Assembly: GCA_951406725.2 (NCBI GenBank) | Contig: OX597826.1 | Coordinates: forward strand, 1,860,001-1,924,000 | From: Octopus vulgaris | Lineage: Eukaryota | Direction of reading: 5' to 3' | Length of the DNA stretch: 64,000 nucleotides | In this document: positions 1 to 64,000 of the stretch, in pieces | How the letters are laid out: each line of letters starts with the position of its first letter | Position numbering within the stretch: the stretch's first letter is position 1 | Translations under genes and position numbers: made by a program | The notes under the pieces: generated by a model | Told to the model about the DNA's origin: nothing | What the model saw: only the letters and a program-made list of their open reading frames with translations | The model's database searches: none

Positions 1-10
1 GAAATACGTG

Positions 11-202
11 TTACATATATACATATATATACACACAAGCGTATATATGCACATACACAAAAATATATACACATAGAAAACATACATATGAATGTGTGTA
101 TGTGTCGGTATACACACACACACATACACCTATATGCATATACACATGTACCTGCTTATGTATAATAGTATATATATAGATACATATATACATATATATA
201 TA

Positions 203-233
<31 letters not shown>

Positions 234-342
234 GTATGTATATATATACATACATGTGTGTGTGTATATGTGTGTGTGTGTATATATATGTGTGTGTGTG
301 TGTATATGTGTGTGTGTATATATATATATATATACACACACA
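11..342. repeat. compound (TA)n/(TG)n/(CA)n microsatellite
   Basis: Direct reading. The overlapping Y/I/H/T/C/V-rich ORFs are translation artefacts. Confidence 0.95.
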
Positions 343-1063
343 TCATTATAACAAACATTTGCAAATGTATACAGAAATTGACAACGTCTTACGTAAATTA
401 ACAACATGGCCAGTCACGTGACTAGGCGTGACGAGAAGATCCCAAATGATGTAAAGTAGCCAGCCAGCCCCTTATTTATTCAAGAAATACTCGCCTACAT
501 TTTGTAAAAGAAAAAAAATTCCATTTTCTTTTTCTTTATAATTGCTTCGTCATGGTAACGAACCTGCCAGAAAACCTCTACGATCGACGCCCGTCATTCC
601 AGAAATAGCAGCCAAACCTTCTTCAATTTAACTCACATGCAAAAAACCCGCGAGGAGATGCTTATATAATATGGCCGTGTATACATTATTTCAACCAACC
701 TAAATCGTGATTATGAGTAACCACTGCTTTTCGCCATTACTTCGTTATTTATCTTGATCGGGCGATCTACCAGAGCAAACTGGTCAATGTTGGCTGAATT
801 ATATATAAAGCTATAAGCTTTGTCAGTTCGTTCAGGGTTTCTCCTCTCAGGTACATCTGATCGACAAGAGTCAATAAACTCGAAACATCGATGTCTGAGA
901 TTCCCGAGAGAGGGCGACACACCATTTTACCATAAGAGAAATTTTTCTCCACGGTAACTGCAGTGTGTTTGCCATTAGCAGTTGAAATACGAGACAAATA
1001 TATTTCAGCTAACCTAAATTGGGATTATTCGTAAACACTGCTTAGCGCATTTACTCCGATATA

Positions 1064-1135
<72 letters not shown>

Positions 1136-1243
1136 TACACACATAAGAAATAATGTCTCTTATTATAGAAACAAAAGGATACACAAACACACATACACAC
1201 ACACACACTCACATACATACACACACACACACACACAAGTGAA

Positions 1244-1565
1244 GGCGCATGGCTCAGTGGTTAGAGCGTCGAGCTTACGACCGCGAGGTTGTGAGTTCGA
1301 ATCCCGTTCCGGGCTGCGTGTTGTGTTCTTGAGCAAGACACTTTATTTCACATTGCTCCAGTTCACTCAGCTGTAGAAACGAGTTGCGACGTCACAGGTG
1401 CCAAGCCGTATCGGCCCCTTTGCCTTTCCCTTGGATAACATTGGTGGCGTAGAGAGGGGAGGCCGGTATGCATGGGCGACTCCTGGTCTTCCATAAACAA
1501 CCTTGCCCTGGGAGGGTAACTTTCTAAGTGTAATCCCATGGCCAGTCATGACCGAAGGGGTTCTC
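1244..1565 (+). mobile_element. tRNA-derived SINE, family C
   Basis: Pol III A box (TGGCTCAGTGG) and B box (GTTCGAATCC), then TGTGTTCTTGAGCAAGACAC. Near-identical copy at 36764-37100 and an inverted, internally deleted copy at ~6995-7222. Confidence 0.9.
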
Positions 1566-1639
1566 AGCAGATATACACACGACGGGCTTTCAAACCCCTG
1601 CTTGTTGTTCCTGCACTTGTCTTCGCCTTTTCTTTTCTG

Positions 1640-2465
1640 TGCACTTGAATTATACCAAAATTGGTATTAAAATCCATATTCCTTTTACAAATTTATTGGA
1701 ACAAATGTTCTTTATTTTATGGGAAAATGAAAGTAAATCTTCATATTCCTACGTAAGCACCGGTGGCTTCAACCAGTTTCCTCAAACGTCCGGGGATGGA
1801 ATGAACAACATTCTGAAAGACGTCATCTGGGATATCATTGAGAACCTCCTGAATCCGTGTCTCCAAGTCCTCGGTGTGCGGGGTTTTGTCTTGCGCCCCA
1901 CACATAATAATCAAAGGGTTGTAGTCTGGGATGTTAGGTGACCAGCTGTTATGGGTGATGTAGTCGCAGAAATTGTCTGACAGCCATGACTGAGTTCTCC
2001 TGCTTGTGTGACATGGTGCAGAGTCCTGTTGCCAGACATAGCGTCTTCCAGCAGCCACCCTCTTGGCTCAGGGCCGCAATACCCTCTCCGTGTTGAGTGT
2101 GAGGTCGCGTGGGAAGATAAATGGAAATATAACGCCGCCATCACTAGTGATCGCACGAAATATGATGGTGACTGGATATTTGATTTTTATCGCTCTCGGT
2201 ACATGTTTTGGGGACACGGCAAGCCAACGGTTGTTCTTTGTGTTCACCATCTGTTCGCATTGGAATTTCTGGCGCTACTGCCAAGCAGTACAGCAAGTCG
2301 TTTCCAAATTTCTGGTAGAGTGAATTGCGTCATGGTGCTGTTTTTCTTGCAGACAGTGTCCAACCGACCCTGCTAAATGTGTGTGGTCGACAAAATCAAA
2401 AACAAACAATGCGTATGCGCGGAATTAAAAATATAAAATGGCGACAATTTACCCATCACACCCTG
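1640..2465 (-). mobile_element. decayed Tc1/mariner (maT/DD37D-like) transposon, internally deleted
   Basis: Translation shows NNRWLA..., YVWQQDSAPCHTS and WSPNIPDYNPL motifs. The right end reads TA|CAGGGTGTGATGGG on the minus strand (TIR plus TA). The left end is unclear. Confidence 0.85.
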
Positions 2466-2481
2466 TATATATTGTAATAAA

Positions 2482-2525
<44 letters not shown>

Positions 2526-2635
2526 CGTACAAAAATTGCTATTTCCGGTGGGCGTCATTTGGCTGTAGATGGCATTACAAAATAGGAGCTGTTATACGCA
2601 TATTCAAAAACGTTTCCCGCAAACGAACTTAAAGG

Positions 2636-2678
<43 letters not shown>

Positions 2679-2802
2679 CAAAACCTGTCACTCAGAGTAA
2701 CAGTTTTTCTGATATTTTTGCAGCTTTTTACTCTACCTCTGGTATTCGAGTACTATTTTTTCCACCTTGTTTTCGCATTTATGTGCTTCCTCTGGTATAT
2801 AT

Positions 2803-3135
2803 ATCACTTTGATCACTTTGACCGACCAGTCCGACAGGCGTCCATTTGACACCGCTGGTCACAGCACGCTGTCCACTCCTCTCTGGATCGCGTCTTTCTC
2901 ATCCACGTGATCCCAATCGTCCTCTTGAAATCGTCACTCCACCGTCGTGGAGGTCTTCCGTGTGGTCTTTTCCGCTCACGCGGGTACCACTCGGCAACTG
3001 CGTGCGTCCACCGATTATCGGTGAGCCGGGCGACGTGTCCAGCCCATCTATATACTTGCTGCGTGTATACTCTGCGATGACATCTCTCACGCCGGACTTC
3101 TTTCTGATGATCTTGCTACTTATGTGCTCTCTCAA
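2803..3135 (-). mobile_element. RTE-clade LINE, 3' fragment
   Basis: Minus-strand frame RWAGHVARLTDNRWTHAVAEWYPRERKRPHGRPPRRWSDD is a typical RTE ORF C-terminus. Short-repeat tail (CAAAGTGAT)2. Confidence 0.85.
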
Positions 3136-3189
3136 TATATATACACAAGTGTATCTTTCTCTCTCTCTCTTTCTCTCTCTTTCTCCCTC

Positions 3190-3236
<47 letters not shown>

Positions 3237-3339
3237 ATATATATACATACACACACACACACACACACAAGATGGTCACGGTTGGAACAGCTTTGATCAT
3301 AGGTCTTCCTAGTCAGGGCTGGCCTGGCGGATGCCGCCA

Positions 3340-3393
3340 CCACCACCACTACCACCCAACTACAACACAAACAACAACAACACCAACACCAGC

Positions 3394-3437
<44 letters not shown>

Positions 3438-3445
3438 CCGTGACA
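3340..3445. repeat. (CAC)n/(CAA)n trinucleotide repeat
   Basis: Direct reading. Confidence 0.9.
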
Positions 3446-4002
3446 ACAAAAACTACAAAGAACAACGCGTTACAAAGGAGGCCAGACGTTGTTTGTTTTC
3501 TCTTGCTTGCTTCGAGACTCCATTGATGTGGAAATTTATTTATAAGGAAAAGGAATAAATAATGTATAATATATAATGATAATAAATCTATAAATATTAT
3601 TATATTTAATATTTTGCTTTTATCATTTTATATATCGCATGCGCGCGCGCACACGCATTTATTTATATGTATATTTATCACTCCCTCCTCCTTTGCAGTT
3701 ACGCTAACTCTCTCCTCCTCCTCCTCCTCCTCCTCCTCCCTTTTATACAGATAAATATTATTAATATTGATATTTTTCATTTATGTCTATCGAGGAATTG
3801 ATGTCGCTGTGGTATTAAATATACGCGGATAGATCCCCCCCCGTTATTACTTATTACATATCTTATTCGTATCTTTCTTACTCTGTCGCTGTGTTTCTCT
3901 TTCCACCACTCTATCACTGGTTCTCTCTCTCTGTCTCTCTCTTTATGCACATAGATATTTGCCTGTGTATATATATATATATATATACACATACATGCAT
4001 AA

Positions 4003-4040
<38 letters not shown>

Positions 4041-4444
4041 ATATTTGTCTGTCTGTCTGTCTGTTTCTCTCTCTCCTTCAATCTCTCCCTCCCTCCCACC
4101 CCTCTCTGTTCGAGTATGTATGTGTGCGTGTGTGTGTGTGCGTGCGTGTGAGTGTGTGTGTGTGTACATGTGTGCGTATGCATCCTCCCGCTACATATTT
4201 TACAAAGATATATGCATACACATATACATATATGCGTGTGTATATTTGTACATATATATATGTGTATGTGTGTATGTCTGTATATATATATAAATAAATA
4301 TATATATATATACACATGTATATATATATATACATATGTATATATATATATATATAATTTTAATCCAAACGGAAACAAAAAAACAACAACAATGGAACAA
4401 TTACAGTATTATTATTAATAGGCGCTCAGGAAATGGAAGCAGGG

Positions 4445-4503
<59 letters not shown>

Positions 4504-4523
4504 CACACACACACATATATATA

Positions 4524-5020
4524 ATCATCATCATCATCATCATTTAACGTCCGTTGACCATGTTGGCATGGGTTGGACGGTTTGACTGGGCTGGCACGTT
4601 AGAAGGCTGCACCTGGCTCCAGTCTGATTTGGCATGGTTTTCTACGGCTGGATGCCCTTCCTAACGCCAACCATTCGTGTGACAACGGGATGCGTTTACG
4701 TGCTGAGTTGTCTGACACCGGTAACTGCCACGACTGCAATTTTGCTCGGCTTGATGGGTCTTTTTCTCAAGCACGATATAATGCCAAAAGTCTTGGTTAT
4801 TGCCTCCGTGGTGTCCAACACTCGAAAGGAACTCGGTCACTTTGCCTCCATGGGGGCCAAACGCTCGAAAGGAACTCAGCCACTTTGCTTCCATGAGGCC
4901 CAACGCTCGAAAGGAACTCAGCCACTTTGCCTCTGTGTGGTCCAACGTTAAAAGGTTGATTTTTTTACGTGCCACCATCATGGGAGCACTTGGCTTGACA
5001 GGGCCTCTAAAGCAGAGCAC
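4524..5020 (-). mobile_element. non-autonomous retroelement (RTE-type tail) with an internal 42-bp tandem repeat
   Basis: Ends GGACGTTAAATGATGATG(n) on the minus strand. The body CTACGGCTGGATGCCCTTCCTAACGCCAACC recurs at 42345-42475. Confidence 0.65.
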
Positions 5021-5034
5021 ATCGCCAAATCGCC

Positions 5035-5270
5035 AAATCTAACGAGATTGTAGTGATGCTTGGAAGGAGGCGTGTTGATGTATGTTGCATTCAAGAGGTT
5101 AAGTGGAGAGGAGCTTCTGCTAGGTTCCTCACAGACAAGACACATAGGTATGAAATCTTCTGGGAAGGCAACAGTGACGGAGTTGGTGGTGTGGGCATAC
5201 TTCTTGCCGGGAAATAGGTGGATGTTCTCCTACCACAGCAGTCAGAATGTGCGATAGAGTACGTAAGCTA
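5035..5270 (+). mobile_element. APE endonuclease N-terminal fragment of an RTE-like LINE
   Basis: Frame NEIVVMLGRRRVDVCCIQEVKWRGASARFL...[20 protein letters not shown] has the APE motifs QE and GVG, plus an in-frame stop. Confidence 0.8.
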
Positions 5271-5276
5271 GGCTTA

Positions 5277-5278
<2 letters not shown>

Positions 5279-5328
<50 letters not shown>

Positions 5329-5557
5329 CACATATATATATACATATACATGTATACATATACATATATATATATACATACATATATACATATATATATA
5401 TACATACATATATGCATATATATACATATATATATATATATACATATACATATACATATATACATATACATATATACATATATATATACATATATATATA
5501 CATACATATATATATACATACATATATATATATATACATACATATATATATACATAC

Positions 5558-5626
<69 letters not shown>

Positions 5627-5712
5627 CATACATATATATATATACATACATATATATATGTGTATATATATATGTGTATATATATATATGTGTATATATA
5701 TATGTATATATA
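5279..5712. repeat. long (TA)n/(TACA)n microsatellite
   Basis: Direct reading. Confidence 0.95.
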
Positions 5713-6010
5713 ACGGGAAGCTTTATGAAAATAGACAAAAGACGAAGGCAGGTGGGAAACAAACAAACAATTGTATTAGTATGGCGCTCAGGAAATATAA
5801 ATAAAACAAGTCTTTAACGTTTCGAGCCTACGCTATTCAACAGAAAGATACACAGAGAGAAAAAACACAGAAAGAAGGAGAGAAAAAAATGCGTGCAGTA
5901 ACTAACGAATCAACATGGCGATCTGATTTCGGCCAGAGGTCAAAGATCAAACATGAGACGCGAGAGCGAAATAAGGGAAGATAATAGGGTTGATAATAGG
6001 GTTGAATGAC
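5713..6010 (-). mobile_element. Penelope-like terminal fragment with a hammerhead-like motif
   Basis: Abuts (TA)n. The minus strand has ...GCGTAGGCTCGAAACGTTAAAGA. Homologous copies at 24190-24430 and 51857-51970. Confidence 0.5.
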
Positions 6011-6014
6011 CAGC

Positions 6015-6352
6015 TATTAGTGCGTAGGAGAGGTCTGGACGTGTGTATGTATAGGGTTGGTGTATGTATTAGTATGTATAAGGGTGTGTGTGTGTGTGTG
6101 TGTGTATGAGAGAGTATTAGTGCGTATGATAGGTCTGGACGTGCGTATGTATGGGGTTGGTGTATGTATTAGTATGTATTAGGATGTATTAGTACGTATT
6201 AGTATGTATAAGTGTGTGTGTGTGTGTGTATGAGAGAGTATAAGTGCGTATGAGAGGTCTGGACGTGTGTATGTATAGGGTTGGTGTATGTATTAGTATG
6301 TATTAGTATGTATTAGTACGTATTAGTATGTAGTAGTTGGTGTATGTATTAG
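6015..6352. repeat. three tandem ~100-125-bp minisatellite units
   Basis: AGGTCTGGACGTGTGTATGTATAGGGTTGGTGTATGTATTAGTATG recurs at ~6031, ~6131 and ~6255. Confidence 0.85.
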
Positions 6353-6496
6353 TATGGCACATCATATATGATGTGATGTGTAAAGTCGTGTGGTGTAGTG
6401 TGGAGAGAGGAGAAGAGGGGGATGGGGAGGAGAGGGGGAAGAGGAGAGGAGGGGGAGGGGGAGAGAGGAGGGGGAGAAGGAAGGGGAGGAGGAGGG

Positions 6497-6581
6497 ATAT
6501 ATATGTGTGTATATATATGTATGTATATATGTATATATATATGTATATATATATATGTATATATATGTATATATATATATG

Positions 6582-6613
<32 letters not shown>

Positions 6614-6911
6614 TGTATGTATATATATATATATATGTATGTATATATATATATCTATGTATATATATATGTATGTATATATATGTATATACATATATGT
6701 ATATATGTATATGTATATGTATATATGTATATGTATATATGTATATGTATATGTATATATGTATGTATATATATATGTATATATGTATATGTATATATGT
6801 ATATGTATATATGTATATATATATATATGTATATATGTATGTATATATATATGTATGTATATATATGTATATATGTATATGTATATATGTATATGTATAT
6901 ATGTATATGTA

Positions 6912-6967
<56 letters not shown>

Positions 6968-6990
6968 CATACATATATATACATATATAT
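6497..6990. repeat. (TA)n/(TATG)n microsatellite
   Basis: Direct reading. Confidence 0.95.
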
Positions 6991-6994
6991 AGGT

Positions 6995-7222
6995 AACGAA
7001 AACTCCCTTCGGTCATGAATGACGGTGGGTTTGCACCTAGAAAGACAAAGGCCAGTACAGCTTGGCACTAGTGACGTCACAACTCATTTCTACAGCTCAG
7101 TGAAGTGGCGTAACATGAAATAAAGTGTCCTGCTCAAGAACGCAACACAGTCCGGTCCGGGGAATCGAACTCACAACCTCATGATTGTGTGCCCAACGCT
7201 CTAACCACTGATCCATGCACCT
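6995..7222 (-). mobile_element. SINE family C, deleted copy
   Basis: Reverse complement of the 1244-1565 head and tail. Confidence 0.8.
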
Positions 7223-7480
7223 TCACTAAAGATGTGTCTCTGTCTGTCTGTCTATCTAATATGATATGGTATGATGTTATGCATAGGCACGCTGGCATGG
7301 GTATGTTGTTCAGAAGTTCTCTTTGTAAACACCCAGTTCGGTCCCACAGCGTGACATTTCGAGCAAATTGTTTCTGCAACCGTCTCAGCATAACCAAACG
7401 AGTAGCGTCTTGTGAGTGGTGTCAGAGAACTGAAACTGCGCAGAAGCTTGTCGAGTATGCGTGATTTTGTATGTGTGTGT

Positions 7481-7527
<47 letters not shown>

Positions 7528-7565
7528 TAGTGTGTGGTGGTGGTCTATGTGTACATATATATTAT

Positions 7566-7624
<59 letters not shown>

Positions 7625-7630
<6 letters not shown>

Positions 7631-8100
7631 AATAACTTTCAGACATTATATTATGTCAACTTATTTATTTATTTACTAAACTGACAATTACAAGAATATA
7701 CATACATGTATAACATATTATGTTTTACATATAAAATATATTAATATATTAAGATACCAGTAATTATTAAAATATAACATACAGGTATATAAAATGGGAA
7801 AATATCTTACAGCTGTTTCAGCCAAGAGGCAAAAATACCTCATTCTACTTGTATCCCTTCAGTGGACTGAAGTAATTAGTAGATGAAATTTAGGTACTCA
7901 GGTGTTTCTCTAGGCTTCAGAGATTTTATAAAGTACATAAGGTTAAGTTATAAATATAAATAAATATAAAATAAATAAATACACACACATTTACATACTT
8001 ATTTAGATTACAAAATTACTCTTCGTATAACTTTCTCATACCTCTGTTTATATTTTATCTAATCTAAATAATACAACGCATCTAATATTATTAATAGTAA
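7625..8100 (-). mobile_element. Penelope-like terminal region with a degenerate hammerhead (7804-7925)
   Basis: Minus strand ATCT-CTGAAG..CC...GGCT-GAAACAGCTGTA-AGAT, next to (TA)n. Confidence 0.5.
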
Positions 8101-8799
8101 TTGATTATTGTGTATCCTTATAAATGTAAATATGTATGTACATTTAGGTGTATATATATGTACGTATTTCTCTCTCCCTTTTTCTCTCACTCATTTACTC
8201 ACTCCCCCCTCTCTCCCCTCCCCTTCCCATTTCCCTTCTCCATCTCCCCCCTCATCTCCTCTCCTTCTCGCTCATCCCCCTCCCATCTCCCCTCCCATCT
8301 CTCCGCTTTCACCCCTCCCCCATCCCTCATCTCCTCTCCTTCTCGCTCATCCCCCTCCCATTTCCTTTCCCATCTCTCCTCTCTCACCCTCTCACCCCCT
8401 CCCCTCCCCCACCCTCTTTCTCTCTGTTGAGAGACTGACCTGCAATACCCCGCGGCCCACGTCAACGAGCTCCCGCCCCCTATTAGCCACTCGTTGCCTC
8501 AAGATAACTCCCTCAGCTCTGCACGTTTCATCCTCTTCCGTTCGTCAGCCTCTTCAATACAGTCCTTCCAGGGAACGGAGTCGTCTCCCAGAACCACCGG
8601 TTTGAACGTCTCCGAAAATATCACCGCGTATTAGCGGCTGAGTATTCCAAAGACGTCTGTATCTTCACGCCGAATGAGTGAGAAAGAAGGGAGAAGGATA
8701 ATCGATCTTTGAACTGACCTGGTTCAGGCTCCCCATCTGCAGCCTAAAAGAAGAATTCACAGTGACTCCCGCGCTGGGGAAGTGCCACAAAACCGTCAC

Positions 8800-9010
8800 T
8801 TATTATTTCTTTATTGCCCACAAGGGGCTAACCATAGAGGAGACAAACAAGGACAGACAAAGGGATTAAGTCTACCCCAGTGCGTAACTGGTACTTATTT
8901 CATCGACTCCGAAAGGATGAAAGGCAAAGTCAACCTCGGCGGAATTTGAACTCAGAACGTAACGGCAGACGAAATACCGCTAAGCATTTCGCCCAGCGTG
9001 CTAACGTTTC
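8800..9010 (-). mobile_element. SINE family B with tail 1 (Tx1-like tail)
   Basis: Reverse complement of 17987-18220 and 61778-62010. Confidence 0.9.
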
Positions 9011-10072
9011 TTAGACTGGTATTGAGGAAGTAACAGGACAAAAATGGAGAGGAGCGACGGTTGTTGAGGCGGTAGAGTCGCGGCTTTGACATAGGGTGAT
9101 GTTGAGATCTTTAATGGTTGGTGTTGGCTCAGGATCTTTGTGGCTTGAATTACTATCTCCAATTTTGTTCCATTTGTTTTCTAATGTGATATATGGATTA
9201 AGTCTTGTATATTAATTATGAAAATGAAAATCATTTTCCCTAATAAAGTTATAATTAAAAAATTATTAGCCTTTTGCAAAAGTTTGCAAAATTTGGGTAT
9301 TTCAGCCAATCAAAAGCGAGTATTTTACACATCACCGTGAGAATTCTGTGAGCATTGTACGCAAAGGACACTGTTTCCATAGTAACCAAGAAGTGTAACC
9401 ATCACCTGTTCCGTAACTGTTTGCAAAATCCTGCTTTCATAGCAAACAAAGATATTGCGCATGCGCACAAAAAGTATAACCACCACGTGTTCCACAATTG
9501 TTTGCTTTCATGATCAGCTTTTAAATATCTAGTTTTCTCGCGTATTTTCTAATGTTTTCCACCGTTATTTCTAATGTCTTGACGTGTCGGTGCCCCCACC
9601 TTCTTAAGGATTTCAACATGCAGGGACTCAAACCGTAAAGATCCATTGGCTTGTACTTCCTAGAAAAGCTGGTCTGGGTAGCAGCAAAGAACTACGTCAT
9701 GGCAAGGTGCAAGGAAAGGACAGGAGACGGATCTTTTTTGTTTGGTGGCCACTTTTCAACTTCATTTGATTCGAAATGAAGTGCGATTGTAGATTGAAGT
9801 CGAGCTATGTATGCAAAGTAAAGTTTGCGTACGTACGATTTGAACTCAGAGTGTAGAGAACCGGAACAAATAGAGCAAGACATTTTCACTTAACCCTCTG
9901 ACGACTTTGCATATTAATTCGCCGTCTTTGTTTAGAATTTATATGCACGCTTTCGTTATGTACAAACACGTGAGTGCGCTTCGGGGTTTGTACACATGCG
10001 TACATCTGTACTACATGCGTGCGTTCCTCAGCGTGTATATATGTGTGTGTGAGAGAGAGAAAGAGAGAGTGA

Positions 10073-10135
<63 letters not shown>

Positions 10136-10367
10136 TGTGTGTGTGTGTGTGTGTATGTACATGTTAAAAAGTTCGCCTTGCTAATGAATAAAATACTTTG
10201 TATAAACAATACAAAAACCTTGAAGAAGGATAACTCGTAATGGAGTAAGTCAAAGTTATTTCCCTTGAAAATAATTCAGCAACGGACATTATTAGACGTC
10301 CGAGGGAAACGGGGAATGTTGCACAGTTTTTGAATAAACATAATTAAAAGCTGCTACGTCGTTTATC

Positions 10368-10795
10368 TTTTATTTGTTTGAGTCTTTAGTCTGCAGCCAT
10401 GCTGGGGCACTGCCTTGAGGAATTTTTAGTCGAATGAATCAAACCCTGTACTTATTTCTTTTAAAGCCTGGCACTTTTACCGAAATGCTAGTTTACGAGG
10501 AACGTAAACATCGGTGAAGCAGCTGTGGACACACACACACACACACACACACACAAGTACGAAGGCACGCATGCACGCACACACGCACGCACGCACACAC
10601 ACACTCACACACACATACACACACACACGCGACGGGCTTCTTACAGTTTCCGTCTACTAAATCTACTCACAAGGCTTTGGTCGACCTGAGGCTGTAGTGG
10701 AAGATACTTTTCCAAGGTGTAAAGTAGTGGGACTGAACCCAGAACCTTGTGGTTGGGAAGCAATCTTCTTACTATACAGTCAAGCCTGAGCCTAC
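10368..10795 (-). mobile_element. SINE family A (internal microsatellite)
   Basis: Homologous to 39995-40418. Confidence 0.85.
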
Positions 10796-10813
10796 ACTGG
10801 AAATATTGAACAC

Positions 10814-11191
10814 GTGGAAGCGCAATGGGCCGGTGGTTAGGGCAGCGAACTCGCGGTCGTAGGATCGTGGTTTCGATTCCCAGACCGGACGCTGTGAGTG
10901 CTTATTGAGCGAAAACACCTAAAGCTCCACGAGGCACCGGCAGGGGTTAGTGGAGAACCCTGCTGTACCCATTCACCACAACTTTCTCTCACTCTTCCTG
11001 TTTCTGTTGTACCTGTATTTCAAAGGGCCAGCCTTGTCACACTCTGTGTCACGCTGAATCTCCCCGAGAACTACGTTAAGGGTACATGTGTCTGTGGAGT
11101 GCTCAGCCACTTGCACGTTAATTTCACGAGCAGGCTGTTCCGTTGATCGGATCAACTGGAACCCTCGTCGTCGTAACCGACGGAGTGCCAC
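10814..11191 (+). mobile_element. tRNA-derived SINE family D with an RTE-derived tail
   Basis: A box (TGGGCCGGTGG) and B box (TTCGATTCC). Tail CCTCGTCGTCGTAACCGACGGAGTGCC. Related copies at 16905-17222 and 59335-59630. Confidence 0.85.
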
Positions 11192-11511
11192 GATAGTTGG
11201 ATAAATAGTGTATATATTAGTGGCACTCCGTCGGTTACCACTGGTCCATTGCGCCTCCACTATACAACTACATACGAATGCGTACACTATATTACATACT
11301 ATAAGTGTTCAAGTTTTATAAGGACATAAATAAACCAGCGTCGGTTGTCTAACGGTGGCGGTGGGGACGAACACATGCAGAAAGAGACATACACACATAT
11401 ATACATACATATATAAAGATACATACACACAATATACAAACATACGTACATATACATGTATGTGTATATATGTATATATATATGTATATATGTATATATA
11501 TGTATGTTATG

Positions 11512-11555
<44 letters not shown>

Positions 11556-11924
11556 CACTCATACACACACATATAAAATACAAAGATAAACGGATGGACG
11601 ATGGCAGTTCATTCCATGCTACAGGCAAATCGTTTATTGATTACAAATGAAATTACATGTAATTACTTGTATCAGATATGCCATAAATGTTCGTCACATC
11701 TTCAGGTTGTATCGAACTGCGAAGGTGGCAACAGTTGGAAACGAGAACCAACACAAAGTTCACGTTAGTAGGAGTAGTGAGGAAAAGACAATCAGCCAAT
11801 CAGACGGCTTTGTCATCGTCACATCGACCGAACAGGAAAAAAAAGGTGTGGTTATTGTAATCACAAACAGATTTTGATAAAGGTAGATAGCTTCGATATT
11901 GACATGCTACCCGCTATTTAGTAC

Positions 11925-12130
11925 TACGAAGGGTGCTGAAAAGTTCCCGGCTTTAAGGGTGTCGCGAAAGGATTGGTTGGAAGCCTAAACTTCTGAATTC
12001 TTTTACAGGGGGTTTAGAAGAATTGAAGGACCGCTGCAATAAGGGTGTGAATCTGAGAGGGGGTTGCGTTGAATAATTTTATGATTAACTGATTCTCCTG
12101 TATTTTCTTTTACCCAAAGCCAAGAACAGC
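11925..12130 (+). mobile_element. mariner-derived MITE
   Basis: Left end TA|CGAAGGGTGCTGAAAAGTTCCCGGCTTT. Retains the transposase C-terminus (FTGGLEELKDRCNKGVNLRGGCVE*). Partial right TIR AAAGCCAAGAAC. Confidence 0.7.
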
Positions 12131-12687
12131 GCAAATATTAAAGAATCAGTCGGCGGGAGGATTTCAGCTCGTCATTTGATCTGATTGGCTGAGTCGCAAT
12201 CACGTGAGCTAATGCTTTTCTTTTTTGCAGCAGTCTCGGAAAATCTGCGTCTTGTCACAGAAAGAACGTATTATAAAAAGACCGGATTTTAAATTATCCA
12301 CGTTCATAGCTTTAGATACTTAAAAATCCATGTTCAAGGCTGAAACACTGTTCATGGACCATAGATTTAACCAATCAGAAGAGATAGACAGTTTTATAAA
12401 GTATTTGTCAGTGACTGCTCACAATAGCGCCTTTCTTAATAACGGCCATAAAAACCACTAATTCAAACCTTAAATACAATAAAACGAAAATTTTCAACAT
12501 TTATTCACGATTGTCTTTTTGATTAAATATTCATTCAACATCTGTGTTCAAATGTCAACCATTTATTTCATTTGCATTTATGCGGTTTTGAAGTTAATTG
12601 TTTGCAATACTTCTAAATCGAGTACGCTATTATTTTAAACTGTAAGTTCGTTATTTCATACCTTAGCCAATCAAGTAGAATATCACC

Positions 12688-13565
<878 letters not shown>

Positions 13566-13693
13566 ATATCTATCTATCTATCTATCCATCTATTGCTTAT
13601 GCATGTATGTATGTATGTATGTATGTATGTAGATTTGTATGTATGTATGTATGTATGTATGTATGTATGTATGTTTGTATGTATGTATGTATG

Positions 13694-13752
13694 TTATTGT
13701 TCTGTTTTATTTCAAGATTTCTTGCCAATAGAGAAAAAGCCGGTTTCTTTGA
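13694..13752 (-). mobile_element. extreme 3' end of an R4/Dong-like LINE
   Basis: Matches 54192-54245 (GTTTTATTTCAAGATTTCTTGCCAA.AGAGAAA). Confidence 0.7.
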
Positions 13753-13798
13753 TTAATATACATACATACATACATACATACATACATACATACATACA

Positions 13799-13832
<34 letters not shown>

Positions 13833-14181
13833 CATATACACACATAATTAAAATTCGGATAAGAAACTTGTAGAATGCTATGCAAAGCTCGTCCACAGTT
13901 ATTGGTTACCTAATGTCATCATACTATAGAAATGGTTTTGTTACTGGATGCACATCAAGAATTCCATACTATCCGCAGAGTTTATATTTATAAATAAATG
14001 ACAGAAAATGGAACGAACGGCATTCTTCATTTAAAATCATAATTGTTTCGGCATATTCTTACACCTTTAGTATATAGGTAAGATACTGTGTAATCATTAT
14101 CATCCATCGAAGGTGCAAAATATGCATTATTACATTGCGTGAAATGACGGACAGAATTGAACGAAAGGTTAATTTAAACAA

Positions 14182-14285
14182 TCACCTGATGAGGTGCATT
14201 TTACACCATGGTTGCTTAGCAATGATTACACAACGCCTTACTTATGTTATAAAGGTGTTAAAACATATTGAAACAATTGTAGCGC
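14182..14285 (+). ncRNA. type I hammerhead ribozyme (Penelope-type, long stem II, decayed)
   Basis: CTGATGAG at 14186, then GAAAC-AATT-GTA at 14270-14281 with a palindromic stem III loop. Confidence 0.55.
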
Positions 14286-15277
14286 TTTTGAATAAAGGAA
14301 TTCATTCATTCCATTTTCCATTATCTATGTATGTATCTATGTTTGTATGTATCTATGTTTGTATGTATGTGTGTTTGTGCGTGCGTGCGTGCGTGTGTGT
14401 GCATGTGTATACACACATGTACATACATATAATTGCATGCGAGCACACATGCCTCTATATATGCTTGTATTTATCTATATATTATGTATATTTATGTATG
14501 TGTATCCACGACCTCTGTATATATTTATGAGGTTCTTTCAAGAATAAACTGCTAATGAGCGAAAATATGTTTTAAAGATATCAGAGAGATTAGAATTTCA
14601 TATCATTTTATATATGATATCGCTCAGAATTTAAACAATGCAACTCAATACTTCAAACTCGAATTACATACTTAAAAAGATGACATTTTAAATTTGAGTT
14701 TTAATTATTTTTAAATAAAGAAAAATATTACGACAGAAATTCGAACTAACTTTCGTTATATTGCCATTGGAAACGGCGTTAATTTTGTTGATAACTGTGA
14801 ATATATTAACGCTAGATGTCAGGACAGGTTTTGCCGTTAATGTTGGCTTTGTGTACGTTTCTAATATTTTATTAAGAAACTAAATATATGTATTGTTTAA
14901 TGCTTAATAAAATGGTTTATAGTTGCATTGATTAGCAGTTTTGCCATGGAAGCAAAATGCGCGAACCAATAAATTATCAGTCGTTAATTGTTTTTTTATT
15001 TTGCTTTTTTTTTGTTCTAAACAAAGATACAAAATTTAATTGTTTGTTGTTTAATAAGCGAACAGTTTTGCTTTAATCACTTGATATCGAATAACATTCG
15101 TGATCGCGCACGCACACACATACGTACATATACGCACACACACACACGTACATACATGCACACACATGCACAGACGTGTGTACACAGACACACAAGAAAA
15201 AATACAGAAGCACACACACACATACACGCACGCACACAGGTACACACACATGTACACGATACTTAAAAATTTCGATT

Positions 15278-15327
<50 letters not shown>

Positions 15328-16904
15328 TCATATACATACATTCAAACACTCATACACATGCATGTATATATACATACATACACATATATGCATGTATGTT
15401 TGTATGTATGTATGCATGTATATATATATATATGTATGCATGTATGTACATATATATATATAAAGATTATATATATATAAAGATATGTATGTATACAAAC
15501 CGAAAGAAATGAATCTGCAGTTATTTTAGATGTTAATAGTTATTTCAAGCTTAATAACATCCAACGAAAATCATGTGATGCGTCATAATGAAATTTTAAA
15601 CAATAATTACAATAATAATAATAATAATGATTGTTGTTTGTTGCGAACGGCCAGGTTTCATGTTACACTACATAGAAGATGCTTTTCGTCTTGTATTACA
15701 ATAATAAGATGAAGTTTATTTTGTTGGTTTGTTTGCTTTTTTTCTCTTAGGGGGCATTCTTTTATTACCAACAAAATTCATAATGTTTAAATGTCTCCCT
15801 CGTCACCTGGACTACGGTCAAGGTTTGTCAGTAGAGCTTTGTGTTTTCTTTTTCTTTAAGTGTTTCCATATTTTCTCAAATAGCCATTTGCAATAGTTAC
15901 GTAAGTTGCAAGATGGTTGCCTTAGAAGAGAGTAGCAGGAAGAGATGCCCGCTACGGTGGTGGTAGCATTAAGGTAAATAAACGTGTCTAAATTGTTAAT
16001 CAAAATATACAAACAGAACTACGAACTTAGATACTCAGGCAAATACAATAGGAAACACACGCGCGCGCACACAAACTCACAGACAGACACTCCCTGTCTG
16101 TCTGTCTCTCTCACACACGCACACACACAGAGTTTTGGGAACAATAAATGAAAAACAGAAAGCAAAAAATATATCGTTAGCACATCAACATCATCATTTC
16201 ATTTTGCCAGGATTATGAAACAAAGGGGCCACCTCGACTTAAACCAGTTTAAGACGAAGGAAATTAAATGGGCGAGGTGCATTGCAAAGGTAGGTACCTC
16301 CTTGCCGGAGAAATTATCCTGAAAGGGGCGAGAAGGAAAGTGATGCTCCTCTGCTTTCATAGCAGCTCAAAGAACGTGTTAGAGGAGGCCCTGACCGATG
16401 TAGGATAAAATGTGCTCCGGCGACTGAAGCAGGGCTTACAGTAGCGTGTGGCTAATTCTTAAGATCGTGAGCAATGCAAGAAGACTGGCAGGGCTGGTGC
16501 TTCACATACCTGTTCCAAAATTCGCGCAACCTAAACATATATTTTCAGAGATAACTCCACAATTTTAATCTTGATAAAACATTAAATGAAAGAAAATTTG
16601 TTTTAGAGAGTAAGAATTTATTCTTTTAAAACAAAGACATAATTTATTATTTTGGAAATGGTGAATATCATTTGTTTTATAAAGTGAAATTTTTTTTTAT
16701 TAAATTTTATTAAAACACCTCATCTGGCGAAACACCGGAATTTTTTTCACGAACCCCTGTGATTCTTCGGAACCCACTTTGAGAAACTTATCTAACGTTA
16801 CTTCGAAATGCATGGAAAAAGTAAGCATAAATAGTTTAAATAAAGAAATAATTAAATAAATAAAGAGTTTAATCGTGCAGAAAAATCTCATTACTTTTTA
16901 GGTT

Positions 16905-17222
16905 AAGGGAGTGTGGGTTAGTGGTTAGGGGTATTCGGCTCCCGATCGTATAGTCGTGAGTTCGATTCCTGGTAGCACGTTGTGTCCTTGAGCAAGACAC
17001 TTTATTCCATGTTGCTGCAGTTCACTCAACTGGCAAAAATGAATTGTGTCCCGTAATTCAAAAGGGCCAGCCTTGTCACATTCTGTGTCACGCCGAATCT
17101 CCATGACAACTACGTTAAGGCTACACCTGTCTGTGAAATGCTCAGCCACTTGTACGTTAATTTCCACGAGCAGGTTGCTCTGTTCAGCTGGAGCAGTCGT
17201 CGTCGTAACCGACGGAGTGCCG
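16905..17222 (+). mobile_element. SINE family D variant
   Basis: tRNA head, TGTGTCCTTGAGCAAGACAC, and tail GTCGTCGTAACCGACGGAGTGCC. Confidence 0.85.
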
Positions 17223-17279
17223 AATAGGGGAGTGAGCTGACAGCATCGAGTACCGTACATATGTCTTTCCCTTGCATCT

Positions 17280-17600
17280 GTGGCGGCACTGGTGGTGGTG
17301 TTGATGGTGGTAGTGGTGGCGGTGTTGGTGGTGATGGTGGTGGTGCTGATGGCGTTGGTGGTGGTGTCGGTGTTGGTGGTGATAGTGGTAGTGCTGATGG
17401 TGGTGTCGGTGGTGGTGGTGGTGATGGTATTGGTGATAGTGGTGTTGGTGGTGGTGGTGGTGATGATCATTGCGGTGGTGGTGGTGGTGATCATGTTGTT
17501 GTTGTTGGTGGTGGTGGTGATCATGTTGTTGGTGGTGGTAGCATTTGGGGCGGAACGGAGTCGTCAGTTAAATATGTTGGGTGGCGGTGGTGATGTTGGC
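17280..17600. repeat. degenerate (GGT)n repeat
   Basis: Direct reading. Confidence 0.9.
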
Positions 17601-17844
17601 GGTTGTAGTTGTAGCTATAGTAGCCGTAATAACCGCAGCATCGAAATAGTTCGGACTAGTCATGTTAGTAATTGTTGCGTGTACAATAACGGTTGTAGCA
17701 TTAGTGGTACTGGTGGCGGTGCTGTTGGTAGGGTTGTTTGTTGTGGAAGAAGTTGTTTAGGTAGAAGTTGTAGTGGTTATAATTCTCACTGACGTCATTC
17801 CCGTCGTCGTCGCAGTCATCGCCACCATAATATTAACTTTATCC

Positions 17845-18390
17845 TTCTGCCGAGGTCGACTTTGCCTTTCATCCTTTCGGAGTCGATAAATCAAGTACCA
17901 GTTGCCTACAGGGGATGGCTCTAATCGACTGGCCCCATTTCCCCAAAATTTCGGGCATTGTGCCTAGAGTAGAAAAGAATATTTTAAGGCGGCGAACTGG
18001 CAGAAACGTTAGCACGCCGGGCGAAATGCGTAGCCGTATTTCGTCTGCCGTTATGTTCTGAGTTCAAATTCCGCCGAGGTCGACTTTGCCTTTCGTCCTT
18101 TCGGGATCGATTAAATAAATACCAGTTACGCACTGGGGTCGAAATAATCGACTTAATCCATTTGTCTGTCCTTGTTTGTCCCCTCTGTGTTTAGCCCCTT
18201 ATGGGCAGTAAAGAAATAAGTATTTCGTCTGTCTTTATGTTCTGAGTTCAAATTCTGCTGAGGTCGTCTTTCCTTTTCCTCCTTTCGGGGTCATTAAATT
18301 AAATACCAGATGCGTACTGGGGTCAATCTAATCGAGTGGCTCCCTCCCCCAAAATTTCGGTCCTTGTGCCTAGAGTACAAAAAAAGAATA
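17845..18390 (+). mobile_element. tandem cluster of SINE family B monomers (tail2 - tail1 - tail2)
   Basis: Three copies of the core CCGAGGTCGACTTTGCCTTTCATCCTTTCGG. Full head GGCGGCGAACTGGCAGAAACGTTAGC at 17987. Confidence 0.9.
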
Positions 18391-18872
18391 TTAACTTAAA
18401 ATATCGAATCTGAGGGAAAGCATAACGTAAATTATTACATGAATTATTTCCCTTTACACAATAAAGCAAAAGTTATCTCCCTTATAAATATAAGCGATGA
18501 GAAATCGAACGTCTGTTCGTCACCTCCACTCAGTGATTAAGATACGAAATTAATGATATATTAATTGGTTTGAGCGGGTTTTTCGTAGTTTTATATAGCG
18601 ATAATTTTGATGACATATACTATTTGAATTAAAGAACAGCAAAGGAATGTCTGTGGTAGTTTGCTACGCAAACTCGCGTTTCTGTGTTCAATGCCCTCGC
18701 GCGTAATCTTGGACACGTGTCGTCACTATATATATGTGTATTTATATACGTACGTACGTACGTGTATGTATGTATGTATGTATGTATGTATGTATATATA
18801 TATGTGTATATATATATATACATGTCTGTGTGTGTGGCAGTATATGTATGTGTGTGTATATATATGTGTGTG

Positions 18873-18906
<34 letters not shown>

Positions 18907-18954
18907 AATATATATATATATATATATATATGGGTGTGTGTGTGTGTATATATA

Positions 18955-19061
<107 letters not shown>

Positions 19062-19073
19062 TTGTATATATGC

Positions 19074-19232
19074 AAGGGTGGCTGTGTGGTAAGAAGCTTG
19101 CTTCCGAACCACACTGTTCCGGTTCAGTACCAATGCGTGGCACTCGGGCAAGTGTTTCCTACTGTAGCTTCGGGTCGACGACCAAAGCCTTGTGAGTGGA
19201 TTTGGTAGACGAAAACTGAAAGAAGTCCGTTC

Positions 19233-19300
<68 letters not shown>

Positions 19301-19562
19301 CATACATACATACATACACACACACACATCTATATATGTATATATATTTATATGTGTGTCTTTGTGTGTGTGCTTCTCACCCCACCATCGCTCGACAAGC
19401 GATGTTGGTGTGTTTACATACCCCGTAACTTAGCGGTTCGGCAAAAGAGACCGAGAGAATAAGTACCAGGCTTACAAAGAATATGTCCTGGAGTCGATTT
19501 CTTCGACTAAAGGCAGTACTCCAGCATGGCCACAGTCAAATGACTGAAACGTGTAAAAAAGT
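19074..19562 (+). mobile_element. SINE family A
   Basis: GTGGCTGTGTGGTAAG head, internal (TA)n, tail CAGTCAAATGACTGAAAC. Confidence 0.9.
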
Positions 19563-19849
19563 AATGTACGTACATACATGCATTGCACACACATATGTGT
19601 ATGTATGTATGTATGTATGTATGTATGTATGTATGTATGTATGTATGTATGTATGTATGTATGTATGTATATGTATATATATACACATACACATGCACGC
19701 ACACACCGTGTTACCACCGATTGTGATAGAACTCAACATAAGCCTGAGCTTGTTACTATTCTGTACAGCTGAGCGGTGCTTGAGATGTAACCATGGCAAC
19801 TAGAGCCATGCGCAGAGTCGGCCGCTCAGATGTCAGTTGGCCAGAGGAG

Positions 19850-20620
19850 ATTCTGAAAATGAATTTGTTTTAATAGTTTCAGATAAAGTCTTTTGCCTTC
19901 TACGATTCGTGGTGTCTCTCCAGCGAAACATCAACCAATTTTGTTTGAAAGTTGGTTAGATCCAGCTCCAGTGTAGCCGGGTGCCCTCTTTTCCCTTTCT
20001 AACTTCCCTGACGAGCTGGGTCACCATAGTGATATAGTCATTATTCAGCAGATAGTCGCAGAGACACTGAGACACAATGCTGAAGCAAATTCTGCCCTCC
20101 ACGTCGAACAAGCAAATGATACGAAACTGGTCGGTCTTCCGGCTTTTTTACGCATTTTCTTTCGGCGTATCTGCAAGAATGGCCAACTTTCCCTTTCATC
20201 AAGATCCCTTATGATCCCTTCCAGAATCAATGGAATGGCATTGCGTAGTTCTTATAAAGTGTGTAAGTCACTACACTGGCCTCATTTTGGATGTCTGTTC
20301 CTTTTACCATTTCTTCCACTCCTCAGGAAATGCTTGTTTAGACTGAATCGCACTGTTGTTCATTGTGGTGTTATCTATTTCTTTCGTGAACCCAACGACT
20401 GGTTTCTCTTGATGTCGCTGTAAGTTCTGGTGAGGTAATCGAAGACGGCGCCTTTGGAACAGCTCAAGTGGTCGGTCTTCGTCTGACCTAGAAGCTGTCT
20501 GCTCTGCCAATCGCTACTCTCTTCCTTGTCCGCTCTCTTCGCTTTCTTTTATAACTCTCCACTCTCGTCAGATGCTCTTTAACCCTCTCCCACTTTCTTG
20601 CATTACCTCTTCAGAAACCT
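19850..20620 (-). mobile_element. decayed RT region of a HERO-like (RLE-class) non-LTR retrotransposon
   Basis: Minus-strand frames YTLYKNY, FWKG and DQFRIICLFDVEGRICFSIVSQCLCDYLLNNDYI resemble HERO RT domain 0-2 (QFRTISLLNVEGKIFFS). Confidence 0.7.
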
Positions 20621-20629
20621 AAATTCTTT

Positions 20630-22200
20630 TAATTTTAATTGTTTGTTTCAGTCATTTGACTGTGGCCATGCTGGAGTACCGCCTTAAAGGGCTTTTAGTC
20701 GAACAAATCAACGCCAGCACTTACTTTTTTAAAACCTGGTACTTATTCCATCCGACTCTTATGCCGAACCGCTAAGTTACGGGGACGTAGACACACCAAC
20801 ACGGTTGTCAAGCGGTGATGGGGGGACAAACATGGACACAAATACCTCCCTATATATATATATATACAAAATGAGAAAATGGAGAAATATATCTAAATCA
20901 ATCATCAACCATCAGATAATACCCAATCAATACTTTATTAAACCATTACACAATAGCAATGATATTATACATTAATATAGTACAAATATAACAAGACATA
21001 GAAATAGAAATACATTTACATTGTAGCTGACAGCTGTTTCGGCCGTGAAGACAGGTATGTCCCATTTAACCTATTAGCCATATAAAGCAGGTATAAATGA
21101 GACATTAACAAGAATATCTCACGGCCTCTTCAGAGAATTTAATGCAAGTATGAAAAAAATTTACATATAAATATAAATATGTGTGCATACACACTCATAT
21201 TCTTACATATATATATACACAATAATACAATATAAACAATATAGGTCAATATACATTAACAAACACAATAATGTTCCATATTGAACTCCACAGTTCCATA
21301 ACCAACATCATGTACACTCACACTCAAAGCAGGCATATATATTGAACAGTCCAATATATTAAAATGTGTCATTTCAAAAAGTCAATAAAATTAATATCAC
21401 CACGACTGTACCATCCAATGCAAGCGGACATCCGCATATATACGCAATCAGTTGAATTCTTCTGCCCGCATTGTATTGATTTTCATAGATGGATTCGATT
21501 GGCCTAAACTTTTAAATTTGAATTACAAAAGAAATTTTACGGTTAGTTAGCTAGGAAACATACACACGCGCACGCACATCCACAAATCGTGCGCACATAC
21601 ATACATAGTTATATGTATACACACATACACATAGACATACCCACATACACAACCAAATCATAAATAAATAAATAAATAAATAATATAAGAGGTACTATCG
21701 CAACTATACACATGCAAAACAGAGGAACTCAACCGATTGCACATACATGCATGCAGACATCCACCCGCCCCAGACGGCACCATGGCCGTGGTATTAACTA
21801 AGTATTTACAAACAGATCCACTCACATATGTCCATAAATCCGTAAATGCAAACATACATATAATTATATCCAAATGGAGAGTATAATTTGTCATAAGGTA
21901 CATAATTCATGTGACACCGTATTTTTCGTAAACATAATATTTTAGAACCAAAAATGTCCACAACTCTACCGCTATGTTTTATTCAAACATTCACTAAATT
22001 ATAAAGTATAGAAATATATATATGTGTGTGTGTGTGTGTATGTACGACGGGTTTCTTTCAGTTTCCGTCTACCAAATCCACTCACAAGGCTTTGGTCACC
22101 CCGAGGCCATTGTAGAAGACACTTGCCCAAGGTGCCATGCAGTGGGGCTGAACCCGGAACCATGTGGTTGGTATGCAAGCTTCTTACCACACAGCTGCGC
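20630..22200 (-). mobile_element. SINE family A split by a ~1.17-kb insertion in its internal microsatellite
   Basis: 3' half at 20630-20850, 5' half at 22022-22200, collinear. Confidence 0.75.
21025..21136 (-). ncRNA. type I hammerhead ribozyme in a Penelope-like fragment
   Basis: Minus strand CTGAAGA-GGCCGTGA...TCACGGCC-GAAA-CAGCTG-TC. Core intact, 8-bp stem II base, weak stem I. Confidence 0.7.
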
Positions 22201-22879
22201 TTGTTGAATCTTCATTATTCTGTGATTTGGTGTATAGACTGATGCTAAGGGCTTGGCTTTCTTTATCCCAAATCATTCAGCTTCCATATTAATATGATGT
22301 CACTACGGAACGACACCTGCACCAGTGGCAGACCGTAAAAGGGAGAAAAAGTCACCCCTTCCGCCGGTAGACTGAGGTGGAACCTTGGGTAAGTGCTTGC
22401 AACCCCTTAGCCTCCAGTTCCAGGGACACGGTGAAGACGTCGGCAGCAGGAGGCTGGATAATCGACCAGGTGAAAGAGTCCTAGACCAACGGTTTGAAGA
22501 TTATAGCGACCAAGCGGAAGAGACCTGTACTACCAGACAACGGTTGGGTGTCACCTAGGAAGTGAGCAGCTTTGTAGGGCAGCCGCATCGTCGACCATGC
22601 TAGTTGCACTCTTGGTACTTGGCGTAGAGGCCCAGAGAGGCAGTGCGGTGGTGGTGGTGATGGTGGGACGACGACGACGGAAACTGCCTTAATCACCGTC
22701 CAAAGCGTTTTGCTTCAGAGAAGTAGGGCCAAAAAACTTCACCTGCAGCAGATATCGTCGCTGCTGCAAATCAACAATCAGGTGTTGTGGTCCACATGCG
22801 AGCTTGCCGAACATGATTTCTGAACAGATCAATCAATGCTGACCTACAACAGACAGCCGACGATGGGGAATTTGCCTTA

Positions 22880-23160
22880 GCTTACGGTCCACGTTAACCC
22901 TTTCAGCCTTTTCCAAGATTCAGTTTACGTCCTCATCAAGCTTCTGTCCTTCCTGTTGTGGTGCTTCACCATTCGATCCAAAGAATTGCGGCCATTGGAT
23001 CATTGACTTGGTCAGGAGACCGTAACAAGCCATCAGATCAGCCAGAAGACTTCAGGCAGCGGCCGTGGCGACCCTTGGATATCCTGAGCATCATTGTTTG
23101 CCTCAGGGCTTGGCACTCTCTGCAACTTCTCAAAAGTTGTTTCTCTGCCTCGCATTGAGT
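22880..23160 (-). mobile_element. N-terminal fragment of a HERO-like element
   Basis: IQWP...QKLDEDVN*ILEKA resembles the HERO N-terminal motif (IKWP...W..FDEDV..IL). Same strand as and upstream of 19850-20620. Confidence 0.45.
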
Positions 23161-23245
23161 TATCGCCTCCACTTGTAAAACATCCCACCTCATATTACTG
23201 TATTCTGGCAAGTTTTACAATAGATGTCCTGTATTTTTCATAGTA

Positions 23246-23515
23246 TCTTTATATCTATAAACGGCGAAATGTCTGTGTGTCTGTGTGTCAGTGTGTCCTT
23301 TATAAAAATCCACAGTTTTTCACGTAAAAGGCTCGCATTTTCTATGGGCTTTCAAAACTGTCTGAGGGTGGTCGTGAAGATCTTTTCATTTCCCAAGTGA
23401 CCCCAGAAAGCCATTAAAAAGAAAATCGATAAACCGACCCCTTATGCCCATACGTTATGGGCAGATCCATTCAAGTACTAGCACTGCACCCGGCAAGGCC
23501 GGGTCATAGTGCTAG
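23246..23515 (+). mobile_element. non-autonomous Helitron
   Basis: 5' end A|TCTTTATATCTATAAA, a subterminal GTCT/GTGT microsatellite, a 3' hairpin CCCGGC-AAG-GCCGGG, and CTAG|T end. Confidence 0.85.
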
Positions 23516-24041
23516 TGACACACTAAACTCTTTTTGCCATTGTCTTGTGTCATTGTTTTTTGAGCCCGCCAGAAAGGGCTGCTCATTCTTCCTGCCTCAC
23601 CTGTGAATACCTTTGGGATTATATTTTCCTTGTTTCCAGTTTTCTCTTAGAAGACATAATTAGTTATATTAATTACTTGAACCCATGCAAATACATAAAT
23701 ATATCAATGCATATACATACACACAGACACACACACACATATGCATACACACATACATACGTACGTACATACATACATTTATGCACACGGACACAGACAC
23801 ATACACACACGTGCGCGCACATACATATGCACACACATAAAGGTCTTCCTTTTGAACATATAAATTAATAATATTAATTAAACGAACCCATGTAAATACA
23901 TCAATGTATAATTACATATATATTTGTGTGTATGAGTGTGTGTGAATATGTGTATGTATATGCACCTATATGTATATGTGTAATGTATGCATGCATACAC
24001 CTAAATATGATTATGCATATATGTATCGTTACCTACGTATC

Positions 24042-24073
<32 letters not shown>

Positions 24074-24111
24074 TGTATGTATGTATGTATGTATGTATGT
24101 ATGTATGTATG

Positions 24112-24189
<78 letters not shown>

Positions 24190-24334
24190 GTTGAAATTTA
24201 TAGAAGAACAAAATCCGAAGACAGGTGTATGAACAACAAGCAAGTGTATTAGTTTGACACTCAGGGAAAATGGAAATGTCTTTTACGTTTCGAGCCTATG
24301 CTCTTCAACATAAAGGAATAAGAGAAAATAAACA

Positions 24335-24387
<53 letters not shown>

Positions 24388-24678
24388 AAACAAACGTATA
24401 GAGTTCTTCGGTCCAACATAGCGAAATTTTCCTACTCTTTGGACTTGCATATCTTAACTATTTCCCGAATTTTCAGCACCTCTCCTCATCCACATACCAG
24501 CACTCCACCCGGATTACCACTGGATCTACTGACTCTACCTTCACGGAGTTCACTGGATATTGTCGTTGAAATAAATACACACACACACATACACACACAT
24601 GTATATATATATATATATATATATATTATAAACACGTATGCGTTTACAAACACACACAAACACAAGCACACACATTTA

Positions 24679-25129
24679 TAACTGATAGGGCACAGATAGA
24701 GTGTCAATAGCCAGCTGGAGGAGATGTCTTCCTGGGGCTACAAGCTAAGGGTCAGCCACATTTAGGTGGCAAATATACTTCACGATGTCGGAGCTGCTAC
24801 TGTTTATGTCTCGCTCAGAGATGTATTATTGCTTGTTTCCACTTTTTCAAGATCAGTGATTTTTCGTCGTTGGAAAAAATAATATATATTTGCATTGAGA
24901 ATCACTTCCCATCGCCAACCGGTGGTTGTCACACGCTGATGACGGGTCAATATCCAGAAACTCGGGTCCGTGTGTATCACGTCAGGCTGGAGATGGGAAC
25001 GATGATTTCCCGTTGCAAATACTGATAGGGCACAGATATCGTTTCAATAGCCAGCTGGAGAAGATGTCTTTCTGGGGCTACAAGGTACAGTAGCATCAAC
25101 CCTTAAGGGTTAGCCACATTTAGGTGGCA
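24679..25129 (+). mobile_element. retrozyme-like element (340-bp period, ~1.3 copies)
   Basis: Direct repeat ACTGATAGGGCACAGATA...GCCAGCTGGAG..GATGTCTT.CTGGGGCTACAAG at 24681 and 25021, with a hammerhead between them. Confidence 0.75.
24930..24974 (+). ncRNA. minimal type I hammerhead ribozyme
   Basis: CACACG-CTGATGA-CGGGTCAATATCCA-GAAA-C-TCGG-GTC-CGTGTG. Perfect 6-bp stem I, predicted cleavage after GTC (24968). Confidence 0.8.
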
Positions 25130-25255
25130 CATTTTGCTGACCCCTCAATATTAGTTTTACTAGAATTTACCGTATAACGGTCCTGTTTTCATACCGAATT
25201 CTACTTGGTGAAATTTTTTGATTACTTCGTAATTAATTAGTTTTACCATTAATTG

Positions 25256-25305
<50 letters not shown>

Positions 25306-25765
25306 CAAAATGGGACAAGAACGCAAAACATCCGGACAACTAGGTGATACAGAAAGGGACAACAAAACATCCAGATAGACGATACAAAGAAAACAAGGAC
25401 AGGTTTTCTTTCTTCAGTCAGTCACCAGATTATCCTCGCAATTTCGGCTGATTATTCTTCAGATTGCTTCAATCTGGCTAGCCTCAAGGGAAAACTAAGC
25501 TAAGAGCATTAGATTCCCTGGAAGAAAGCAGCGAATGTATACAAAAACAAGGACGGAAAAATCGGGCAATGTTACACAAATGTAAATACAATAAAAAATA
25601 CCATAAAAATAAACAATAGGTGTCTTTCGACTAAGGACGAATTGAATTAAGCTGGCGAGTGTGGAAATGAAGCCTTGCGGCAGAGATACAAGAGTTTCAC
25701 AAACACAGGGAAGAATATCGATGTTGCACGGACCACGATCAGACCAAGAGTATATATATCTATAT

Positions 25766-25806
25766 ACTAGCATTATGACCCGGCGTTGCCGGGTCATAGT
25801 GCTAGT
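25766..25806. mobile_element. Helitron 3' terminus forming a 41-bp palindrome
   Basis: ACTAGCATTATGACCCGGC-GTT-GCCGGGTCATAGTGCTAGT, homologous to 23477-23516. Confidence 0.75.
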
Positions 25807-26043
25807 TTGGTATAAATTTGTTAAATTAAAAATTTGGGGTAATAAAACATACAATGACATATTAAAAAGACGAATTAAAATTCCAGAGAAAAATACATAG
25901 AAGATAAATATACAAATTTACAAAAATACATAAAAGTTCATCTTTTATGCACCAATTAATATGCACTAATTAATATGAAACATATCATATATTTAAAATT
26001 GACACTCCCCTCGTCACGATGTTTTTTTACACACAACACATCG

Positions 26044-27686
26044 TTTCTTTATTACCCATAAAGGGCTACACAGAGGGGACAATACAAACATTGGGGATAT
26101 AAAATATCACAATTACATAAATATGGAAAATGGAATATGAAAATGATAAATGAAAAATGAAAGTGATGCTACCGGCCCCATCCGCTAGCATCACTTACCT
26201 GTCCTTCATACTTTATTCTGAATGTAATACACATTGTGCTCTATTTTCATCGCAAATCTCTTTTCCATTTCCGTTATTATCTCGTCATCTATTTCAAATC
26301 TAAACACTTTATAGTTTTTCTTTTTACATTTTTCCACGAATTCTTCTAAACGTTCTTCCGAGATTACAGCGTACCTATCACTGTCCTTGTCACACCAGTG
26401 ATAGTCTTTCAATATTTCTTTTACGTCTTTTTTCCTCGAAATACCTAGAAAATTGGGCCTAGGTTTTTTTTTTGCGGTATCTTGTCTGTTTGCTTCTTCT
26501 TTTGTTGTTTTCTTGTTGGTGGGGAGCGGGTGGGTTCACTGTCTGCAGGGGAAGGGTGGGTCTCAGAGGGTGCGGGTGGTGTTGGGGTGGATTGAGGTTC
26601 AGCACTATTTTTTTTCCCTTCTTCTCTTCTTCCTTCTTCTGCTTTCTTCCCATTCTTTTTGTACCTCCTCCTCTTCCGTTGTGACATTCTCCGTTGATTT
26701 CTGCTCTTCCTCGTTGGCCACTACCTCTCTTTGAGGTTCCGCATCAATTTCCTTTGATGGGGGAGGGCAGTTAGCTCTTATGTGACCTTTCAGGCCACAC
26801 TTGTAGCAGCGCGGAGCTCTGCCCTCCACCCACACTCTCATTATAACACTTCCAATTCTGATATTCTCACTCAATTGTTCCAATATTTCAGCCTCCGCTT
26901 GCACGTTTAGTTCCAAAACTGCACCCTTCCAGCCTCCTTCATCTTTCACTGTAGCATGGAGGATGTCAACTTCTTCCTCACATCCACTGATTACGGCTGC
27001 CACTATCCACTCTCCGTCAACATTAGGAGGTATCCCCTCCACCCTGATCCGAGTAGTTTTTCTACCCAGATATGAGGGCAGAAGGAACACCTTTTCTGTC
27101 TTCACCGTTCTCGCTGCCATTTTCCTCGCCACACTTTCATTCTTGAATTGGATCACCACGGTACCGAAATTTATGCCTCTTGCCAAGAATATTATGTCTT
27201 CTTCCGTTCTTTTTAATGCTTCTTCTATTATTTCCATACCGGCGACTTCTGTTTTCTTTTTTCCATTGGCATAAACCCGGTACGTGATGGTCCTTCGTTC
27301 ATGCCACTCTCTTCGTTTTGGTGGCGGTGACAACTCCACTTCACCGCCGACCTTTTTAATAAATGCCTGGTAGCTTGGCAACTTGGCCAAGTCTATTTCT
27401 CTTTACCCCGTTCTTGTCGCTCCTGCGTATGTGTTGCCTAATTGCTTGTCCATTTTCTTTATCGCCTTTTCAGGTTCTTCTTCAGAAGTCGATAAACCCG
27501 ACACCCTTTCGAACATACTTCGTCTGGCCATCTCTCCCTTAGGGAGGGGCAGCCCACTTCTTCCTTGTCTGTCTCAACACAGACAGACAAAAAAACAAAA
27601 AAACCGTGTAACAATAACATTTAATGATAAAAATTAACAATCAACAATTAAACAGCAACTCACAGGTTCAAATAAGAAGCACAATA
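26044..27686 (-). mobile_element. ORF1-only (gag-like) non-autonomous non-LTR retroelement
   Basis: Single disrupted ORF1 followed by a ~160-nt 3' UTR and the tail TGTCCCCTCTGTGTAGCCCTTTATGGGTAATAAAGAAA. Candidate TSD ACACACAACACAT(C/A)G at 26029-26043 and 27687-27701. Confidence 0.7.
26206..27531 (-). pseudogene. L1/Tx1-type ORF1 protein with a CCHC zinc knuckle (disrupted)
   Basis: ATG at 27531 is in frame with ORF 26605-27390, with one TAA at 27403-27405. RRM-like region (TRIRVEGIPPNV) and knuckle CYKCGLKGHIRANC. Two frameshifts at A-runs (~26610, ~26468) link it to the C-terminal ORF that ends at 26206. Confidence 0.8.
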
Positions 27687-28417
27687 ACACACAACACATA
27701 GTACACGGAAACAAATGCACAATTACATACCTGCTACATGCGAAAGACCAGACATTACGTACTCCCCAAAATTCTCATAGATACTGAATGCTACTTTATA
27801 AGCATATAATTCAATCCAGCAGCTATAGTAAATGGTATACGCACCGCTTCAACTGGACTAATTCACTTATGCACTCAATTAAATTTTTCATATTTTAATT
27901 TCTCCCATTCATGCAAAGCCACATATTCGAGTTCAAGTCTTTGGTACATTTTATACTAATTGCTATTTTTTCTTTTAACTGTTATATAACGATTTAATTA
28001 CCATTTTAATAAAATAAAATATATTTAATTACTACTTACTATATTTACTATATTTAATTCAATTGTTATTATTACTTCTAACTTTTATTGCAATTTTTAT
28101 TTCTAAATTTCTTATGGAACGTCGAGTGGATCTTATGCGTACAATATATTTTTATATGATGTTTATATATTTATATATTACTATATATTTCTAAACGTCG
28201 GGCTTTATGTCTGTTCTGTAGATATAAATGAATATATGAATATATGTATGTATTTGATTTTTCTGTGGATTTTGTAGTGCTCTTGTAGTTGCTGCTCGCA
28301 TTGCCCCCCCTCGGATTAAAAAGTGTATACAGCTCATTTGAGCACTACTATTCCAGTGTGTTATATATTTTGAGCGTTGTTGTCACTAACGATCTCAAGA
28401 TATAACTTTATATTTTG

Positions 28418-28491
<74 letters not shown>

Positions 28492-28700
28492 AATAGTAAA
28501 AAGTGAAAAAACTACAGAAGGCTTGTTTTAAAAGGTTAAAAAGTATATTTGAGTCATTATGTCAGAACAATGTTATAAAATTTTTTCATACATTGACATA
28601 GTTTTTGAAGAAATTACCGGTTTCGTGTTAACTTTTCAAATTTCTCAAAACATCGTGTTATGTCTTCGTTATGAAGTGTAAAGAACCACCAACTTTCTCA

Positions 28701-28760
<60 letters not shown>

Positions 28761-28932
28761 CATATACATACAATAGAGAGATGTTTTTGTTTCACTTTAA
28801 ACATGTAATACTGAAATAGTGGAGAAGATATGATATTGCTGTGGGCTCGCACTAGGCAAGAAGTCAAACATTTTTTTTGCCCATGACACTACATGGATCC
28901 TAAGTAAGGCATGTGTAAAATTTGAATACATA

Positions 28933-29001
<69 letters not shown>

Positions 29002-29744
29002 ATATAAATATATGTAAGAATTTATTCCGTTGTCGTTATTCATTGTTTAGTTTAAGGAAGAAACAAACAAACAAACCAAAGCAAAAATCCTTAAGTAAGC
29101 ACACTACAAGTGATGTCGTCTGCCAGTAAAGAAAATCTCTGCCCCCCCTCTCATTATCTGTTTTATCTCTTCACTCATTCCTCCTCCCCTTCTTTCTCTC
29201 CCCCTCTCTCTTCCCTTCTCTCTTTTATTGTATCTAATGTTGCCACTTTCCCAGCCTTACGCTTTCTATTCCTTTCCCTGCCTCTCTGTCTCTTCGTCAC
29301 TCTCTTTAGCATGCCTTTACTTGCTTACCCTCCCATTTCCGCCTCTATCTTATACACACTTCCTCTCACTATATTTTACGTTCTCTTTCATAACACCCCC
29401 CTCACTCTCACTCTCTATTCTTTCTGTCTCTCCCTTTCTTATGCGCATCCACATAAACTTACAAACATGCTTCTCTCTCTCCCCCTCTCCTCCTTCATAT
29501 TTACTCAAATATCCTTTTACATCTTTCTGCATAGAGAGATGGAGAGAGGGAGAGAGGGAGACAGCAGAAGGTTGTGTGGAAGGAGGAGTTTGAAAAATGG
29601 GTGGGTTGGTGTGAGAGGTGGAGTGAGTTATGAGTTACTTATGGAAGGAGGCTTTTATCGGGAGGACGGACTGGCAGAGTGTGAACTAATCAATGGTTTT
29701 GCTGTTTAAAAAAAGGTCATGCACAAACAACGAATTATTTTAAT

Positions 29745-29810
<66 letters not shown>

Positions 29811-29886
29811 CGTTCATGCATACGTATATATGTGCATACAGACACACATACATATACAAACATACATAAACACATGCACAAATGCA

Positions 29887-29922
<36 letters not shown>

Positions 29923-30881
29923 CATATATAAATATATATATATATATATAAATATATATATACATATATAAATATATAAATATATATATATATATGCATA
30001 TATATATATATGTATGTGCGTGCAAATATGTATGCATCTATGTATTTATATATGCATATATATATGCATGCATATACATACATGCATATATATATCTTTA
30101 TAAAAATGAACATTAGACTATATATATGTATATTTGTATGCATATGAATTGAATATGCATTTACATACATATGAATGTATGTATATATATATATATGTAC
30201 ATGTATATATATATACACATACACATACATACATACATATATACATACAAACATACATACACACACACGTACTTACATATATTCATGTATACAATACTAA
30301 CAAATGAATATACGTGAGTTAAAAAGAATGCAAATATACAAAAAAAAAAACACAAACACAAAGCAAAAAGTAAAATAGAAATAAAAACAATGCATAAAGG
30401 TGTCACGACCAAACGTGCCATACCAGAATAGAAATTTTATATATACCGAGAGATGATACAACTCTCTCTCTCTCTCTCTCTCTCTCTCAATCCCCACTCT
30501 CTTTTCTCGCATGCATAAGCACGGACGCGCGCACACACATTGACAGACGCAAACGCGCATGCGCACACTTATGCACACATACATACATACATACATACAT
30601 ACATACATACATACATACATACGTACAGTCGTACGGATACATATAAACACTGGCACACACGCAAATATGAGTGTATGTCTAATATAATTTAATTGGGCTC
30701 GACTCTATAAAACAAGAATCCTTTTCTAACCGAGAGACAGAAATCTTTTGTGTTTTCGGTGGTGGCTTATTTAATAATGGATTCCAGTAAATAAATGTTG
30801 AAATTACGTATGTGTGTGTATTGTGTGTGTGTGTTGTATGCATGGATGTAACATCTATGTAAAAATGCATATATATGTGTG

Positions 30882-31047
<166 letters not shown>

Positions 31048-31524
31048 GTATGTAGATATATTTATATATTTATTGTTATGAATCTATCTATTATATATCA
31101 TATAATGGGCATGCTCAAGCGAAAACACATATATGTACATGCTTACAGCCATATACATACATAGACTCGCATACAACACACCCCGCGATACATACATACC
31201 TATATATATATATATATATATACAATATATATATAAATAAACACCTATATGGACATACGTACATACATACACATTATATCTACGTACTCACACACACATG
31301 CACAAATACAGACATACACACACACACACATATATATATATACATATACACACACACAAAGCGTGTCTTTTAACCAATTGAATTTTCGCGAATTCGTATC
31401 AATTGCTATAACTGCAGTTCTTTGAGAAATTTAGATGCTCAATGTTGCTTCATAAACCGTTTGGGTAAATTATCCGAACATAATAATTACATTACGGTTC
31501 TGTTGGAAATTTTGTCACGGATAA

Positions 31525-31584
<60 letters not shown>

Positions 31585-31658
31585 ACATATACACATATAT
31601 ATACACAACACATCAATATTAATATTTTTTCCGCGGTATCTTTATCTATCAATCCGTA

Positions 31659-31813
<155 letters not shown>

Positions 31814-31851
31814 CATACATACATACATACATACATACATACATACATACA

Positions 31852-31887
<36 letters not shown>

Positions 31888-32377
31888 TGTATATGTAGAC
31901 ACTGAACCGTGTGTAAAAGACGCTTGAACACTTTTATATTATAGTGGAATATATTAAAGCCACAATGAATATCAATTTACGCGCTGTTTGGTGTTTTCTA
32001 TGATTTTTCGTCGGTTGTTTATTGTCATCCTGACACTATTTCTAGTATCTATGAGTAGGAGTAGACAGGGCGGTGGACGTTTAGATTAGGAGTATGCGTT
32101 GTTGTTTGGTTAAGAAATTTGATTTGCAGCGATGTAGTTTCGGGTTCTGTTTCACTGCGCGGCACCTTGGCCACCTAGCTGCAAATATAGCCTCGCGTCG
32201 ACCAAAGCTTTGTGATTCAACTTGATAAATAGAAACTGTATGGTAGCCCATCGTAGATATATGTATGTATGTTCGTATTCATGTAAGTACGTATGCATGT
32301 AGGTATATATTTCGTGTTTATTTATATGTGCATGTATGTATATACTTGTGTGTGTGTTCGTGTGCGTACTCGTGTGT

Positions 32378-32420
<43 letters not shown>

Positions 32421-32844
32421 TGGAAGGAAATGGGGAGAGCAACAGGTTTTTATTGCATAAAACTACAACTGTTTCATCGCCGAAACATCGTGAAATTACT
32501 TTTATGTATTATTTCATATTTGATATATTATTGTTTCAGCAAGGTCTTGCTCGTAAAATGGCGATGAAACATTTGTAGTGTTATGCAATAAAAATTTGTT
32601 GCTCAACCCATTTTCTCTTATTCATAGTTTTGTATTTACGCTGCGGATATTCACGGATTTCCAGTTCTATATTCAGTGATATGATCGATCTCACTCTACA
32701 ATAACATTTGTTAGCCGATACCTGTAGCCGGCAAAATCTTATGTGGTCCCTTAAGTGTTATATGGACTGATGTACTAGACCTTTTCTAGGCGGTACCCTC
32801 ACATTGGTCGCTGTCCAATGACTGGAACATGTAACGTTATAAAA

Positions 32845-33374
32845 TAATCCTTTCTATTATAGGCACAAGGCCTGGCATTTTTGTGGGAAAGGGACAGCCG
32901 ATTACATCGACTCCAGTGTTAAACTGGTACTTATTTTATCAACCTCGAAAGGATAAAAGGTGACGTCGACCTCGGCGGTATTTGAACTCAGAACGTAAAG
33001 ACGAACGAATTGCCTCTAAGCATTTTGTTCGGCGCGGTAACGATTCCGCCAGCTTAGGGCACTTAACGCTATAAGATAATTCTTTCTACTATAAGCACAA
33101 GGCCTGAAATTTGTGAGGAGGGGTGGGGGTGGCAGTCGAATAGATCGACCCCAGTACGCAACTGGTACTTAATTTGTCCACCCCGAAAGGATAAAAGGTA
33201 AAGTCGACCTCGGCGGAATTTGAACTCAGAACATAAAGACAGACAAAATATCGCTATGCATTTCGCCCGGCGTGCTAACGATTCTGCCAGCTTGCCGCCT
33301 TTTAACGCTATAATAAAGCCTAAAAGAATAAAAGAATACAAGCGTTTTCATTAAGACAAGAGAGAGAGAGAGGT

Positions 33375-33427
<53 letters not shown>

Positions 33428-34180
33428 AGTAATTTTCAGTTATTAGGTTCAAATCTTGGCACAAGGCCAGCAATTTTGGGGGAGGGGGACTAATCGTTCC
33501 CCCAGTGCTCAACCGGTACTTATTTTATCTGAAAGGATGAAAGGCGCAGTCGACCCCAGCGGAATTTGAACTCTTTACTACCCACAAGGGCTAAACACAG
33601 AGAGGACAAACAAGGACAGACATACGGATTAAGTCGATTATATCGACCCCAGTGCGTAACTGGTACTTATTTAATCGACCCCCGAAAAAATGAAAGGCAA
33701 AGTCGACTTCGGCGGAATTTGAACTCAGAACGTAGCGGCACACGAAATACTGCTAAACATTTTGCCCAGCCTTGTTAACGATCCTTTTCTACTCTAGGCA
33801 CAAGGCCCGAAATTTTTGGGGACATACGGATTAATTCGATTAGATCGACTCCAGTACGCAACTGGTACCTAATTTATCAATCCCGAAAGGATGAAAGGCA
33901 AAGTCGACCTCGGTAGAATTTGAACTCAGAACGTAAAGACAGACGAAATACGTATTTCTTTACTACCCTAAAGACAGAGAGGACAAACAAAGACAGACAA
34001 ACGGATTAAGTCGATTATATCGACCCCAGTGCGTAACTGGTACTTAATTTATCGACCCCGAAAGGATGAAAGGCGGAGTCGACCTCGGCGGAATTTGAAC
34101 CCTGAACGTAAAGACAGGCGAAATACTGCTAAGCATTTTGGCCGGTGAACTTAACGATTCTGCCAGTTTCACCGCCTTTA
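32845..34180 (-). mobile_element. cluster of about six same-strand SINE family B monomers
   Basis: Repeated GAAAGGATGAAAGGCAAAGTCGACCTCGGCGGAATTTGAACTCAGAAC cores carrying tail 1 or tail 2. (GA)n at 33360-33426. Confidence 0.9.
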
Positions 34181-34848
34181 ACGCTGTCAGATAATAAAAG
34201 TATGAAAGAAGAACAAAAATACAAGCATGAAGGACAAGAAAGAAAGAAAGAAAGAGAAAGAGAAAGAGAGAGAGAGGGGGGAAGAAAGAAAGAGAGAGAG
34301 TTGTTATTACAGAGAAATTGCTGAATCTTCACGTAAGGTTAAGCTTCTTCCTCGCTTTTCTGCCGCCCACTTCAGGTTACTAAGTAAACATTTGGTGATA
34401 TAACCAAGTCCGTCATTGATTTATAAGTACGAGATTAAGGTAAACTATTATATATGAATGAACGTAGTAGTAGTGGTAGTAGTAGTAGTAGCAGTAGCTT
34501 TGGTGGTGGTGGTGGTGGTAGTAGTAGTAGTAGTAGTTAAGTAGTCTTGATCAGCTGACCGGAAGTGTTCTCTCATATATTTTTTTACATAGTCACGTTA
34601 TACGTGACAATCATTCTCGATGTAGAAGTGACCTCTGGGGACGAGAGAAAGCGAGAGAGACAGAGAGAGAGAGAGAGAGAGGGGGAAGAGAAAGAAGTTT
34701 TCTTTTCCACTCGCTTTCTGTACCTTTCTTTCTTTCTTCCTTCTTTCTTTCTTTCTTTCTTCCTTCTTTCTTTCTTTCTTTCTCTCTCTCCCTCTCATAC
34801 TCTATCTCACACAAGGAATATTTCTACATTCATGCATAAATAATTATA

Positions 34849-34892
<44 letters not shown>

Positions 34893-35094
34893 TATACATA
34901 TGCATATATACATATATATATATATATATGTATATATGCATATGTATATGTATATATATATATATACATATATATACATACATACATACATACATATATA
35001 TACATACATATATACATATATATACATATATACATACATATATATATACATATATATATGTATATATATACATATGCACATATACATACATATA

Positions 35095-35129
<35 letters not shown>

Positions 35130-35132
<3 letters not shown>

Positions 35133-35345
35133 TCAGTAATAATAAAAGGGTGAAATTAATTAATTAGGGATAATTATCAATTACACCAAGTAGATTTCGG
35201 TATGTAAAAGCCCCATTCGAGGAAAATTTAAGTAATACTAAGTAATTAAGGGTTTAGCAACGAATTGCCTCACCGCTAAATTCGCTGCTATTTCTAAATT
35301 CGGTGTGTTGGTGAGGCAATTCGTTGCTAAACCCTTAATTACTTA

Positions 35346-35411
<66 letters not shown>

Positions 35412-35890
35412 AGAAAGGGTGAAATTAATTAATTAAGAAGTAATCAGTAATTTCACCAAGTAGAATTCGGCATGAAAAGGACCATTTCACGGTAAACCTA
35501 AGTAATACTTATAATTAGGGTTCAGCAACGATTTGCTTCACCACATACCGAAGTTTAGAAATAGCAGTCAAAAAATCTTAGCTATTCCTTCTACTTTAAA
35601 GGGGGTTCCCAGAAAAACCAAAGCACTTGAAAACAAACCACGCAGGCAAAAGGGAAAAACGACGAAAATCATTCTATATTGGGTTAACCACGGACGTACG
35701 TTTCGGAATTAGATCAGTATAAAGCATAAATAATCAGTAATTATACCTTACCCGACCATTTTCGGCTCTTTTCAAGTGCTTTGGTTTTTTCTGGGAACCC
35801 CCTTTAAAGTAGAAGGAATAGCTAAGCCTTTTTGGCTGCTATTTCTAAACTTCGGTATGTGGTGAAGCAAATCGTTGCTGAACCCTATTT
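35130..35890. mobile_element. two adjacent related foldback elements (Penelope-like inverted termini) bounded by (TA)n
   Basis: Inverted arms 35236-35274/35310-35348 and 35517-35633/35769-35886. Both start AAAGGGTGAAATTAATTAATTA. Confidence 0.7.
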
Positions 35891-35895
35891 ATAAA

Positions 35896-35960
<65 letters not shown>

Positions 35961-36076
35961 CATATGTATATATGTATATATATATATGTATATACATATG
36001 TATATATGTATATATATATATATATGTATATAGGTATATATATATATATATATGTATATGCATATATATATATGTA

Positions 36077-36121
<45 letters not shown>

Positions 36122-36146
36122 GTATGTTTATATGTATGCATATATG

Positions 36147-36196
<50 letters not shown>

Positions 36197-36321
36197 CTAT
36201 GCTAGCGTCCATGTATATATGTATATATGTATGTGCGTGTATACATGTTTGTATGTAAATACATATATATATGTATGAATATGTATGTGTGTATGTATGT
36301 ATGTACGTATGTATGTAAGTG

Positions 36322-36354
<33 letters not shown>

Positions 36355-36357
36355 GTG

Positions 36358-36394
<37 letters not shown>

Positions 36395-36397
36395 GTG

Positions 36398-36429
<32 letters not shown>

Positions 36430-36763
36430 TGTATGTATGTATGTATCTATCTATCTATCTATCTATCTATTTATTGCTATGTCAGCTTACCTGTCACACC
36501 TCAGTTACATATTCGCAGTCACATAACAGCAAATATGTGACGTTGCATAGCAGTTGTCTTTGCGATCACATAACTACAGATATATAACGCGTCAAGTTCA
36601 GATGATCGATAAATATCGGATTACCTGCCCATTGGTTATTACTTCACAACTACTATCAGAGTGCGTTGCATTTAACTGTCTAACTAGTTTCATTTCGAGT
36701 GCTGCGGCCATGATGGGGCAGCGGGCAAAACTCTGATAGTTATACCATGACTCATATGTATAA

Positions 36764-37100
36764 GGCGCATGGCTCAGTGGTTAGAACGTCGAGTTTACGA
36801 TCGTGAGGTTGTGAGTTCGAATTCCGGACCAGGCTGCGTGCTGTGTTCTTGAGCAAGACACTTTATTTCACGTTGCTCCAGTTCCCTCAGCTGTAGAAAT
36901 GAGTTGCGATGTCACAGGTGCCAAGCTGTATCGGCCCCTTTGCCTTTCCCTTGGATAACACTGGTGGCGTGGAGAGAGGAAGCCGGTATGCATGGGCAAC
37001 TGCTGGTCTTCAATAAACAACCTTGCCCGGACTTGTGCCTGGGTGGGTAACTTTCGAGGTGCAATCCCATGGTCGGTGTCGTGACCGAAGGGGGTCTCAG
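36764..37100 (+). mobile_element. SINE family C
   Basis: Near-identical to 1244-1565. Confidence 0.9.
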
Positions 37101-37231
37101 CATATGTATAAGTGATCAAGATTGCAATATTGTTGTGATCTTAATTTATATTCTGCCAAAATTGCTTCAATTTACTTACCATTTGGAATAGGTGGCAGAT
37201 CAACTGAGAATGGTGTCTGATATCTCGTACG

Positions 37232-37452
37232 GAGGATGGCGACAAACTGGTAGAATCGTTAGCGCGTCGGGCAAAATGCTTAGCAGCATTGCGTCCGACT
37301 TTACATTTTGAGTTCCAATTCTGCCGAGGTCAGCTTTGCTTTTCAACCTTTCGAGGTCAATAAAATTAGTACCAATTAAATCCTGGGGATCGATGTAATC
37401 GACTGAAAAAACCCTCCCCTGAAATTGCTGGTCTTGTGCCAAAATATGAAAG
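37232..37452 (+). mobile_element. SINE family B (tail 2), diverged
   Basis: Head, core and TCTTGTGCCAAAAT tail. Confidence 0.8.
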
Positions 37453-37468
37453 CAATATCTTATATAGA

Positions 37469-37655
37469 GACGTAGGAGTGGCTGTGTGGTAAGTAGCTTG
37501 CTCACCAACCACATGGTTCCGGGTTCATCCCCACTGCGTGGCACCTTGGGCAAGTAGTGTCTTCTACTATAGCCTCGGACCGACCAAAGCCTTGTATAGA
37601 AGCAGTTGTTGAAACTGGTAGACGGAAACTGAAAGAAGCCCGTCGTATATGTATG

Positions 37656-37701
<46 letters not shown>

Positions 37702-37965
37702 TGTGTGTGTGTGTGTGTGTGTACGTGTGTGTGTGTGTGTGTATGAGTGAGTGTTTATGTGTTTGTGTTTATCGCCCCCAACATCACTTAACAACCGATG
37801 GTGGTGTGTTTACGTCCCCGTAACGTAGCGGTTCGGCAAAAGAGACCGATATAACAAGTACTAAGCTTACAAAGAATAAGTCCTGGGGTCGATTTACTCG
37901 ACTAAAGGCGGTACTCCAGCATGGCCACAGTCAAATGACTGAAACAAGTAAAAGAGTAAAAGAGA
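37469..37965 (+). mobile_element. SINE family A
   Basis: Full-length match to 39995-40418. Confidence 0.9.
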
Positions 37966-38296
37966 GAGGAATATTTATTTTCTTCTCGTTTCGTGGTCTT
38001 TTTCTTTCTTCTCCGTTCGTCGTTTAATAGCATCTGCCGGTCACCGTATCCGCAGACATAAGCAGTAATGCATTTCGAGTGTGTTGTGAAGTGAGCTGAC
38101 ACCCGCGCACGCGACTGGACGATTCTTATAAACAGATGAAACGGTTGACAGCTGAGGTCGAACTGTGAGAGCGTTAGTCTCGTTATTGATTTTGCGTTGC
38201 AATATTGGATTGTTGTGCGAACGGTTGTAATAAGATAACCAACTCCTGTTACACTGCATACTGTTATACGGTTATATTTGGTACTGTGATATATAG

Positions 38297-38348
<52 letters not shown>

Positions 38349-38984
38349 TATATATATATATATCGTCACTGACGAAATAACAGCCGTCCACTTCGCAGCT
38401 GTTCCACTGTCCAGTATCACGTGGAAAACTTCTTGGGACTTTTGCATTTGCTCAGTGAAAGATTCTTTCTGTGAGACTGCACACCCACCATACTCCTCCC
38501 ATTCCTTCATCCGTAACCCTAGACCAGGTGGCTGGCAGTGATATGTCTTGCCAAAGGACAACCCATAAATTTCCAAGATGGTTTCTTTCCAAGATGGCTT
38601 CTTTTTAATATTCTTGAATATAAGAATATAATTCTTGGTCAATTCGGTCTCCTTTTTTCCAACACTTGTGAACTTCATTCCAGCCTTAACTTCAGATATC
38701 ACAAATCTCCACGTTTATTTCCCTCTAAAACATCAATTCTTTAGCCTCTGTCTAAAGCCCGTCTCTGCTGTTTGGTTACGATTTTAACACGTGTTTTACT
38801 CAGAAATACGGTGTCTGTGACTATTTAAAAACCATTCTCCCTGTCACTCACTTCTCTCACCTGGATATAAGCAATAAATAACTTACAAATTAGAAAATTA
38901 CTATTTTTTGAATCTCAAAACGTGAGATATTCAGCAACAGTTCTTTGTAGTAAAGATTGTTTGCCAACATAACATGGCAGTCCT

Positions 38985-39165
38985 GGTTTAGGACGAATGT
39001 TGCTGTAATTTAGCCCCAGGAGACATCGTCTCCAGCTGGCTATACGACACGATCTGTGTCCTTATATTTTCGAACAAGGGAATCTGGCATCCCCACTCAG
39101 CTCAAAACAATAACATCTGTGTATCGCGATTTCTGGGTTATTTCTCTTCATCAGCACAGAATATA
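38985..39165 (-). mobile_element. retrozyme-family copy with a hammerhead (39116-39160)
   Basis: Minus strand TCTGTG-CTGATGA-...-GAAA-TCGCGA-TA-CACAGA, then ~53 nt later GGACACAGATCGTGTCGTATAGCCAGCTGGAGACGATGTCTCCTGGGGCTA. Confidence 0.7.
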
Positions 39166-39709
39166 AATTGAAATATAAGTAAAGACCCCATCCCCCCACA
39201 CACACATAATATATATGTATGTGCGTGCGCACACACACACACATGAATGTATGTGTATACACACACACACACGCACGCACACACACACACATATGGCTAG
39301 CTGTATGGTAAGAAGTTTGCTTCCCAACCACATGGTTCCGGGTTCAGTCCCATCATATGACATATTGAGCAAGTGACTTCTACGTTTGCCTCGTGTCAAC
39401 CAAAAGTTTAAGATTCAAGTGAATCAGGCACCCAAATAGTAAAGCATCAATTTCGGGTCAAAGAAATAACAATCGTGCACAAAACGAAATTAGAGGAGCT
39501 TATACGAACATAACGAATTATAAACGGATTAAAATTCCCGTTGCATATACGATCCCAAGCGCCCCACTGAACATACCACGAGTATCAAAGCTGTACTTAG
39601 GACCACACACTGCACTTATCGCACCGCGCTTACCAGACTCCAGATCCACGCTAATTGCAGGTTCCGAGTAAGATGAATAATAAATAAATAACCACAGATG
39701 GAAATTGGT

Positions 39710-39800
39710 TCATTCACTACAGCTGTTTCGAGCAATCTTTTCTTTTATTGATGGACAGAGTTATTACATGATGCGAAGAAACCGTTTTCTTCAAGTGAAT
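39710..39800 (-). ncRNA. degenerate Penelope-type hammerhead
   Basis: Minus strand ATTCAC-TTGAAGA...GAAACAGCTGTA-GTGAAT. Confidence 0.5.
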
Positions 39801-39994
39801 AAACACGAATTCAACGTCCTAAAAAAAACTTTTCAAGAATCAACATTATGTGCCACTTCATGATTCCTGGATAGCTTAGCGTTTCCCGATTGAAATACTA
39901 AATTATTCTACCATTTATCATGCAGGAAACAAGACCGTTTGTCAATATATATATATATATATATACATACATACATATATGTGTGTATATATAT

Positions 39995-40418
39995 AGGCGT
40001 AGGAGAGGCTGTGTGGTAAGTAGTTTGCTTACCAACCACATGGTTCTAGGTTCAGTCGCACTGCGTGGCACGTTGGGCAAGTGTCTCCTACTATAGCCTC
40101 GAGCCGACCAAAGCCTTGTGAGTGGATTTGGTAGACGGAAACTGAAAGAAGCCCGTCGTATATATGTATATGTATATATATATATGTGTGTGTCATTGTG
40201 TGTCTGTGTTTGTCCCCCCCCCCAACATCGCTCGACAACCGATGCTGGTGTGTTTACGTCCCCGTAACTTAGCGGTTCGGCAAAAGAGACCGATATAATA
40301 AGTACTAGGCTTACAAAGAATAAGTCCTGGGGTCGATTTACTCGACTAAAGGCGGTGCCCCAGCATGGCCACAGTCAAATGACTGAAACAGTTAAAAGTG
40401 TAAAAGAGTAAAAGAGTA
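39995..40418 (+). mobile_element. SINE family A (reference copy)
   Basis: GGCGTAGGAGAGGCTGTGTGGTAAG head, GGTTCAGTC B-box-like motif, internal (TA)/(TG) tract, (GTAAAAGA)n-type tail. Confidence 0.9.
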
Positions 40419-41039
40419 TATATATCCACACACACATATATAGCAAAGACAAGATGTTAGTGTTGCGCAGATATAACATTTTGTCCAAGACTTAAACGAC
40501 TCTGTCAGTTCGCCATCTTTTAGGGTAAATAAAATGTTACTGTAGAGAAGCGGGTATTGAACTGGGGTGGCGAATTCAACAAACTCTTCACAATTCGTAA
40601 GTTCGAACCTCGTGCCACCGTTTGGCTGCAATTCGGCACCAAATAACTATATTCTTCATTATTTCGGATCACTTAACCATCTGGATTAGATGTGTACCAT
40701 ATCGTCTGAGAATGTTACTTGTGATATGGTCGTCGTCGTCGTCGTCGTTGTGGACGTTGTTATTGTAGGCGTTGGTGTAGCTGTTTAGCCCCAGGTCGAC
40801 CCTTATCAAGAGGACCTATGATCACACGACGACCTATGATCACACTGCTATCCGGAACAAAACAGATGAATAAATAAAAAAAACAAAGCAAAGCAAATGT
40901 AAATAAATCCCTGCGGAAAAAGAGACACTAAACAATAGATCATTAATTATTTTTCTTTTGAACTTCTGCTCAATCTATTTATCGATTCGTGATATTGTTT
41001 GTAGTCTGTGACTATCACTCTCTCATTTCTTCCTAACTA

Positions 41040-41360
41040 CATCTCTATCTTAGTTCTCTCTTTCTCTCTTTCTTGCTTCTCTCTGCCTCTTTATATCTCT
41101 AGTCTTACTTCTCCCTGTCTATCTATATCTTTTGTCTTAGTTCTCTGTGTCCATCTATAACTCTTGTCTTAACGCTCTCTATCTTTATATCTCTGTCTTA
41201 ATTCTCTATGTCTGTCTTTATATCTCTGTCTTAATTCTCTATGTCCATCTATATAGCTGTCTTAATTCTCTGCATTTATATATGTCTATGTTTTAGATCT
41301 CACAGTCTATCTATATCTCTGCCTTACTCTTCACTCTCTAATCTATATATCTGTCTTTCT
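41040..41360. repeat. degenerate ~30-bp CT-rich minisatellite
   Basis: Recurring TATATCTCTGTCTTAATTCTCTATGTC. Confidence 0.7.
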
Positions 41361-41911
41361 ACTCCTTTCTTTTCTCCTAGCGCTGTCCTCAATAAACTCT
41401 GTTTGTGAACTTTAGTGTGAGTCAATTAATATGTTTATAAACTAACAGAACCAGAGACAAGATATCTGATTCTTGGACTTCCCAGTGAGAGATACATCAT
41501 GCCGCACGGTTTCACATCGTCATCTGATGCACGAAGAGGTCTTCCATAGAATTTGTCCAGCTTCAAACATTCGGATGAGACTTTCAGCAAAGGATCTTCA
41601 GTGACTTTTCAACGAATTGTCAACATATTCTCTCGCCCGCCCCAAGATAAAAATAAGGGAACTTAAATTTCGTTGGTCAACCCAGTCTTCGCTTCTCTAA
41701 CACCTACGAATGCCACTCCAGCCTTGGCATTTGGTATTCACCTCTTACAAACACACAAACCCCACTCCATGTTTTCGTTTTTGAAGTTCAAATTCCTCAA
41801 CCCTGTCTATAGACCATTTTTGCTATTTCGGGCACTCCTTCCATTGCTATCCCAACTTTTCTGCTTTTCAGGGATTGGTGGATCTTTAGATCTTTATCTT
41901 GTTTTTTTATT

Positions 41912-42275
41912 ATTTTTACTTCAGTCATTTGACTGCGGCCATGCTGGGGCACCGCTTTGATGTGTTGATCAGTCGAACAAATCGACCCTAGAAAATATTT
42001 TTTTTAAAAGCTCAGTACTTATTCCATCGTTTTCTTTTGCCGAACCGTTAAGTTACGGGACGTAAACACACCATCACCATTTGTGAAACGTTGATGGGGG
42101 GACAAGCAAAAACACAACATACACACACGACAGGCTTGTTTGAGCATCCGTCTACCAAATCCACTCACAAGGCTTTGGTTGGCCCGGGGCTATAGTAGAA
42201 GACTCTTGCCCAAGGCGCTACGCAGTGAGACTGAACCCGAGACCATGTGGCTGGTAAGCAAGCTACTTACCACAT
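41912..42275 (-). mobile_element. SINE family A
   Basis: Reverse complement of the family consensus. Confidence 0.85.
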
Positions 42276-42799
42276 ACAGTATCTAATATATTCTTCGATC
42301 TCTTAAGACAACAGGGCATGATTTAAATGAAACTAAGCTGGGGCCTGGGAAGCCAGGAGGCTGCACCAGGCTCCAGTCTAATTTGGCAGTGTTTCTACGG
42401 CTGGATGCCCTTCCTAACGCCAACCATTCTGAGAGTGTAGTGGGTGCTGTTTTTTATGTGCCACAGGCACAGGGGCCAATTTCCTGCCTAGTACTCATTT
42501 CAGATCCTCAGTTTATCTTTTCACTTTTCATTCTTTTCTTTCCTTCTAACTTCCTTCCCGCTACCCCATCTCTCTATCCTTCTCCTGAGCCTTCTCATTC
42601 TACCTTTGGAACACAAGCACCACTATTTTCTTCCTTTTTTTTTTGTTAGTTTTTGTCATGTAGTGTCCCACAGTTTGAAATACTTGCAATTTGTATTTTT
42701 ACTGCTTATTTTAGCTCTGCTTGATACATTTCCAAAATGAAACATTTTAATATGCAAAATATACTTCACATTATTATATATACTATGCATTAATGCAAA

Positions 42800-43297
42800 A
42801 AATATTGTGTTTATTGGTTATCTTCAAAATGATCACACTCTCAATGGAAAATTTCAATACCAACTTCCTAAGGCAGTTATGAAAGGCTATCAAGACCAAA
42901 CACCCAGCAAAACTGATGAATGGGGTCTTGTTTCATTGGGACAATGCTTCAGCACACAAGTCCTTAGTTTCAATGGCTGCTGTGTGTGACTGGCTTTGAA
43001 CTGGTTGATCATCCTCCCTATGTTAGTGATTTGGTTCCTTCTGGTTATCATCTGTTTCCCAACATAGAAAAACACTCAGCTGAGCACCAGTATCACTATG
43101 ATGAGAAAATCTTATCTGTTGTTGATGACCATTTTGACCAACAGAAAAGCTTCTTCACCAGTTCGACCCAAGCACTGCAACTACTTATGGGAGTGTGTGG
43201 ACAGTAAGAGGAACTATGTTAGAATATGAACTTCATTTGGTCACATTCCATTGAGAGTATCTTGCTCAGATTATGAACATTTCAGCCGACCCTCATA
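42800..43297 (+). mobile_element. decayed mariner (DD34D-type) transposon, 3' half
   Basis: GFELVDHPPYVSDLVPSGYHLFPNI (HPPYSPDLAPSDYHLF motif). The right TIR ends TTTCAGCCGACCCTCA|TA. Confidence 0.85.
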
Positions 43298-43419
43298 ATA
43301 ATAAAAATTATTATTATACCTGTATTTGTTTTAATGTTAACATTGGGAAAATCCACATTTTTCATAAAAAAATTAGGACCTGGGTTTGCACCCCCTTAGC
43401 AAATTTTGTTGCTGGGCCA

Positions 43420-44371
43420 CTGTTTGAGGACACCATTTTTGGGCCATTGCTGCATTTTCTGCTCACTCTGTATAATCTTTGTTTCAGAAAATAATAATGG
43501 CAGACACTCAGTTTATTCAAGAAATGGAAAGGAATGCTGTTATTGTGGCTATAAAGGCTGAGCATAGCGATTTAGAAATATCTCTATTCTTAAAATTTGC
43601 CCACTCTTTCGTCTACAAAGTTTGTGAGGAGCTAGAGACTGAAGATGGAAACGTATCACCAGTATCAAAGCATAAAAAACACATTCTAAACGCTTTGAAA
43701 TCATCAGAACACCTGAATTCATCCAGGAAGTTCAACAGACCATTGATTATAATCCCAGAAAGTCCATGAGGTGAATTGTAGAAGATCTCCATGTGTCAGA
43801 AGGAACAGTCAGAAATGTTGTCCACAAAGACATCAGATATAAGTCTTAGATGATGAGGAAAGGTCAGTTTGTTAGATAAAGCAAAAGAAAATCACTACGT
43901 CTGATCTAAAAGGCTCTGAAACAAACTGAAAATCCAGAAGATTCAGTTTTTCTGAAACGAGAAAAAACTTCGACCAAGATCAATAAGTTAGCAGAAGAAA
44001 TGACAGATGGTTATGTACAGACCCCTATGAAGTTCCAAGTGTTATGCATACAAAATTTCCTGCAACTGTCATGGTTTTAGGGGTTGTCAGTAATGAAGGA
44101 CAAGTGATGCCTCCTTACTTCTTTCCACAAGGCCTTAGAGTTAACTCGGCTGCCTACATTGAGGTCCTGGAAATAATTGTTAGGCCCTGGATAGACAGTG
44201 TATGCAATGGAAGGCCATATGTATTTCAGTAAGACTCTGCACTATTACACATGGCTCTGGTAACACAGAAATGAATGGAAGGCTGAAAATTTTCATGATC
44301 ACATAACTCCTAACATTTGGTCTCCTAATTCCCCAGATCACACTCCATTGGGCTATTACAAGTGGAGCGTT

Positions 44372-44421
<50 letters not shown>

Positions 44422-44699
44422 TAATGAACACGCCCATAACACCAAAGATTCTTTGAAAGCTGCCATAGTCAGAGTAATGTCCAAAATGAACCAGGACCAC
44501 ATGATTCGAGCATGTAGATGATTTAGATCTTGTATAGAAGCAGTTGTTGAAGCTGAATGTGGCTTTAATGCATAACATTATTGAAAAGAAGGTCTATTTT
44601 TTATTTTCATAGCATTTTATGATAAATAAAGTTATTATCTGTTATTATATACCTGTTTCTTTTATAAACATAAATCTGTCCTCAAATATCTTACGCACC

Positions 44700-44702
<3 letters not shown>
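43420..44702 (+). mobile_element. near full-length decayed maT/DD37D-like Tc1/mariner transposon
   Basis: TKFPATVMVLGVVSNEGQVMPPYFFPQGLRVN...RPYVFQ*DSA and WSPNSPD motifs. Right TIR TGTCCTCAAATATCTTACGCACCCTG|TA, partial left TIR TTTGAGGACA at ~43423. Confidence 0.88.
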
Positions 44703-44774
<72 letters not shown>

Positions 44775-44960
44775 CCCTCTTAGCGTTTGGCATGTATGTA
44801 TAATGCCTTCTGGCATGTATGTATAATGCCCTCTATATATAAATTAATATGTTCAATAAGAAATAATTATTTTCGAAATTTTTTCTCTTATGAGGTTTTT
44901 ACGCTATCTACCTGACAATTTCTTGTTAAGTTTTCCTTATTAAGTAGTTGTCCTTAATTG

Positions 44961-45036
<76 letters not shown>

Positions 45037-45073
45037 GTGTATGTATATATATATATATATATGTATATGTTTG

Positions 45074-45111
<38 letters not shown>

Positions 45112-45667
45112 TACACACGCAAACAGATATAGCAATCTATCTATTTATATATGCTACGGACTCTCGTACAGTTTCTGAGTTCCAAATTCCCAAATTCTCC
45201 CACAAAATATTGGTCGGCATGGGGCAGTAGTAGAAGACGTTTGAACAAGACGACCTGCGGTAGGATTGAACGAGAAACTTCTTGGCTGCGAAGCGAACTT
45301 ATTAACCACGGCAGCCGCGTCAAGTGGCATTACTATTCTCTTTTGTCATTCTCGTTTCTTGTTCATTACCATTTTCCAAATGAGAAAATGTTTCGAATCG
45401 ACTTTTGATCCTTGCTAACGACACTCAGTCGTAGATATTATGAACCCCAACGCAACCTAACCCAGAGATGGACAACAACAGCCACAACAACACATACCGA
45501 CAAGCACCACAACTTTATATACACCCACTACCAACACCAGCACCAAAACCAATGATTCTTAAGCTGATAAGGCGGAATCAATATTGTGTTTATGTATATA
45601 CAAACATGCATACATATATACATGCATACATACACACATACATACATACATATATACATGCATGTAT

Positions 45668-45710
<43 letters not shown>

Positions 45711-45974
45711 CATACATTCATACACACAAACACATATATACATGTATGTTTGTACGTTTATATATGTATATATATATGTGTATGTATGTATAACTTTATA
45801 ATATTGTATTATATTTCATATATATGTATATGCTATATTAATTATATTACACACACACACCTATATGTATATATATATGGCTATGTTCTGAGTCTTTCTC
45901 GTGTATGTGTGTGTGTATATGTGTATGTGTGCATGTGTATACAAATATGTAAATATATACACATACATACATGT

Positions 45975-46016
<42 letters not shown>

Positions 46017-46057
46017 TATATATATACACATACATACATATATATATATACATATAC

Positions 46058-46108
<51 letters not shown>

Positions 46109-46110
46109 CT

Positions 46111-46162
<52 letters not shown>

Positions 46163-46793
46163 TAGTGTACAGACATATTGCATTGCTTTACAACAGTCGC
46201 CAGGTCTCTCCCGTCATTATACGAAGTCGCAAATGCATTTGCAGGAAACAGAAAAGAAAATCACAAACTCAAGACACGACGCCGCCACCACCCACCACCA
46301 CCACCACCCCCACCACCACCACCACCACCACCACCACCACAACCCACCACCACAAACAACAACAACACCAACAACGAAGTAATAATAAATAAGACAGCAA
46401 GCAATAAAGAAGTGAACAATAAAAAAAGACGAGAGCCCCTGATATTCCTTTGAACGTGGAAATTATGTTTTAACAGAATTCGCTAGTCTCCGTCATGTTT
46501 TAGCGTGATACGCCATATCATGATTGCATTTTGTCACAGTCAACAAGTCGTCTAGCGTGGCTTGGCACCGCGCCCGCCGACACCACCACCACCATCAGCA
46601 CCACCTCCACGACCACCACGACCACCAGCACCACCACCAGCACCACCACCAGCACCACCACCAGCACCACCACCAGCACCACCACCAGCACCACCTTTCT
46701 TGTTTCTTTTATATCTTGCTTTCTTTCCTTACAGTTCTGTATCACATTTTCTTTCTTCCTTCTTTCCTTTCTTACTCCGCATCTATCTATCTA

Positions 46794-46889
<96 letters not shown>

Positions 46890-47810
46890 CATCTACCTAC
46901 CTACCTACCTACCTACCTACCTACCTACCTATCTAACTACCTATCTATCTATATATCTGTCTGTCTATCTGTTTGCCTCCGTCCGTCCGTCCGTCTGTCT
47001 GCCCCTCTCTCTCTTTCTCTTATCCATCTCTCTCTCTCGTTCCATCATCCTTCCTTCTTTCCTTCCTTTCTTGTATTTCTAACCCTTAACTCTCACTACC
47101 TCTCCCCCATCCTCACACTCCCACCATCATTTCTCATTTTACCAGTTTTCATTATTAGTACAACAGCGCACCAAGAAACAAAGCCACGCCAGAAGACCAA
47201 TAAATGCGCCATGTTCTCCTTACCAATTCCTTCTGCCACTACAACCCCCGCTGCACCATCGCCCCAGTGTCGTCTGCTCCCTTTTTCTCTCTCGGCCATT
47301 ATCTTTGTCTTAACTCTCATTGTTGTTGTTGTTGTTGTCATATTGCTGTTGCCAATGTTGAGGAATGGTAAAATCGTTAGAGTGTCCGACAAAATGTCTT
47401 GGCAGCGTTCGTTCTCGATCTTTATGTTTTTGAGTTCAAACCTCGCTCAGGTCCATTTTGTTTTTAAGCCTACGAAATAAAAAGAAAAAAAAAACCAAAA
47501 TAAAAGTCAATTACCGGAGGCGATTCTTCTACCACTCACCCAAAACTCACTCCCTTCCTCCTTCTTTCCCTCACTTAATTCCCCTCTCCTTCCTCCCTCC
47601 CCCTCTCTCATTTACTCATTCATCATTCTTTCATTAATTCAGTCAGTCACTCATTCAGCTACTCAGTCAGTCAGTCACTCACTCACTTACTTACTTACTT
47701 ACTTCCCCCATCACTCACTCAGTGACTTACTCATTCATCACTCATTCATTAATTCAGTCAGAGAGAAAGAGGGAGAGGGAAAGAGAAAGAGATGAAGGTT
47801 TTTGTGTATG

Positions 47811-47863
<53 letters not shown>

Positions 47864-48021
47864 ATACGCGTGTGTATGCATGTGTGAACCACGTCTCTTT
47901 ATCTCTGAGTGCGTATGTGCATTTTGTGTATGCGTGTGTGTGCCTGTCTCTCTCTCCCTGTCTCTCTGTCTCTTTCTATGTTCTCTCTCTTTAGAGCGCA
48001 CCGACAGTGTGTGTGTGTGTG

Positions 48022-48083
<62 letters not shown>

Positions 48084-48774
48084 GTACATATATATCATTC
48101 TGTTGGACTTAATAAATATTGTTGCTTCGCGTGATTAAGAATAAATAACACGGTTTGGATGTGTCGTGGAAAACCGGAGACAGAGAAGAGCAGAGAGAAC
48201 GTAGGTGGGGGGGGAGGTGAAACTAGGGTAGATGATAGTGATAAGAGCGATGGAAGAGAAATAAGGGTGGATGGCAGTGATGGGGATGGTGAGAATGACG
48301 GCAGAATAGAAACAGGAATGAGACGAACAACAATATTGATAAGAAATAGGAGAAAGAGATGGAGAGAGGGAGAGAGAGAGAGGCAGAGGGTGAGAGAGAG
48401 AGGCAGAGGGAGAGATTGAGGGAGAGAGAAACAGGGAGATAGAGAGAGAGAGTGAATGGTGAGCGATACCGAAAGAAGGACAGACAAATACACAAGCAAC
48501 CGGATCCTGCGGTAGCTGTATACATACATTCATACACTCACACACATGCGTATATACGTACATAAGTTTATGCATGTGTACACACGCAGACACACACACA
48601 CATACACACTCACGCATGCACGCACACTCATACACTCACACACACACACATGTAAACATACATATGTAAACACATACACTCATAATACACATGCAAATAT
48701 ACGCATGCATACATACACACATTTATGCATTTCTATGGATATATATATGTGTGTATATATGTATATATATATGC

Positions 48775-48828
<54 letters not shown>

Positions 48829-50059
48829 TCACACACACAAGCATATATATATATATACATGTATATATGTATAGCAAATGAAAGACAGAAGATGGAACTT
48901 ATTATTAATCACGACAATTGTTTCGACATCTAGCATCTGATCCCTGTATTAAGATGCGTAGATATATCACATCACAATTAGTCATAATATAGGTATTATT
49001 TTTGTCAAAGATTCTCAATGAATGTTTTTATAAATCGTGACTTATTTGGAGTTACGACATATGTCTATAAAGTGAATTGGTGGATGGAAAATGTCGAATT
49101 CTAAAACATATTTCGTTTAGAGAATTGCACCTCTCTTAAGGCGGTGTAAAAAAGACGGAATCAGTCTGTAACAAACACCCAAAAGAGTGGAATTGAATGT
49201 AAAGCTGTCTGAAATCGGACAAACGTGCTGAAATGGAGATACAAATACACGCCCCAAATCGTCAAAGGACAGTGTCAATTCCAAAAAGCGAAAATGTCAA
49301 AAATGTTCGTATGATGATAAATACATACTGGCGAGCTGGAAAACCTATTCCCCGAACTAGACACGATCCTTGAGCACCACTGTTTTATAGTAAACGCTTA
49401 TTTTTTTCATTTTATCCCTTTACTTTTTGATTTAAATATCCTCCATCTCTTTCCTTTAGTCTTTTTCGTCTCTCATAACCTTCGACCTATACTGTTAAGT
49501 TTTGACGAAACCTGTATGTGCATGTAACTATGAATTGCTATGTCTACATTCCCATAGCTACCACTGACTTTCATACAAACCTAATAAATACTCAGAATTA
49601 CATTCGTTTGCCATTTTAAGTACAAGGATAAACCGTTTACGAACAAGAGATTATTATATACACAAGAAAATATCCACATAATAACTCATACTATTTAATT
49701 TTATTTAATCAATTAATCTTGAAAATTTATGCATTTTTCGACAAACCACAAGGGAGAGAATCAAACTGAATTTCGGAGTTATGTCCCTGGATCATATATT
49801 TCATTTTTGTAACGTAAACAGCATAATCACATTCTTTTTCTCAATTTTCCCTCATCTTCGGCAGATTACATGCTGCAGTCATTTTTGTTTCCGTCAAGCC
49901 TGAAGAATGTTTGAAGTTAGCATTCTAGAAAGTTCTAAGGCCATAGGCTGATCCTACTTCATACACGAAAGCAATAGTTTCCTGCATCTTATATAATTAT
50001 GTTTGCTCCAAGAGGTAATGTTTATCGCCACTTCCATATGGCTGTTCCGTAGGACCCGA

Positions 50060-50240
50060 CGTTACTACCGTTTTTAAGCCCAGGAGAAGTCTCCTCCAGT
50101 AGGTTATCGATGCAATTAGCACCCGATATATATTGCAAGCAGGGAAGCGAACCCCTACCATCTTCAAGCAGACGACGGGATCACCAGACAGTACGATTTC
50201 GAGCTAATTGTGTTCATCCTCAGTGGTGGACACCCGTCCG
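50060..50240 (-). mobile_element. third, diverged retrozyme-family copy with a hammerhead (50182-50228)
   Basis: Minus strand CACCA-CTGAGGA-...GCTC-GAAA-TCGTACTG-TC-TGGTG, then CTGGAGGAGACTTCTCCTGGGCT at the same relative position as in the other copies. Confidence 0.6.
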
Positions 50241-50414
50241 CTAGAGATAGCAGTAATCCGCTCCAGCTCGTAATATATGTAGAAAAATAAGCGACAATCA
50301 GCCACTGATCTTTGCACTGTATTCACTATTCTCTCTTCCAAGGAAACACATTTCTTATTTTGTTTCAGTTTCAAAACTGCGGTCATGCTGGGGTACCATC
50401 TTTAAAGATAAAGC

Positions 50415-50482
50415 CTCCCAGACGGGGAATCAAACCCTGGTCTCACTCGTGCCAGGTGGGGATACTTACCACTATACTGCCG
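50415..50482 (-). pseudogene. tRNA-Asp(GTC) pseudogene
   Basis: Minus strand AGTATAGTGGTAAGTATCCCCACCTGGCACGAGTGAGACCAGGGTTTGATTCCCCGTCTGGGAG follows the eukaryotic tRNA-Asp sequence. The anticodon reads GGC, the T-loop is mutated, and the 5' acceptor strand is lost in (TA)n. Confidence 0.8.
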
Positions 50483-50545
<63 letters not shown>

Positions 50546-50571
50546 TGTATGTATGTATGTATGTATGTATG

Positions 50572-50619
<48 letters not shown>

Positions 50620-51440
50620 TATTACGTGAAGTCATTTACATATCTTGGAAATAAAGTGAATTTGAGCGCTTCCTTTGATGATGAAATCGTCCACCGTTTT
50701 GCAAAGACAACCAACACATTTGGCAAACTTTGTCATTGCCTATGGAATGAAAGAGGCATCAAACTTGGCACCAAAGTACAGGTTTATAAAGCAGCCATTC
50801 TTACTACCCTCTTGTATGGCTCAGAATCGTGGATTCCCTATAAACGACGCATAACTAACTAAACATCCTCCACAAAGACTGTCTGGGGACAATCTGCGGT
50901 TATTCTCTAAAAGATAAAGTTTTTAATGTCGACTTGTTTAGCAAGTGTAAGATTGGTGCAATTAAGAGCTTCCTTTTACAATCACAGTTGCGATGGGCTG
51001 GCCATGTCGTCGACGAAAGAATACCCAAAGTCTTCATGTACAGCCAGTTTGAGAGTGGACAGAGGAATGCTGGTCGACCATGGCTCAGATATAAGGACAA
51101 GCTGAAGAGTAACCTCTTAGAGATGACGATAGCTCACAACAAATTTGAGTGAACAGCCTTGGACCGAACAAAATGGAGATCGTTGTGTTAAAATGGTATT
51201 AAAAACATTGTAGCAACCAGCGTTAACAGGCTTCGGAGTGCAAGGCAAAGGCAAAAAGCGGCTGCAGATATACCACCTGCACTGACCTGTGTGTAACTCT
51301 CATACTTATAACATCTGTGGCCATCTTTGCAAATCGTTGGCAGGACTTAAATGTCACATTCGAAAGAAGTATTATGACTGACAAAGAAAGAGTACGTTGT
51401 CGGAGCCTCGTACGTCGTAACCGACGGGAGAGTCCATCAT
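50620..51440 (+). mobile_element. RTE-clade LINE, 5'-truncated
   Basis: FTYLG...FGKL..LWNERGIKLGTKVQVYKAAILTTLLYGSESW and QLRWAGHV..ERIPK...GRPWLRYKD motifs, a C-terminal C2H2-like finger (ICGHLCKSLAGLKCHIR), and tail CGTCGTAACCGACGGGAGAGTCCATCAT. Confidence 0.92.
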
Positions 51441-51968
51441 ATATATATAGTTGAGGTGTGTTCTGTTAAGAACGTATTAGAGTACAAATAGAGCTCGTTC
51501 ACCCTTAGAATTCCCAAATAGCCAGTAGCACTATTATGGTATGCTACCAATTCTAGTCTTAGGTATTCCTCGGGTGTGAAAAAGAGTGAAAAAGAAGAGT
51601 AAGAGCTGGGTTTTTAATAATCACTACAAATGTTTGGATACATACAGATCCACGTATATACAGGATTTAAAGCTAAATTTGAATTTAAATTAAATTATGT
51701 AACGATTTACCGGAATAAGAAGATCCATATGAATCTCCTCAGGCGATATTTAATTGGTGTCCCCGTAAGTAAATCTAGATTTCCATGCTACAACATTCAC
51801 GGCTCCTTTATGTATCGAAACGTTTGTAGTGATTATTAAAAAGCTGATTTTACTCTTCCTAGGCTCGAAACGTTGAAGACTTTCACTTCCAGAGCGTTAA
51901 ACTAATACATCTGTTTGTTGTCTACATCACCTGTCTTCGTCTTTTGTTTTTTTTGTGTGAATTGTCTT

Positions 51969-52014
<46 letters not shown>

Positions 52015-52280
52015 ATCCAACACACACACACACACATGTATATATATCGACTCCAGTGCTCAATTGGAATTTATCTTATCAACAGGGTTTCAACTCAGAC
52101 TGTAAGGAGCTGGAATAAATACCGCAAAGCTGTTTTTCCGACGCTCAACCGATTCTGCCATCGAGGCCACCATTTTAGAGAGAATGGGGGTGGATGGCGG
52201 GAGGAGGGAAAACTATCATATCGATCTCCAGCATTTGAGTGGTATTCTATTTCATCAATACTGGAAAGATGAAGGGCAAT

Positions 52281-52349
<69 letters not shown>

Positions 52350-52493
52350 GTGTGGTGGTGGTGGTAGTAGTAGTACTGGTGATGATGGTAGTACTAGTAG
52401 AAGTATTGGTAGCAGTAGCAGTAAAAGTTGTAGTGGCGGTAGTGGTGATGTGGTAGGTAGTAGTCTTGATGACGATAACAGTGGTAGCAATAT

Positions 52494-52536
<43 letters not shown>

Positions 52537-52625
52537 CAGCGGTAGTGGTGGTGGTGGTGGCGGTCGTGGTAGCTGTAGTAATAGTAGTAGTAGTAGTAGT
52601 GGTAGTAGTTGTAGTAGTTGTAGTG
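52281..52625. repeat. (TAC)n followed by (TAG)n/(GGT)n tracts
   Basis: Direct reading. Confidence 0.9.
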
Positions 52626-52896
52626 GTTGCGGCAATAAAAACAGCCGCCGCAATAAACATCAGGATATGGAATCCAACGAAAGCAAGATGTCACAGAACA
52701 CTTGAATTCCATGATATAGAAGATATTGGTAAGGTTTCTTGAAAATATCTTTTAACAGCGACTTCTGAGAAGGAGAGAGGGAGAGAGGGAGAGAGAGAGA
52801 TGGAGAGAGAGGGACAGAGAGGGAGAGAGAGAGAAGATTCGAAATGTAGTGTTGTATGTACGAGAAAATAAATGTGAGAAATGGAGATAAAAGATG

Positions 52897-52948
<52 letters not shown>

Positions 52949-53322
52949 GGGAAGAGAAGTAAAGAATGAAGGAAACTGAGAGAGAAAAGAAAAAGAACAA
53001 AAAAACCCCAACAAAACAAAATAAAAACAAAAGCAAATAGAGATGGAATGGCTTAATTTAAAATGTCAGGCTATGTTTCCAAGACAAAAGGATTCTCATC
53101 CAAAGTTCGTTGCCATGGTAATTTCAACATTGACAGTTCTGTTATGAAACAAGGAAAAAGTTCTTACCAATTATATGTGCGTTTGTGTTTGTGTGTGTAT
53201 GTGTCTGCGTGAATGGATATAAATATGCATATACGCATAAGCATATGCATACTTACATAAATATAGTGATGTGTGCGTGCATTATGCATATATAAATATA
53301 TGTATATGCATATATGTATGTG

Positions 53323-53400
<78 letters not shown>

Positions 53401-53416
53401 TGTATGTATATATATG

Positions 53417-53447
<31 letters not shown>

Positions 53448-53763
53448 GTATATATATATTTATTTATATGTATATGCATATATGATATCCATATGTATGT
53501 ATGTATACATATCAATGTATATATACATACGTATATGTATATATCTTTATGTCTATGATTCTCTATATATACGCATGCACACAGCACACACATACATGTA
53601 TACACATGTACATATATAAAAAATATATATGTATACACGCACATACACACATATATGTGCATATCAACGCACACATATTTGTACGCGTGCACACACATAC
53701 ATATATCAGATATATATACAAATGTGCGTATAGGTGTATATCTATGCATAGATGTAGTTGTAT

Positions 53764-53833
<70 letters not shown>

Positions 53834-54190
53834 TCATACACACAACACATATATCTTCAAATGTTGCTGTTTATCACCGAAATAAGAGCGTACTCAATAC
53901 ACAATAAAGAGTATATTGTTTATTTAAACAGAATTATTTTTCATTTAAAATGTCAAGCTATGTCTTCAAGACAAAAGACTCTCATCGAAAGTCCGTTGCC
54001 ATGGAAATTTCAACATTGACAATTCTGTTATGAAACAAGGAGAAGTTCTTACCAAATATGTATCTGTGTGTGTGTGTGTGTGTGTGTGTATACGTTTGTA
54101 TGTTTCAATGTATATATGTACGTATGGAAGTATGTTTGCATGTGTCTATGAATTTATGCTTGTATGCAAGTATATACGTATGTGTGTGTG

Positions 54191-54950
54191 TCATTATTCA
54201 GTTTTATTTCAAGATTTCTTGCCAACAGAGAAAGAGTCGGTTTCTAACCTAGATCCAAGATTCCTTCATTGGAATTTCAACAACAATCAACAAGGCATTT
54301 GTGCATGTATGTGTGTGTATATGTGCAGTATTTGGAGTAAGTTAATGTGCAGATTAGTATGTTTTGTTTTATGTATGTATTCTCATGCATATAGTTGCAT
54401 GTCTCGACATGCACATATAATAAATGCGCCCTTTTTAAAGCCTAGCCAGGTTCATGGGCCCGCTTTCCGGTTTTTGTGGCGTATATGTTCCCCAGCTGGA
54501 GGGGACGCCAGTCCATTGCAGCGTTACTCATTTTTGCCAGCTGAGTGGACTGGAGCAACGTGAAATGATGTGTTTTGCTCAAAAACACAACGCGTCGCCC
54601 GTTCCAGGAATCGAAATCATAATCTTACGATCATGGTGCTGAAACCCGAACCACTAAGCCACGCGCCTCCAACATGCCCATATATACTTAGATAATAAAC
54701 TTCTAGTAAGTTTTACAGAAATTTACAGTTCCAGCGGTGGCTTGGATCTGTAGCCTTTGAATAAGCTTTCTCCTTTCTGGTCTTGAGAAGCTTAATTTCT
54801 GCAGAGTAGTACTTGGGCAGTGTTACATATCCTAGTGCCTCCGGTAATTACAGGTATAAACCTGTAATCTGGATAGAGTAACTGTAGATTTCTCAATTGT
54901 TAAGCACAGGTATTTTCTTTTTCGTTGATCTTTCGCTTTATGTTAACATC
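54191..54950 (-). mobile_element. R4/Dong-like (RLE) LINE 3' fragment containing a SINE insertion
   Basis: Minus-strand frames EKENT..LRNLQLLYPDYRFIPVI...KFII* match an RLE C-terminus. The 3' UTR ends GAAATAAAACTGAATAATG. Confidence 0.75.
54420..54671 (-). mobile_element. tRNA-derived SINE with a TSD
   Basis: Head GGAGGCGCGTGGCTTAGTGGTT. TSD ACATGC(A/C)CATATA at 54407-54419 and 54672-54684. Confidence 0.88.
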
Positions 54951-54955
54951 TACGC

Positions 54956-55170
54956 ATGTATGTATGTATGTATGTATGTATGTATGTATGTATGTATGTA
55001 TGTATGTATGTATGCATGTATGTATGTATGTATGTATGTATGCATGTATGTATGTATGTATGTATGTATGTATGTATGTATGTATGTATGTATGTATGTA
55101 TGTGTGTATGCATGTATGTATGTATGTATGTATGTATGTATGTATGTATGTATGTATGTATGTATGTATG
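54956..55170. repeat. (TATG)n microsatellite
   Basis: Direct reading. Confidence 0.95.
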
Positions 55171-55799
55171 TGTGCAGTGGCGCAGCCATGGCTGTGTGGT
55201 TAAGAAGCACGCTTTGCAATCACGTTGTTCCGCGTTCAGTTCCACTGTGTGGCATCTGGGGCAAGTGTTTTTTTAATATAGCTGAGCCAACCAATTCCTT
55301 GCGAGTGAATTTGGTAGACAGAATCTATATGCGTGTCTGTCATACACTCTCACACACACACACACGCACGCACACACACATACTATATGTATATTCATAT
55401 ATATATAATCCAAATAAGCAACAAGAATAACTTCAGTAATTTGGTACGATCGTTTCACACTGCATCATTTTATTAAATATCGTAAGTATTACAACAGTTT
55501 TAAAATGTTGAGCAATCATCAGCCATTTATAGAGGTTTTCCATTAATACATAATTTTCATATTAATTGATAACATTATAGAGGAGGTAGATATATAGACA
55601 AAGATGTCGATTGAAATTTTAAGAACATTTGAGGTAGTGGAGCTTATCTTCTAACGATCGTACCAAATTACCGAAGTTATTCTTGTTGCTTATTTTGATT
55701 ATAATCATCCCATGGATTTATACGGATAACACCATACGTAATTCTGGTGCATCTAACTTAAGTACCATATTCATTTGAATCTAAATTTTGCTGAACTTT

Positions 55800-55854
<55 letters not shown>

Positions 55855-56033
55855 TATATATATTTATGTATATATGTATGTGTGTAGCCATGTATCCATG
55901 TTTGTATAGATGAATGGAGGCATAATCATACTTATATGAACGTCGATATTTTGAGGTATGTTGGTATGTATATTGGTATATCGATATATCGGCATGTGTA
56001 TATGCATGAATGTGTATATATAAATATACATAG

Positions 56034-56067
<34 letters not shown>

Positions 56068-56371
56068 GTATATATGTATATGAATATATATACATACACA
56101 CACACATATATATATCACATGATCGGGTGACCAACCAAGCTATCAGATGTTACATATCGCTGGTCACAATGCACTTTTCCATTCTTTTAGGCTTCAAATG
56201 CTACCACTCCCCTGTTTTCTGTCCAGAATCTCAAATAAGGAAACCCAAGAATATTTCACAAATTTTCACTGTTCCTCTCATCTATTTTTTGGTGGGAATG
56301 CGAAACAGCCTTCTCTGGTCCTTGTAGAACTCCCGTGTTTGTGCTTTCTTATCTGTTGTTCTATTCCTTTA

Positions 56372-56746
56372 TTCTTTTACCTGTTTCAGTCATTTGACTG
56401 CGGCCATGCTGGTGCATCAACTTTTAGTCGTACAAATCGACCCCAGGACTTATTCTTTTTCTATCGGTTTCCTTTTGCCGAACCGCTAAGTTACGGGGAC
56501 GCAAACACACCAGTATCGCACGTCAAGCGATGTTGGAGGTGGGGTGACAAACACAGACAGACAAACATACGCACACACACATATATACATATATACAACG
56601 GGCTTCTTTCAGTTTCCGTCTACCAAATCCACTCACAAGGCATTGGTCGACCTGAGGCTATAGTAGACACCTGCCTAAGGTATCACGCAGTGAGACTGAA
56701 CCAGGAACCATGTGGCTGGTAAGCAAGCTACTTACCACACAGCCAC
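56372..56746 (-). mobile_element. SINE family A
   Basis: Reverse complement of the family consensus. Confidence 0.88.
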
Positions 56747-56827
56747 ATGCGTATGTCTATCTGTCTGTCTGTCTGTCTGTCTGTCTGCCTGTCTATCAGT
56801 ATGTATATATGTAGTTAAACTTGAACT

Positions 56828-57230
56828 TTCGCTGTTTACAGCAGTGCTTGGAAGGAAAGTGCGTAGCGTGTGGTCATCGCATTAACCATAATGGACTGAA
56901 CTAAACCGTAACTAATCCGTCCACCCTTTCTTAACTTACAGATGGGGATTCAACAGTTTCCCATCACAGTTTCATGCACATCTGCGATGTTTTTCTCAGT
57001 TCTGCTGGTTGCGGTTCTCTCAGAACGTTCGTCAATATCAACATTTTCGGCCATTTTGGAAACGTCTGAATCCCTTGTACTCTTGTGTGCAGCTCATACA
57101 CTCCTCTCCATACACTTTCTGCAACCTTGCATAGGCCTCTGAGCAGGTATCACAACTTTCTCTGTCATGGTCAATGCGACGATCATACGCTACACACCTT
57201 CCTACCAAGCACTACTGTAAACAGCAGAAG
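56828..57230. mobile_element. foldback/MITE-like element with ~63-bp imperfect inverted arms
   Basis: GCTGTTTACAGCAGTGCTTGG...GCATTAACCAT versus ATGGTCAATGCG...CCAAGCACTACTGTAAACAGC. Confidence 0.65.
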
Positions 57231-57349
57231 TGAGTCAGAACGTCGAAACTTAGTGTGTATGCACAGCGGACTTTAAGGTCAATCTGTGCCAACTAGCTTC
57301 ACTCTACGTGCTTTAGCTTCGTTACTATGGCTTATTGATCAGAGCTCGT

Positions 57350-57738
57350 ACCTAAATGATAAACTTCTGGAAAGTTTTACAGCTGTTACATTGATGGATT
57401 GGATCTGTAGTCTTCGAATCTGCATTCTCCTTCCTAGTTTCGAGAAGCCTAATTTCTCAAGATTAGTATTTGGGCAGTGTGTTACATATCACAGTACCCA
57501 ACAATTACTGGTATAAACCTAAACTGGTAATCTGGATAGAGTAGCTGTAGGTTCCTCAATGAGTGGCTGTGTGGTAGGCGCAGTAGTGGCTGTGTGGTAA
57601 GTAGCTTGCTTACCAACCACATGGTTCCGAGTTCAGTCCCACTGCGTGGCACCTTGGGCAAGTGTATTCTACTATAGCCTCGGGAGGACCAAAGCATTGT
57701 GAGCGGATTTGGTAGATGGAAACTGAAAGAAGCCCATC

Positions 57739-57796
<58 letters not shown>

Positions 57797-58031
57797 CTGT
57801 TTTTTTAAACAGTATTAATAGCGTTCTGTCTATCGCTATACGAATCCATCATTTTTTGCTAAAATGTCGTATTGACAAGTTTCGTTTTTTCACTTTCCCG
57901 AAGAGAAGATTGCATTGTTTATACCTTTTATTCTTTTGAATAAGTATCAGTGGAATTTTTGAAACATATGTAGAAAGTAAAAATACTTGTTTAAACCTGC
58001 GTTAACTCCATTTTTTATTCATATATATATT

Positions 58032-58064
<33 letters not shown>

Positions 58065-58458
58065 GTATGTGTGTGTATATGTTTGTGTGTCTGTGTTTGT
58101 CCCCCAACATCGCTTGACAACCGGTTCGGCAAAAGGAGGCCGACAGAATAAGTAGTAGGCTTCCAAAGAATAAGTCCTGGGCTCGATTTGCTCGACTAAA
58201 GGCGGTGCTCCAGCATGGCCGCAGTCAAATGACTGAAGCAAATAAAAGAGTAAAAAAGTAATTCAGCGAAGGAATTTTCTTTTTCGCTGATCTTTAGTTT
58301 TATGTTCACTTCCGCCGGGCAGCAGATTTTCACACCTATACACAGTTTCTATTCTCTGTCCCAAATTACCATGTCGGATCTATTGTGCTTACATTTTACG
58401 GAGGTTTTCACTGGGACATTCCACCAGTACTCCTTTTTATTATGAATGACTATGGCTG
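57350..58458 (-). mobile_element. R4/Dong-like LINE endonuclease fragment interrupted by SINE family A (57576-58258)
   Basis: 58270-58455 encodes KKEYWWNVPVKTSVKCKHNRSDMVIWDRE*KLCIGVKICCPAEVNIKLKISEKEN (the HNRPD..E.K RLE motif). It resumes at 57560 with LRNLQLLYPDYQFRFIPVIVG. Confidence 0.8.
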
Positions 58459-58949
58459 CTTATGTATGTATGTATGTATGTATGTATGTATGTATGTATA
58501 CGGAACAATGCGTACATGCAGATTATACATATGTAGGTATATATGTATAAGCACCTGCATAGATAATATGTATGAATATATAGACAGCTATACCTTTATA
58601 GCTATGCATGACCGACACTTTAGATACACTTTTTCACGTGAACACACACATATGTTGAAACTCACACACAGATGTACACAACAAACACACACACACACCA
58701 CACACTGATGAGCACTCTCGCACTTATTCCACTCTCATGGCTTTTGAACGAAATGGGAAGGGAGCACACAAAACACTGTGCAGACTATATTATTTATTTA
58801 TTTGTATTAAATATTCATTTTCGTGCGACTGGAGTTTTACGCCTTTGCAATCATTCCCGAAGATCTCAGAAGCCTGAAACACGCGTGGCAAGGAAAGGAA
58901 GTCGTGCGGTGAGGAAGTGCACATGTTGAACATTATATTGAACATTATA

Positions 58950-59280
58950 GGCGTAGGAGTGGCTGTGTGGTAAGTATCTTGCTAACGAACCACATGGTTC
59001 CGGGTTCAGTCCCACTGCGTGGCACCTCGGGCCGACCAAAGCCCGCCGTATATATGTATATATATGTGTGTGTGTTTGTGTTTGTGTTTGTGTGTCTGTG
59101 TGACAACCGATGCTGGTGTGTTTACGTCCCCCTAACTTAGCGGTTCGGCAAAATAGACCGATAGAATAAATACTAGGCTTACAAAGAATAAGTTGTGGGA
59201 TCGATTTGCTCGATTAAAGGCGGTGCTCCAGCATGGCTACAGTGACATGACTAAAACAAGTAAAAGAGAGAGTAAAGAGT
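58950..59280 (+). mobile_element. SINE family A (internal deletions)
   Basis: Consensus match. Confidence 0.88.
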
Positions 59281-59334
59281 ATACAAACGCATACGCGCGC
59301 GCGCGCACACACACGGGTACTCAGTCGGTTGCAA

Positions 59335-59630
59335 TGACTAATGGTCTCGCTGATTCGACCCAGGGAACATACTGCTGGTGAAATGAACCTGCAAGTGGAT
59401 GAGCACTTCACAGACTCACGTAACGTTGACCTAGTTTCCAGGGAGATTCGGTGAGATACAGAATGTGATAAAGCTGGCCTCTTCGAAATACACGTGCTGC
59501 TCATTTTTGCCAGCTGAGTGAACTGGAGCAACGTGAAATACAGTGTTTTGCTCAAGGACACAACGCCCCGCCGGGTATCGAACTCTCGACCTTAATATCG
59601 TGAACTGAATACACTAACCACTAAGCCATG
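59335..59630 (-). mobile_element. SINE family D variant
   Basis: Reverse complement of 16905-17222. Confidence 0.8.
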
Positions 59631-59633
59631 CAC

Positions 59634-59866
<233 letters not shown>

Positions 59867-60586
59867 TTTCTTTCTATGTATGTATGTATGTATGTATCTA
59901 TATATCTATCTATCTGTCTATCTGTCTGCCTTCCTGTCTGTCTATTTGCACATTCATATATACATAATTACTAGAAGCAATTAAGCCAACACAAGAAACA
60001 GTTACAATAACAACGTCAATAACAACAGGAAAAACACTGAGCAGACACTTTCTTTTATAAAATAGAAATCTCTGACTTTATGTCTTACCTGATATTTCAA
60101 ATAATCATTCTTCCCTTTCTTAAAAGACGCCCTTTATTCCGTATAAATAGAAATATTATTTCCTGAAAATAGTAGCCAACATGTACCCCTACCGTATGAG
60201 CGCAAGCGGCTAAAGGCACACAAACTATCAATTGCACACCTTGCTTTGAATATGATATAATTGACAGGGATGTATAAGATTAATCCCACATGGATATTCC
60301 AGTACTTGGTATCAAAATGTATTGAAGAACCTACTTTAAAAGTTGCTATGCTGATCGACAGCGAAACCGGTAAGTAAAATGTGAGTTTCCTTGTTCTAGA
60401 AAATCTCTTTGATTTACCAAAACTTCTATTTGGTGCAGTAAAATTTTATTAAGTAAAATTTTTTGTACGAAACTTGTTTCTGATACAAAATCTTTTAAGT
60501 AACGTGATTTTCTTATTTGCTTTTGTGTGTATAAAACTCACCTTGTGTGTGTGTGTGTGTGTGTGTGTACGTGTGTATACATATAT

Positions 60587-60621
<35 letters not shown>

Positions 60622-60770
60622 CATTCATACATACATATATGTATACACACACACATATATATATGCACTACATGATAGAAATATTCACTTCGTATTGTAA
60701 AAAATAAACTTGTTTTCATACACACACACAAATATACAGATGCATTCACACGCACACATATACATATATG

Positions 60771-60887
<117 letters not shown>

Positions 60888-61777
60888 TTTTTTCGAGCAT
60901 CAACACACACGTACATACACACTCACGCAGAAACGCATACACATTGACACAGGTGTGTGTATGTGTACATGTATAAACCTATAGCCTCCCTATTTGGTTA
61001 AACTTTTTAAATTATGGCAAAGCCGCTCCAAGGGGACATGGAATTTTGCCAAGTGTACTGAATGAAAATTTTTCTCTTAATATATAATTTTCAAATAGAA
61101 GAAGTATAGACAGTCATTCACCCCAATGCTCGTTTTTAGATATGTTATATATTTGTACTTCGTTTGTTTACTTAGTACAAATAGAAAAGAAAATAGGATA
61201 TATATGATACATATAAGAACAAACTGAATTAAATACACAGATACATGCAGTTGCTAAATGAAAGAAGAGAGAAAACATCGATCTATATAGCACAAAAAAC
61301 AAAACAACGAAAACAGCAAGAATGACTCTTTTGTAGGTGTTTCTCTCTCTAAAGACGCGTGTTAGTCATTGTTTACCCGCAAGGGAGAAACAGCATGGTA
61401 GCCGCGTGTCACCTAGGCATGTGCCTCTTTCCTTGAGGAATTAATCTTAGAATGGGCAAGGAGGAACGTGACCTGTTTCTGCTTCACGAATGAGCTCGGG
61501 GTGGAGGTTTTCTTGTTGCCCTAAAATTACAGATGAAGGAAGTTCTAAATAATGTATGGACAACATTATTTTCTGTTAATCAGGAGAAGGCATATGGGAG
61601 TGGGCACAAAGGTATATGGGAAGGACGAAGCAAGAAAAGAAGCTGAGGTGATGCATCACTAACACACACATACACACACACGCATGCGCGAGCACACCTG
61701 CTCCTAAGCTGATGCTCCCGTGTATGGGACGAAGGAACAGGTAAGTCTCGGCGGAAAATATTGTAAATGAAATAAAA

Positions 61778-62010
61778 GGCGGCGAGATGGCAGAAACGTT
61801 GGCACGCCGGGCGAAATGCTTAGCGGTATTTCGTCTGCCGTTACGTTCTGAGTTCAAATTCCGCCGAGGTCGACTTTGCCTTTCATCCTTTCGGGGTCGA
61901 TAAATTAAGTACCAGTTACGCACTGGGGTCGATGTAATCGACTTAATCCCTTTGTCTGTCCTTGTTTGACCCCTCTGTGTTTGGCCCCTTCTGGGCCATA
62001 AAGAAATAAG
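61778..62010 (+). mobile_element. SINE family B, full-length, tail 1, with a TSD
   Basis: Runs from head GGCGGCGAGATGGCAGAAACG to tail CCCCTTCTGGGCCATAAAGAAATAAG. The flanking duplication (GG)AAAATATTGTAAATGAA lies at ~61753-61771 and ~62017-62035. Confidence 0.92.
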
Positions 62011-62579
62011 AAATAAGGAAAATATTGTAAATGAAGTCGGTCCTTCACTTGTTAGATTTGCACGAGTCGGCTTTCCTTGCGCCAAATTTTAATGTCAACA
62101 CCTCGGTAAGTCATCATTAATCTCACTCTGCATTGCAAAACAACCAGGGTATGGCCAGGGTTATCTTTCCCTCTTTTACATGAGTCCCTTGGTTTCTCTT
62201 AACTTTTTCTAGATTCTCCTCTAACCTGTAGCGAAGGCGCGTGGATTAGTCGTTAGGGCGATGCACTCACGATCGGAAGATCGGGGTTTCGTTTCCTGAA
62301 CCAGGCCTTGCATCGTGTTCTTGAACAAAACACTTCGTTTGACGACGCTTCACTTCTCTCAGCTGTAAATCGATAACCCTGCAATGGACTGGTAACACGT
62401 TTAGTGAAAAATGTTGTGATCTCGGCCAGGTATACACCATGGAAATTAGGTAATCGGCATATGGGTTCTAGGGCTCTGCACGGTAATGTCTAAGGGACTT
62501 ACTTACTCTAATCTGCAACCACACGAACGACTATATCAGTAAGAAAGCAGAAACACAATAACCACACCAAAAACACCAG

Positions 62580-63008
62580 GCCCAGGAGTGGCTGTGTGGT
62601 AAGAAGCTTGCTTACCAACAACATGGTTCCGGGTTCAGTCCCACTGCGTGGCACCTTAGGGAGGTGTCTTCTATTATAGCCTCGGGCCGACCAAAGCCTT
62701 GTGAGTGGATTTGGTAGACGGAAACTGAAAGAAGCCCATCATATATATATATATATATATATATACACACGCACACACACACACACGCATATGTGTGTGT
62801 GTGTGTATGTTTGTGTGTCTGTTTGTCCCCCACCATCGCTTGACAACCGATGCTGGTGTGTTTACGTTCCCGTAACTTAGCGGTTCGGCAAAAGACACTG
62901 ATAGTATAAGTACTAGGCTTACAAAGAATAAGTGCTGGGGTCGATTTGTTCGACTGAAGGCGGTGCTCCAGCATGGCCGCAGTCAACTGACTGAAACAAA
63001 TAAAAGAA
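62580..63008 (+). mobile_element. SINE family A
   Basis: Consensus match. Confidence 0.9.
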
Positions 63009-63627
63009 CAAAAACAATAAAAGAATATATAAGAAAAGCATCAACGTTAACAGTAACAGCAGCAATAACAACAACAACAACAACAATTACCACAACCACA
63101 GCAGTAGTGACATCAACAACAATTACATAATAGTGGTGAGCCAACCCGACTGCAGGCAACAGAGAAGGAACTAAAATGGACAGACAGCACACCTGTGGTT
63201 TTTGTTGAGAAGAGCTCGGGACAAGAGAATTAATAGCGAGGCTGACAGGACAGACAAATAGATGAACAGACAAGCAGAACGTGGGGAGATAGAGATAAAT
63301 GGCGTTTCTTCGTTTTAGAAAATAACTTACTACGAAAATAAAAAAATGAAAAATGAAAAAAAAAAAAACCCAATATAAAAAAAAATACGGAATATTTATT
63401 CGTAAATTTCCTGAAGAGAAATTTATGAAGGTGGAGGTTCATATTGTTGCTTATTTTTTCTAATAAGTTCTTTTGAAATAAGAAATGTCTTATTTCTGAC
63501 AATGGTGGCTTAATTAATATATTTTTTAAAAAAGAATGTAATTAGCAATGGTGTAGAAAAATGAAAACAGCTCTGCATGTGGAAGAGGGAGAGAGAAAGA
63601 GAGTCCGTGAGAAAGAAAGAGAGAGTG

Positions 63628-63672
<45 letters not shown>

Positions 63673-64000
63673 TAGATAGATGGATAGAGATAGAAATAGA
63701 GACAGATAAAGAGAGAAAGAGAGAGAGTGAGAGAGAAAATAAGACATGTAAACCGAAGCGATTATTGTGTGAGAGATGGCCAGAGTCAACGATGATCATG
63801 GTATAATAATTATTATTATAACTATTAGTAACAACAGCAAAAGTAGTTTTAGTTAAATCGTATAAGTTTTGCTAGTAAAAAAAAATGGTTTTATTTGGTT
63901 ACGCTATTTTGTCTTTGAAATATTCCCTTATCCACCGCCCTTCTGACAAATAACAAAATTATTATTATCATTATTATTATTATCATTATTATTATTATTA

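What the first reader, a model, noticed from the sequence alone, without database searches (positions are those of the whole stretch)
26029..27701. Gag/ORF1-only 'half-LINE' that appears to be a complete transposition unit
Seen: a minus-strand ORF1 of about 440 codons once one stop and two A-run frameshifts are repaired (RRM-like region, CCHC knuckle CYKCGLKGHIRANC, charged linker, novel C-terminal domain). It is followed after only ~160 nt by a LINE-type 3' tail with AATAAA. There is no trace of ORF2. A 15-bp direct repeat with one mismatch (26029-26043 and 27687-27701) brackets the unit like a TSD. Known: ORF1-only non-autonomous elements exist (mammalian HAL1, Drosophila HeT-A) but are rare. 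Inference: this is a cephalopod family that supplies its own RNA chaperone and borrows RT/endonuclease from a Tx1-type LINE.
Basis: partly seen in the sequence, partly recalled or inferred. Interest (0 to 1): 0.82.

Follow-up and report, generated by a model that had tools for sequence, protein, structure and literature searches.

The report
Octopus half-LINE carrying only ORF1
This is a 1.65-kb octopus jumping element, present in several copies, that carries only the gene for a predicted RNA-binding packaging protein and likely borrows its copying enzyme from a full-length L1/Tx1-type element with the same 3' end, a design known from mammals and insects but not found in our searches for molluscs.

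Summary
Largely confirmed. Window 27686-26042 (minus, 1645 bp) holds a broken ORF1, a 164-nt 3' UTR and no ORF2 trace. The ORF1 core is predicted as two RRM folds plus one CCHC knuckle. Contigs of four public runs show a multi-copy family, roughly 10-15 copy-equivalents by depth. One copy about 83% identical bridges the ORF stop to the tail. Uninterrupted forms of the flanking high-copy repeat carry the AC-rich motif once, so it is a real target-site duplication, 13 bp exact rather than 15. The last ~47 nt match a 5'-truncated L1/Tx1-type LINE (ORF2 end) and several SINEs in the same window. Best reading: a HAL1-like, ORF1-only non-autonomous LINE of octopus, likely moved by L1/Tx1 ORF2. Not shown: that this ORF1 derives from that LINE, an intact selected ORF1 in the family, or different insertion sites per copy. 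The second frame break is shared by other copies, so the '440-codon repaired ORF' is unproven. ORF1-only LINEs are known (HAL1, HeT-A, Ag-Sponge); this is a new variant.

The parts
27687..27699 (-). Target-site duplication, upstream copy (13 bp exact, TG-rich on the element strand)
   Evidence: uninterrupted host-repeat contigs carry the motif once (tables 5 and 5c)
27532..27686 (-). 5' UTR, 155 nt; whether this is the family's true 5' end is not shown
   Evidence: a copy about 93% identical covers 27474-27655 (record 7); depth about 10 times single contigs (rough)
27403..27531 (-). ORF1 N-terminal 42 codons from the ATG, ended by a stop private to this copy
   Evidence: other copies read a sense codon at 27405 in 96-100% of the depth in all 4 runs (table 3); weak colinear match to P0048 (E 0.18)
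26815..27327 (-). ORF1 core: two predicted tandem RRM folds (about residues 26-112 and 112-196 of the 217-aa piece)
   Evidence: 367 homologues at E<=0.001
26764..26811 (-). Single CCHC zinc knuckle
   Evidence: Pfam PF00098, E 8e-4, just under the curated cut-off
26474..26763 (-). Acidic then basic linker, first A-run (26608-26615), then Pro/Thr-rich linker read in a shifted frame
   Evidence: The shifted frame matches P0001 at 64% over 39 aa, E 1.7e-5
26464..26473 (-). Second A-run; frame break between linker and C-terminal segment, shared by other copies
   Evidence: table 4 (3 nt shorter in 33-100% of depth by run) and table 8 (records 2 and 24 keep the offset)
26206..26463 (-). C-terminal coding segment of 85 codons plus stop, predicted small alpha/beta domain, family not placed
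   Evidence: Open in 27 of 100000 shuffles; 1 of 5 single-sequence models reached pLDDT 82; no clear fold match
26161..26196 (-). 15-bp hairpin at the start of the 3' UTR, shared with a much larger set of relatives
   Evidence: z -5.9, 0 of 200 shuffles; depth about 290-600 times single contigs (rough); majority letter at 26172 turns the one mismatch into a wobble pair (table 3)
26042..26087 (-). Terminal motif (small stem-loop then AATAAAGAAAC), no poly(A); shared with a LINE 3' end and SINEs
26029..26041 (-). Target-site duplication, downstream copy
25766..28400 (-). Host high-copy repeat split by the insertion; Helitron-like 3' end (hairpin then CTAG at 25770-25767); 5' end at 28400 is a guess
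   Evidence: Flank depth about 120-340 times single contigs (rough); joints across the insertion and 25782>28045; Helitron label is recalled, not tested
12822..13566 (+). Candidate partner type: 5'-truncated L1/Tx1-type LINE (ORF2 C-terminus, 470-nt 3' UTR, same terminal motif) inside an (ATCT)n microsatellite
   Evidence: 66% identity to P0155, an endonuclease-RT-zf-RVT protein; tail alignment score 46 against at most 33 in 2000 shuffles

Best explanation
It is one decayed copy of a multi-copy octopus element that encodes only an ORF1 with two predicted RRM folds and a CCHC knuckle, and it is likely a non-autonomous LINE copied into new sites by the ORF2 protein of an L1/Tx1-type LINE that would recognise their shared 3' end. 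Steps: (a) shown: ORF1, no ORF2, short 3' UTR, several copies, 13-bp duplication of host DNA; (b) shown: its last ~47 nt match the end of an L1/Tx1-type LINE and of tRNA-type SINEs in the same window; (c) inferred from LINE biology: the RNA is made from its own 5' end, ORF1p coats and chaperones it, and partner ORF2 nicks the target at a T/A step and reverse-transcribes from the tail, leaving the duplication; (d) inferred: the lineage arose by loss of ORF2 from an L1/Tx1-type element long ago and has since diversified, with relatives that keep the same tail but a different C-terminal segment; (e) this copy is dead: a private stop, and listed private changes are mostly amino-acid changing.
For: (4 of the 24 listed runs laid): every one of 30 bins covered in all 4 runs; near-identical multi-copy contigs (X4 records 16 and 22 at depth 286 and 469 against about 48 for single contigs; X10 records 9, 11, 14 at 31-72 against about 6); X1 record 1 (26114-26497, 61 other letters in 374) bridges stop and tail with 92 nt on the tail side; joints 26024>27708, 26027>27687, 26038>27700 and 26040>27708 show host repeats without the insert and with one motif copy, in all 4 runs; joints 26206>26501/26511 and 26182>26505 join the ORF1 linker to the tail in relatives; 5' UTR depth is close to C-terminal depth (about 10 against 10-15 single-contig units), unlike a mostly 5'-truncated LINE. 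Tail sharing. Partner: endonuclease, RVT_1, zf-RVT; LINE-1 ORF2p E 1e-50 against R2 1e-22. ORF1 type; RRM plus CCHC is type I ORF1p (PMC5203782, passages). An O. bimaculoides gene model (P0154) joins this LINE's ORF2 end to an ORF1 of this family, a hint of linkage. Precedent: PMC5786205, passages.
Against: No DNA was obtained in which an ORF1 of this family precedes an ORF2, so descent from the tail-sharing LINE is unproven. Only the last ~47 nt of the two 3' UTRs align, and the tail matches the SINEs at least as well as the LINE (nhmmer E 3e-5 against 3e-3). Only 1 of the 32 listed contig pieces bridges stop and tail by the tool's 31-letter rule. The joints in relatives have 'between: not known'. 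Depth is no true copy number. Flanks of other copies were not seen, and one contig (X9 record 29) shows the same 5' flank. The second frame break persists in other copies, so an intact ORF1 master is not shown. Loose ends at 26206 in all 4 runs show relatives with other sequence before the same UTR, which could include ORF2-bearing ones.
Confidence: 0.7

Rival explanations
1. One old insertion (or a one-off ORF2 deletion) that was then multiplied passively as cargo of the Helitron-like host repeat or by segmental duplication; the unit itself no longer retrotransposes.
For: It sits inside a high-copy repeat. X9 record 29 (27537-27716) crosses the 5' junction into the same flank. The second frame break is shared by several copies, as a single broken founder would give (table 4).
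Against: Copies 83-87% identical exist (records 1, 8, 17) while the 13-bp duplication in the window is still exact, which is hard to get from one founding insertion. Relatives with another C-terminal part share the tail (table 5). Record 29 may simply be the same locus in another animal.
Confidence: 0.13
2. An ORF1-only element whose helper is not the L1/Tx1-type LINE seen here: ORF1 and tail come from different LINE lineages (tail exchange, as in SINEs), or another clade ends in the same motif.
For: Only about 47 nt are shared; the SINE copies match the tail better than the LINE does; no ORF1-ORF2 linkage was seen (searches gave no usable locus).
Against: Type I ORF1 architecture suits the L1 group (PMC5203782, passages); gene model P0154 places the two together; a TSD of 13 bp with a T/A nick suits an L1-type endonuclease (recalled).
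Confidence: 0.1
3. Processed retrocopies of a host gene domesticated from ORF1 (ZCCHC3-like RNA-binding protein), not a selfish element.
For: Atlas look-alikes include clusters with ZCCHC3 RNA-binding domains (score 0.91); intronless ORF with TSD.
Against: LINE/SINE-type tail, no poly(A), hundreds of diverse homologues with many truncated gene models, no single conserved orthologue in the quick tree; no ZCCHC3 family among the 25 of 26 Pfam families shown for 30 aligned members.
Confidence: 0.04
4. A gag-only LTR-type element or retroviral remnant.
For: CCHC knuckle; short direct repeats at both ends.
Against: The repeats are 13-bp target DNA; the fold is RRM-RRM, not capsid; LINE-type tail.
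Confidence: 0.02

Closest known systems
HAL1 (half-L1) of mammals
   Same: Non-autonomous L1-group derivative that encodes only ORF1p (PMC5753468, passages); 5' part plus LINE 3' end.
   Different: Mammalian L1 ORF1p is type II, Transposase_22 (PMC5203782); this one is type I, two RRM folds plus CCHC. No poly(A) tail here; a structured tail shared with SINEs; mollusc host.
HeT-A and other ORF1-only Drosophila telomeric elements (Jockey clade)
   Same: ORF1/gag-only, CCHC-bearing, depends on a partner's ORF2; repeated ORF2 loss and small ORF1-only radiations (PMC13534243, passages). An internal frameshift in HeT-A gag is named in a reference title seen.
   Different: Those are telomere-targeted, in head-to-tail arrays, with long UTRs (recalled); this copy is interstitial with a TSD and a 164-nt 3' UTR, and its likely partner is of the L1 group.
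Ag-Sponge (CR1-derived, mosquito)
   Same: Listed with HAL1 and HeT-A as an ORF1-present bipartite non-autonomous LINE (PMC5786205, passages).
   Different: CR1 clade; the original paper was not read.
Tx1-clade LINEs (Tx1, Kibi, Koshi, crocodilian Tx1)
   Same: Many insert into other transposons or microsatellites (PMC4494074, passages); here the element sits in a TG-rich motif of another repeat and the LINE remnant sits in (ATCT)n. L1-Tx1 is active in Octopus vulgaris: 13 recent families, 421 insertions (PMC13282606, Table 1).
   Different: Those carry ORF2; target preference and Tx1 membership were not established here.

Membership tests
ORF1-present bipartite non-autonomous LINE (HAL1/HeT-A/Ag-Sponge design) | Encodes an ORF1-type protein | tested here: met
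   Two predicted RRM folds plus CCHC
ORF1-present bipartite non-autonomous LINE (HAL1/HeT-A/Ag-Sponge design) | No ORF2 between ORF1 and the 3' end | tested here: met
   (best E 0.44); record 1 shows the same junction in a diverged copy
ORF1-present bipartite non-autonomous LINE (HAL1/HeT-A/Ag-Sponge design) | 3' end shared with an autonomous LINE | tested here: met
   Last ~47 nt match the ORF2-bearing LINE end at 13517-13565; 0 of 2000 shuffles reach the score
ORF1-present bipartite non-autonomous LINE (HAL1/HeT-A/Ag-Sponge design) | 5' part (ORF1) descends from the same autonomous LINE | tested here: inconclusive
   No locus with both ORFs fetched; hint only from gene model P0154
ORF1-present bipartite non-autonomous LINE (HAL1/HeT-A/Ag-Sponge design) | Amplified as a unit by retrotransposition: many copies, each with its own target duplication | tested here: inconclusive
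   Multi-copy and one real TSD shown; flanks of other copies not seen
ORF1-present bipartite non-autonomous LINE (HAL1/HeT-A/Ag-Sponge design) | Family ORF1 intact and under purifying selection | not testable with these tools
   No assembled genome; second frame break shared by other copies
HAL1 proper (mammalian) | ORF1p of mammalian L1 type (Transposase_22: coiled coil, one RRM, CTD) | tested here: not met
   Two RRM folds plus knuckle; no such Pfam family hit the window pieces
Tx1 clade | RT phylogeny groups the partner ORF2 with Tx1 | not tested
   Only L1-group placement shown: domains and closest solved structure LINE-1 ORF2p; no Tx1 reference set was on hand
Tx1 clade | Target-sequence preference (common, not universal) | tested here: inconclusive
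   One site in a TG-rich motif of another repeat; LINE remnant in (ATCT)n
HeT-A-type telomeric elements | Head-to-tail arrays at chromosome ends | tested here: not met
   Single interstitial copy with TSD inside another repeat

The most novel reading that the evidence does not exclude
Octopods host an old, large radiation of ORF1-only retroelements: many families 25-70% identical in protein, some with hundreds of copies, all ending in the tail that their L1/Tx1 helper and the commonest SINEs use. One ORF2 would then serve three classes of rider, and ORF1 would be kept by selection in elements that cannot copy themselves. In this subfamily the conserved break at the second A-run would be a programmed -1 frameshift giving ORF1p with and without its C-terminal domain.
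Probability: 0.2. Interest if true: 0.72.

Novelty: new variant of a known kind. Interest (0 to 1): 0.5.

Why it matters
It extends the 'half-LINE' design, so far listed for mammalian L1, insect Jockey and mosquito CR1 lineages, to a type I ORF1 of the L1/Tx1 group in a mollusc. ORF1-only elements are the natural test of what ORF1p does for its own RNA, since they keep it while giving up ORF2. Here a LINE, a half-LINE and a SINE with one tail lie within 50 kb, which makes tail recognition and competition for ORF2 testable. Practically, many 'uncharacterized CCHC-type' octopus gene models are probably pieces of this family and not host genes.

Tried and rejected
No whole genome is held, so copies, flanks and dN/dS could not be read directly. 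No second copy of the ORF in the window. DNA around relatives: the metagenome scan gave 5 loci that match only the knuckle; 5 viral scans and 2 prokaryote-genome scans gave nothing. Search for long fused ORF1-ORF2 proteins of 848-2420 aa: none at E<=0.001, weak evidence. Pfam on 38 of the 150 listed homologues, chosen mostly for length: none showed RT or endonuclease among the families displayed. No RNA holder listed on record; run X9 is only guessed to be RNA, so expression is untested. C-terminal segment: a profile from 5 family C-terminal domains scored it no better than shuffles (246 of 1992 scored shuffles as high); Atlas best 0.85, a lead at most; fold searches best Z 5.2, rmsd 4.0, 79 aligned, and no E<=0.001; no match to P0168. 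Frameshift stimulator: the hairpin after the second A-run folds no better than shuffles (z -0.2 and -0.5) and starts without a spacer, so programmed frameshifting stays a weak idea. The terminal stem-loop alone is not significant in the element or in 4 other copies (z -1.9 to +0.3). Rfam: 1 chance-level hit; no tRNA genes. Selection: of 21 listed coding-region differences typed from the 40 rows shown (510 more hidden), 3 are synonymous; this reflects decay of single copies and does not test the family. The tree is the quick version only, 59 rows. Earlier findings of the scan: nothing. Literature searches for an ORF1-only LINE in cephalopods or from Tx1 found none; Repbase, Dfam and the Zenodo repeat library of PMC13282606 could not be seen and may hold it.

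Full report
What the sequence shows. On the minus strand the unit runs from 27686 to 26042 (1645 bp): 155 nt of 5' UTR, 1326 nt from ATG to stop, 164 nt of 3' UTR. The coding part is broken by a stop at 27405-27403 and by frame changes at two A-runs. The core (27402-26608) and the last segment (26535-26209) are in one frame; only the Pro/Thr-rich linker between them is shifted, and that shifted frame is the one matched by the closest homologue P0001 (64% over 39 aa). Two full ORF2 proteins find nothing in the unit (best E 0.44) but do find a remnant at 12.8-13.1 kb. A 13-bp exact direct repeat brackets the unit; such a match arose in 25 of 3000 random window pairs. There is no poly(A).

The protein. 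Pfam sees only a CCHC knuckle, just under its cut-off. A model from a 30-sequence alignment is confident (pLDDT 93.6) and resembles tandem-RRM proteins (La RRM Z 8.5, rmsd 2.6, 80 aligned, though ACT-type folds score alike for the second half). RRM plus CCHC is the type I ORF1p of LINEs (PMC5203782, passages). The exhaustive search found 367 homologues at E<=0.001. Of 28 looked up, 16 carry a species name: 15 Octopus and 1 Argonauta. The nearest is Octopus sinensis P0001 at 69%. The window is therefore very likely octopus DNA (inference). The C-terminal 85 codons are open in only 27 of 100000 shuffles, but neither a family profile, the Atlas nor three fold searches placed them.

Other copies. 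With no assembly on hand, contigs of 4 of 24 listed public runs were laid on 25600-28200 at 80% likeness. All 30 bins are covered in all 4 runs. Dividing summed depth by the depth of single contigs gives about 10-15 units over the C-terminal segment, 18-25 over the core and about 10 over the 5' UTR in three runs; the tool warns that depth is no copy number, so these are rough. Some contigs differ from the window at only 2-4 letters yet have 5-11 times single depth (records 9, 11, 14, 16, 22), as collapsed young copies would. Others are 83-87% identical. X1 record 1 (26114-26497) carries the C-terminal segment, the stop and 92 nt of tail in one piece: a diverged copy with the same junction and no ORF2. 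It is the only one of 32 listed pieces that bridges by the 31-letter rule; 13682 pieces were not shown. The stop at 27405 is private to the window copy: 96-100% of the depth reads a sense codon in each run.

The flanking repeat and the TSD. Both flanks are themselves high-copy (about 120-340 units). All 4 runs hold contigs that jump from about 26024-26040 to 27687-27708, with a single copy of the AC-rich motif between (tables 5 and 5c). These are uninterrupted members of the host repeat, so the motif is duplicated target DNA and not part of the element. The host ends in a hairpin followed by CTAG at 25770-25767, which I read as Helitron-like from memory. Whether other copies of the element sit in other places was not seen, and one contig crosses the 5' junction into the same flank.

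The tail and the likely helper. The last ~47 nt match a stretch at 13517-13565 (score 46, at most 33 in 2000 shuffles) and at least three SINE ends in the window with E<0.004. The 13-kb stretch is the 3' end of a LINE: its reading frame is 66% identical to the end of P0155, whose domains are endonuclease, RVT_1 and zf-RVT; a relative, P0158, is closest to LINE-1 ORF2p among solved structures. This places the helper in the L1 group; Tx1 specifically was not tested. L1-Tx1 is recently active in O. vulgaris (PMC13282606, parts 1-2 of 3 and its one supplement searched). SINEs and their helper LINEs share short 3' tails, and Tx1 families often target transposons or microsatellites (PMC4494074, passages). 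The rest of the two 3' UTRs does not align, so this particular LINE family need not be the parent. A gene model in O. bimaculoides (P0154) joins that ORF2 end to an ORF1 of this family, which is a hint only.

A wider family. The 3' UTR opens with a 15-bp hairpin (z -5.9) whose depth is roughly 290-600 units. The knuckle and linker bins are also far deeper than the rest, though low-complexity matches may inflate the linker. Contigs in all 4 runs join the linker (about 26501-26511) to the tail (26182-26206) across unknown sequence, and loose ends begin at 26206 in all 4. The simplest reading is a larger set of ORF1-plus-tail relatives with different C-terminal parts; read by eye the loose ends do not resemble the helper's ORF2 end, but ORF2-bearing relatives are not excluded.

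An unexplained point. The second A-run is 3 nt shorter in 33%, 57%, 100% and 43% of the depth in the four runs, which keeps the frame offset. Two records that span linker to C-terminal segment (X9 record 24, X1 record 2) also keep it. Forty-two indel rows were hidden, so in-frame copies may exist. Either a broken master was amplified, or the break is read by a -1 frameshift: the shorter run gives a known slippery heptamer in the right phase (recalled), but that phase has a 1 in 3 chance and no stimulator was supported.

Comparison with what is known. ORF1-present non-autonomous LINEs are listed as HeT-A (Jockey), HAL1 (L1) and Ag-Sponge (CR1), thought to work by multimerising with the helper's proteins (PMC5786205, passages; PMC5753468, passages). 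About 40% of 396 Drosophila telomeric families are ORF1-only (PMC13534243, passages). The HAL1 paper itself was not held. PMC9115989 and PMC4758252 (passages) mention no such octopus element, and seven searches found none; Repbase, Dfam and the Zenodo library were out of reach. The element works like HAL1 but is not HAL1: its ORF1 is of another type.

Verdict. A real ORF1-only, LINE-tailed, multi-copy octopus element with a true TSD; probability about 0.7 that it is a retrotransposing non-autonomous family served by an L1/Tx1-type ORF2. New variant of a known kind; interest 0.5.

Noticed in passing
window 12822-13566 (+): 5'-truncated L1/Tx1-type LINE end flanked on both sides by (ATCT)n, with an 89-bp tandem duplication in its 3' UTR; may point to a microsatellite-targeting family.
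   Followed up: partly
window 17990-18220, 8800-9011, 61776-62010, 32830-34300: Abundant SINE with a tRNA-like head (by eye) whose 3' end matches the LINE tail; several copies are in tandem or nested. Its published name was not checked.
   Followed up: partly
window 25766-25806: Near-palindromic 40-mer ending in CTAG, with more than 100 contigs leaving it on each side in each of three runs (table 7): a very high-copy terminus used with many different bodies.
   Followed up: no
window 26161-26196: 15-bp 3' UTR hairpin; high-copy relatives carry a wobble pair where this copy has a mismatch.
   Followed up: partly
proteins P0005, P0010, P0012, P0023, P0070, P0081, P0134: Longer ORF1 homologues share a C-terminal domain with an LK..FP.DVG-like motif that Pfam does not know.
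   Followed up: partly
proteins P0002, P0018, P0166-P0168 and the window core: Several homologues end just after the basic patch that follows the knuckle, as the window's core frame does; A-rich slippage hot spot or a family feature. The P0018 cluster lies on contigs of 1.85-1.93 kb, the size of an ORF1-only unit.
   Followed up: no
proteins P0035, P0048: O. bimaculoides gene models fuse this ORF1 to LDL-receptor repeats or to a C2H2 zinc-finger array; probably annotation artefacts from insertions beside genes.
   Followed up: no
window 10855-11179 and 17051-17164 (-): Stretches that match the middle part of gene model P0035 at 58-83%, likely another repeat.
   Followed up: no
window 50600-50862 (+): Open frame ending in an RT-like C-terminal peptide, by eye an RTE-type LINE fragment.
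   Followed up: no
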